Positions 1 through 64,000 of a stretch of 64,000 nt of DNA are shown one piece after another (within the stretch, counting starts at the first letter, position 1; each line of letters opens with the position of its first letter). The translations under genes were made by a program, and so were the position numbers. Source of the stretch: Tubulanus polymorphus (lineage: Eukaryota; Animalia; Nemertea); NCBI RefSeq assembly GCF_964204645.1, contig NC_134031.1, forward strand, positions 7,192,001 to 7,256,000, given 5' to 3'. The notes below the pieces were generated by a model. That model made no database searches, was not told the origin of the DNA, and saw only the letters and a program-made list of their open reading frames with translations.

Positions 1-480
1 AAATTCAATATTTAATCGGAAACGTTCCATTTTTCATACGTTCTAATTTTAGGAAGTGTGGTGATTCTAAACCATTCAGTTTGATAAAAAGATAGGGATT
101 TGGTTTTGCAGTGTGAAATAACTGTCTTAATCGTATAGAACTACATGATATATTCTTTCATGTTCATATTGAGCTATATCTAATTTGTGCATAATTGATT
201 TAACCTCTTTACACCAGGTATTTTTGTCAGAGATGAATAATAGTCCCACGAGGAATACTTTTCTAGTAATTCTATAAACTGTTAAACTGCATAAACGGAA
301 CCACAGAATATTGTATGCTAATACCATTAACGAACAGTGGGATAAACCGAGAATCAAGAAAATCAAAAAGAAGACAAATGTCTTAACCAAAACTATTATC
401 GTCTTCTTGATTTCCAAGTCTGTTCCGAGTATAAACCGATGAGTTAAAAGTCTTGTAATAATTTTATTAGTACACTGGAG
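1..480 (-). pseudogene. Decayed non-LTR retrotransposon (LINE) ORF2 C-terminal fragment
   Basis: Minus-strand pieces NTWCKEVKSIMHKL and TEWFRITTLPKIRTYEKW resemble the W..KLRTY motif at the C-terminus of LINE ORF2. The fragment is frameshifted. Confidence 0.5.
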
Positions 481-2348
481 AATAAAATGTCATTTAATCG
501 GTTTATGAGAAAATGCGTCGTTCTTTTTTCACACGTTAGATTATTTGCGATATCTCGTGAGATTTGAAAACTTTATTCGTTTCATTAAACACGATAACAC
601 TTCGTCTTACGGCCGCCATATTGACCACAATTTTATACCTTTTTCTATCAGACGTGAGTTTTCTACGACGCTGACTTTCTCGCTTCGTTCGCGCTAATTC
701 GCAGCCCCCGGGGACATATTTCTTTAAAGACGTCCTCGACACGTTGCCGATGGCGTGTGCTCGCCCAAACACCTCAATTACTCAAGGAGCTTACGCTGAC
801 AGTATGAATTGAAATCTCGCCTTAATACCATTGTTGCGTATCTTAGCCGCACGTGCATAGACGGATGCGCTGGCGATATGACGGGTGTCCGAGACGCATT
901 TTAACAAAAAGATACTTCAATGATTTTAACTTTTCGCTAAAGACGTTAGATTATGGTGAAGAGTACTCGCTTTTCTTACTAATTATTTTCTTGTACGGGA
1001 TTAATGTAACCGAGTATGGCTGGACGGGTTGCCGCGTGTCGGTTACCCGCAGTTTCCATCTGTAGCTACGTACGTCTCTACTTCACGCACCATAGAACAA
1101 TCTCGATGAATTTTGACATTTGACCCCCAACGCGGCGGCTGTGTGAAAACCTGCGACAGTTTGGTACAGAACTTGAAAACACACCGAGTCCTTACATCGC
1201 CCTACCGTACTTTCGACAGATTGGCTAAATTTGATTCTGGAGCTAGATAACGAAAATGAACCATTTCAAATGTCCAGTCCGACAACATACAATTTCTAGA
1301 GGTTCTTGAAGATACAGCGCGTCATATTGACCGTCGATTGTGACTCTCAATGACGTGTTAACAATGTCTCGAAAATGTTTGGTTCTAACGCGCGACCTGG
1401 TAGATGACGGGGGCTTGAGTATTGTATGACAGTCGTTGATGCAGCTTATTGATTTCCTTGAAAGTTAATATACAAATGAAGGAAAGAAAGAAGACTGTAG
1501 TACGTACCTTACAAACAACCTTGAAATCGGAGCAAATTACCATAACTACATGAAACGATGTGACGTACCACGTCAAAAAAAACAATTCATCATCTAGACT
1601 GGGCTGGTTTTTAAACGGGTAAGATTAGTTATGATCGGAATGGCTCGTTCGACAATGGACAACTCAGACATAGACTTTCACTAAACCGTACGTTTGCTCA
1701 TGACATGTAAATCCACGCGTTTGACATACAAATCGGTACTTTCATTTAACGAATATTCGGTTCCAGTTTGTTCGATATTGCGCCGATTTGTGTCAGTAAT
1801 CAAATTGAGAATATACGAATGTGGTGAAGAAAGGTTACGGATCTGGTAGAGAGAACTCAAATCGTTGTTTTACCGGAATTAGCAGGGAACACCGGGGAAA
1901 TCGAAACCATCGATAAATTGCGTCCTATTCGAATCGAATAAAAAGCGACGACAAACGATTCAATCAGAGAGGCGTCTAAGCGTGTGAACTCCTGGTCATT
2001 CTCATTGTCCAGTTTGTAACACCGAACACTGGATATTTTAAGGGCACATATGCCAGCCATTAGTGTCTATTGGATGAAATAAAACCAGAGTTTTCACTAA
2101 TCTATCCCCGTCTGTTTTACCGGTTATCATAAAAACTAGATCCGAAGCATCGGCTGCCCCTATTGACCGCATCACTGCATGATTCCTGTTGTATCCAAAC
2201 AACGAGAGAAAAACCATTGGAAGAAATGGAAGTGGGTCCAATATCACAGAACGACTTGTAGAGATTTGAACTTAAGGCGGTATGAGGTCCTTCGCGGACA
2301 AAGCGATGCGACCGGTTTCGACTGATCGCAAATGGGGCTAAGTTCGAC

Positions 2349-2378
2349 CATGGACTCTAAATCGTTTTAGAGTTCATG
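2349..2378. mobile_element. 30-bp CATGG...CATG palindrome with perfect 7-bp TSD (P-like footprint or mini-element)
   Basis: gttcgac|catggactctaaatcgttttagagttcatg|gttcgac. Confidence 0.8.
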
Positions 2379-2479
2379 GTTCGACTGTGACGCATTTGTC
2401 AGCGGCGTTACGCAACTATGTCAGTTGCAAGAGCGAACCGAATTTCCCAATTCATGTACTTCGATTTAAACAAAAGATT

Positions 2480-2615
2480 CTGTAATTTTGACCGTCGATC
2501 ACAAAACTATATCTGTACAGGTACTTCAATTTCCGATTTCAAAATCAAACCCCCTGTTCGCTCCCGGCAGGTGTGGTGTGTTTGTAGAGGACACCAACTC
2601 AAAAAATCAAACGAA
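2480..2615 (+). mobile_element. Interspersed repeat (SINE-like 3' end); second copy at ~39965-40100
   Basis: Both copies share atatctgtac...tcgctcccggcaggtg(t/c)ggt...cacca and end in an (AATC)n-like tail. Confidence 0.6.
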
Positions 2616-3061
2616 ATTTACCAATCGAATAGATAACATGGTCAATCCCTATTTTAACGATCAAAATTCCTGGTTGTAATCATAGACTGATTACTTCAAG
2701 AAAACATACACAGTCTGAAACTGCTTCTCGTGACTGGAACTCAAGAGACGATCGTGTCGCAGTGGACCTAATCGCGGGCTGCGAAAATGGATAGCCACGT
2801 TTCGAGTCTGCGATACTGTCGGTTGCAAAGGAATACTGGATTTCCAACCACTACTCAGAACCTGAATCATGCAGGTTTGATTATATTCAGCGGTGAAAAG
2901 TTACCTCGAAAGGTTCAATATTATATAACCTAACCCAGGGTGCTTACGGGTTTCCCAATTTCATTTTCCATTACTTTTCCTCAGACAGATCACAAATTTT
3001 CACCCCTTAACGTTAGTTACACATTGCCAACCTGGAACAAGCAATGTAGGGCCATTCAAAG

Positions 3062-3101
3062 CATGGACGTGTGAATCTAGTTTATAGGGCCTACGTCCAT
3101 G
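3062..3101. mobile_element. 40-bp CATGGACGT...ACGTCCATG remnant with perfect 7-bp TSD, same termini as the element at 58844-60055
   Basis: ttcaaag|catggacgtgtgaatctagtttatagggcctacgtccatg|ttcaaag. Confidence 0.85.
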
Positions 3102-4793
3102 TTCAAAGTAAACACGCGCCAATTATCAATACCATCGACAAAGTGTTTTCATAAAGTTTGTTATCTAAGAGTAGTAAGACATTTAGGCATATAGCCTACG
3201 ATTAGGAATAGCAGGAAAATTTCATTTTGCGACCATTTTCTGATTTTCCACACCCTATTCATATGGAGAAAAGAACAAAATTTCCAGAGCTTTTCCAGGG
3301 CCCGGAAAAAAAGGTCTATATCATCTGATGCCAGTTCCACATCGATAGGCCACCATGTCTAGTTTGTAGTTGCACAGTAAACTACCCCTAAATCAATATT
3401 TGGGACTTGCATTTTTCTAATTAGAATTAAAGTTTAGGTACCACCAAATTAACGGTTTACTGAGATAAACGGTACCGATCTAAGAGTCGTCTTAAGTAGT
3501 TAGGCTATTAAAGTGATGCAGACGCTTCCACAAATTGTTTTCTTTTCCTAACTCCTTATATCCAGGAATGGCAGATCTTGTAGGGACCAACAACAAAAAT
3601 CAATTAATAACGTCAATTCAAACTTTTCTGATTGAAACATTTATATATTTATTCTTACAAAGCACATTTTAGTAACATTTATTTCACTGAAAGCGTTAAC
3701 AACAAATTTTAAAATGCTTAGCATTCGATATATTAAAGAAAGACGTTTCTGGAATTATTGAATTAATAAAACCATATAAGAGGTTAGTATAACCTCAACC
3801 CTGTCAGAACACCGTCAAACCAGGGGTACAATTTCAGACAAAAAAATACGATTGAGTTGAATCGCTGATTTCTATTGGGTATTGGCATTAAGTAACACCG
3901 ATTGCAACAAAAATCTAAGTTTTGATTTGAACTTTATGGTTTATTTTGTGAAGCTGGCCGATGGTCCATTTTCACAAAAAAGGTTAACTAAGAATTGTGG
4001 TTACTTCTCGCGTTGTCAACGAGGACAACAATTCAAACTTAATCGATTAATGCTTAAATTTTTTTCATGAAAATGGACACTGGAGCCAGTCGCTCAAAAG
4101 ATTGATGGTGATCAATGCACGGATACCATTGCAACCATGAATTTTTTCTCTAATCGTCACTATGCCGTTCATCCGTATTCAACTACTGCAACCGATGGCC
4201 CCCGTGATTGAAAACTTTAAATCCACTCTTAAAAATGCCGATGCAAAAAAAACGGTACCCCCGAAAGCGCGAAAATTCACCTTTTTCACACACGACTATT
4301 TACAAGAGTTCGAACTTGTTTAGATTACCGGAACAGTGAAAACGTTACATAACACCAAATGACACCTGATTATCGAGTTGTATCTTCCGAATATGACACG
4401 ATAAAAACATCCTTTATATCTATCAACATTATCGCACATTATAATAATTACCATGATAATTATCATAGTTATCATGATAATATCTTTAATCTGTAGCAGA
4501 AGAGGAGACAACGAATAATTTTTGTGCTCACAGAAGAATAAATTCATACAAATGCAAGTGAGTTTTATTTTTTTGTTGTTGTTGATTTAGATTCAGTCCG
4601 CTGAATGCAAAAATTTTGTAGTGTATATCACAGAAGATTATTTAACACCGACAATATAGATACACTGTTTCTATGACGATGATGTTTTACGCTGTAAAAA
4701 CACGTATCCATGACAACAACAGCCTTCCACAGCGTAATCGTTTCTATAGCGACTTGTTTCATCTCTGAGACATGGGTACCGGGTACCTTTCAC

Positions 4794-7700
4794 TCATTTC
4801 GTAATGGCGCGGCGTTTCGGCATGTGACTAGCGAATTGAGGGCGTTTCAATATTGCGATGTTTTCCCGGCATTTCCGTTGCAAGCATACGTCGTCTAGAA
4901 GCTGTACTGGTATTGCCACCTGGTGAAATAAATCAAGGAAAATGATCAGCGACGAACGCACGCAGCCTGAACCCACCCCCTCAGACATTCAGTCACCGTT
5001 CTTGCAATATTCCTACATTCTAATGCCTATTTCATCTGTGCTTGAGAGGACGCCAGGCGGCTTGGCTCAGTCAGTTATAGATCTCAATAGGACTAGAACA
5101 GATGAGCAGTTGAACTGAAACATTGATTTTAATCCATTTTACGCTGTACGCTTCAATACAGCACAAATGGATAACAAATCAATGTTTTAGTTCAGCTGCC
5201 CATTTGTGTGGGTCCTTTATTAGATACGTTTGTACTACAAAACATTGACTGAGCTGACCACCTCTCAAGAGAAGTTGAAATAGATACCGCATTGGCATCT
5301 AGACTTCACACATGTTCTGGATTTCACCTCAAATATTTTTGATTGAAATTCAACTTACACCCAAGCAACGAACACCTGGCATTTTATCAACAGAAAGAGA
5401 TCTTCAAGATTTTAAGCTCAATAAATTCAAAATATCCACAGAAGAATAGTGACTTTTCGGCTTAATCCAATGAGCTATTATCAAAACTGATTATTATGGA
5501 TACCAGCATTAGTTTATTTCTGAAGGAGCTGTACAATTGATACTTGCATCGGCTGAAGGTAATTTTGGTTGTGGGAGATTGAGAGCTTTCGCCATTTCTA
5601 CTAGAAATGTCCATTTTACCTAGACTAGGTAAAATGGACAATGATAACCATAGTATCGCCATCTATACAGTGAATTTCAATGAAACGATATTTTCAGACC
5701 GTGGAAATTTTGTGGTCTTTAGAGATATCCGAAATTCGATGGTGTATAATTCATATACCGGTACTAATGATCAGAGAATTATTTCAACAATAAACACCCA
5801 AGTTAAACTATTATCTCCCAGTTTATCAGATCCGACTTGGGTGGAGTCTACTGTATCACACATACAATACAATATACATAAGGCAGTGGCTGCCATTAAT
5901 GATACTGATGATGATGTGAAAATAATCCGTAAGAACAAAATGAGTCCGAAATGTTTCCTTGAGCTAGTATTCATTTAACATTGCGACTACATATATCCTA
6001 ATAGTCATGTTCAGGGATTGAATTAGTGAATAAGTGGATTTCTGTACAGTCATTCTGAAGATGACCAACGAAATATAGGCCTACCTATGGTCGAATAGAA
6101 TGTTAAGCTAATATCTATCATAGTAGCTCACAGAAACATTGCAGACTCTCTCATTCTTAGTGTGAATATCATATTATCTTAACACCAATAAATATAAGCA
6201 GCGATCACACGCAGACGATTTGGCGCGGGCTAAATTGCAACGGATCATGCTCGCGCCAAATTTGACCTGTGCCTAATTAGAGAGCGCGCTCAACCATAAA
6301 CCACTCACTCGATACTAAACAATGCTCAAACAAAGTGAAGTGGGTCATTTCCGGAACCAGTTGCAGTTCAAACTCGATCATTTTTCCCATGCTAAACCAG
6401 GCTTGGGCCCATTTGGCACGCGTGCGAACAGTTGTTCTGGACCAAACTTAGCCCGGGCCAGAAACGCTTGTGTGATGGCGGCTATAGTGAATGCTGTTGT
6501 GGTCAGTCAGTAGTGACTGGTAGGTAGACTGATCTCAGTCCTTCAGAGTTAATGAGCAAAGCCCGCAGTTGATGATATAACAGTTTATTCTGAGTTTGAC
6601 TAAACTTCCATCAAAAGAGAAATGAAAATTTTCATTTTCGTGTCTCTAATGAAGTTTAGTCAAAACTTCAAAACTGTCAGAATAAACCGTTATATCGACA
6701 GCGGGTTTTGTTCGGTAGTTTATAGTTTCTAGGTGCACCTCTCTCGTAGTGCTACTCCATAAGTTCATGCAATTTTAATAGCCCGACTAACCTGAAAATA
6801 CGATTCCCAAGCCGAGGACAATGATTGTATATATTTCTCCCTCTCGAGCTCACTATTGAAGTATAGCACCCATTTAGCCGATGACACAGTGTTTTCTTGC
6901 GATTCAAATTCCTAGAGTTACGTAAATGATCAAAATTCAAAAAGGTATACAAGAAACAGAAATCAACGAAAAGACACTCGAGCAAAGGATCATCGATGGT
7001 AAAACTGACCAGTATACAATACGATTTAGCACCATTATCCACATAGACCGACGTTATATCGGTAATATTAGCACTTCCTAACGTCCGGAAGAAATTCGTC
7101 TGGACGTCCTCTTGACACATGATTAGTTTCGCGTTGGTTAGAACACCACAGCACGGTAAACACGCTTGGCAGTTTTGCTGGGAACCCTGCAAAGTGGGAA
7201 ACAACAATTGAAATACAGTATACCTGCTACTCCGCTGCCTTAATTAGGGCCCAGTTCCACAGTTGCCGGTAAAATTTGACCCTTAAGCCCAAGATGCAGG
7301 GAAACACGACAAACGGGAGTGTTTTCCTGCGTCGTGTGCGTTTATGAGAAAGAAGGTTCCGGGAAACCCTCTGTGATGTGTAGCCAGTCAACAATGACCG
7401 AACAATCAGATGACTATATGACATGGCGCATACCACGGAAGAAACGTGATATCAGAAAGCCGGTTGTAATCAAATGATCAATGGACCAATGCCTTTTTAT
7501 GATGGAATGTAAAGAATAATGCGGTTGAAGCGCAAAAGGCATATTTGATAGAGGACCAATATAATAAAATATAAATATAATAACAAATGACAAATATAAT
7601 ATAGAAATAATAAATTATTTCATTGTTCAACGCCCCCTGGTGGCCATATGCAAAAACCAATGACCTTGAAACTCACCACGATCATAGATCATGTCATGAG

Positions 7701-10700
7701 GTACAACTTTCCAATTGATTGTGGTTACAAAATTTGCTTAAGTATCAATATAATGAGAAAAAACTTTTTTCCACCTACGAATGAGTACTGATGACACCAA
7801 GATGGCCACCAATTGCGTCATTATTGCCTGATCAAATATACCTGTCTCGTGTATAAGAGATCCCTTTCCAAAGAATACCCATCACAAATTGCAATGAAAA
7901 ATGGCAATCTATTAGGAAGCTACAGGACTCAGAATTCAGGCCAAAATTGACATTTTTGGGCACAAAAAAGGTCACAGGACAGCCATCTTTAGTCCAATCG
8001 ACCCAATTTTTCTCATGCTGATGGGCCCTTGGGGGATACAAATATATACGCACGATAAAGGTAGTTGATAAAAGCGTCTTCAAAATTTCCCTCGAAAACT
8101 TCAAAAATGTGTCAAAAGTGCTGATTTTGGCGAACAACAATGGCTGCCAGTCGGCCATCTTGAATCTGAGAGGGCCAATTTTTGGGCTGAAGATGTGTCT
8201 AGGGTAGATACATGTGTAACCCAAATATCAAGACATTACATTGAAGCTTCTTCAAAACTTCCCAAAATAACTGGATTCCATCTATGGATGGACGTACTGA
8301 CACACGACGGACAAAAAGTGAACGCAATAGCCCGCTGGGACTAAAGTCCCAAGTGGGCTAATGAAGTCTTGAGTATAGTAGTGAGTTGATTTGATTAATA
8401 CTTGTATCTGGAGTTTTGAGTGCATTTATAATTAAAGGTGGCTGAGGTTAGATAAGTTAATTTCCGATGTTTTAACTTTTTGAGTCAAATCTTCACCGAG
8501 AACTGAGAAACTGGATCTGTTGTTTTGGGACCAAAAATACTTCAATAATTAGGAAAATTGAAAGATCCACGTATCATCATACATTTATTCCGTCCGCTAC
8601 CGCTTGGCACAGCGCCATCAACCAGCTCTGCAATTCGCCATCGTTCGGCGCAGATAATTGTAATGTCGCCGTACCATTGGTTAATATCACATCGAAACAA
8701 TACTGACGATCATTGTTCGGGTTTCTTCGGCAACCGCTACATTCTTCGCTACTGTAAAATATACGATAAATCGAAATCAAATTTTTCGTGAATTTTCGCA
8801 AAAAATTCTACGATTACTTTTTATGAACATGAAAACAGGTATCGCTTAGGTGAACTTGATTTTACTAGAAATACCATCCTCCCCAGCAGGGATTCGAACT
8901 TGATGGCATCAAGACTTGCCACGGTACTAAACACAAAACCCTGCCATACTAGCCCAAGTAAGCGGCTACAATATGAGCAGCAGCTTAGCTGTCATTAGCA
9001 GATATCCCATTTTATTTCAGCCGGGTATTTATTCATTCATAATCTATCTGTGAAATTTACCTCAGCGACTTTACAACAAGCAATCTGATTCATGCTGCAA
9101 CTTTCGTGCGGCAAACCTGCGCATGCACTCATATTTCTAACAAAATCAAGTTAACCTACAAGTACTACCTTCACGTTTTACTGATTTGACACCAAGTTAA
9201 CACACCTCCTCCACAACTCAATATTATCTATGCATTCAACCGTAATGAAATTTCTCTATTTCGGTTATGAATTTCATTATAAATCATAGATCATAGATCG
9301 TTACCTCAATGGAAGACATAATTTCGGCACCGACAATCGACTATCCTGTTGATCGTCGTATTGATAGAGAACTCCGTCCCTGAAATCACGAAACACAACG
9401 AAATATCAATAAGATTTTGATGTAAATTAATTCACAACAAACAACAGGGAAAGGGACGAGATGCTGTGAAAATTAACTTAAGCGCTTAAGTGTTTCATCG
9501 TTAATGTATATAAACAATTTAATTCATTCATCCTAAATGTACTTGAATAATTAGCTTTTTATAAAAAGCTTGTAAGTAATTAGCTTTGAATTCACTTAAA
9601 ATTTAATAACCCTTAATGTGTTTACTAAATCTGTATATTATTCATTTGATTCACACGTGTTTCACCTGATGAGGTATATAATCTCGAAAAATAGTCGTGT
9701 CAATAAATTGCGTTCAAACTCGTAGGAAAATTAGATTCATATTGTCATCGATTTAATGGATTTTCGATCAACGAAATTGCATTAGGCTAATATTAGTTGA
9801 TATAAAAGTTAAATCCACTGTCACAAAAACAAATTTTTTTCTTTTTCCCTACATTTGGGACAGATTAATCATTCCCATCTTGAAGGAATCTATTTGTTTG
9901 AAATGCAGTCAAACCCGTTATTTCAGATGAGTTTATTCTAGAAATTTAAGGAAATTTATTTACGGTACAGCTTCCTATTGAAACGCATCGCACCCGTGAA
10001 TGAATACCGATGCAAAAATGTACAGTTCGCATTTTAATCGCGTTTAATTTCTTTCCAAAATGCCATTCAATTTTCAGTTTAAATGCAGACGCAACGGAAA
10101 ATAAATATTAGTTATTTCTAAGCTGTACCGTAATTCCAATGTTATGTACACTATGACTGTGATGTTGGAAACCATGCACTCATTGACTGACGAATCGGAT
10201 TCCAAGTTTGAACACTTTTCCTCAATTTTATTAATTTACACCACACTTAAACACTGAAACTAAACAATAGCAAATATCTTACACTTATATCTTGATTTTC
10301 TCATTTCCATTTAATAGCAAAAATGTACATTACTTACGGCTCACAAGCCTTTTTCCTAACCAGTTTGACAAACAGGGACACCATGCTCACTTGGGAAGTG
10401 TTTTTAAATGCACAACAATCTAACAATTTCAATATTCAACGCCCCCTGGTAACCATATACAAAAACCAATGACCTTGAAACTCATCACAATCATAGAACA
10501 TGTTATAAGCTACAACTTTCTAATTCATTGTGGTATCAAAATATGCTTAGGTATCAATATAATGTCGAAAAACTTTTTCCCACCTATGAATGAGTACTGA
10601 TAACACCAAGATGGCTGCAAATTGCGTCATAATTGGCTGATAAAAAATACCTGTCTCAGGTATAAAACATCCCTTTCCAAAGAATACCCATCAGCAATTG

Positions 10701-13700
10701 CAATGAGAAATGGCAAACCAGTAGGAAGCTACAGGACTCAGAATTCAGGCCAAAATTGACATTTTTGGGCACTAAAAAGGTCATAGGACGGCCATCTCGA
10801 GTCCCATCGACCCAAATTTTGTTATACTTATGGGTCCTAGGGGGATTCAAATATATACGAAAGATCAAGGTAATTGATCAAAGCGTCTTCAAAATTTCCC
10901 TCAAAAACGTGTAAAAAGTGCTTATATTGGCAAACAACAATGGCTGCCAGTCGGCCATCTTGATCCTGACAGGGCCAGTTTTTGGGCTGAAGATGTGTCT
11001 AGGGTAGTTACATGTGTAACCCAAATATCAGGACATTACATTGAAGCGTCATCAAAACTTCCCAAAATAACTGGATTCCGTCTACGGACGGACGAAAAGT
11101 GAACGCAAAACCATGACCACGTCACAATGACGCTTAATCTGGATTTCCTCTGAACTGGATCAATTTAGGCAGTCCCAAATGATCCAAATTAAGCTGGCTC
11201 TATCATAAATAATGCCAAAAATACATAAAGAGGACAATTTTTGATAATTTTTGCCCATTACGTTAGAAACGAGTGTATTTGTCTCGCGTTCGAGGGATTT
11301 ACTTCAACACGAATTGAACCTACTTCAAAACGAAATAAGCAGCTTTCCAGATGGATCCGAGCAGGAATGAACTGTGATCTTTATAAAGTAGGATACCCTC
11401 TTTGCTCGTGTGATTATGCATGCATGTTTGCGACGACGAACCGGGGTCTTCCCAATGCACGAGGGTATACCGCAGAACCTCGACGTCATTCACCTGAATA
11501 TAGAACTAGAGTTTTCACAAAACTGATACATACAAACATAACGGGGCTCAAAAATAAATCGAAGTTTTAAACCATGTGAACTTGCATGATTGTGATATTT
11601 TTCAAGGCTTGGTTTTTGACAATGAATAAAAGGTAGGATAATTCTCAGGGCTAACTAATCTCTTTTTGAAACTTCCAGTCGACTTGTATCAGGCATAAAA
11701 CCGGGTCCTGATTACTATATTTACGTATACAAAGTTTTCTTTCTGTACCGAATACAGGGCTGCCAAACTCTGAAAAGTGCTATCAGTAATAAATTGAAAT
11801 TTCTTTCAGTAAAATTTCATTGAAATATGAAAGAAATATAAATAATATAAATATATTAATATAAATTAATCAGATTAATCAACAGTTAGATCCTCAGTAA
11901 CACATTTCATATTTCTGTATGCATCAAACAAATCAAATCAGACTTATTTTCACTGGATAATATAGCTTAACTTACAGCAGCTTTCATCGAGTTCTCTAGA
12001 TTTGTTCTGGGACTTCCTATGATGACATCATTCGGGATTCAGATAGGGTGAATCTGTTGGTGCCTCCCCCTTATTTCGGTTAAACAGGTCATTCCACACA
12101 TTCGAAAGACGACATTCGAAAGATGTCATCAGAGCAAACCCCAGGTGGTGAACAAATCTAGAGAACTAGATGAGAGCTCCAGTCAGTTAAGCTATATTAT
12201 TCAGTGAACATAAGTCTAAATTGTTCAACTATATGAAGAAACCTGGATAGAATGAATCAACACAACTCAAATCAAATCAGTATTTCTGGTTATAAGATAA
12301 ATAACGAGACGAGTAGTGCTTTATAGGTTAGCTATTTATTTGACGCACAAGCTTTCGCTACTAATGTATAGAATCTTCATCATTCACCAGATGAAGCTTC
12401 TATACATTAGTAGCGAAAGCTTGTGCATCAAATAACTAGTTAACCTATATAGTACTACTCAGTCTCGTTATTTATTCTTAACCCGGTTAACACGGCTACT
12501 CAACGAATCTACTCGTTATAAAATAGTAACAAATACTGAAAATCAGGAACAGCCCTGAGAATAATAGTGATTCTCAAGTTGACAGTTGAATTCAAATATC
12601 AATGTAAGCAACACCGAGCCCAACTGGTATTCTAAGTTATGGAAGACCACAGCCTCAGTTGTAACTACTCACCTGGCATCTACATTCCGATGCCAACCAT
12701 TTACGTAGCGTAATCTTTTGAGTCGTCGCGTCAGTCAAAACGCTCAATCGAGGTAAATTTAGATCTTCTTGACGTAGAATCTGATCCAATGTCGACAGAA
12801 AACTCCTACAAAATCGAAGTAACAAGTTACAGAGTTGATGCGTATCGATCTCGATCAACTTAGTTAGGTTTTACTCATAACTCGGGAATTCAGTATCAAA
12901 ACTCGGGTTCAAGTCGCCTGGTTAACTTATCGGATAAAATACAGTTGCACCGCTTAATCCAGATTTCGCACTATTTCGGATATCATTTTTAAGTTTCACC
13001 TAAAATCTACGTCCAGTGGACTATGCCTATAATGATAGTGTCAGGACCGGCAAAACATTACCGGTATAGATTTTCGAATCTTTTTTTTTTCACAATGAAA
13101 AATAGTAGGGATAGAAAATCTTTTCATTATTCTACCGGTTTGAACACATCATCAAACAGACCGGTGCAGCTAAACGCGGAGTTTACTGTAAAATATGATC
13201 ATTCATCCAGATGTTTCAAAGATTAATTTCATCAATCCCATATGGATCCAGATGAAGTCGGATTTACTGTATTCGTTGATGTAAACAGGTAAGCTCTTAT
13301 TTTTGACATTTCACATACTTGGTTAGTTGTTCGTCTCCGGTCGTGATCCAGAATTGTTTTCGTCGATTTGTGCACACAATGTTTATCATCTGATAGTTCA
13401 AACTCAACTACAAAATAGAAAGACCAAATTCATTCACCAGGTTGAGAAAAAATCTGGAAATGGTTGAAGAGAGGTACATTTTCTGTAAAGCCATATTGTA
13501 TAGCAACTGGCAATGTGTAGTAAAGCGGTAGCCTGCTGCATAAACTATCAATGAACCTTTCCGAGTACCGATATTTGGAATCCAACCATGACCTCTTAGC
13601 CGTGTCTACAAACCTACAAATCTTAGCTCTGGCTTCTTTGAACTAGGGACACAAGTCTAACAGTCCCAAACTTTTTTGCGTGATTACTAAACTTACTGAA

Positions 13701-16700
13701 ATAAAATCTAATTCCCTGTATTTGATGACAGCTTCGCGGTGGTATCTAATATCGGTTAATCCTTGTACGAGTAGATATAAAGACTGATCAGTGAGTAATA
13801 GGAAAACGGTTTGACATTCACTCTCAGTGTGTCCAACCGACGTACGGTACATCTACAAATAATAGAAAATTCCTAAATACCAGTAAATCAGGATTAGATT
13901 TGGGGTCAACAGGTCACAATTTTGGTGGCCCACCTCATCAAATCTAAATCATATGAAAGCCTTGGCTATCTACTACAAAATCACATGAACTTGCCATACA
14001 ACTGGGAATCAACTGAAATGAGCTATTTTGTAAACACGCCATTGTGCCAAATCTAATTCAAATTCAACTAAAGAACAATTGTTTACGATTCCAAATTCGT
14101 TAAACGCCATATTTTCTTATTCCAATGGCAGCGTTATCTCAGACTGTGACTGAAATTCTCAAGTCGACATACGCCATACGTAAGGTCACCCGAAGTCTCA
14201 CGGATTTTAATGCACTATGAAATGTCAGCGACTGGGCGAGTGCTTCAAACAAACGAACGAACAAACGAACGAACCTTATGAAACTGTTCATCTTGTTCTT
14301 GAAAAACGTCCAACATCAGGTATAACATCGTATTATTATCAACCCTGAAATAAACGGCTTAAGATTTACACAAACACGCGACATGAAACGCATCATATAC
14401 CGGATAACGTAATTTTGACTCTTCCAGCTTTCAGCTCATACGAGCATCAACCATTTTTGGTACACAATGTACATGAAAGACTATCTTCATGCCAGCGCAC
14501 CTAGTGAGTCCTCCATCGCCACAGTAGCCTGCATTAGAATAAGAGAACTGTGAACAGAATTTATCGACCTACATACTTGATGTCCCATTCCTGAGATGAA
14601 GTTGAATCGGGGGAGCTCGTTTCGCTGGAGCCGATCACTTGTCGTCCGTCGCCGGTCAGCAGATTGCGATCGTCTAGAGAACCCTGACTGGCTCCGTCCC
14701 CTTCGCCTCGTAACAACGGCATCAATAATCCATTCTGTATCGCGACTAGACTATCGTCTATTTCATCGGCACCGGCGTCCACGGTTAGATCATCCTCGGG
14801 AGCATCTGACCAGAAAAAGAAAAGGACATGAATTCTCAAAATACGTGATCATATTTTGTAATTTAACGTGTGGGGTCACTTGCTTAAGTTTAAAAGACCT
14901 ATGTAAACTAAGTGAAAACCAAGTCCAAGATTCTAAAACATTTTTAACTCGAGCCACAGAAGTGCAATTTGCACCTGGGCTTGATCGTAACAAATACTGT
15001 TAGCTATCAGTATGACAAGGAGCCTATCAGCTTATATAGCTCCGCTGTGTGATTTGAAGAAATAGAAGCTGCATACCTAGGGGTGCCCCTTTTGGCCAAA
15101 TCCAAAAAGGGCTCTGTACTGTAGGTATTGGTCCATAGAACATTCATACCAAATTTGGACTTGATCTGATTAAAACTGTAGGACTAATAGCAATTTGAAG
15201 AAATAGAAATTCTGCCCCAAAGGGCGCCCCCTGGTGAACGAATCCAGAAAATGGCTCTGTAACTTCATAGGACGTGGTCCATAGAACATCCATACCAAAT
15301 TTGGAATTGATCTGATTAAAACTGTAGGACTAGTAGCGATTTGAAGAAATAGAAACTTATATAATCCTTATCATTTTAACAAATTGCATCATTCATCTCA
15401 GTGATAAGCAAAAGTACTTCGAACCATCCTCCCCTCTGACAGGGATTCGAACCTGATGGCATTGAGACTCGCCACGGTGTGAAACCCTGCCAGACCAGCC
15501 TCAATGCGAAGCTTAGATGACATCATTATAAGCCAATCAGAAATCTTGTTATATTACCACCTTGGCTTTTCCAATTATAGTGTTCCCTTGGAATTTGCCT
15601 CAGCGATTTTACAGCAGGCAATCTGATACAAGCCATGTACCTGTGCACACAGTCTAGTGTGGCAGGGTTGGTTTCATGCTGTGGCAGAGTCTAGCGATGC
15701 CATCAGGTTTGAATCCCTGCTGATGAAGGATGCACCTGAACAGGAATACATACGTACGGCATGTAAAAAATACGACTTACTTATAACGATCGAACCGTCA
15801 ATATCATCTCTGTTACCACCGACACTGCGGTCGTCGTAGTAACTCCTACGATCAACCATCAAATCGTCGAAATCGTTGTTGATCTCATTTCTCTGATAAC
15901 TAGCGGAATAGATATCATTCCAGCTCGAGTCGACGCCGCCGCTCCTCTGCGCCGCTGAGGCGTTGACAGCCACGACCGGCAGCGTCGTACGATTCCCGCC
16001 GCAGACGGCGCTAGCCGTATCCAGATCATTGTCTACAGAGCCTCTAGTTTCGGGCCGGGCCATCGACGAACTCAGAACCACCGAGTTGCTCGGTGATAAT
16101 GTCGAGATGAAGTCTGCGTCGTAGCCGCCGACAGACGGACTAGCGTGAACCGGTGGAGAATTCGCCTGAAACGTTCCGTTACCAACTGGAGGACTAGCCG
16201 GAACCGGTCCATTAGGAACAGGAGCGCCAGCCGAGACCAGTCCGTTAGCTACTCGAGGACTCGCTTGAACCGTTCCCATAGATACAGACGGACTTCCGTG
16301 ATGACTAGAGTACGAACTATCGGCGCTCGGTTCTCCGGCGGCTACGACAACCGAGCCGCTCGTACGCGGCGACTCCGACAACGATCTAACTATATCGCTC
16401 ACGTCCACGCGTCGTCGTCCGCCTGTTGCCGAACGACGATTGTTATCGTCGAGTTGATTATCGCCGTCCGCCTCGCTGCGTTCCTCGCCGTCCGGACAGA
16501 AATTCACGTCGATGATTCGCGATAGTTCCTCCTTGTGAACGGTTACGACGTTCGTGTCGTCGCCCGCCGTCGTCGTAGGCGAATTGCCGCGGACTATCTG
16601 ACGTTTTTGGAACACGGCGCGCACGTGTTTCGCGAGCGGGTCGACATAAAGCGGCTCTTCTCCGCCCATTCCGCTATCCTGACTGTCTGACGTCGTCGGC

Positions 16701-19700
16701 ACCTCTCCAACGCCGCTATCCTGACTATCCGAAGCTAGGATATTTTGCTTCGATTTCGGCGACTTCGGTTCGCACGGATTTTCTTCCTTGATACTGAACT
16801 CGTTTAAACTCGTCAGCAACGGCGAATCCGATGCAGTTGACGGCGTAGTCGGCGTCGGCGGGTCGGAACCTTTACGCTTTTTCTTCTTACGTTTAACGCG
16901 GATCACTTCCAGAGCGTCACCGATCGCCGTCGAATCCACGTTGTTGTTGTCTTTCAGTAAACTGTCGATCGAGCTCGTACGTGAATGCGCTGTGAAGTCG
17001 GACGCACTCGCCAGGCGAGAATTCTCGGAACTAGCGCTGTACGCGTACGGTCGCGACGAACTCTCCGAGCTGCTGGCGACGCTGTGAGTGTCGTTTTCGA
17101 ATACGCTACGCGATGACAGAGAATCGCTCATCATACTCGACGTCTGAAACGAAAATTGAATGATTAACGATTATTCCGCGAAAATAAACCACTATTCAAA
17201 CCTGTTTAATCTGGATCAGTTTTATTTTTCTATTCTAAACCGGAACGTATGGTCCATCAAGACTTTAATGTATGTTGAATTATTCGCATTCTCATAAAAC
17301 CTAATGATCAAGATTAAGTGCGGTTTACGTCGACAAAATCCCAAAATTAAGACAGAAGTTTTAAGACAGAATAAACAGATTATTTTTCAAATTCTGTTCG
17401 TGTGATTTCATTATTTCATGCCCGTAATTAATTGATATTATTAAGAGAACCAATTATGGTTTTCTCGAGTTTGGTTTTCCCTACAATCGGTTGTTCAATT
17501 TTTTTCAAATAAGCACACAAAACGCACAGTATTAAGTATAAAAACTTTTTAAGCGTTAACATTTTCTAAGCAAAGCCGAATTCCGAGTTGAGAGCTGCGT
17601 TACACAATCCAGCAACTAGTTCCACAGTTTTCAATTGAAGTTTCAACACCAGGGTTTATTGGAGACGAACTTAAGACTAAAAACTTAAGTAACCACCCAA
17701 TACTACCGAATTTGTTGTTTCAAATAAGTTAAGCAATCGGGATGTGGTAATTCCTGTTTCGATAAGCATGTTTTTTTTTAACACGGGTATTTCTGAATTG
17801 TTGCTCAGATGGGCTTAAACTGAATATTATCTACCGGTATATGTTACGCCAATGGATATCTTAAATACCAGTACATGTACACCGGTGAAGCTAACTTTTA
17901 TGCTCAAAAATCCGATACAAAGATAAGATTGAATAAAACAATCATAATCTATCTTATCATAGACATAAAATTGCCTTAAACGTTTTACGCGTACACGAAA
18001 ATAGTTCTTTCGATCGATCAGTTGTATCTTATCTTATCGTTTTACATTGTGATTGTTTCTAAGTCAGCTATGCAATAGCTAACAATGGCTGATGTTATGA
18101 AGTGCTATTTCGAGAGATTTTATTAAGACTCGTGATTTCACTTGACTCGACTAAGTAAGCGGTGAAATAGTTTGCCGATTGTTCACGACACACTGTCTAT
18201 ATACCGGTAGGGGCTATTCATAAGGCGTGTAAATATCCGCAGATGGGTGTAGTAAAATCTCGGCAATTTGTACCAATGTACAAAGTACTTGAATTTGCGT
18301 ATATGGGGAGGAGGATATGAAGACAAAACCATACATATAAATGTACAAGAGAATTTTTTATGGCGACACCCTGATAAAGAACGATTGAAGAGCAAAGGAC
18401 ATCAACCTCTTCGATAACATTCGTGACGGATTTTTCCGTCGCAAAGAATGTAATATTTTCTCACCATGCATAACGGATTTTACATCGCAAATATATGCGT
18501 TTACTACAATCGCTGGTGTGGCCAATCACTACGCCACTGGTGTGTAGCCATACTAAATAACTGTCCGCTTCAATTGAGTTTCAATTTTCACTCATAGATG
18601 GCAGTTCAGTACCTCATACACTGAATTGATTAGAATTGAATGATGCCATCGGGTTCGAATCTCTGTGAGGGCGTCACATTATCCGTGGTAGTGGAGAGGC
18701 TAAATATCTGGAGGCTGTATTTATATAGGCCTAAGGCCTTCTGTGGTGGTAATTAATGATCGGAAACAATTTCACACACGCACTTTATGAATGGCCCTTT
18801 ACCGATATTTTTGTCACAAGGGAAAGATAATGAACCAGCTCGGAGTTAGGGATACATTATGAAATCGGCTCGAAAATAGCGAATTTATGGGATGAAAATA
18901 TTACCAGAGAAGCCTCCGAACTCATGCTGCTTAAAGAAAGGCGTTCATCGTCATATTCATCGACGCTACGTCTCGCGTTCGGCATATAACTGGATAGATC
19001 TAAATATGGCATATCCTGTAAAACATATAGAAATCATCACCATATCTATTCACTCGGATTAGTTGGTTGAATAGGGAACTACTGCTTTGAAAATTGTGGA
19101 TTCATTTAACTTCCTTCATACATTTTATGTAGGCTATAATCTAAATAACTTATTTTTAATTGCAAATCTAACATGAAATTGTAATTTTCGAGGTTATCGA
19201 AAAAGATAAGCTGTTATAGGCAAATATTCAGGGATTCTATGCGCAAACGTCTCTTCCTTTAAAGATGATCGAGTTGTCTGAAGTTTTAACTCTGAGGATT
19301 GTGGATATAGAGTTAAATGAGTAGTCTAGTATACCCAGGTCCCTACAGAACAGTCATTCCTGGTTATAAGGAGTTTAAAAGCAGAAACTTTCAAGATTCT
19401 GAGGAAGCGTCCGCATCACTTTCATACCCCAATTACAGTACGCTCCTCAATCAGCATTTCTTACCTCCGTAAACCATTAATTTGGTGGTTTTGTAACAAA
19501 TTCTTATCCATAACACTATCCTAAACATAGTTTCTAATTTGGTATTAAAAAAAATCCTGGTCCCAACTTAGGCATGTAGAGAAAATCCCACAATTATAAT
19601 GAAAAAGTCCGAAAATGTAACTTCGAGATAGTAGTTTATTTCAACGTTTCAACTAAATCCTAATAGTCATCTTCAGGAATAAATTAACGTTGAAATAAAC

Positions 19701-22700
19701 TACTATCTCGAAGTTACATTTTCAGACCTTTTCGTTATAATTGTGGGATTCTCTCTACATCGCGTCAACACCGATGTAGTGTTTAGGCATATAGTCCACT
19801 GTAAATTTCTAATTGCCTCAATTATTTCTCAAAATTGAAGGAGTTTTGGACATTTGGCTCAAATTAAAGGAACACCTTTAAAAGCATTCTAAGATTTTAA
19901 GGAATCAATGAGTCATAGGGACCCTGTATACAGATAAAGTGTTGATATCATACTCACATATTCCAGTTCAAATCGTACAAATTCCAGTCCCGAAGTCATT
20001 GTCATTAATATCTGTAACCGCTGCAAAGTAGAAATAAAATCTTCTTTCAGTAAACATACGAAATCGTGGCAAATCCAGAGTATACAGGATCATGATTTAA
20101 TCCCAATGATTTTATGAATCATCGAGTAAGACGCAAATCGAACTTCATACAAACCTGATCGTCCAATAACAACGATTCCTTCACGTAATATTTGCGAACG
20201 ACTTTCGAATTCTCCGTAATGCATTTCATGTAGCATTCGAGTAAATTTTCATTCAATGCCATGTACAGCCAAGCCCGACCTGGAAATATTCATCGATTTA
20301 CCAAAAGCTGCCCCAAAGTATGTCGACTCAAAACTACTGAACGAAACGGTGTAAGCAACAAGATAAGACCTTTCAACGATCTTGGAGTAACTATTTGACT
20401 ATTCCAAGCGATGATTTACATACAAAAGTTGTACTTAAATTTTGACTTTGTAATTATCTAATTCCCGAATCATACACTCAGTAAACCAACATTGAAAGCG
20501 TCAATCATTATACAAGGATATTGGAGTTGGTCATTGATACTGGGTTTATCCATTCACTATCAAATGCGAAAAGCCACTGTGCCAACACTAGGTGAAACTA
20601 GCCTCTGCTAGAATGTTCTACTTTTAAATCTTCAGTAAAACCCGCTTAATTCGGATTGGTTTAACCCAGATATTGATCAAATCTGAATATCATTTCTATC
20701 TATCTATACATAAACATATAAACATCATGTAATCCAATTTCTCATAATTCAGATGGATTTCATCTAAGCAACTGATCCAAATTACTGACATGCAAGGTCT
20801 ACTCTATAGATAGGCCTCACAGATGAATTCTCAATACAAGAATCAAGCCCATGTTCTGAAAACATACGTGACCGGACCCTAGACAACAAAATTAGCGAGC
20901 TACGCAACCAGAGCAGTACCAGCAATCAGTACGAACCTTTCCCAAGATCGGTTGTCACTTTAGTCAAGCGATCGATTTCTTTTACGGCTTCTTTTCGCGT
21001 GAAATATTTCGCCAATTGCCAGTATCCATTGGTGATGTGTCGTAATCTGTGAATACCGAGTGAAACATATTTGAGGATAATACCGGTATTTCATATCAAA
21101 TAAATGAATCTACATCATTGACCCCTTCAGTGCGTAAATTGGTGATGGACTTTTACTAGTACACGGCATCGCGGTGTATTGATGTTGAATTAGTAATTAG
21201 TTTTTATCTCTATCGAAAGATGGTAGCACCTGCCAAACATAGTGAAATATTAGCAAATAATCATACACCGCGCCATGGTGTAGACACAAACACATTGGGG
21301 TGGAATTTTTTTAGATTTTCAAATTATCTCCAGCCCTTTCGGGTATTAATTGGTCGGCACTACAATCGGTTAGGCCAAACTCAAACGGTTTACTGTAGGC
21401 CTATGTATTTTTGTGATTTTTGGCATGTTGACAGAAATCTATGCATGAACTGGTACAACAGATAGATTTCGTTTGTTCAAACAATTATGTGGCCCCAATA
21501 AACCCCGAAAATAGATTTCAGGCATCTACAGCAATAGGTACTTTAAACATCACAGCAAATGAATGTGTACCGTCACAGTGGCTCAGTTGGTACAGCACGT
21601 GAATAACACACGTAGTAGCTGCGCAGACTTGTTGGGAATATATTTTTCTCATTTGTCTAGATATTAGTAGCTTCCTATAGTTCAGCTATCTGTGGTCTCC
21701 GCGCACACACAGGAGCATCTTGAACAGGGGACACAAAAACACATAGCCTAATATAATTGCCCCTACTAAACTGACAGGCATCAAAATTGATAAGTTTGAA
21801 GTAATAGGTTAAAAATCACCCATATGAACATGATCGTTCATTTGTCACTGTCACATAAAAGTTTAAGATATTTTTAGGCCTATATAGGGGTCTTTGATGT
21901 ATTTATACAATTACAAGCAATCCTACATCTAACCCAGCTTCGTTTGGACAGTTGCAACAGGGTAAACAAGATAATATAACTAGAGTACGGCGCTGTTTGA
22001 TATCAGGATATCAAAGCAACCCCTTGAGGTAAATCTTCAATCTGGGTGACAAGGAAAACCATGGTAATAAGTGACAAGTTTCAAAATGTTCCTAATGATA
22101 ATTTGAAGTGTGAATAATTCATAATTTTTCACTTAATACAGAGAAGTGACTTCCACTTACCCGTGTAACAACGCATGGTCAAGATGTTCGCAGAGTTTCT
22201 TTAAAAGTCGATCTTCGTTGTGAAGCGTTACGGTGTCGAATCCATTACAGAACTGGTATTCTTGTAACTAAAAAATAGTAATCACACAAATATTATACCG
22301 TTTGTACATTCTAGATTTTTGCTCTTACATTTCTGTAGGCCTAAGGTAAAGCTGTGCGGCTACAGGCCCTTAGCCTATGCACACAGGCAAGGGTTCTCAC
22401 TATGGCCAGTCTCGATGCCAGCGGGTTCTATTCCTTGCCTCATAAGGAAAATAAATGGATGACTACAGCCGCGATCACACAAGCGTTTTTGATCCGGAGC
22501 AACTGTTCACACAGGTGTCAAATTTGGCCTGTGTCAGTTTGGCCCGACCAAACATGATGGACCAGGCCCGACCCAAATTTCAGCACAGGCCAAATTATTG
22601 TGTGCGAATTGCAACTAGTTCCAGTGAGTCAATTCACTTAGTTAAAGCATTGTTTAGTATCAAGTGACTGTTTAGCGCGTGAATGTGCCTCCCCAATTAG

Positions 22701-23525
22701 GCACAGGCAGAATTCGACTCGAGCATAATACGGACCAAATCGTCTCCAGATCACGGCTTAGGAGTCAAATTGCCATTGATAAGTGGTTAAGTACAGAAGC
22801 CCCTTGGTGACATACGAGCTAGCTTTTTCACAATTTCGATTTAACATCGAAATTGGACATAATAACTTAAAATTTGACATAAGTCGAAATTTGGATATAA
22901 TAAGTGTATTTTATAAGTGTAAGTGAAAAAAATTATGTCGTATGTCACCTAGGGGCTTCCATTGTTAAGCCTATGTGATCAAAGCACAAATAGTGTAATC
23001 TTGATGAAACAGTCTATCCATGTTGAAACAATATACCCTAAAAATCCACAATACAAGAAAAATGATTCTGTAAGGTCTTCCTCCTCTTCTTCCATTTGAT
23101 TTCGACGTTTTGAAAATACGAAATACTCATGGAAACTTTTTCGGACTCTTTTTCTACGAGTAGTACGGCTACGTGATTAATGTAGGCCTATCCTTTGCCG
23201 GAGACAAAATTGTGCTATCATCATAGGCCTATGCCACTTTGTCAGTCAACAGTAACCACAAACAATAAGAGCCGGGTAAATTTTAAACATAATTTACATA
23301 ATTTGATGATTAAGCAATGTGCATTCTTCGATTGTACATAATCATTATATAATGAAATCATGTGATTTTCAATGCATTTTCCCCCACCTGTTTAATAGCG
23401 CGACCGACGCTCTCCAATATCCTATCTTTGAGGCGTAATCGTTCTTTAACGATAGAATTTCGTCTTTCCATCGTTGCTAGTATCACGTTGTTCTCGTCAT
23501 TGTCTTCTTCCTGAGGAGATTTCAT
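4794..23525 (-). CDS. PLEKHM2: Pleckstrin homology and RUN domain-containing M2 (SKIP) orthologue, 18 coding exons, ~1176 aa
   Basis: Phase-consistent GT-AG exons (minus strand): 23388-23525, 22161-22267, 20937-21046, 20155-20279, 19958-20020, 18905-19015, 15781-17143, 14577-14805, 14275-14344, 13697-13852, 13319-13407, 12673-12805, 11324-11493, 9305-9379, 8583-8751, 7010-7186, 6792-6911, 4794-4919. Peptides match human SKIP as I recall it: LKDRILES, LCEHLDHALLHG, GRAWLYMALNEN, SGLEFVRFEL, PYLDLSSYMP (RUN); LEVIRVKRKKKK; VDNNTMLYLMLDVF, CTNRRKQF, LVHWEDP, CSGCRR, WLMALCQAV, CQEDVQTNFFRTLG (PH region). Confidence 0.95.
6200..6485. mobile_element. MITE; related inverted copy at ~22465-22760
   Basis: Termini gcgatcacac / gtgtgatggcggc. 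Internal sequence (tgtgcctaatt, cagttgttctggaccaaa) is shared with 22465-22760 in reverse orientation. Confidence 0.6.
7626..8360 (+). mobile_element. Helentron-associated (HINE/DINE-1-like) non-autonomous element, 5'-truncated copy
   Basis: High identity to 35270-35990. Ends with the hairpin/sub-TIR gcccgctgggactaaagtcccaagtgggctaa. Confidence 0.8.
8870..8965 (-). mobile_element. tRNA-derived SINE-like fragment; related copies at ~15424-15500 (-), ~15680-15730 (+), ~18640-18670 (+)
   Basis: Shared gatgccatc(a/g)(a/g)gtt(c/t)gaatc(c/t)ctg containing a Pol III B-box-like GTTCGAATC. No complete cloverleaf. Confidence 0.55.
9963..10130. mobile_element. TA-flanked MITE (Tc1/mariner-type)
   Basis: ta|cggtacagctt ... 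aagctgtaccg|ta. Confidence 0.7.
10370..11110 (+). mobile_element. HINE-like element copy (one internal unit, 3' end missing)
   Basis: Starts cagggacaccatgctcacttgggaagtg; body matches 34735-35990. Confidence 0.8.
11935..12225. repeat. Long imperfect inverted repeat (MITE or foldback)
   Basis: agacttatttt-cactggataatatagcttaact...gttctctagatttgttc pairs with gaacaaatctagagaac...agttaagctatattattcagtgaacataagtct. Confidence 0.75.
12288..12484. repeat. Penelope-type inverted pLTR hairpin with degenerate hammerhead-like motif
   Basis: Arms of ~95 bp around a short loop. The right arm reads cac-cagatga-agct...agc-gaaa-gctt-gtg followed by aaataa. Confidence 0.6.
14995..15360. mobile_element. Second HINE-like repeat fragment with two ~145-bp tandem units
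   Basis: Duplicated gtccatagaacat(t/c)cataccaaatttgga...ctgattaaaactgtaggacta...atttgaagaaatagaa. Confidence 0.55.
19574..19760. mobile_element. Penelope-type inverted pLTR hairpin in PLEKHM2 intron 5, same family as 60750-60857
   Basis: 75-bp arms (19574-19648 and 19686-19760). Sequence is nearly identical to 60750-60857, which lies next to a GIY-YIG fragment. Confidence 0.8.
19640..19679 (-). ncRNA. Minimal type-I hammerhead ribozyme-like motif
   Basis: Minus strand: ttc-CTGAAGA-t-gacta-ttaggatt-tagtt-GAAA-cgtt-gaa, giving short stem I, 5-bp stem II and a palindromic AACGTT stem III. Confidence 0.55.
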
Positions 23526-23529
23526 TACA

Positions 23530-24950
23530 CATTTTTGACAGTTTTTCTCTCAGACAGCGAAACAAGCGACTTCCACCATTTTGACGTTGACGTCTGCAAA
23601 GTGGCGCCGCGTCTATGAACGCGTGTGTGAGCGGAACTAATATGCAGCCGTGGTTTCGAATCCTGTATGATTCAAAAATATTCTTTAGATGCCATATCAT
23701 TCCTTTGGGCGACGAAAATCGAAATTTAACGAGTTTAATGCATCCGAGATACAACAAAAATCCCTAACGTTATCGTTTATATGATACGTTAGTTCATTTG
23801 TTGCCAATCATTTTTAGGGTAACCTTGATTTATGATATTATCACCATGGAAACTGCATTTTGCGCTTTTTCATCGACACGCCAAAAAAGTTGATTTTGGT
23901 CTCCCAAAAGTAGAAATCGAATCTTGGCAAAGAAAACATTCCTTATAAATAACCTTAAACATGTGAGATCAGTGTATCCGATAGAAGGATGAAAAAATAC
24001 GATTTCAGTAAATGCATTTAATGTGTATTGTTTTCTATCATTGCACCGCACAAATTTTTATGTCCCAGGTAAGACTTGATTGAATACGGTACTCTACAAT
24101 CAGAATCCAATTTTCAAAATACAGTACTACAATTTTGAGTGGGTTATGAAATGATTTAAGCCATATTATACATGATTTGTCGTTTTTCGTGATTATTTTA
24201 CCATATAATTTATGGTAAAAGTTCAGATTCATTGATGCCCGAACGTTGAACTGTTGTTGATTTTACCTCTTTCGCGCCACTCGTCAAAAATATACTTATG
24301 GATCCATTAGGCACCAGACATCACCTTGAAAAGGCTAAATTGAAAAAAAATGTACCGGTGAACCAAAAGTTTTGAATTCTCGCGCGAGAAAACAAAACTT
24401 TTTCAATTCTCGCGCGAGAAAATCAAAAGTTTTGAATTCTCGCGCGAAAAAACCAAACTTTTTGAATTCTCGCGCGAGAAAACCAAAAAACGGGCCAATG
24501 TGAAAAATTTGTTATCGTTGCTTTAGCCGTACAGAAAATTTTTTAGCATGGCCCGAATCAGCCACCATACAAAATTGCCTTTTTGCAACCCAAAATAAGT
24601 CGTCCCAATCGATCCCAAAAGCAGAAAAGGGCACGTATTTTTTAAGATGAGGCCAGATAAAAAAGACACATTCAGTGCATGGTATACATGCACGAATGGA
24701 TTTTCGAAGGCTACGTCCCTGAGCAATCTGGGTTGACGTCGCATTCTATTTTCCAATTAACTTTCACAATTGATAAAATATCTTGGCCTGCGCAGTCATA
24801 TGACAAAAACGATTTCCCCTGAAATTTCCGGGAAACTTGGTTCGGACACTCGCTGTCTCGTCACAGTGCGTTAGGACTTCTCTTAATAAAGGGCTGGTCT
24901 TGGCGTGCCCTTTCTATCAACTTATGACCGGTACTTTAAGCGGTCATTTT
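23530..24950. promoter_or_regulatory. Putative divergent (bidirectional) promoter region
   Basis: PLEKHM2 ATG at 23525 (-) and first exon of the + gene ending 25105. CpG-rich patches at ~23560-23650 and 24361-24480. TSSs were not determined. Confidence 0.45.
24361..24480. repeat. 4 x 30-bp tandem repeat with palindromic core TTCTCGCGCGAGAA
   Basis: Exact 30-bp period, with spacers alternating aaaagttttg / aaacttttt(c/g). Lies between the divergent starts of PLEKHM2 and the repeat-protein gene. Confidence 0.93.
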
Positions 24951-25260
24951 TTCATTTTCTTTGCTTCGTATCTGTTGCGTCTCGTGAAAACAATTTTCAG
25001 TCCAGTGGAATCGCAGTGTGGAAAGTTGACAGGAAGGGTAGCCTATTTAATCGAAAAGTAATAAACAACCAACATTCATTTTGTCATCGGTACCGTGAAG
25101 TCTAGGTGAGTGGCAATTTTTTATCTATCTAATTGAAAACTCGATTTTTTCTTTATGAAGTCTGTATACGTATATACATGAAAAATGTAGCAATCCATTG
25201 GCTATGCAAATTGTTGCAAAATATTTTCTTTTCTTTTTTGGCGATGTGATTCTAGGGAAA

Positions 25261-27914
25261 ATGTCTTCTTTTCATCACCAGTCCTCTTCTTCCCACAGCT
25301 GTAAGTAAAAACTGTTTTTAATCAAGATTTCTAAAACGCCATTAAGGATCTCATGATTGCAAAGATAACAGCGGAATCATCAGTTATTCATAAAACTAAC
25401 ATGATCGATGGTTTTAAAGATAAACTATAGCCACTTATTCAAAAAAAGCCTAACCATAGGCATTAGGCTTATAACAAGTAAAAACATTCTACGATATTTC
25501 GCGAGCACCGATACAAAATTGGTGTCGATCTAGAACTTAATTCTTAGTGATAAATGTAATATATAGATTTGTATAATTCATTACAGCATGCAGTTCGTTC
25601 TCCTCGAGTGGTGGCACAGGCGAAATTAAGGCAAGTTTTTTTTCACTATGGATGATAGTCGGTTTTTATAGCCTGATAGTTTCGAAAATGCCTTTTAAAA
25701 GCTAGGGGTCGGGGTAGTTATTTTGATGGATCCGCGTGTGACTAGATATTTTCGTTTGAACGCTGCTTTTAGAACTGGGACCGCCCCGTGTCGAAAAATT
25801 CGGGGCAAGATTTTTCGGAATCTGGATACAATTTTCAGGGGTTTTTTTTAAATGAAAAGTAATCCATTCTCCAATGATTTATTGAGGTACTCAAATTCTT
25901 TTTTTTGGGGGGGGGGGCATTGATTTTCAATATGAAAGCTATACCCCTTTTCGCGGTGAAAAAGTGCCCTTTTTCTTGAAATAAAACGGGCCCTATGGGA
26001 TTTGTCTCAGACTGTCATGTTAGTCCATGGACGACTCTAAAATGATATAATTCATTTTTTAGAGTCCATATTTAGCACATGTATATAAACTTTTATTTCC
26101 GGAACAGGCTTGTTTGTCTGGTATTCGGACTTCAAACCATCGACTGTCTTGGGTGCGTGCCTGGCGAGTGCACTCGGGCCCGATTAGAATGGATTTGCGG
26201 TTCTGTGAGGTTCACTGATTCCTGTGAACTCTGCGGAATTATTCTGGAGAGGTCTTTGACCGGCGAAAGACTAGAACTCAGCGTCATTATGGTGGCTGAT
26301 CGGGCCACAACTCAAATTAATTTCAAAAACTTGTTTTTAGCACGTATGTTGATCTGAATTTAAATTCATTTCCGTGAGTTTGAAAACGAGGGATTTTTAA
26401 ACTACTTTAAATCAATTTGAGACTCCGGGAATTCAGCAGCCACCCATGATTTAGATTATTGTATCTGAACCTATGATGGTCCGACTAAAGAATGATTCGA
26501 AAAGGTGTTATTTTCCAGCATCCGCTGAAAACGACTTGTTTTGATAACAGTTATATACTAAAATCAACTATGGGTACTTTTGTTAGGTCCTGAAAACATT
26601 TTGATTGTTTTCAGCAGGTGCTTTTTCGAAACCTTTGACCTGAGTTAAATATTCGTGTCTTAAAATAATTAGCTGCGGTTTCTGTTATATAAAGACACGA
26701 GGACCGCAAAGCGGGGGTGGGGGCATTAGGGGCTTATAATTCTTCGCTGCTTTAAAAATTCAAATAAAGTCCTTCTCCGGCCGCACACAAAATTTAAATT
26801 CGATGTGCGGACTCCTTATCACCAGAAAAAAACTGCACTTTCAGCGCTCGTGACTTTTAGAGCCCCCAAGTATATAGGCTTTGGGATCGGTAGTTAGCGC
26901 CCAACCCCGCCCCATCTTGAGGCCGTTTCGCAGCCCCTTGAGAAAAGCAGGCGCAGTAAATCCCTATCAAACTAACTATATATAGCTATATATACTTTTT
27001 TTCTGTTGCAGTTTGGTCAAAGTATCTCGGGGACTGGTCCAGCACTTTATAGGACCGCTGACGGTGTGGAGCACCAAGAAGGCGGGGCTAGGGTGACCAG
27101 TTTTTCCGCTACGGGACCGGCACTTTATAGGACCGCTGACGGTGTGGAGCACCAAGAAGGCGGGGCTAGGGTGACCAGTTATTCCGCTACAGGACCGGCA
27201 CTCTATAGGACCGCTGGCGGAGCGAAACACCAAGAAGGCGGGGCTAGGGTGACCAGTTATTCCGCTACAGGACCGGCACTCTATAGGACCGCTGACGGAG
27301 TGGAACACCAAGAAGGCGGGGCTAGGGTGACCAGTTTTTCCGCTACTGGACCAACACTTTATAGGACCGCTGACGGTGTGGAGCACCAAGAAGGCGGGGC
27401 TAGGGTGACCAGTTTTTCCGCTACGGGACCGGCACTTTATAGGACCGCTGACGGTATGGAGCACCAAGAAGGCGGGGCTAGGGTGACCAGTTTTTCCGCT
27501 ACAGGACCGGCACTCTATAGGACCGCTGACGGAGTGGAACACCAAGAAGGCGGGGCTAGGGTGACCAGTTTTTCCGCTACTGGACCAACACTTTATAGGA
27601 CCGCTGACGGTGTGGAGCACCAAGAAGGCGGGGCTAGGGTGACCAGTTTTTCCGCTACGGGACCGGCACTTTATAGGACCGCTGACGGTATGGAGCACCA
27701 AGAAGGCGGGGCTAGGGTGACCAGTTTTTCCGCTACGGGACCAGCACTTTATAGGACAGCTGACGGTGTGGAGCACCAAGAAGGCGGGGCTAGGATGACC
27801 AGTTATTCGGCTACGGGACCAGCACTTTATAGGACAGCTGACGGAGTGGAGCACCAAGAAGGCGGGTCGAGAATAACTGGTTTTTCTGGTACAGGACCCG
27901 GACTCAGGAACTAG
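25261..27914 (+). CDS. Unassigned ~328-aa protein: short Ser-rich N-terminus plus 11 x 26-aa repeat (TGPALYRTADGVEHQEGGARVTSFSA)
   Basis: Model: non-coding exon ending 25105 (AG|GTGAGT); exon 25256-25300 with ATG at 25261; exon 25587-25630 with GC donor (AAG|GCAAGT); exon 27012-27914 after a strong polypyrimidine-CAG acceptor. Phases join in frame (MSSFHHQSSSSHSSCSSFSSSGGTGEIK-FGQSISGTGPALY...). Many differences between repeat units are synonymous in this frame. Confidence 0.75.
27033..27890 (+). repeat. Coding minisatellite, 11 x 78 bp, with a 234-bp higher-order duplication (units 4-6 = units 7-9)
   Basis: Directly visible. Diagnostic variants (TGPTLY, ADGMEH) recur with period 3. Confidence 0.97.
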
Positions 27915-28991
27915 TGACCATTTTCAGCGAATGAAACGTACAAGACCTGCTACATGCTACTAGACCCAAATTAGAAATTCTAATCTATATATAGCTTTTC
28001 AATGATTGAAATTTTGTGGTGGTATTAGTCTGTAGATACATATAAACTACATATGTGTACACACATATGTGTCATGTGAACCAGCAATCATGATTTTCTT
28101 GCTTATGATATGGTCAAGCCCTGACGAGCATCCCCATCGTAACTCAGATTGACTGAGCCCGCCAGACTCGGTCGATCAGCCGTGAACTAAGTCCTCTTAA
28201 AAGTAGTCTTTAAGTTGTTAGATCGGCTTCAGTATCTAAATAGCTCGGACAGTGGCGGATCCAGGGGGGTTCCAAGGGTTCTGCAATACCGTGCCCCTTG
28301 GAGTTGCCCCTAAATCCATGGATTAGTAGTGGAATAATAGTGGAATAATAGTGAGTGCCCTTGGAACCCCCTCCTGATAGGGCCCTGGATCCGCCCCTGC
28401 TGGAAACCGGTCTTAAATCTAAGCCATGACCCCAGAGGTTCCAAAAATCAGAATCATCTCAGCTTATTACAAACTCAATCACAAAATCGTATTCAGTCAT
28501 TCATTCCAAATAATTTTATTGATACATAAACGATAGAGTGGACTTTGATTTTATATCTTCCAAATCGATAATATAACAATCGAAATTGAACAACATATTT
28601 CTTCAATACAAGCGAATACATTTTTGTAAGTGTAAATTCATCAGAAAAAGTGGAGAGCAAACTTGATAATATACAAAAATTATAAATAACCATCCAACAC
28701 ATGATAAATTCAAATATCAAAGGACAAGGTCGATTAGCAGTTGATCAGCACATAATTGAACAGTAGAACAATAGAAACGATACAATTGTAGAATTCGTAA
28801 TATTTAACTTATTCCTGTATGAACTATTCATCTAATCATTTAGAAAAATTTATGAAATTCAACAGCGAATAAATATTTTTTCAAATAATGCATTTTTACA
28901 TATCACTCATTGGGTTACGAGTATATGAGAATTGAGCCGTTTCGACAACGATTCGAGTAACTTCAGCAGATATCCCACAAAAATCAACGTA

Positions 28992-29318
28992 CAGTAGACT
29001 CAGTCTATGGGGGTACCGGCCGCTACGGTAATCCGCTCAAATCAGCGGGTTTCTATCCCTACCGTGTCAATGTGAAATAATCTGAAAATCTATACCGGTA
29101 TTTGTCTATACGGGTAACATTTAACGCTACTGATATAGCGGTGGCGTTGGAACTGTAGCGACTTTTACTGAATAACGTTTTTTTTTTCATTGAATATCAC
29201 GTTTTTTACGAAATTGAAGTAAATTCGCTGCAGCAACATCAGAACCTTTCAAAAATCGGCAATTGGCCACGGCAATCAAAAATTGCTTCCAATGCGCCTA
29301 TATAGGCGGAGTCTACTG
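28992..29318. mobile_element. TA-flanked MITE (Tc1/mariner-type)
   Basis: ta|cagtagactc ... gagtctactg|ta. Confidence 0.75.
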
Positions 29319-30557
29319 TATATCATTATGGTGCAGGTATCAATCCATGGGTCACACACCCTTGGACATCGATCATATGCTAAGTCAGGATGCGACTGCT
29401 TTTTGTGATAAACAGTGTTCTTGTTTTTCTATAGTCTATGGAGATGGAGTGCACCGGTAATGAATTTCAAACTGAATACGTCGGAGGGCAGGAACTGAAT
29501 ATAGGAAATACCTGGGTCAATCGTTAAAGGGCAGTTTTAAGTTAACAAGTCGATAACTGGCTTAGTGCATTGTAACTATGGTATTCATCTGGGGCCAGTT
29601 GCTCAAAAGTTGGTAAATGATAACCGACGGATAAATACCGTATAGTAACAATGAACTTTTAATTGTCACTACATCAACTAAATCAAACTTTTGAGCCACA
29701 GGGAAAATTAACTATCGAATGTCCAATTGGGTGGACCAAGGCCGCAGTTCGGAAGCTGCATGAATTTGTTCGTAGCTCTTACATCATTTCGAGTATATCA
29801 TTACTATCACATTTTCCATAAAACTTTTTCAGCAATGCCATCCGAGTGCACTGATGTTTCGTTTTTCGAATTTACTAGCGAATAATCTCCATAATATACA
29901 AAATACTGTTAGCGCGGTGTTACTGTAAGATTATACCCGTTTCGGCAGTTTCGAGATTTAACTCTTTCAAAGTCAAAGTTTGTTGATTTGAATTAAGGGA
30001 TCATTCACTTATTACGTACGCATTAGGGTACGGGGAGGGGTAAGTGCAATTGCGTACTGTTGAAAAAGTCAAATCTTATGCGTACGTAATTAATGAATGA
30101 TCCCCGATATTTCTCTGTAGAGTCAAATTTCAAAATCGCAAATAAGAAATTGTTAAAATATTTTACGCATAGACTAGTATAGAATAGAGAGGCATTTTAA
30201 AGTTCGGTAAAAAAAGCTGCCAGGGTAGGTTCAGAGGACAAACCTTCATAGATTAGAATAGAAAACGGTTACCTTTAGTAAATATTGATTACCAGAACAT
30301 TTTAATCAAGTCATATTACTAACTAGCCACGCTAGTTATGTCATCATACATGAATCTTTTCAGATATATCTTTTCGGATATCATCCTCATTGAATTACTG
30401 AAACCTCTTCGAACTTTCGCACGATTCAGCACCTGAAAATGCTTTCACGCGTCAAAGAGAAGTCCGTATCAAAGTAAAAGACAGTTTTTCATTAAAGTAT
30501 CGTAGAAATATTCGGAAAATATTTCATCCAGCTTTAGCAACATTCTGGGATGAACAT

Positions 30558-30990
30558 TATAAAAACCCACTATTTACAGATTAAAAGTATCAGAAACCGA
30601 GAATTTATTGAATCAAAAATATATTTAAAAGCCACAACGTTTCGATCTCATCTAAGAGACCATTGTCACGTCGTTTCTTTTAAACCTTTCACCGCCGCTA
30701 TTTTTTAAGTCATTTTTTTAGTGTAACTTGTAAAATTTGTCCATTAAAATCACTTGAAGTTACTTTTGTGTTTTTACTACAGATAAAATTCTATCAATAT
30801 CCGCCAAGTAGAGATACTTCCTAGTGAGTTTTATTCAGCTCCCGAACTATTTCCGTAGCGGCAGTTCGAGGTCAAATTATACTCCCGAATATCTTGGGAA
30901 CGGCAGGCATAGGGTCAATAAATTTTTGATTCAATGAATTCTTTAATACTTTTAATCCGTAAATTGTGGGTTTTTATTATATCGTTCTCT
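30558..30990. repeat. Inverted-repeat remnant, probably another Penelope pLTR family
   Basis: 30558-30625 (aaaaacccac...ttgaatcaaaaat) is the reverse complement of 30920-30980. On the minus strand, ggtctc-ttagat-gagatc-gaaacgttgtg has a degenerate hammerhead-like layout. Confidence 0.45.
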
Positions 30991-31096
30991 CTCCAGGTTT
31001 AATTGTGGCTATTCTACCATTCCGAGATGAAATTACACATTTTACGCAATCCGCGTCAAAGAATTCGAGAACAAAATCGAGTACAGATGACCATAT

Positions 31097-34000
31097 TTAG
31101 AAAGGCTGCGAGAAAACTATTTGCATCGGTTTGCTCGTATCCAACGAGACTTGGTGAGTTGGACCAGACGGCAATAAGAACGAGTGCACACTGGTCGATC
31201 GTACTAATTTATGGCAGATTGAACACTGGTCGTCGTCCGTTTGTTTACGCAACGCCGTCAACGTCGCGACGCTGCCTGATCGCTGAATCGGTTTACGAGG
31301 CGAGGACGTCGCCGTCGGTGTCGTGGCCAACCCGGTTGATAACGATCGACGTCGTCGCGGCGACGGCGAACTCAACCGACTAAACACGTTCTCTTTATCG
31401 TTGCTCGCGTTTTGCGACGAACTTTGCGCGTTTTCCAATTTATCGCGGTCCTCCGCGCCACGTTTCGCTTTCGTTTGTGGTTGAGGCAGTCTCGACGGTT
31501 TTGTAGCGGCTAAATGTGGAGTAGAAGATGTCAGACGTTGCGACGATTTCAGGCCCTGATACTGAGCAAGTTTGCTCTTCAATTTCGGTTTCGAAGACGA
31601 CGACGCCGCGGCTGACGACACGTCTTCCGTAGATTTACTAGTTGTCGCGTCGGGCATTTTCCGCTGAGGAGTTTTCGTCACTAGACTCACCGGAGTTTTA
31701 GCTTTCAACGGCATCCGAGGTCGCGGACTACCGGTTACGACTACCGGCTTCACTCCTAGTTTACGCAACAATTCATCGGGTTTATCTTTTTTAAACGTGC
31801 CACGTCTTTCGCTCGACCGATTCGCATTCGAGCTTGCTGCGCTCGAGTTTTCGCTTGCCACTGCCGCAGCTGCTGGGGCCAACCGTGGTTGACGTGACAA
31901 CATGTATCGCGGTGTAGCCGGTGCGCTGTACGTTTGATTCAAAGATCGTCTTTTACTGCTCGTAGCAGTAGTAGTAGGCACAGCTGTAGAACTACTCAAT
32001 GACAATCGAGAAGGTTTCGCCGGACGCACGTTACCCTACAAAATACCAGCAAAAGCAATTTCAATTGTGTAGGCCACATGAACATTCTAATCGGAATACA
32101 AGCCATAGGCCCTACTGGGATGACATAATTAAGATGGTACCACAATCTTAGTTAGTAGCATAGGGGAGATTCCCGAAGGCCTTCATTTTAGGATAATGAG
32201 CCTCACTAATTCAGGTCGCAAAAACTTCTATGTTCTGTTAAGTTTGTCGCCCATATGCAGTTTTCTCTACCCGAGATGGTAGACAGACTTCCGAGCACCC
32301 CGGATGAAGATGGTTTGCGCATATCCCAGCATGCCTCAGATTTGGTGGGAATGAAATGTATTTTCTTCTAGGCACAGTCAAAGCAACAATGGGTCATCAC
32401 ATGGATTAGGAAAATTTCAAGCATTTTGTCCAAGGCAGAGATTAATCTGAGGCAATTGGCTCCATGCTGAGCCTAATGTAATTCACTTTACAGTGGAAGC
32501 ACATTATAACTAATTGGGACGGACTTATTCTATTGGGTTGGAAGCAATTTTTGATTGCTGCGGCCAAATGCCGATTTTGGACAGGTTCTAAATATTGCTG
32601 CGGTTAATTTACTTAATTTCTTCAAAAACGTGGTATAGAAAGACAAAAAAAAAACGTCATTCAGTAAATTATTGCCGCGGCTTACGCAGCTGCAGTCGCT
32701 GCACTTCCAACGCCACTGGACAGAGCAAATCAAAGATTTCATTTCACAGAAATCGATATTGAAATACAATTTTAGATCTTAAAATAAAACCCGGAAGTAA
32801 AACGGTAGACGATACCGCGGGTTCACACGTGAACACCTGCTGATATCTGCGGCTAAGCCAATCACAGAGGAGTCTTTGCTTTCTGATTGGCTTTTTAAAA
32901 CAGATATTTTTGCGTTCAGATTTTTGCAAAAAAGCTCGTATAAATTTTAACAAGGCCCTTTTTCAAAATTCAGCTTCATAGGGGTTGGAGAATGGATAAT
33001 GCTCTAATGAATGATTTGTATGAATATATGCTCAGTTGCACAGTCAAAGAGCCTTAGCTCTGGGAACCATGTCATTGCACAACTCTCAACATATGACACC
33101 ATGAAATATCGATAACTTACCGATGAGTTCAAATTCAAACTTTTTTGCGTCGAAAGTTTAGGTTTCACAGACATCCTTTTTTCAATTGTGCTGACAGCTC
33201 TCTTCAACGGAGCACTCTGAAATACCGAACATCATTCATATTGATGAACTAATGGACCACACGGCTGCATAGGTTAGATTTATCAGAAATCGTAGCTCAT
33301 TTAAAATACACTAATAAAAGTAATATAAATTTCTAAACTTTTACTGAATTTACCCGGTTCTGACTTGATAATTTTGGTGCTGGTCTTAACTGTTTATTCT
33401 CCTCAATCTGGACGAAGGATGCCTCTATAAAATTTGAAAAAAAAAAATTTTCCATAATATCTCTTGTACAGCAGTAATCTCATATTGTAATGTGAATTTT
33501 TTTCAGAAAGAAACAAAGACTGAAATAATCAATTTTTACAGGTACTCGTGGATTTACACAGTGGACCCTCATTAGAGTGAAATTCCCGGGACCAGGAAAT
33601 ATGTTCGTTATAACCGATAGTTTGTTATATCCAGTATGAAATTAATCAAATTGTCTTACTCCGGACAAAATTCGAAACTTTTTATATCTGATGAATCGTT
33701 GTATCCGAGTTCGTTGTAACGAGGTTCCTATTTGGTTTCTATTTAGCCTCATACAACACTACTAGTACTTACCATCTTTGATTTTATCTTGCAACTTTTT
33801 AGGAATCTGGTCCCACTCCGGTAACAGCAGTAACTGCGATAAATTGTGGGTGATGAACAATTGACAAAGTTCTTCGATGCGTTTCGTTAGTTTTCTCGAG
33901 TCCTGAAATACAACACAAAGTGAATGACCGATTCAATTCAATTACTTAGGAAAATATGGTGACAACGGTTCTCGGGCTGAGGCTCAAACGCGAACTCCGA

Positions 34001-37000
34001 AATCATCATGCGTTAGTTCCCATTGCATTATGGATATGTTGTATCTAGGGTCAATAGCTAAATATTTTCAAGACAAATTTTTGAATTTCAACCCGGTTCC
34101 TCAGTTATGAGGTCATCTTCAAGGTCATGTCGGTTAGTTTTTAGTGCCTAGTTCTGCTGCTAGGTGGCGCACTTGGTCCACTCTTTGCACTGCATCACTA
34201 GACCTCCTTATTAACATAACACCCAAGTTTCATCAACCGACTCCTAATGAAGCTAAGTATAGCTGAAAGACAGCCACACATATAGGCAAACAGTACAAGA
34301 ATAAGGGTTTCACGGAAGCCCGAGAAACAATATCATTCCCTGGTCTTACGTCAATGGTTAGGTTTACGATCATTCCGATGGGTTTGGGATTATTGGTGAT
34401 ACATCAAAAACAGAAAATAATTACTACAACATCACAAGAAAAGTAGTCCAAAGACTTGACAGTTTAGCCATAGAACACTTTTCAATCCCTCATACTTACC
34501 AAGCTCCAATCACAGATTCCACTATGAGCAAACGATTTCAACTTTCGCGCCGACATGTAAGACTGACAAGCCACTGATACCGGCTGCGAATGAATCACTT
34601 TGTTCATCCAAAATTCCAATAAATCCAAATTCTCCGAAGCTTCCTGCAAATCAAGATGACGATGAAAGAAACTTCAAGGAAATACGAGATATGCTTTTTT
34701 ACAGTGGATATTACGTCGGATAAAAAACTGAATAAACTAGGAGTCCAGGGACACCATGCCCACTTGGGAAGTGGTTTCAAATGCTCAACAATCTAACAAT
34801 TTCAATATTCAACGCCCTCTGGTGACCATATACAAAAACCAATGACCTTGAAACTCAATACAATCATAAAACATGTCAGCAGCTACGATTTTGTAATTGA
34901 TTGTGATAACAAAAAATGCCTCGTTACTAATTTAATATGGAAATACTAAGTTAATCTACTATTCAACGCCCCCTGGTGACCATATTAAAACCCCCAATAA
35001 CCTTGTAACTCACCATATTCATAGAACATGTCATGAACTACAACTTTGCAATTGATCATGGTAACAAAATATGCCTAGGTACCAATATAATAAGGAAATA
35101 CCAGGTTATTCTACTATTCAACGCCCCCTGGTGACCATACAGAATAACTAATTTCCTTAAAACTCACCACAATCATAGATGATGTCATGAGCTACAACTT
35201 TGCAATTGATTGTGGTAACAAAATATGTATTGGTACAAATATAATATAGAAATACTAAGATATTGTATTATTCAACGCCCCCTGGTGGCCATATACAAAA
35301 AACAATGAACTTGAAACTCACCCCAATCATAGAACACGTTATACGCTACAACTTTCTAATTCATTGTTGTAACAAAATATGCTTAACAATATAATGTCGA
35401 AAAACTTTTTCCCACCTACGAATGAGAACTAATGACACCAAGATGGCCGCCAATTGCGTCATAATTGGCGGATCAAAAATACCTATCTCAGGTATAAAAC
35501 ATCCCTTTACAAAGAATACCCATCACAAATTGCAATGAGAAATGGCAAACCAGTAGGAAGCTACAGGACCTAGAATTCTGGCCAAAATTGACATTTTTGG
35601 GCACTAAAAAGGTCATAGGACGGCCATCTTGAGTCAGATGGACCCAATTTTTCTTATGCTGATGGGCCCTTGGTAGATTCAAATATATTCGAAAGATCAA
35701 GGTAATTGATCATATCGCATTCAAAATTTCCCTCGTAAACTTAAAAAATGTGTAAAAAGTGCTGATTTTGGCGAACAACAATGGCTGCCAGTCGGCCATC
35801 TTGATTCTGATAGGGCCAGTTTTTGGGCTGAAGATGTGTCTAGGGTAGATACATGTATAAACCAAATATCAAGACATTACCTTGAAGCGTCTTCAAAACC
35901 TCCCAAAATAACTGGATTCTGTCTACGGACGGACGACGGACGAAAAGTGAACGCAATAGCCCGCTGGGACTAAAGTCCCAAGTGGGCTAAAAATGTACTG
36001 ATTTCATTTAAAGATTTCCCGAACATGCATTTCGGTACAGTCTTTTGGAAAACAACAACAAGATATCTCAAACATTTCGAACAGTTTTTTTTAAATGTGT
36101 TCCACAGTTCATGTCTGATTTTTTACTCCCGAGTTCTAACATTGGAATAAGAGTCGAACTTAACCAAGAACTGTTAAACTGGGTCATGCGGAATCTCGAT
36201 TTCAATCTATCCTGGTAAATCAAACAAAAATATTATCAACAGTTAGCTCTTTACATTAACGATCTTAAATCCAGATTGCTCAATAAAAAACATATATCTC
36301 AGATCTAGGAAATTTTTTTTTGTACCAGGTAGAGTAAACCTTGCCTAACTCTGACAGACTGGGACTGATTAAGTCAGAAAGAAATTAATATTTTTCCAAG
36401 TTACTGGTAGTCACAAGTCCCAAGTTGGCCGTGTCCTCTGTATTAGGTGACGTTTTTCTGAAGTAAAAGCAGTGACCAACATACTAAATATTCTTTTAGA
36501 AACGTCTGCGACTGGAGAACGGCGGAGAAATTCTGCTGTATGAAGGCGATACATTTTGTAGTGATGACAGTCAATAGATCAACTACAGTATCGGCCCATT
36601 TAACTAACGGTAGAATCGATTTCACTCTGTCACAACCGCAAAGTACGGATAACACCGTATCAACAGTCTGAAATATTAATAACATCAAATTGTCAATTTC
36701 AAAACATTTCTATCGAGGCCGTTTTTTGAGTACGCATGTGCCATCCGGGAATCTGCCAAAAAAATCATACGGAAAACGTTACTCTGTCTGTCCAGTTTTT
36801 ATCATGAATATTCAACAAAATTTTTCTTCATATTTCCGTCTTAATTTTCAATTTCTAATGATTTGAAAAAAGTAAGTTTTCTTTGTCTTTCCCATCATTT
36901 CAATTCAATTCAACATGAATTTCACTTGTTATTTATTTTTTGGCACAGGCCTTCTCAAGATTTTATGTGGCAAATACTGGAATAATAAAAAAAAGAAGTT

Positions 37001-40000
37001 TTTTCATTTGATGGATAAAAAGCAAAAAATCCTTCAAGAGCATTGTCCGTTTAGAAGGGGTTTCTAAGGAATGAAGGAGTTGTAGGGACCATGCTAATGG
37101 TTTATTCGTGTCTTCGTGATACTCACCAGATCTTCGACGAGTTTCTGACAGCAGCTCTTCAGTAAATCGGGAGGCATCGCGGCGAATTGTTTCGTCGGCC
37201 AAACCTTCGTGAAATGTTTCGTAACCCAAACTAAAGCTCGATCCAACACGTCGGTTAAACTGTAAAACGACGCCAGACTCATAGCTTCGATTACTCCGGC
37301 TATACACTCGTTACAAGGCTGCAAAACAATGAAGAAATCCACATCAAACACGGCGTAAATAACGGGACCACAAAAATCTCGATCATCATGACAGTATGGG
37401 GTACCAGCACTCAATAGATGGCGCTGGGGGATTCATAGTGAAAATCAGTTCATTTTCAATGAAATTTGAACTGGATATTTAGGGCCAAAAATTATCAAAC
37501 AAGTCAATGAATAGATATAAGATTCACTTTGTCAAGGAAATTGAAGCGTGAAAAGCGCCACTAGTGAACCTGGCAGAATCCTCGCTTGCCACAGTAGCAT
37601 TGCCAATACCCCATTTATGATGATAATATTTGAATTTTCAATGATGTGGATTATGGGAACTGGATTCATGTACAGCAGACCCCACTTGTCACGGAGGCAA
37701 ATGCATTGGAATATAACAAGCCCTTTTCAAAATCTTTCTACTGAAAATCCACGCAATATGAACAAGAGCAATTTGCACGTCAAACACTATCTAAAATGTT
37801 GATTCAAGGGCGACAATTGAGAAACCAGAATCATGGCATCCAGTAAAATTACAATCCTTCTCCGATTATTATTCTATAACAATTAGCTCTGGACAACTAC
37901 GAACCTTATGAAAGAAATGGCATTTTTTCTTGAGTAATATATATCCGGCTAAATCTTTAAGCCCTTCTATTCCGTACATGTCGGCAACTTGTATAATTTC
38001 AGGCAGACTGCATGACCCTTCGGTGTCAATAATAGCGCCGTACAGAAACTCCAGCGCAAGATAGGCACCGGCCTGACTAACTCTGTAAAAAGATAACAAG
38101 ACTAACTTGACCTCTTCACTACCACAGATAATGTAATGCCCTCGAGAAGATTAGTACCCAATGGCATCATTCTATTCAAATTAATTCAGCCCGACATTCA
38201 AATCTCGCTTGGCCATGTTTTGGTGGGAAGTATATTAATATATTGACAATCGTGGATGAATGGCCTTCTTAATTACCATTAGAATTCATGATTAAAATAC
38301 ATGAAAACTCATTAGATATAAAATAAATGTCAAAATTGACAACTATAATTGAAACGCCCGAATATTCATGAACTATTTTTGTAATTGCTTTTCAGCATCG
38401 AAAAATTTATGCTGTAAGAATTTTTCCATTCAAGTGAAAATCATAGCTGAAGGTTTTAATGTTGGAACTTATGGAAGTTGCTCACCCTTCTAAGGAGATC
38501 TCTTTCTGTATGCTTTCCTTCCATGTTCCGCTGAGCATTGCCTCAAAAAAACTACATCTAGCTGACAAAATAAATCTAAAAAATATATGTGAAAATACAG
38601 TAAAACCTATTTTAGTGAAAGGGTCTATATACATAAACACGTTTTTTCTCCCTAGGAACCAAAAGTTTCTAGTTCACTTCCAATTGAGTGAACCCTCTCT
38701 ACGGTGAGTAGTGAATGTTTGTTCAGGTTCCAAATAAGACATTTTACCTCTCTATAATGAAGATTGCTTACGTACGTATGTCCGGACAGTCAAAAAATTA
38801 TTAATCGATTGAGTTCAATATGAACCAGTTCATAATTACTAATCGCCCAACAACTAATTAATTTAATAGAGGTTTACATTACATAGATTAGTCGAGAGTT
38901 GTGTCGCATCTTGAATATACTGGTAACTTTATTGGATAGAATAAAGTTTTGACAATACAGTGGAACCGTATTTTAACGAGCTTAGATACACAATTTATCG
39001 GATATAACAAATATAGATTTTCGTCCTGAATAAGAAATTCTAATCAATTTCATACTGGATAAAATATATTTTCTGGTTCCGTGAAGTTCGCTGTAACGAG
39101 CTTCCACTGTAATGGGAAAATGTATCTGGTATTGTTGGTAATAAATTGTTGGTACTAATACTAACAGGTTACACCAATATCAGGGGTGAAAATGGTGGTC
39201 TTCAAATTTTCAAAGTCAGATATTTTGGAAAGGGGTCAAAAGCGTGCAGCCAGAATTCCCTATCAATATGCCAATATCAATATGGGTATGTGACTAACTA
39301 GAACCTCATATCTTGACCCTGGATATTGTTTGTTCGGTATACTTGTATTTCTAGCCGATTTCTAACTCACCGATGGGCTTTGTAAACTTGTTCGCCGATG
39401 CGAACGTCGATATCTGCGTTCGATTTATGAAGAAACATCTGCAACAGATCAGCACCGAGTTTCGACGCCGGCTGTCCATGGTCGGGACTACGCGGTGAGC
39501 TGTCCGTTCGGTCGTCGTTTTCCCCGGTAGCGTCGTCGATTTGGTTTATACAGACATTTGTACCGTCGTCGATCGAGTTATCCGAAAATATATCGGAATC
39601 ATTTCGTAATGTCAAATCGATCACTTTAACGTCATTCGAATTATCGCTATCGTCCAGCGCGAGAGGTAGTTTCGATTCGAGCTGTTTTATGCTTTGTGTG
39701 TCGACAATAACCGATGGTCGCGGAGTGCGAAGCAGTAGTTCTTTGGTTTCAGGCGGAATGACTTCGATGTTGTTGAGGTATGGGTCTAACAACTCGCGTG
39801 CAAGGCTTACGTCATCGCATGTGTAAATTTGTCTGAAATGCAATTTTGGCAATAATACTGATGAGGCTTATAAAGTGCAAAATTCAATAGGACTGCTCAG
39901 ATTGCCTTACATATATGCTTCCTTTCGATGGTATCACTACCCCTAGCCTATATCCCTAATAACTCAAATTCTGTAAATTCGACCGCTGATCATACAACTA

Positions 40001-41836
40001 TATCTGTACTTCGATCACTGATTTCAGGATCAAATCCTCTGGTTTCGCTCCCGGCAGGTGCGGTAGGTTTATAAGGGGCACCAAATCAATCAATCAAATA
40101 ATTAGTAAGGTCAATCCCTATATGGAGAAATATCATCCATGCAACTTAACTACTCAGTGCTCATGAGTAATTCATGAGATCAAATTCCCATTTGCTACTG
40201 GGTGGAAAGAGGCTTTCTGAGGATAAGTAGCATGTCCCAGGGGACTACAGTAATGCGCAGTTTGACGCTACAACCTTCCTTTACTTGGAGTCAAATGCCC
40301 TAACCACTACCATCCATTGGTCCTGACTGAATCAAATTAAAGAATCTCAGATGTCAAATGCCTGTCAAATGACTTTTTACCACATTTCGACACGCTTGGT
40401 TGTCAATACAATAGACCAAACAGTATTTAGCAGGGGAGCAACGTGGGGCATTTGCTCCCCCAGAAATTTTGGAAAAGTGCCCTTTTAGCGAATATTATTG
40501 TTATTTCCTTGCCCCCCCCTAAAATTCAAATGCTAGGTACGGCCCTGATTATATTAATAAACCAACCTCAAAATTTCTCTGGCTTCAGAGACTTTGGTTT
40601 CTTCAAGTTTTATGGTATCATCCTCATTCAATAGCGCCAACTCGGGCAATCTAGAATTGAAATAACACATTAAGATTAAGAAGGACTGAGACAAACTACG
40701 CACAAATAAACTGCGTAAACTCAATACTGAACATGGATTATTTACCTCACTTGTAAGATTTGCTGGTGTGCTTTGATCTCGCCATCTTCACATAAGATAG
40801 TCAAATCGGAAAATAAACTCTCGTCCAACAACCTATCAACATAAATTAAGCTTCATTTTCACAATACTGTAGCTTTTCACAATACTATACCTGTAGACTA
40901 TGATAACCTTATGCCTTGGTCAGCTCAGGGCCCAGTTTCACAAGAAGGATTTTATAAACGCTGAAATCGATTTACGATAAATTGAATTACAGGTGAAGTT
41001 CAAGCCTTTTAATGGCAGATTTCTTTTAGGGATATCAATAGTTTCGGTGTGGACACTCGGTAGAGAAAAATATCTCAAGTCAGGCCTAGTGCCTCGTCTC
41101 TCCGATATTGGCAAATGTTAGCTATGCATCTAGGGTGGAGTCCTACCGAGTGTCAAAGTCGGCAATCTCTCGAGTTGTTGCACTGCATAAAACACTATCG
41201 AATGGTTCAATGTTTATTAAGTAAACCTTTGAGTGAAACTAAGCGCTCTAACTGCTATAATACAGAGGCATGAAGGATTATAACCTGGAACAATCTCAGG
41301 GTTGTCTCGTGCTGTCCATGTCACCAATCTCATTTCATGACTTTCAAGGTTGACTTTTTTGACTCCATGACTTATAATCGTCATGCTTAAGCCAGGAATC
41401 CTCAAATCTACATTTTCCAGGCAATTAGTTGATTTTTAGAGCTGTGATAGTGAACTTTGATTTGCAGATGATAACTAATGACTGATGCCATTTAAGGACT
41501 ATGACAATGATTAAAGGATTTTACAGCCCATTCCATGAAACTTACGGCCTTGAATTGACTCATTCCCATTTCTAAACTTTCAAGGACTGCTATGATTGAA
41601 CCTTGCAATCCAAAAGCGGCTCTCAGCAACTCAGAAGCATCCTATTTCCAATCTCGTATGGCAGCCATCCGTGCTTGGTGCAATGGTCTACCCGGTCATG
41701 GGAAGAAGAATAAGACATACCTTTTCAAATCATTTCTCAAACCATTCGCGAGTTTGTGACAAAGTTTCTCTCTTTCTTTCGCACACTTCTCCGTTAAAGT
41801 TAACCCTCCAGGTTTCTTGCCCTCTGGATTCTCCAT
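31097..41836 (-). CDS. BTBD8: BTB/POZ domain-containing protein 8 orthologue, 13 coding exons, ~923 aa
   Basis: Phase-consistent exons (minus strand): 41721-41836 (in-frame TGA just upstream of the ATG), 40746-40832, 40567-40650, 39371-39832, 38486-38575, 37905-38082, 37127-37318, 36485-36667, 34500-34643, 33773-33902, 33354-33424, 33121-33216, 31097-32035. Motifs FSDLTILCEDGEIKAHQQIL, PASKLGADLL, KAHRFILSARCSFFEAMLSGTWKES, ADMYGIEGLK, WVTKHFTKVW, LPLVKW, KCIAFIQQNFS closely resemble vertebrate BTBD8. An acceptor near 41920 implies an unlocated upstream non-coding exon. Confidence 0.9.
33965..34330. mobile_element. Short HINE-like element with sub-terminal inverted repeat
   Basis: ttctcgggct near 33970 pairs with agcccgagaa near 34317. 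Internal caaggtca and ccaagtttcatcaa motifs are of the kind seen in this class. Confidence 0.45.
34735..35990 (+). mobile_element. Full-length HINE/DINE-1-like element with 4 internal ~154-bp tandem units
   Basis: Sub-terminal inverted repeats gcccacttggga / tcccaagtgggc, 3' hairpin tgggactaaagtccca and a GACG microsatellite near the 3' end. Units ttcaacgccccctggt start at ~34808, 34961, 35116 and 35271. Flanks are A-rich with no TSD. Confidence 0.85.
38958..39109. mobile_element. TA-flanked MITE; related copy at ~33559-33730
   Basis: ta|cagtggaa ... ttccactg|ta. Internal sequence is shared, inverted, with 33559-33730. Confidence 0.7.
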
Positions 41837-43332
41837 CTCTCACCGACCAGTACCCTCCAACTGCCTGTCCTCCTGCTGTCTGTCCTCCTACAGTCTGGAT
41901 CGTTTTTGTTAAGTTACATCTGAAATGACATCCATAAATTGAGAACTACCGATAAGTTGCATATGCCGTTTATACGAGGTTTAATTCAGAATAAAAAACC
42001 CAGTTATGAAGAGAAACAAAGAGAGCATTTGTAATGACCGTATGACTGAATTCTTTGAGCCATTTTCGGACTGTTTTCAAATGACCCATAGAAAATCTCG
42101 CTATTATCTTAGTTTTTCTTCATAATTATTTATTGAATCGTAGACAGTCACTTTTCTTTGGACACCAATTTTATGTTCGGTCTCAGTCTGATGTACAGGA
42201 TTCCCTACAACGACCACTTGATATAAGATGACAGACCAGTCATTCCTATATAAGTATTAGTTATTGTAAGTTATATATTCCTATATAAGATATAAGTTTT
42301 CGAGGAGAAAATTTCAAATTTCGAGGAAACATCTACACCACTTTCATATTCTTATTACTGTTGACCCTTCCTAAATCGACGAAGCATATCTCGATACAAA
42401 CCTTTAATTGAGTGGTTTCATAAGCAAATTTTTATCCTTGACACTACACTCTACTGCTCGGTTTCTAATTCAGAAGCTGCCGATTAGGGTAACAATAAGA
42501 TCCTGGTTCCAACTGTACTGGTTTAGTCGTAATGTGCAACTTTTAAAGTATCTGATTGTCTAAAGTACCTGATTTCGAGCTCCTTCAAGCACCTTCGGTT
42601 TCCATTTAGTTTTTAATGAATCAAGTAGTCGTAGGGACCCCTTAAGTACTTACTCACTACAAGCGTTTAGACTACAGTACAACTACATGTATTTGAAAGT
42701 TTTTTCTTCATGAGGCCTAGGACTATATCGTTTTACCCTCAATAAAAAAGTAAACACTGAAATTATTGTAGCAGTTAATTTCAGGTTAAGATTGGATTAA
42801 TTGCCATGATAGAAATTAACTGTTACTGTCAGTAATCAGGCTTTTTTTGTAGAACACTATTTGGAGCATTGCCAATAGATACCCCATTACGAGCAGGCCT
42901 GGATAATGATCCACAACACAAAGACGGCTTGTTGATCGACTATATGAAAATAATGTACAAGAAAAAACAGCATGATTCAGCATGAAAAATCAAGCTGCAC
43001 AGCATAATGTTCAATCTCACCAGATAAATGTATAAACACTATGAGTCAGGAAAACAAACTAAACAACCGTATAGCAAAATTAGAAAGTGCAGAACAGCCA
43101 ATATAGAATAAAACTGGATATGTTTTTTGAGGCAATGTACCTACACCAGACTTGCATATCGACGATCAGATTGGCCGAATATTTTTGTGCATCGGTCTTA
43201 ACTAAAAACATAGGCCTATAGAGATAATACTGATGGGAGCAATTCAAAATTTCAAAAAAGATTAGGCTAAAATAAAATGATACCGGTTCCTTAGTTCTCC
43301 CATGAGGCGGGTCACTATTGTGAACTGCAATA

Positions 43333-45657
43333 CAATTTGTAAGCAGTTCATTTCTATAGCTGCCGGATATGTTATGGTTAGTTAGTTACCCAATTCTCCA
43401 GCATTACGTCATAATGCTCGGGATTCCATGAGAAGAGATCACTTCCGGAGTCACTGAGGTCCAACTTCCTTGTGGGTGACGGACGTATTTTGAGAGTGCT
43501 CTCATCAAAATTTTTTTTTTTCGTTCGTTATCGGTGGTCATCTACTGTTGTAAGGTGAAACATTTTATATGTTTATATTTATTTACTTTTTCTTTACCTA
43601 CTGTTGTAAGGTATTTTGAATTTGAATGTTTATGCCATGGCGGCTTATAATAAATTAGATTTACTGGACATTGGGTCTGAAATTACGGTCGCCAATGAGG
43701 ATGAGTCAGTTTGTTCGGCTGGTCTTGTGGCTGACGAAATGTCAGTTCAACAGGCTATTGATGAAGGACGGAGTCAGTCTTTTCTCCTTCTGTCCGATTG
43801 TTATGGGTCTTCGATTAAGAAGAACTCTCAGTCTGTAGCCGTAGGCCATAGTGTTGATAAAAAAGATAAGGACAAAGCCGTTAGACCGAAAGCAATTCCA
43901 AAAATTTCTCGTCGAATTGTTAGGTCAAAGAGCTCAGGTTCAGCTCAACCAGAGACTTTATCTGAAAGTCATGTCGATCCTGTCATGACAGAGTTTTTAG
44001 AGATGAAGAAAAGACTTGAGGCTTTAGAGTCTCAATATTTGCAAAGTGATAATGATCGGTTCGATCTTGGTCAGCAGGATCAATGTGATTTTGGTGATGA
44101 GCTTAATGCGTCTGACCAATTTGCGGCTATTTTTAACCAGGGTTTAGACCGTAATAATAATAACGTCCAGTTACATGAGGACAATGATTTTATGACCTGT
44201 ATTAGGTCAGAGATGGGGGTCTAAAAAATGTCAGACCCCCAATTAAAAATCAACAGTTAGCGCAAGCTGTTGATAAACTGATGACGGGGTTTAGTGGTGA
44301 AAATTCAGATATTAAAAAGGATTTATTTGAAAAATTAGAGAAATCCGTTAGGCAGTATGCTTGTCCTGAGAATATTCCTAGTTTGGCCGTAACTAAAGTG
44401 AATCAGCCAATTTGGTCGAAGTTAAATAAAGATTCGGCTGCTTTTGATTTAAAATGTCAAAAAATTCAGAATTATAACCTTAGAGGTATAACTGCAGTCA
44501 CACAAGCTATGGATCTTTTATCGGGTCCGGACCCTTTGGACAAAAAGACGTTAGGTATGACGTTGTATCACTCTTTGAGTCTTTTTGCGCAAAGCAATTA
44601 TGAGATGAATTTGAGACGTCGGGAACTATTGAAGCGTGGGTTCAACGACGTTTATAAGCCAATCTGGCTCCCCTCAAATCCGATTGGGAAAGAACTTTTC
44701 GGGGATCAACTTGATGACAAGTTACGAGACATAGAAAGGTCAAGTCGTATGGTTACGAAGATGGTAGATCGAGGTCGTGGGAACTATCGATCTAGAGGTT
44801 ATGGGAACAGGAGATTCCAGCCATATAGAAGGCCTGCTTGTTCTAATTTCCCAAAACAGGATTTTTGGAAAAGAGGTCAACATCAGAGGAAATAGTAAGT
44901 TCCCAATTATCTTCTGTTGCTGGCCGAATTAAACATTTTTTCTCTTTCTGGGAGACTTTAACTTCTGACAAATCAATTTTGAATTTGGTTTTGGGTTATA
45001 ACATTGAATGGAATTCGGTGCCTCCTGATCAAATTTTTCCACCGCGTTCTATTAGATTTAATGAAGTTGAAACTTCTGCTATTGACTCACTATTATCAGA
45101 TTTTTTGAGTCGTGGAATTATTGAACTGGCTTTTCGTCGTTCCGAAAAAAGATGGATCATTCAGACTTATTTTGAATTTGACTTGTTTAAACAAGCATGT
45201 CAAGTATTATCATTTTAAAATGAACTCTTTGAAATCAGTTCTTAGTCTTATGACTCCTGGTTGTTTCATGGCCTCTCTAGATTTGAAAGATGCCTATTAT
45301 TCTGCTTGTAGTGATCGGAAATATCTTCGATTTATTTGGAAGGGTCAACTTTTTCAGTATACCTGTCTTCCGAATGGAATTTCATCGGCTCCAAGAATTT
45401 TCACCAAGCTTCTGAAACCTGTTTTTACTCCTCTCCGAGAATTGGGGTATATTTCTGTAGATTATATTGATGATATTTATCTGCAAGGAGATGACGAGCC
45501 TTGTTGCGATGATAATGTAGGCCTTACAGAAAAACAATTGGTTAATTGTGGTTATGTTATACATTCGGTTAAATCGGAAAAGAAACCTAGTACTCAATTT
45601 GTAAGCAGTTCATTTCTATAGCTGCCGGATATGTTATGGTTAGTTAGTTACCCAATT
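43333..45657 (+). mobile_element. Truncated DIRS-group (tyrosine-recombinase) retrotransposon: gag-like ORF plus 5' part of RT, bracketed by a 63-bp direct repeat
   Basis: gag-like ORF at 43616-44895 (frameshift near 44224; PENIPSLAVTKVNQPIW, NLRRRELLK, ELFGDQL). Overlapping RT begins VAGRIKHFFSFWETLTSDKSIL, then FVVPKKDGSFRLILNL, LDLKDAYY, LPNGISSAPRIFTK, YIDD. RNase H and YR are absent. Confidence 0.88.
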
Positions 45658-46929
45658 ATTGGTGGTAAGCTTTTATAATCGCATGGATTTATTCTGGCAA
45701 CTATACAAACTGTGGGTTTGTGAAAATATGCGATTGTGAAACTAAACCACAGACAGGTTACTACTGACTGTGGTTAGCTATGACTATGGACAGGTTACTG
45801 GTTATGGTTAGCGTGATGATTTTCTAAACAATATTGTAAAGTGTAGATACGCAGGTGACCGGCCTTGTCAACTTTTAAGCACAACAGAAATGAGAAACTG
45901 GGTACCAGGTATCATTTTTAGCACTTAGAGCTATATAATGTGGACATGTGAATAGTGCCCATGTTAGCAAGAAGAATAAAAAGAATTGCCAGTGGGCAGT
46001 CAGCTAGTCATAGGTCAACTTAATTTTCAACAGTTGTATATGAATAGTCAATTCATGCTGTCCTGGGAACGCCTGTCAAAAACTTGATTTTGACTAACAA
46101 GTGGTTGCAGATAAGTAAATATCTTTGCTAGCAAACACCCTAGCCCAAATATTATGCCTGCCCCTCAGAAATTAACCAAGCCAATGATTAACTTATTACA
46201 TTATACATCGGACTCGACAGTCTTTTTAATAGGACAGCCTATCTATCTTAATAAATTGAATATTAACACAGGGGTCAGATGCAAAACGTTTTTTTACCCC
46301 AGAGTATCCTAGGTACTAAATAAAAAATTGGTTTTTCAATTTTTTTCACTTCTTAGAATACTGGGGTAAAAACTTTTTGCGTCAGGCCCCGTGGTGTATA
46401 TTGGAAAATTGGATTGAAATATGAAAGCCAGAAGATTAAAAACAACGAATTCCAACAAAAAATATGACAACCCCATATAACCTATTGTCTCCCTTTCTTT
46501 GGGTAAGGGAGCATCACAAAATTTCTATAGTTCCGTCAATTAGAATAACTGTCTAATTGGTTTTAACCCCACACCCCCCTTTGATTAGACATGTGCCGAA
46601 GTTGGAACTATTGATTTTCTAATGATATACCACAGACAAAGAAAAGACATCTCACGAATATATTTCGATCACAACTTTTAATCGTAAAAATTAAATTGCA
46701 AAATTACAAGTGGAAAACCTATCAAACTCTAATAGATTTTATAACCAAAGTCAAATATATCTAAAATACCAATAGCATCTAAAAGAGAGATGGTTAAATC
46801 AACTGCGTGTAATATATTTGAAACTGCAAATCAATTCAAAGTTATCTTGCACCATAATAAATCCATAGTTTGGCAGTCATGATGAACCCGCAGGAGGCCT
46901 TAAACCCCCCCACCCCCTTCCGCGAAGGT

Positions 46930-47483
46930 CCGCAACGGTCATAATGGACCGTGAGGACTATATCCTCGAGGCCCGAACCCAGCTCAATAACCCGACTTAC
47001 TACAGGAAACTAGACGCGCCTATTTATCGCGAAACGAGACAAACAATTCACAACACAGTTGACGACATGAGAAGACGTAATGTAGTCACCCGTAAAACCG
47101 CAGACTTCCTTAAATACCCACCCGTACCCCGAAAGAGACTTTTTTACTTACTGCCAAAAATCCATAAAAATCCATAAAAATGGACTGTCCCGTACGAAAT
47201 CCCACCGGGCCGACCGATCGTGTCAGATTGTAGCAGTGAGTCATATCACGTAGCCGCCTGGATCGACCATTATTTACAACCTCTAGCCTCCAATCACCAC
47301 TCGTACCTTAAAGACACGACTCACTTTCTCGAGACCATTCAGCAGCAAACTCTAAGCCCAGACTCCCTCCTAGTTACTCTTGACATTAGCTCACTGTACA
47401 CCAACATTGGCCACGATGACGGACTCCGAGCAATACGCAACGCGTTCATAAGACACCCGGACCCGGACAGACCCGACAAATGA
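46930..47483 (+). pseudogene. Penelope-like element (Neptune-type) reverse transcriptase fragment
   Basis: VIMDREDY, FYLLPKIHK, PPGRPIVSDC, SYLKDTTHFL, LVTLDISSLYTNI, with an in-frame stop at 47175-47177. Confidence 0.88.
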
Positions 47484-49092
47484 ACTCGATTCAATACACC
47501 TTCCATGCAATAATTTGGATAAGCCAGGACGCTCATAAAATACACATGGATCTGCTTTATATATGATAACAATTACAGAGGTTTGCATCGAGCAGTGCCC
47601 CCCCCCCTTATGCCGCCTACATCAGTGCAAAATGATTTTGGCAGTATAGAGAGTATGGCGGTATATCGGGGGTGTTTTAATATGTATTTGTATAGAGATG
47701 TACAATGTGAAGACCTGGTGGTAGGCGGGGAGGCATTAAATGGGATGGCGGTATATCGGGAGTTGACTGTACAATGAATTCAGAGTCCTTTAACAATAAA
47801 TCGTATAGATTATGTTGCTTATCATGGATGTATTTCAATGATTTAAGTGTCGAGCACAATGAGGCCAATACCGAAAACAAATTCAGCGAAAATGACTCCA
47901 CCAATGATGAATAGGCCCAAGCCGAAAATTATTCCACCAAGGAAGAATGAACCAAAAATGATTCCACCCGTAATGAATGAACCAAAAATTCCGCCCCTGG
48001 AGATCAATAAACGAAAGTCATCTAGTACCATTACATGCACGACCACTGAATGTTCTGGTGACGACTTCCTTCGAGCTGCTTCACTTTGAAGAGACTATCG
48101 GTAAGCTGTGACTAGATTTGTATATTAATTCATTGAAGAGATTTCTCTTGTAGAACCTTTTAGATAGTGACATGATATGCCTGTATTACTGATTCGGCAA
48201 AAACCGTATTTTGGTTAAAGAACTTTTTCTGAAATTCACGGGTGTAAACATCCACCATTTTGACCGAATAATCCGATTTAATTATCATTTCTATTTCTGC
48301 CCGCCGATTCTGATATAGTTATACATCCCTTACTATTACAATACGTCTTCTCATGATATTCAATGCAATATATCATTTCGACGTTCAAATAGTGCTCATT
48401 ATATAATCACAGGAAGCCATTCTACATCTTTGTCAATAATATTTTGCCAAGTAGCTTGTATGTGTACACATAGACCTGTGACGTTTTGCACATCGATTTA
48501 CAGTTGTCGTTTGTAAAATGACGCTGAATGTTTAACATTGTTTAGGTTTCATAATGGTAACGTTTTATAAGATGTCAAAAAATGTTTCATTTACAAGGTG
48601 ATCTTAAGTCGTCACTTTTTCATGAATTGGCTTCCCCCTGGTGGCCACATAGAAAATCATGAGACCTTGAAACTTTGCACAGGGGCTAAGCATTACACCA
48701 ATTACATATCTGCAACACATTTTCATTATCAAATCTGCTTCATTTAGAAGTCTATCCGACATCATCTATTCCATGTATTAAGCATCCATGAAAACAAATA
48801 TGACTGCCAGTCGGCCATCTTGGATCCAATTACAAAATAAAATGTACACGCACAACTACATATCCAGTCAAACAAATGTATAAATCTACAAGGAGAGAGC
48901 CAGTAGTTAAGGAGTAGATCTCCGGACAAGATTGTGTCCACAAATGGACAACCTGACCCCAGTATACCACCCCTACACTTCATTGAGGGGTGTATAATGA
49001 AGTGAAATAAATTCATACGTGTTATGAAATACTCAATAATGTGTCGTTTAGGGGCACAATATTAGTAATTCTTACTCTCCTTTTGATTTTAG

Positions 49093-49526
49093 GCTCACAA
49101 AACACAACTTAGTGAGAACCAGCATGACAAGTAATCCTGCAGCTTGCGTCTAGGGATTACTCGAAGAATTTACCAGCTGGATGGAGGAAAGCGCTTCCAG
49201 AATACAATCAAGAGTGGATTGCAAATGCTCTTTTTCATGAAGAAAAGTCGCCAATGGATCCGAGTAAAGACATGCAGCTGTGGTGGTACTCGCAGCAACC
49301 AATGCCGTCAGCCACCAAGTTGCCTACCATGAAGCATTATTTTGGACATTGTTCATTCCGATGGATGCCTTGGCGTCTCTGGCGTGTGAAATTAGTCTGC
49401 CCATACAAAAGTTGTCCAGGAAGACATAGAGAGTTGATGGCTGCAGGAATATAACAGAAAATACGTCGAGTCTTGGATATAGACATGTTTTACTTAATTG
49501 CTTCTGAGAACTTGGAATGCTTCTGG
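49093..49526 (+). pseudogene. Dada-like DDE transposase N-terminal exon (decayed); duplicate at ~53337-53718
   Basis: LPAGWRKALPEYNQ.WIANALF, LWWY, YFGH..F.WMP.RLW.V.L.CP, RRVLDID. Bounded by AG/GT splice sites. Family assignment is from remembered motifs. Confidence 0.55.
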
Positions 49527-49539
49527 TATGTTTCCTTCC

Positions 49540-50120
49540 TTAATAACCAAAAATAGAGGGTTACTATCAACAGGGCCTCGTCGGACTGGGAAACTGTCAC
49601 CAGTGGTGTACCCCAAGGAAGTGTACTCAGCCCTACCTTATTCTTAATACATATATCAATGATTTACCAGAAAGTTTTACCTCCGATATGCTGATGTTTG
49701 CTGATGACTCAAGATTGTACAGGGGAATGAAAAACCATTACGATCATGACATTTTCCAGGAAGACATTAACATAACAACTGAATGGTCCGAGACTTGGCT
49801 AATGCCTTTCAACAACTCCAATTGAAAAACCTTACATCTCGGCAGCAAAAACATCAAACAACAGTAAGATGAGAAAATTAAACTTTGACAGTCACATCCA
49901 AAACTGTGTGAATAAAGCCAGATCTATGACTGGACTCATAAAAAAAACCATTCATTATAACCACTATCTTCATATTACCTATCCAAATCATTATTAGACC
50001 TCACGTTGAGTACACTTCAGTTGTTAGGAACCCTTCAACTATTAAAAACATCAAAATTTTGGAATCAGTACAAAGAAAAGCACCAAAATGGTCCCTGAAC
50101 TAAAAGACGTACAGAGAGCA
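49540..50120 (+). pseudogene. CR1-type LINE RT fragment; duplicate at ~53735-54125
   Basis: VTSGVPQGSVL.PTLFLI, MFADDSRLY, RPHVEY, LESVQRKA. Frameshifted. Confidence 0.85.
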
Positions 50121-50124
50121 TCTT

Positions 50125-51524
50125 AAAACTCTTTTTATCAACCCCAGGCTTCAAAAAAGTTATAAGCAGGGATCGATTCCTAGCAATATTGACTTTTCTA
50201 CACTGTGTAAATGAGGAAGGCCCACCCTCAACAAAGATGATAAAATCTATAAAACTAGACCAGTGCTGGATCATTTGTTGACTAAGTTCACGAATTTTTA
50301 TGTGCCTGGTGAAAATGTTTCCTTAGACGAGGGCATGATCCCAACGAAAAGTCGACTCTCAATAAAACAATACCTCAAAGACAAGCCCGTAAAATGGGGT
50401 ATAAAAACTTTTTTATTGTGTGACAGTGACAGTGGATATATTATAAACGCAGAAGTATATACAGGTGCACAAAATGATCCTGAGGATGTGGAAGTTCTCG
50501 ATGCAACCAGTAATTTAGTTCGACGTCTTTGTAAACCGTAGTACAGTAGTTTTCCTTAGCGAACATCTTCTGGACGATATGAACACTCGTATTGTTGGAA
50601 CTACAATGACAAACAGGAAGAGATTTCCTGTATGTATCAAAACAGTGAACGACTTAGCACGTGGTGAATATAAGCGCCGTTTCAACGCTCTTGTGTTGAT
50701 GGACAAAAAGCCAATCCACTTCCTCTCTACTGCTCATCTAAAATCTCCTGACACTGAAGTAAGGAGATACATAGCTGCAGAAGGAGGCAGGGTTCAAGTC
50801 CCTGCTCCTAGTATAGTAAAAAAATATAATATGCACACGGGAGGAGTTGATCTCAATGACCAACATACAAAGATGGTTAAGTCCAGACGTCATTACAGAT
50901 GGCCGCGTAGACTTATGGTTAAATTTATGATGTGGGCCATTTATAATGCATACATACTCAAAAGAAAGACCAATCCAAACCAATCCATCACCAGTAGCAT
51001 CCTATTGCTTCCATGATTTTGTTGATGAACTCGTCATGATCTTGTGAGTGATCATGTTGCAAATAGGGACGAACCTGTTCTCAGTCAACGTCGCAAGCAT
51101 GAACACGATCTACAAAGACTGAATGCTGGACAACATTTTCCTGAAAGGGGAGCAGAGGCTACTTCTAACAATCATTGTGTTGTTTGTGATGAACGATATA
51201 AACGTGCAAAAAGGAATGGGGATGTAAATCTACCTAAGAGACGCAAAACTGTATATAGGTGTATGTTATGTAACGTTCTTCTCTGTATCGGCACTGAAGC
51301 TGAAAACTGCTTCCGAAAGTGGCATTCACTTCAAAGATACTGGGAGTAGGGTGAGTGTTTGATATGTTTTTTGAGAAGCCTACTTCCTGTACTGTCTAAT
51401 AAACTTTATTTCATGTAGATATCTTCATTAGTTAAAATTTTACAGCTATTTGAATATAGCCTATTTTTGCCCCCGAAGCCGGGTATATAGTAAAAGGTAA
51501 TATTAAACGTCTGGGTTCATAGGG
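50125..51524 (+). mobile_element. 5'-truncated piggyBac (PGBD4-like) transposon with intact right end
   Basis: SLDEGMIPTKSRLSIKQYLKDKPVKWGIK, YNMHTGGVDLNDQ and a C-terminal Cys-rich CVVC...CMLC...LC...CF..WH domain. Ends AGGG|TTAA at 51524/51525-51528. Confidence 0.9.
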
Positions 51525-51528
51525 TTAA

Positions 51529-53100
51529 GACAAGATGAAGTGAAGGCAATGATCACATCTCAATTCGGTCCGATCCTGAAAATCGATTCGATGCGAGAAC
51601 AAGGAAAGTTGCGAAGAAAATAGGCGGTGTGACTAGTGCTGTGAGCCATGAATGTTGGAAATGAACATGGCCAAGTAATGATCGGTCTGACAACGGGTGA
51701 AAATTATGCGTGGATCACGATGCTGAAAGGAATCGTTCAGCGATATGAAATGCTGGTGTCGTGGTCCCAGAGGTTCTGTATATTGATCGAGATTCTTGTA
51801 GGAACATGGTCATGGTGAAAGCGTAAGAGCCATGGACTTCTCGATATTTGGCATTTTATGCGAAGATTTGCCAGCGGTTGCACGACTGATGCACATCGGC
51901 TATATAGTACCTTTTTGAGAAATCTTAGTTGATGTATTTTCAAATGGGACCCGCTGGACTTTCAAAATTTGAAAAAAGCAAAATCCAAAATTCTCGCTAG
52001 CCAGGGAGTTTCTGGGCTTAGTGATAAACAGCTGATGCAGCGAATTACGAAGCAGGAGTAAGCTCTTCACTGTAAATGCACTACCCGCGGTACTGAAGAA
52101 ACTATCCGGCTCCGTCAATCAATCTCATCAGTGTCCGGAGATACTGGCAAAGATACCCTCGGAGAATTTGGGACAAGCAAAGATGATACATTACATGCAT
52201 TCAAGACCCACCTAGTGTTGAACTGTACGCAGACTGGCACATCCAAAAAAGGAAATAGTCTTTTACCTACATATCAATGTGCCCGAGGTACTACTTCACT
52301 GGAGTCTTTTCATCTTCACCTAAGTCGATTTATCCCAGGTAAATAGTTTGATAATCAGTCTGTACTACGAACGATAATTTTTTTTTCAGTGATGAAATTT
52401 AGCTAGGTCATATTTGTAAATTTGAGTTTTTGCTTGATTTATTTTCAGGAACTATAGCTAATGATGCAAGCTACCAGGCTTACCTGGTTGATGGACTGTT
52501 GCGCTGGAAGGAGGACCGAGCTGTTGATACCACTTCCGGAAATTGTGAGGTGTACTCATACAGTGGCTATCTCCGTCAACACATCGATGAGTTAAGCTCA
52601 AAAGTTCTCCACAAAGAATTGTTGCCATCATACCAAGCACCCCTCAAGTACACTGGAGAACTGATCGGGATCAAGTACCTGTATTATCTTACTGGAAAGA
52701 TCCCCAATGTCTATAGATCATTGCTTAATGAGGAGGCTGCTGAGGATCTGGATGACACCCCTGGGGAAGCTGGCGCTAATACAGTTGACGAAGGCATTGT
52801 ATTGGAGCAAACCTTTGATGAAATAATTCTATGCCAGGGGATGCAGATATAGAAGATGATTTATTAGGTAGGTTGCCATTTCAATGCAGAAATTTGATCT
52901 TGATACTTACTTATAGTTTAACAAATTAATTTGTTTCTTCTAAAGATCTGGCTTGATATCTAATATCAGTTATGCTATGCATAAGTCCATCATGCATGGT
53001 AGGAATTTTTTGTAATGTAGAAATTTAACTTATTTACAGTTTCATTCAATTCATCACAATCATCCAATGAAGCCGATAATCACCCTTCAACGATGGAACT
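51529..53100 (+). pseudogene. Dada-like DDE transposase, catalytic and C-terminal part with introns (decayed)
   Basis: DEVKAMITSQFGPILKIDS, YIDRD, LDIWHFMRRFASGCTTDAH (DxxH), CARGTTSLESFHLHLSRFIPG, then GT-AG intron 52339-52448, then GTIAND...YTGELIG. Confidence 0.65.
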
Positions 53101-54639
53101 TACTTCCAGACAAACATAGGCTTATGTGTAAATCTACAAGGAGAGAGCCAGTAGTAGGAGTAGATCTCCGGACTAGATTGTGTCCACAAATGGACGACCT
53201 GACTCCAGTATACCACCCCTACACTTAGTTGAGGGATATAATGAAGTGAAATAAATTCATAGGTGTTATGAAATACTCAATAATGTGTAGTGAAGGAGCA
53301 CAATATTAGTAATTCTTACTCTCCTTTTGATTTTAGGCTCTTAAAACACAACTTTGCGAGAACCAGCATCGAAAGTAATCCTGATGCTCACTTCTATGGA
53401 TAACTCAATGAATTTACCAGCTGGATGGAGGAAAGCGCTTCCAGAATACAATCAAAAGTGGATCGCAAATGCTCTTTTTATGATGGAAAGTCAATGCCGT
53501 CAGCCACCAAGTTGCCTACCATGGAGCCTTATTTTGGACACCATTTATTCCAATGGATGCCGCCTCGTCTCTGGTGTGTGGAATTAGCCTGCCCATACAA
53601 AAGTTGTCCAGGAAGACATAGAGAGTTGATGGCCGCAGGAATGTACCAGAAAAAAACGTTGAGTCTTCGATATCGACATGTTTTACTTTATGGCTTCTGA
53701 GAACTTGGAATGCTTCTGGTATATTTCCTTCTTTAACAACCAAAAATAGAGGGTAACTATCAACAGGGTCTCATCAGACTTATTATCAAACTATTTACCT
53801 GGGTGTACCCCAAGGAAGTGTACTCGGCCCTAACTTATTCTTAATACATATATTAACAATTTGCTAGATAGTTTTACCTCCGTTATTATTTGCCAATGAC
53901 AAAAGATTGTACAGGGGAATGAAGATCCATTACGATTATGACATTTTACAAGACGACATTAACAAAACAACTAGTGGTCCGAGACTTGGTTAATGTCTTT
54001 CAACAACTCTTAAGTGTAAAACCTACAGCAGTAAAAACATTAAACAACAGTACTACTTAGCTACTAAATCTGGAAACCTTCCCATATCACAGGTAGGGTC
54101 TGAGAAGGACCTTGGAATTGAAATATGTAGAATTTAATTGAATCATATTGCTCGACGCAACAAAGTACAACACAATCCAAAATATTCGCGCTTTCCTACT
54201 AATCTTATCATGTATACTGGTATACAAATCATGGATGCAATTCTTTCCGAGTTGAAACTTGATGAAGTTATAGAAACATTCCGGAGGGAAAATGTAAGGA
54301 TAACTATTCAATATAGGCCCAAGGACAATAATATGTAGGCCTGTTATGATATGCCGTGCCGGTGGATGATGGATGGATTGATGACGGATGTCGATATGGA
54401 AAAAATCCAGATTACGATCGACTCAAACTATACGTGGGAACTCCATACCATGGTCTGACTCCTGACACGACCGAGCTTATTGTAGCAGACGCCCCTACTA
54501 CTCGGAGGAGGAGTTCACGTGTTCATTTTTGTATCCGTAGGCTGGAACGGGAACCTGTTATATAACCAAACCAACCAAACCCCATTTGCTTTTCTTACAG
54601 GACAAGACAGAAGTGCCACGGTTGCCATGATTATTTTGC

Positions 54640-55573
54640 AGATTTATCGTCGCATCAGGAAAAATGTGTCTACATTCCCCTGGAGGGGGTGTCGTACAAG
54701 TGTACGACCTGTGGGCATACCGGCCCACGGGCAGATTCAATTCGGCGCCACGCTCATCGAGATCATAATACTAGACGGCGCCACACCACGGTGAAGGTCG
54801 TCGAGGTCCCAATTTGCAACCGAACGCCCGATAGACGTCAGAGTACCGGGGAGCCGTCGACGAAGAAGCGGAAGAGCGGAGATGAGAGTGAGAGAAAGAG
54901 GGAAAGCGAGAAGAGAGTAGAGAGAAAGTGAGCGTGAAGAGCAAGGAGAGTCAGGAGAAGTGTGAGGAGAAAGGAGAGAAAATAGTTGAAGAGCTGGAGA
55001 GCGTAGAAATGGAGCTGTTGGAAGAGAGAACAGAGGAGGAAGTAACCAATAGCGAAGATACAGAGAAAGAGGAAGTGAAGACTGGTGAGAGCGGGGAAGG
55101 AGCAGGTCCAGGAGTGTGTCGAAGTGGAGGGCGGTGTGAGTGAAGCATGGAAGATCATGGAAGAGATGGCGATAGTGAACGAGGAAGTGGTGGATGTGCG
55201 GAGGGTAGTCGAGAAGAAAACGGCAGAAGCGGAGACGAGGAAGAGAGAAAAAGAAACGTGGGGCCAGCGGGCTGCATGGATCGCGGCAGCCAGTCGTGAA
55301 TGGCATAACGCAGAATACGTGGACCACCGGAGGAAAGTAGTAGAGGAGAGGGGTAAGCTGCAGGAGCAAAGGGGAAAGCTGGAAGAAGAGGAGAGAGGCG
55401 TTAGTGCAATCAGCGAGGCGGGAGAAGGAGAGACGAAGGCGAGGTATCGGCGTATTCACCACAGAAGCTCGGGGAGTATTTCCAACAATGGTGGGGAAAC
55501 ACTACACCCACGTATGTACCAACTACTATTCATACAACTAAGCCTTCCCAAGTATGTCCGGTCGAGAGTGTGA
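54640..55573 (+). pseudogene. Frameshifted ORF with a C2H2 zinc finger and Glu/Lys/Arg-rich coiled coil; partial duplicate at 56718-57159
   Basis: YKCTTCGHTGPRADSIRRHAHRDH follows an AG acceptor near 54641. The purine-rich tail is split over three frames. Confidence 0.5.
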
Positions 55574-56121
55574 ACAACGCGACTGAAGAATTGGCGCCCA
55601 GCGGAGTGGCCTCAGCGCCACGGGCGAAAACGTTGCTACATAGTCATCCAACATGTTATGGGCGGCCTGCCACTTTCCGGGGAACGCACGGCACCCCTTG
55701 CGTCGTCCCTTTTGCGGGAAGATGGCTCGAGTGGCCGGTATAGAGTGGATCCCCCCTACGAGAACGTAAAGAACTAACTTCGGCGAGATTCACGCGCACC
55801 CGTTGCTGCACGGCGATTTAGTGTTATTCAGATTCGACGAGACACAATTCTATTGCAACGCCTGCAAGATAGAGGGACTAGACGAGTGAATCCGATCATC
55901 TAAAGTTTAAGAGCAGCTATGTAGTCGAGCCTCGTTAGTGCAATCCGGCTTTCAACGGAAGCCTCAGTAATACGATGGGTTAAGAGATTCGGGTTATCTT
56001 TCTGGTAGTAATTTTCTGTAGAAGTGTTGCTTATTACGATCACGTTAATACGGAGGTCGCTGGGTGTAGCAATTCCTTTTATTTCCTTTGCAATGTCTGG
56101 CACATAAGTCGGAGCGATATT

Positions 56122-56712
56122 CACAGCTCAATCCAGGACACCAGATGGCATTTCTGTGAATTTTAACTGGAAGGGAAGCTTGTGACCTGGAAGTTGTAAG
56201 ACTACTGCGTCAGAGAGGTTTAGGCACTAGTTTATCTCAACTCCATAAGAAGCTGCAGGAACAACAGGGCGCTGAAGTTTCAGAAGCATCAGGTCACCCA
56301 GGAGCTAACTGAGTGTGAGAGCTTTTAAATAGCCACAAAATCTGGTCTTTTGAGACCCCTTTCATTTGCAGAACGACCTCAAAAAATGACCCTACCATCA
56401 TTCAGCTGGCTTATGTATATCTATGTCAGGGATGTTCATAAAGACCAGATGAAGTGAAGGCAATGACCACATCTCAGTTCGGTTGGATCCGGAAAATCGA
56501 TTCGACAAGGAAGGTTGCGAAGAAAGTAGGCGGTGAGACTGGTGGCACTGCTTTGTGAGCCACATATGTTGGCAATGTATAACCGTTCTGACAATGAGTG
56601 AAAATTATGCCTGGATCGCATTGTAGAAAGGAATGGTTCAGCAATACAAAAATGGTGGTGTTGTGGCTATACAGATCATTTTTGTATACAGATTGTGATA
56701 GCGTAGTAAGCT
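56122..56712 (+). pseudogene. Dada-like transposase middle fragment
   Basis: ACDLEVVRLLRQRGLG..QLHKKLQEQ and DEVKAMTTSQFG..KIDSTRKVAKK. Homologous to 51530-51790. Confidence 0.6.
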
Positions 56713-57791
56713 TTAGGAGAGTGTGTCTGTGTGGAGGGCGGTGTGAGTGAAGCGGGGAAGATCATGGCGGAGATGGTGATAGTGAACGAGGAGGTGGTGG
56801 ATGTGCGGACGGTAGTCGAGAAGAAAACGGCGGAAGCTGAGACGAGGAAGAGAGAAAAAGAAACGTGGGGCCAGCAGGCTGCATGGATCGCGGCGGCCAG
56901 TCGTGAATGGCATAACGCAGAATACGTGGAGCACCGGAGGAAAGTAGTAGAGGAGAGGGGTAAGCAGCAAGAGAGGAGGAGAAAGCTGGAAGAAGAGGAG
57001 AGAGGCATTAGTGCAATAAGCGAGGCGGGAGAAGGAAAGGAGAGACGGAGACGGAGGCAAGGTATCGGCGTATTCACCACAGAAGCTCGGGGTACTATTC
57101 ATACCACTACGCCTTCCCAAGTACGTCCGGTCGAGAGTAATGTCGACATCATGGTCTAAGAATTTCAAAACAAATGGCAGGGCTACTGCGATTTATCCAT
57201 ACATACACGTGCCTTATACATTGCACATCTGTCCAACCCAAGTATTTTCCGCTCAAGAGTTACTAGCGACAATATCTTTATTTTACAGGGTTTGCATTTA
57301 TATATATTCTATTTCATAATTTATCAATTAGTGATTCATAAGCTGACAGTGTATATATAAATATAGTAGGCCTGCTCGAATGAAACCACTCCGTTTGGGT
57401 TTCATCACACAAGGGGGTTTCCTTTATATGCACAGTATAAATGAAGTCAAACGGATCTAACCAACCATCGGATATTACAAACTCTTTAGGATTTAACAAG
57501 CAACTCGGGTGGCTGGAGTGAAGCCTAACACTGACGAGGACCATCACCGAGCTATATCAGGAGAAATCATTCAGCAGAATGCTCCTGTGATAGCAACCAA
57601 TTTTTTGCCTTATCTTATCTTTCATTGTTTCACCTTCCTATGCACAGTCTATACCAGTTGTTGCTCTAGCACAGATACATGTCCCATATAAAACTCAGTG
57701 GAATAGAGCTAAACGTAAAAAGAAGAGGAAGTTGGTGTTAAACGCAGAAAGTATGTGCGAACAAAAGCCATAACCTACCTACCCACATGGA

Positions 57792-58180
57792 AACTAGGGG
57801 TCCAGGGACACCATGCCCACTTGGAGAGTGGTTCCAAATGCTCAACAATCTAACAATTTCAATATTCAACGCCCCCTGGTGACCATATACAGAAGCCAAT
57901 GACCTTGAAACTCACCACAATCATAGAACATGTCAGCAGCTACGATTTTGTAATTGATTGTGATAACAAAATATGCCTCGTTACCACTTTAATATGGAAA
58001 TACTGTTATTCTACTATTCAACGCCCCCTGTAGACCATATTCAAAACCCAATGACCTTGAAACTCACCACAATCATAGAACATGTCACGAACTATAACTT
58101 TGTAATTGATCATGGTAACAAAATATGCCTAGGTACCAATATGATAAGGAAATACTAAGTTATTCTACTATTCAACGACT
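57792..58180 (+). mobile_element. HINE-like element 5' part, truncated where BEL/Pao sequence begins
   Basis: Same 5' end as 34735 plus about 2.1 tandem units. Confidence 0.8.
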
Positions 58181-60225
58181 TCAATTCCCCAGATGGCTGG
58201 GATTTGATACTAGTCAACCCATAGAACTGATTGTGTTCTTCGACGCAACACCCAAAGCGGCACTAGGGTGCGTAGCATATATGAAACAATCTGACTCAGT
58301 TCAACTGATAGGATTTAGAAACAAAGTCGTTTTGCCACACCAAGTCGGGATGGACGGTACCAAAACTTGAGTTAGAAGCAATGGTCATAGCGGCCAAATA
58401 CCCAAGTGCAAAAAGACCTTAAACAATTTGTCAGGCATAGAGTGACGACGATTAGATCGTTGTCTACAACCAATCAGTGGTCACATGTCGTGTCCAATGA
58501 GAATCCATCAGACATATTGTCCAGAGGGGCAACGTTCAACGAATTAGCAAAATCGATCTGGAATTCCGGCCCGCTGTGGCTCACGGACTCCCAAAGGGCA
58601 GCACCCCTCATGTTGAAGAATCGGATACTGCCACACTGTTGGCAGCCAGCGTTGAATTTGAAAATGTATTTCAACCTGCATTTCCTGATTGCCATCAAGG
58701 CATAGACAATGTCATTGACTTGAAAAGTTTCAATGATTATGATAAACTACTTCGAGTTACAGCTCGAGTGAAATGTGCCTTCACAGTAGGCCGAAGCCAT
58801 GCAATCTCAGCGGCGAAGCCGAGAGGTTATGGATACGTTTGATCATGGACGTATAAACTAGAAGGACGGCACACCGGCTATAAGATCAAAGGCCCCGCTG
58901 ATAACAGCCGTTCGCACTGTATTTGCAAGTGCGAGCTGAACAGGTGCCCGTTCTTACGGGCAACTGGCTAGCGTCTCGTTTCCAGGAACAGAGTTACGGG
59001 AATGTGCAAGCGTAATAGATGCTATTTATATGCGTAATAGACATGCGCAGTCATTGCAATAATAAAGATGGCCATGTGCTTGGCATTTTAGTGAAAATTT
59101 CTCGAAAATACGTCAATTTTTAGCGAATCTACGGCACATCAAGTGACGGATGCACATCATAACATTTTTCAAAGTTAAGGTGAATATAAAGCCAAATTTC
59201 TCATAGTCACACTCTTTTCCTCCATTTTTGAATTATGTATTTAAATGAAGAAAGAGCTCATCTTTAAGCTAGTCCACATGGTTTGAACGCCAAATGATGC
59301 CAAATTGTCGAAATTCTGACTAGAAAATCGAAGTGTTTTAATAATTATGCCTTCCATTTGAACGGATTTTCAAGGAGTAACGTTCTGAAGTTTTCAGTCA
59401 TAAGAATAATCTGCACATACGTATAATATGTATACCAAGCTAAAAGACTATTTTATGAACAAACTTTAAAATCATAAATCATGGTTTTGTTTAATCATTT
59501 TATATTTTCAGATGAGCTTCCTGAAATTTCAAACAATTGTTGTTGACGGAGTGTCATTCTTAAAATTTATCAAGTAGTATCACATGTTATAACAAATTTA
59601 CAAATAACAAATTCATAGTCATTATATTCACATTACTGATTGTATTTCTTATTTTCATATTGTATAATTAATAAACGATGAAATAAAAAAAGAATATTTG
59701 TTCGTTCAGATACCTTTCTTGAGTGTGGATATTTTTGCGGTCTAAGTAAAGCTTAAAATTGGAGACAATGAAATTTAGAATTTAACACAAAATATCTTTT
59801 AAATCATATAATATTTGATTTTATAGATTGATTAAATTGTGGTTTCTTAGCTTGTTAAAAAAACTAACTTCTGTCGGAACTAGCCGAATATACCCGAATC
59901 ACAGCCAAAGCTGTCATATCATTGTTCCCCAGATGGAATTACGCAATAGGCAAGATGTGTGAAGTGTTAACTCAGCGCTGATAACAAGTGTCGGAAATAC
60001 AGTGGATTCCTTTGAACTAGGCTGGTGGGCTGTCCTTCTAGTTTATACGTCCATGGTTTGACCCAGGAAACATATTATTCTGAGATCTTTGCATACATAC
60101 GAGCATCATGACTAAAACAACGATGAGATGTCCGACTATTGTTCGACAGTTGGGCTTATACATTTACCGATTTGGGTATGTAAGTAGTGCTGGGAGACTG
60201 GATCAAGCTGATACACCTGATAGAC
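58178..60225 (+). pseudogene. BEL/Pao LTR retrotransposon pol fragment (RNase H to integrase linker), split by a TIR element
   Basis: FPRW, IVFFDA...GCVAY, FVRHRV..I, WSHV.SNENPSDILSRG, WNSGPLWL, KLLRVTA. The frame resumes after 60055 (WIRLTQETYY ... QLGLY...GRL). Confidence 0.85.
58844..60055. mobile_element. Non-autonomous TIR DNA transposon (P-element-like), 1212 bp
   Basis: TIR catggacgtataaactagaaggac at both ends. Flanks gtttgat / gtttgac give a 7-bp TSD with one mismatch. Interrupts the BEL reading frame. Confidence 0.85.
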
Positions 60226-60231
60226 AAAGAT

Positions 60232-60860
60232 AAGCTGATTAAGGTTCCGCCCTGTTTCTCCTATATATACTTTGTCGCAAACTTTACAAGGTATTTTATA
60301 AATTCCACAGTTTAGGGATTCAGTTTTCGGTATGTTATTAATCAATATGTTACTAAGTTTATTATTGTATTTAAAGATAAGTTGTTTATTTAGTGACAGA
60401 AGAGAAACTTTAGAATTCTCGAGGAAAGGTACATACGGTACAATGATAGGCTGTTTATCGGTAGCCAAGGTTCTAAGGTTGTTATTTCTAAAATGCGTAG
60501 TACGAGCTTGTATTCACCATTGTTTTAATTTAAGTGCCCCCTAGTTTTTCTTTTTACTACTGATTTCAAGTTCTAATTTATATTTATACTCACTATTGTT
60601 GTTTATAATTACCCCTTAGTTTGCTTCCGTTTAATCTATTTTAGCGTGTAACTGTTTCTACGTTAATTTTCCTTTAGTTTGTATCATCTCTGATTACTTG
60701 AATTAGTCTCTGGATTGTATATATATCTCATAATTTTTGTATTTTCTCATTATTTCTGAAGATGACTATTAGGATATAGCCGAAACGTTGAAATAAACTA
60801 CTATCTTGAAGTTTCATTTTCGGACTTTTTCGTTATAATTGTGGGATTCTCTCTACTTAG
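60232..60860 (-). mobile_element. Penelope-like element remnant: GIY-YIG endonuclease fragment (-) with oppositely oriented pLTR (+)
   Basis: CGIYKIPCKVCDKVYIGETGRNL at ~60240-60310 (-). The adjacent 60540-60857 segment ends in a hammerhead-like motif and AATAAA. Confidence 0.85.
60752..60793 (+). ncRNA. Minimal type-I hammerhead ribozyme-like motif in Penelope pLTR
   Basis: ttt-CTGAAGA-t-gacta-ttaggata-tagcc-GAAA-cgtt-gaaa followed by AATAAA. Stem II has one mismatch. Confidence 0.5.
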
Positions 60861-62569
60861 ATTGGAATTTCCTGTTGTTGAAATTTAGTCAGGGAGAAGA
60901 GGAAGGTATCTCATGATCGAGAGAGGGCAGTAACTAATTGTCCTCTCTTTTATAAGTTAGTTCTTTATTAAAAACCAACTAGGTTTTTAATTTATGAAAG
61001 CTTTAGATCTCGCATTGGATCGGAAATAATTAGCAATTGCTCATTGCTGATTTATGAGTAATTAAGGAGTTACTGCTGATTGAACTTTTGTGGAATATCG
61101 AAGTGCTATTCGTTCGACCAGGAACAGAATTTTAACTATTTGTAAACTACAAATAAAACAGAGTACTGCAGCTTGCTGAACTTAGTATTAATTTTTTCTC
61201 TGCGAGAATATAAAATTTGTATCGAATGGCGCATTGATTTCAAATTGTTCACATTTGAGAATTGAAAGTATTTAAACGTATTGATTTACCAGAAATCATG
61301 GTGCCATTCCGGAATTGGATTTAAGCTACTTTTATTTTGGCGATGTATGTGGATTGGTGAGCGATGTGGTTTCGTTTGGTTTATTTCTTGTGTATTGGCT
61401 GTAGAGAATGATTTGGTAACTTTGTAATCGTGATGCATATGGAAAATTGGAAAGTGAATTTATTGTGTTAAGTGAAAAAACAAACTGACTGACATTATCG
61501 AATTTGGATGAAGTGGCTTGAAAGAAACTGTGTTAAATTAACCTTAATTGGACAATAGTTATCGATGATTGGTGTAAACGGACAACCAACAAGCAGGTCG
61601 TATGATAAAATCTTTTTAGGAAAACTATCTAATACATATCTATACTATAAGCGGCTAGGCGTCTTAACTTTGTAACGCGTAATCTCCGTTCGTGTGGCTT
61701 CGATTACGCGTTGAGTGGTATGGATTGAAAGAGGGTGGTCTGATCTGTGTTTTAGAATCGATTTCGTGCCAATACGATAAAGTTTAGGTAAACTTTTGGA
61801 CCATTTAAGTTTGGACGCTCCGCATGACGTCACTGCGCGCGCTGATCAAAACAAACATTTGAGCGTCGGTTTTTGTATAGTGTGCTTGACTACAGAGACG
61901 CGGGTGACCTCAATTCATCTCTCTGCCTACAGAGACGCGAGTGCCCTCAATTCTGGGGATCTAATACTTGTAGTGGAGATTACTGCGATGCGGTGAGCAT
62001 CAGCTGTTGCTTGGCTTTTGACTACAGAGACGCCGGTGACCTCCTCTCTCTGCCTGGAATCTAATAGTGTATGTATTCGAGCTCACCACAGCGCAAAATT
62101 ATAATGAATCACTAAGGTGCAGATAAAAATAATATAATATATAATAATATGTAATTTAATATCATATATATTTATTTATCGATATGAAATCTACACTATA
62201 AGTCTGGCATTAGAAACAAATATCAAAGAAGAGAAAAAGTATTACAATATTTCACTGTAAACTATGTTTTTGGTTTGTTTGGGTGAGTACTGGGTACCTA
62301 CTCTGGAAAGGGAAACATAGTGCATGCCATGTGTGAATGGTGAATTCCGGAAGTTCAGTCCAATGTATCTGAATGTTTGGCCCTGTGCTTTGTGAACTGC
62401 ATGTCATAGCAAAACAGGGGCGTAACTGGAATTACTCTTTCATACCTTTCAATCCGAAAACAATAACAGGCTATTAAATCTCGGTGATTTTTAGAAGAAT
62501 GGATTGGCATGCTTTTCTTTGGAAATGTGATTGTTGTAGCGACAACGTCATGGTGAAAGCTGTAGAGCC

Positions 62570-64000
62570 ATGGACTCAATTGAATGTCAGACTCGATATT
62601 TGGCATTTTATGCGAAGATTCGCCAGCGGTTTGCACGACTGATGCACATCGGCTGTACAGTACCTTTTTAAGAAATGTAAGTCGATGTATTTTCAAGTGG
62701 GACCCCGTGGACCTTCAAAATTTGAAAAAAGCTAAGTCCGAAATGCTCGCTAGCCAGGGAGTTTCTGGGCTTAGTGAAAAACCGCTGATGCAGAGTATTT
62801 CCAAACAGGAGTTAGCTCTTCACTGTAAACATACTACCAGCGGTACTGAAGAAGCTCCTTCGTCAATTAATCGCGTCGATGTCCGGAGATGCTGGAAAAG
62901 ATACTCTCGGTGTTCCGCTGTTTAATCGTGAAAAGATGGCAGAGATCTGGGATAAACAAAGACGGCACATTGCGTGCATTCAAGACCCACCTGGTGTTGA
63001 ACTCTACACGCAGACTGGCACATCCAAAAAAGGGAATAGTCTGTTACCTACGTATCGATGTGCCCGAGGTACTACTTCACTTGAGTCGTTTCATATCCAC
63101 CTAAATCGATTTATCCCAGGTAAATAGTTTGATAATCAGTCTGTACTAAGAAAGATAATTTTTGTTAGGTGATGAAATTTAGCTAGGTCAAATTTGTAAA
63201 TATGGGTTTTTGCTTGATATATTTTCAGGAACTGTAGCTAACGATGCAAGCTACCAGGCTTACCCGGTTGATGGATTGTCACGCTGGAACGAGGACCGGG
63301 CTGTCGATGCCGTTTCCAGAAATCGTGAGGTGTATTCGTACAGTGGCTATCTCCGTCAACACATCAATGAGCTAAGCTCAAAAGTTCCCCATCATACCAA
63401 GCACCCCTCAAGTACACTGGAGAACTGATCGGGATTGAGTATCTGTATAATCTGACTAGAAAGGTCCCCAGTGACTATAGATCACTGCTTAATGAGGAGG
63501 CTGCTGAGGATCTGGACGACACCCCTGAGGAAGCTAGCACTGATACAGTTGACAAAGGCATTGTTTTGGAGCAAACCTTCGATGAAACTATTACTTTACC
63601 AGGGGATGGAGATATAGAAGATGATTTATTATGTAAGTTACCAATACAAAGTAGTAATTTGATCATAATACTAACTAATTTGTTTCTTCTGAAGATCTGG
63701 CTTGATATATCTATTATCAGTTATGCTTATAGCTATGCATGAGCCTGTCATTCATGGTATTTTTGGTGATGTAGAAATTTTACTTATTTACAGTTTCACT
63801 CAGTTCATCAAAATCGTCCAACGATGCCGATACTCGCCCTTCAACGATGGAAGTTACTGATATCAGCACTATGAATATCCATCCTGTAATTACAGATGAA
63901 CTCGGGGATACTTATGTGCCCAACCCTACAGTAACCGATAAATCTTGAGTGTTACCTCCGTTAACAAGTTGCTTGGATGAACAGGTAAGTTCTCACCAAC
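62570..64000 (+). pseudogene. Dada-like DDE transposase copy (decayed), paralogous to 51830-53100
   Basis: RLDIWHFMRRF, CIQDPPGVELY, YRCARGTTSLESFHIHLNRFIPG, with the intron at 63120-63228 in the same position as in the other copy. Confidence 0.65.

Follow-up and report, generated by a model that had tools for sequence, protein, structure and literature searches.

The window, the whole 64-kb stretch of Tubulanus polymorphus DNA analysed here, contains a tandem array within a + strand open frame, together with a set of candidate exons upstream (Table 1). TRF detected this single array at 27042-27866, with a period of 78, 10.6 copies, 94% matches, 0% indels and a score of 1419, and the in-register count gives the eleven 26-residue repeats that the earlier note had described. 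The GC content of the array is 58%, compared to 38% in its flanks. The own-genome search revealed that the array is a single locus in the 268-Mb genome; paralogues of the array and of its 5' region were absent, and the weak protein matches were to unrelated repeats.

Table 1. Features of the repeat locus (positions within the window)
Feature	Position	Strand	Basis or remark
Candidate exon 1, non-coding, strong donor TAG/GTGAGT	25070..25105	+	start coordinate a guess
Candidate exon 2, ATG at 25261 (A at -3)	25256..25300	+	open; acceptor -2.0 bits; donor middling
Candidate exon 3, 44 nt	25587..25630	+	phase fits, frame open; acceptor -0.1 bits
Putative last intron, with dispersed repeat of ~200 bp at roughly 25789-25995	25631..27011	+	own-genome search
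Acceptor, T-rich tract then TTGCAG	26990..27011	+	74% pyrimidine, 6.1 bits on generic matrix
Probable terminal coding exon (exon 4), 300 codons + TAG stop	27012..27914	+	open frame, frame-specific synonymous excess
Degenerate partial unit, 10 codons	27012..27041	+	array 5' edge
11 x 78-bp in-frame units	27042..27899	+	one 26-residue peptide unit each; no indels
Recent higher-order duplication, units 4-6 (27276-27509) and units 7-9 (27510-27743)	27276..27743	+	unit comparison
Truncated twelfth-unit remnant, 4 codons	27900..27911	+	runs into stop

The two 234-bp blocks composed of units 4-6 and units 7-9 differ at 2 bases, both of which are synonymous third positions at CpG, and units 1-3 differ from units 4-6 at 16 bases. 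Unit 11 is the most diverged, with 12-17 differences from the remaining units, as expected from its position at the array edge. At the opposite edge, the ten-codon partial unit retains the peptide S-x-S-x-T-G-P with four synonymous differences from the consensus unit; the consensus residue is kept in 5 of the last 7 codons, 4 of these differing by a synonymous third base only. The degenerate twelfth unit proposed earlier is accordingly seen in the exon 4 part, but nothing supports its extension into exon 3. The array exon is closed by a double stop, TAG at 27912-27914 and TGA at 27915-27917.

The open + frame spans 27006-27914 (302 codons), and a minus-strand frame over the array is likewise open for 293 codons. 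As both strands are open, openness alone proves nothing on coding. Comparison of the units yielded 21 variable columns with 24 distinct variants. When read in the + frame, 14 of these variants lie at codon position 3, all 14 being synonymous, and the other 10 are replacements, compared to 5 synonymous and 19 non-synonymous variants in the minus frame. If the variants are placed at random under an unchanged mutation spectrum, 6.95 synonymous ones are expected (P = 0.0009), and the excess persists once CpG context is also preserved in the null (P = 0.0045). At CpG sites, 7 of 7 variants are synonymous, although, judging from the consensus unit, a CpG transition would alter the peptide in half of the possible cases. 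The pooled Nei-Gojobori dN/dS is 0.197 over 55 unit pairs, rather than near 1. Moreover, the replacements between units are conservative (mean BLOSUM62 +0.6, P = 0.0012): the Gly and Pro residues of the unit are all invariant, and hydrophobic positions swap to hydrophobic residues only. The third-position excess and the conservative replacements noticed on first inspection of the sequence are thus both confirmed. In this sample of 24 variants from one array, the two nulls and the dN/dS support selection on the + frame at the peptide level, as had been claimed, rather than a neutral minisatellite. The array shows two properties expected of a coding tandem-repeat exon under purifying selection, namely a 78-bp unit that is a multiple of 3, with no frame-breaking indels or stops, and a frame-specific synonymous excess. 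A comparison of codon usage with neighbouring ORFs was uninformative, because one amplified unit dominates.

The segment 27012-27914 very probably represents the terminal coding exon of a gene without known relatives. It has no in-frame ATG ahead of unit 6, and the + frame closes ~30 nt upstream of the acceptor at 27011/27012, which is the top-scoring site of the earlier four-exon model. Given the lack of a usable start and the strength of this acceptor, the terminal exon would have to be spliced to an upstream exon. On the 3' side, no canonical AATAAA is present within 950 bp of the stop.

The upstream exons were evaluated with splice sites scored on a generic matrix. The donor of candidate exon 1 scores 10.9 bits, which places it in the top 1% of the GT dinucleotides of the window, and the putative exon 1 stretch 25040-25105 contains no ATG. 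A TATTTAA at ~25044, near candidate exon 1, was picked out by reading the sequence. Candidate exons 2 and 3, of 13 and 15 codons and too short for searching, are each unique in the genome. Exon 2 is open in a second frame too, which gives rise to alternative gene models, and exon 3 ends in a GC donor (AAG/GCAAGT), not GT. The segments 25261-25300, 25587-25630 and 27012-27914 join in compatible phases, as stated in the earlier note, whereas its description of good splice sites fits the exon 1 donor and the exon 4 acceptor but not the middling exon 2 donor, the GC donor of exon 3, or the acceptors of exons 2 and 3, both at or below 0 on the generic matrix. Altogether, 80 in-frame paths lead onto the terminal exon, among which the earlier model comes 74th when site scores are summed and 52nd when they are averaged. 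An alternative first exon at 24012-24068, whose donor outscores all others in the region (11.1 bits), could join exon 4 either directly or via the other open frame of exon 2, giving hydrophobic N-termini; the N-terminus of the earlier model, starting at 25261, has no leader. The four-exon model is phase-consistent yet not distinguished among the candidate paths, and neither it nor the lack of a signal peptide that depends on it is established. The dispersed repeat in the putative last intron has at least 39 further copies of 71-84% identity on many chromosomes.

Sequence searches agree with the earlier statement that the family is not recognisable, as neither Pfam, PDB sequences nor protein collections yielded a relative. 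Against Pfam, both open frames gave sub-threshold noise only, with no family at the curated cut-off; exon 4 had no match at E<=1 among PDB sequences, and no homologous protein with the array was found among collections totalling ~15 billion proteins. These collections seem to omit records of the own genome, since a control with a neighbouring 486-codon ORF was equally blank, and the blank searches therefore say nothing on expression. ESM Atlas look-alikes (best score 0.79, recognition 976) included none that was usable; viral, prokaryotic-genome and metagenome contigs gave pattern matches only, zero of them confirmed; and Rfam had no match over the whole window. The loose resemblance of LYRTADG to the Asp-box/BNR motif, suggested earlier, did not hold. 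No BNR repeat (PF02012) matched at E<=1, and when T-A-D-G-V-E-H-Q of the unit is set against the Asp-box S-x-D-x-G-x-T-W, the Gly falls one place early and T-W is absent.

An exhaustive phmmer search against 1.84 billion representatives returned 26 matches, all of them low-identity and repeat-to-repeat. The best was an uncharacterised protein of the stick insect Timema monikensis, CAD7433596.1 (P0001), with 39% identity; its E-value of 1.4e-30 overstates the similarity, since a single short match is counted ten times over. The C-terminal tandem repeat of this protein has T-x-P-A-L-Y-R and a G/R/V-S stretch in common with the unit, but the protein comes from an insect and has a period of 23 residues, compared to 26 here; its 650-residue N-terminal part has no match in the Tubulanus genome, and the similarity was read as chance. 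A metagenome protein (P0007, ENA ERZ25067548) has the same 26-residue period and an identical 8-9-residue run, G-V-E-H-Q-E-G-G. However, the remainder of its unit is unrelated, and the protein, of C2H2 type, is encoded without introns on a metagenome contig of 934 kb. We estimate that chance alone would produce a 9-residue match when a library of such size is searched, and the protein was rejected as a relative. The repeat exon is best regarded as a further lineage-specific repeat protein rather than a system of a new type.

AlphaFold2 predicted exon 4 as an 11-coil β-helix with three strands per unit (pLDDT 88.5, pTM 0.86). Superposition by VIA-align matched this model over all 300 residues to right-handed β-helices, with Z of 17-20.6 and an rmsd of 2.2-4.2 Å, and Foldseek gave no match at E<=0.001. 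The aligned right-handed parallel β-helix proteins include the phage tailspikes 7eea and 3gq7, the adhesins PfbA (3zpp) and EtpA (8cpk), pectate and alginate lyases, and the β-helical antifreeze protein 3p4g. They share with the model three strands per coil of ~26 residues, the fold being one of stacked coils of 22-27 residues, but are only 4-14% identical to exon 4, which matched no Pfam β-helix family; compared to known β-helices, the model has near-identical repeats and lacks caps or catalytic parts. A control with the non-coding frame also gave a β-solenoid (pLDDT 70.6, pTM 0.73), and AlphaFold2 is reported to build confident β-solenoids for 41% of random perfect repeats (PMC11795689, in which MUC1 is also treated). 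For both reasons the predicted β-helix is weak evidence; the β-rich fold envisaged from the sequence is indeed what AlphaFold2 returns, but such a prediction carries little weight for near-perfect repeats, and the model may be an AlphaFold2 artefact. A bolder proposal would be an 11-coil three-sided β-helix representing an animal-born, relative-less family, in which the expanding coding minisatellite would set the rod length and the stacked Arg, Tyr, His and Glu residues would face a periodic ligand as ladders, e.g. mucus or tube polysaccharide; we consider it unlikely.

By hydropathy and charge, exon 4 lies at the boundary between order and disorder (0.438 versus 0.422). It contains no Cys, its Ser/Thr/Pro content is not mucin-like, and adjacent basic residues are absent throughout, so that there are zero dibasic (KR/RR/KK) sites. 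The claimed lack of dibasic sites and of a Cys-rich region was therefore borne out for exon 4, to which the result applies.

Several other readings of the locus were weighed against these data. The same coding exon might have a different true 5' end with a signal peptide, and the product might be a secreted structural protein of mucus, tube or extracellular matrix. Alternative in-frame paths, such as that from the first exon at 24012-24068, yield hydrophobic N-termini, the structures matched by the predicted fold (adhesins, tailspikes and lyases) are extracellular, and invertebrate proteins made of near-perfect repeats are frequently secreted, all of which counts in favour of secretion. However, AT-rich non-coding DNA readily yields hydrophobic peptides on translation, a short upstream ORF precedes the 24012-24068 exon, and neither Cys nor a mucin-like composition is found in exon 4, so that we regard secretion as possible but on the unlikely side. 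That the exon was formerly constrained and belongs to a gene now dead or untranscribed would be consistent with the missing start codon, the unconvincing upstream exons, the lack of a canonical poly(A) signal nearby and the absence of any relative; it is nevertheless improbable, given zero frameshifts or stops in 900 bp, newest changes (block 4-6 versus 7-9) that are synonymous, and an in-frame expansion of the array that is ongoing.

A non-coding minisatellite could owe its open frames to chance, one unit happening to lack stops in two frames. An amplified stop-free unit always stays open, both strands are indeed open, and the sample holds few variants. Against such an origin stand the synonymous excess (P ~0.001-0.005) and the conservative replacements (P 0.001), a signal that is frame-specific and missing from the other open frame, and edge units that retain the peptide rather than the DNA, which together render it quite improbable. 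Arg at unit positions 4 and 17, exactly 13 residues apart in every unit, would also allow a multi-copy precursor to be cut into two 13-residue peptides per unit, as in neuropeptide or antimicrobial-peptide polyproteins, and Gly-Gly-Ala precedes one Arg. Yet such a precursor is very hard to reconcile with the lack of dibasic sites, of an established signal peptide and of an amidation-type Gly directly before a basic residue; the unit peptides were also absent from the nemertean neuropeptidomics supplements (PMC8557429) and from the literature searched. Coding on the minus strand, for instance of a decayed zinc-finger-like repeat, has the 293-codon open frame and a weak zf-H2C2_2 match in its favour. 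This match, however, scores 26.2 bits, below the 40-bit cut-off; each unit holds one Cys with a period of 26 rather than 28 residues, and the variants in this frame are mostly non-synonymous (5 synonymous versus 19 non-synonymous), leaving it a barely credible option. A C2H2 zinc finger on the minus strand was rejected, as the pattern C-x2-4-C...H-x3-5-H per ~28 residues does not occur.

The reading we favour, with a probability of about 0.72, is a single-copy, taxonomically restricted gene in which a coding-minisatellite exon, its peptide under selection, would be spliced to at least one small exon further upstream. The array would expand by unequal recombination, the three-unit block having apparently been copied very recently, and selection would preserve the 26-residue peptide during this growth; the strong acceptor at 27011/27012 would provide the junction with the upstream exon or exons. 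At ~31 kDa or larger, the predicted protein would be mildly acidic, with an abundance of Gly, Ala, Thr and Ser, and each of its units would consist of three short strand-prone segments split by invariant Gly/Pro turns. It would most likely act as a repetitive structural or binding module, each unit adding either a β-solenoid coil or valency on a disordered scaffold, and the number of units would set its length or valency.

Coding minisatellites (VNTR exons) are known, among them the 20-residue array of the mucin MUC1 and involucrin. The Tubulanus array resembles exons of this type in its in-frame unit length, a multiple of three, in its homogenised units with apparent expansion by unequal recombination and decayed edge units, and in placing nearly the whole protein in one large exon. 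It differs from them in a composition that is not mucin-like and in having neither an established signal peptide nor a sequence relative; moreover, its unit is under purifying selection at most positions, not on composition alone. Orphan repeat proteins are commonplace in invertebrate genomes. No long-standing question is opened by this locus, which we rate modestly, as an orphan repeat gene candidate that appears to be real but unremarkable. If expressed, it would illustrate neatly and on a small scale a young, lineage-restricted gene whose protein a coding minisatellite builds and resizes while the peptide is under measurable selection. In addition, the array offers a natural test case for the reality of the confident β-solenoids that AlphaFold2 predicts in near-perfect repeats.

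The locus is a single-copy, still-expanding repeat exon that is in-frame, needs splicing and encodes a peptide under purifying selection. Its last exon in the proposed gene model (exon 4, 27012-27914) carries the tandem array described in the earlier note, which we confirmed as 11 full in-register units of 26 residues. Both DNA and protein searches placed the array at one locus in the 268-Mb assembly, with a GC content of 58% versus 38% in the flanks. Units 4-6 and 7-9 represent a recent duplication of a 234-bp block that differs at only 2 bases, compared to 16 bases between units 1-3 and 4-6, and the most diverged unit is unit 11 at the array edge. In the decayed partial unit on the 5' side, four of the five codons that keep the consensus residue have a synonymous third-base difference only. 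At the 3' side, four codons of a twelfth unit are followed by TAG TGA.

Coordinates of the repeat array and of other features in the window
Feature	Position	Strand	Remarks
Tandem array	27042-27866		Tandem Repeats Finder: period 78, 10.6 copies, 94% matches, no indels
11 full units, cut in register	27042-27899	+	Each translates to 26 residues
Decayed partial unit, 5' side of array	27012-27041	+	Consensus residue kept in 5 of the last 7 codons
ORF, 486 codons	15674-17134	-	Ser/Ala/Pro-rich low-complexity peptide, no Pfam family
ORF, 310 codons	31097-32029	-	Ser/Ala/Pro-rich low-complexity peptide, no Pfam family
Reverse transcriptase fragment	45112-45618	+	RVT_1, E 5e-11; transposon remains
piggyBac-type transposase fragment	50579-51013	+	DDE_Tnp_1_7, E 3e-8; transposon remains
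152-154-bp tandem repeat family, two arrays	34806-35382 and 57863-58177		3.7 and 2.1 copies, 80-86% matches

Both strands are open over the array, with 302 codons in the + frame and 293 in the minus frame. This openness is no evidence of coding, because a stop-free unit stays open upon amplification. We therefore turn to the 24 distinct variants among the units (across 21 columns), each counted once so that block-duplicated copies were not double-counted. They comprise 14 synonymous and 10 replacement variants in the + frame, versus 5 and 19 in the minus frame. Random placement of the same from-to changes on the consensus unit gave a mean of 6.95 synonymous variants (P = 0.0009 for the observed 14), and the excess held with CpG context preserved and stop-creating replicates excluded (P = 0.0045). 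All seven CpG-site variants are synonymous, whereas half of the possible CpG transitions in the consensus unit would alter the peptide. The ten replacements, A/T, D/G, V/M (twice), V/A, E/K, A/S, S/G, F/Y and A/G, have a mean BLOSUM62 score of +0.6 (P = 0.0012), and both differences between the youngest blocks (units 4-6 and 7-9) are synonymous. Pooled across all 55 unit pairs, the Nei-Gojobori dN/dS comes to 0.197, not near 1. Within the limits of a 24-variant sample, purifying selection acts on the peptide of the + frame, which supports the coding reading of the array and upholds the previous claim of selection on the peptide rather than a neutral minisatellite.

The first in-frame ATG of exon 4 comes no earlier than unit 6, and upstream of 27012 the + frame stays open for only ~30 nt. 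A T-rich tract ending in TTGCAG lies directly 5' of 27012; exon 4 must therefore be spliced to upstream sequence. The earlier note proposed a non-coding exon 1 (to 25105), exon 2 (25256-25300, with the ATG at 25261 and an A at -3) and exon 3 (25587-25630). These exons are phase-compatible and open, the acceptor at 27012 is the model's best splice site, no ATG occurs in 25040-25105, the stretch that would be the leader, and the 5' region has no second copy in the genome. However, support for these upstream exons is thin: the exon 2 acceptor, exon 3 acceptor and exon 2 donor score -2.0, -0.1 and 1.9 bits, respectively, with a generic metazoan matrix built on vertebrate-like consensus sites, which may score the splice sites of an AT-rich genome such as this one too low. 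The exon 3 donor is a GC, with ideal flanking bases (AAG|GCAAGT), and exon 2 can also be read through in another frame. A path search over 23000-27011, at thresholds loose enough for the proposed sites, yielded 80 in-frame paths that start at an ATG and lead into exon 4; ordered by total site score, the proposed path comes 74th, and by mean score 52nd. The four-exon model is thus best taken as hypothetical. An alternative first exon at 24012-24068 has the strongest donor of the region and gives more hydrophobic N-termini; with such alternative 5' exons the product may be secreted, whereas the four-exon model would make it intracellular. Because the position of the 5' end does not follow from sequence alone, the previously reported lack of a signal peptide cannot be taken as established. 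A SINE- or MITE-like dispersed repeat of ~200 bp (about 25789-25995; at least 39 other copies on many chromosomes, 71-84% identity) lies in the putative last intron and suits its reading as an intron. AATAAA is absent from the 950 bp after the stop, where the hexamers present are variants, such as TATAAA at 28041.

Searches with exon 4 alone found no relative in Pfam at curated cut-offs, PDB sequences, a word-indexed set of 5.8 billion protein clusters, the ESM Atlas (best score 0.79), or viral, prokaryotic-genome and metagenome contigs, in agreement with the earlier view that the family is not a recognised one. No relative turned up in the literature searched or in the supplements of a nemertean neuropeptidomics study (PMC8557429). 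An exhaustive phmmer search of 1.84 billion representatives returned 26 matches, of which the two most notable were examined in detail. One, P0001 (E = 1.4e-30), is uncharacterised and comes from the stick insect Timema monikensis; its 23-residue repeat has T-x-P-A-L-Y-R in common with our unit, while nothing in the T. polymorphus genome matches the long N-terminal part of the protein. The other, P0007, is the product of a gene lacking introns on a metagenome contig of 934 kb and has 26-residue repeats sharing G-V-E-H-Q-E-G-G. We rejected both as relatives, since their E-values are inflated by one short match multiplied by the repeats, and, by our estimate, a library of 2.4e11 residues should yield matches this long by chance. 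The neighbouring 486-codon ORF, taken as a control, was also blank in the large protein search; the collections may omit records of the host genome itself, so that a missing self-match is uninformative on annotation or expression.

AlphaFold2, run on exon 4 alone without alignment, predicted the same pattern in each unit (mean pLDDT 88.5, pTM 0.86): a strand of 7-8 residues (R-V-T-S-F-S-A), a T-G-P turn, a four-residue strand (A-L-Y-R), a short third strand and a Gly-rich turn. An exhaustive structural aligner matched all 300 residues of the model to right-handed β-helices with Z-scores of 17-20.6, including phage tailspikes, the adhesins PfbA and EtpA, polysaccharide lyases and a β-helical antifreeze protein. 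All Gly and Pro residues are invariant among the units, and V9 changes only to Met or Ala, V18 only to Met or Ile, and F21 only to Tyr, which would agree with a β-helix. The prediction matches the β-rich fold suggested previously. Foldseek found nothing at E ≤ 0.001 (the top weak match being curli CsgA). As a control, the minus frame (26979-27857), non-coding by the codon test, was folded too and also gave a regular β-solenoid (pLDDT 70.6, pTM 0.73). Moreover, Pratt et al. (PMC11795689) found that 32 of 78 random sequences of perfect repeats received confident β-solenoids from AlphaFold2, and cautioned about natural near-perfect repeats. The predicted solenoid of exon 4 therefore counts for little, and the minus-frame result is a reminder that such predictions for near-perfect repeats need controls. 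Mean hydropathy and net charge place exon 4 on the order/disorder boundary (0.438 versus 0.422); we rate a solenoid and a disordered chain as about equally likely, and the β fold is a hypothetical one. The proposed resemblance to the Asp-box/BNR motif failed, as the unit reads T-A-D-G-V-E-H-Q against the required S-x-D-x-G-x-T-W, with no BNR match at E ≤ 1.

Exon 4 would form the body of a protein of at least 31 kDa, in which each unit may be a single module, contributing either a coil to a ~5-nm rod or a valency to a flexible scaffold, with the number of modules presumably set by unequal recombination. The two regularly spaced Arg residues per unit could instead be cleavage sites of a polyprotein, which is possible but unlikely because dibasic sites are absent. 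The repeat gene is a new orphan of a familiar type, the lineage-specific genes for tandem-repeat proteins, rather than a novel sort of system.

The two Ser/Ala/Pro-rich ORFs that flank the repeat gene probably belong, as exons, to other genes with poor conservation. Four tandem 30-bp units (24361-24488), some 600 bp upstream of the proposed exon 1, each contain the 14-nt palindrome TTCTCGCGCGAGAA, with a single mismatch in one copy; the chance expectation for this palindrome in the window is none. This cluster could be a group of regulatory motifs or part of a small mobile element.
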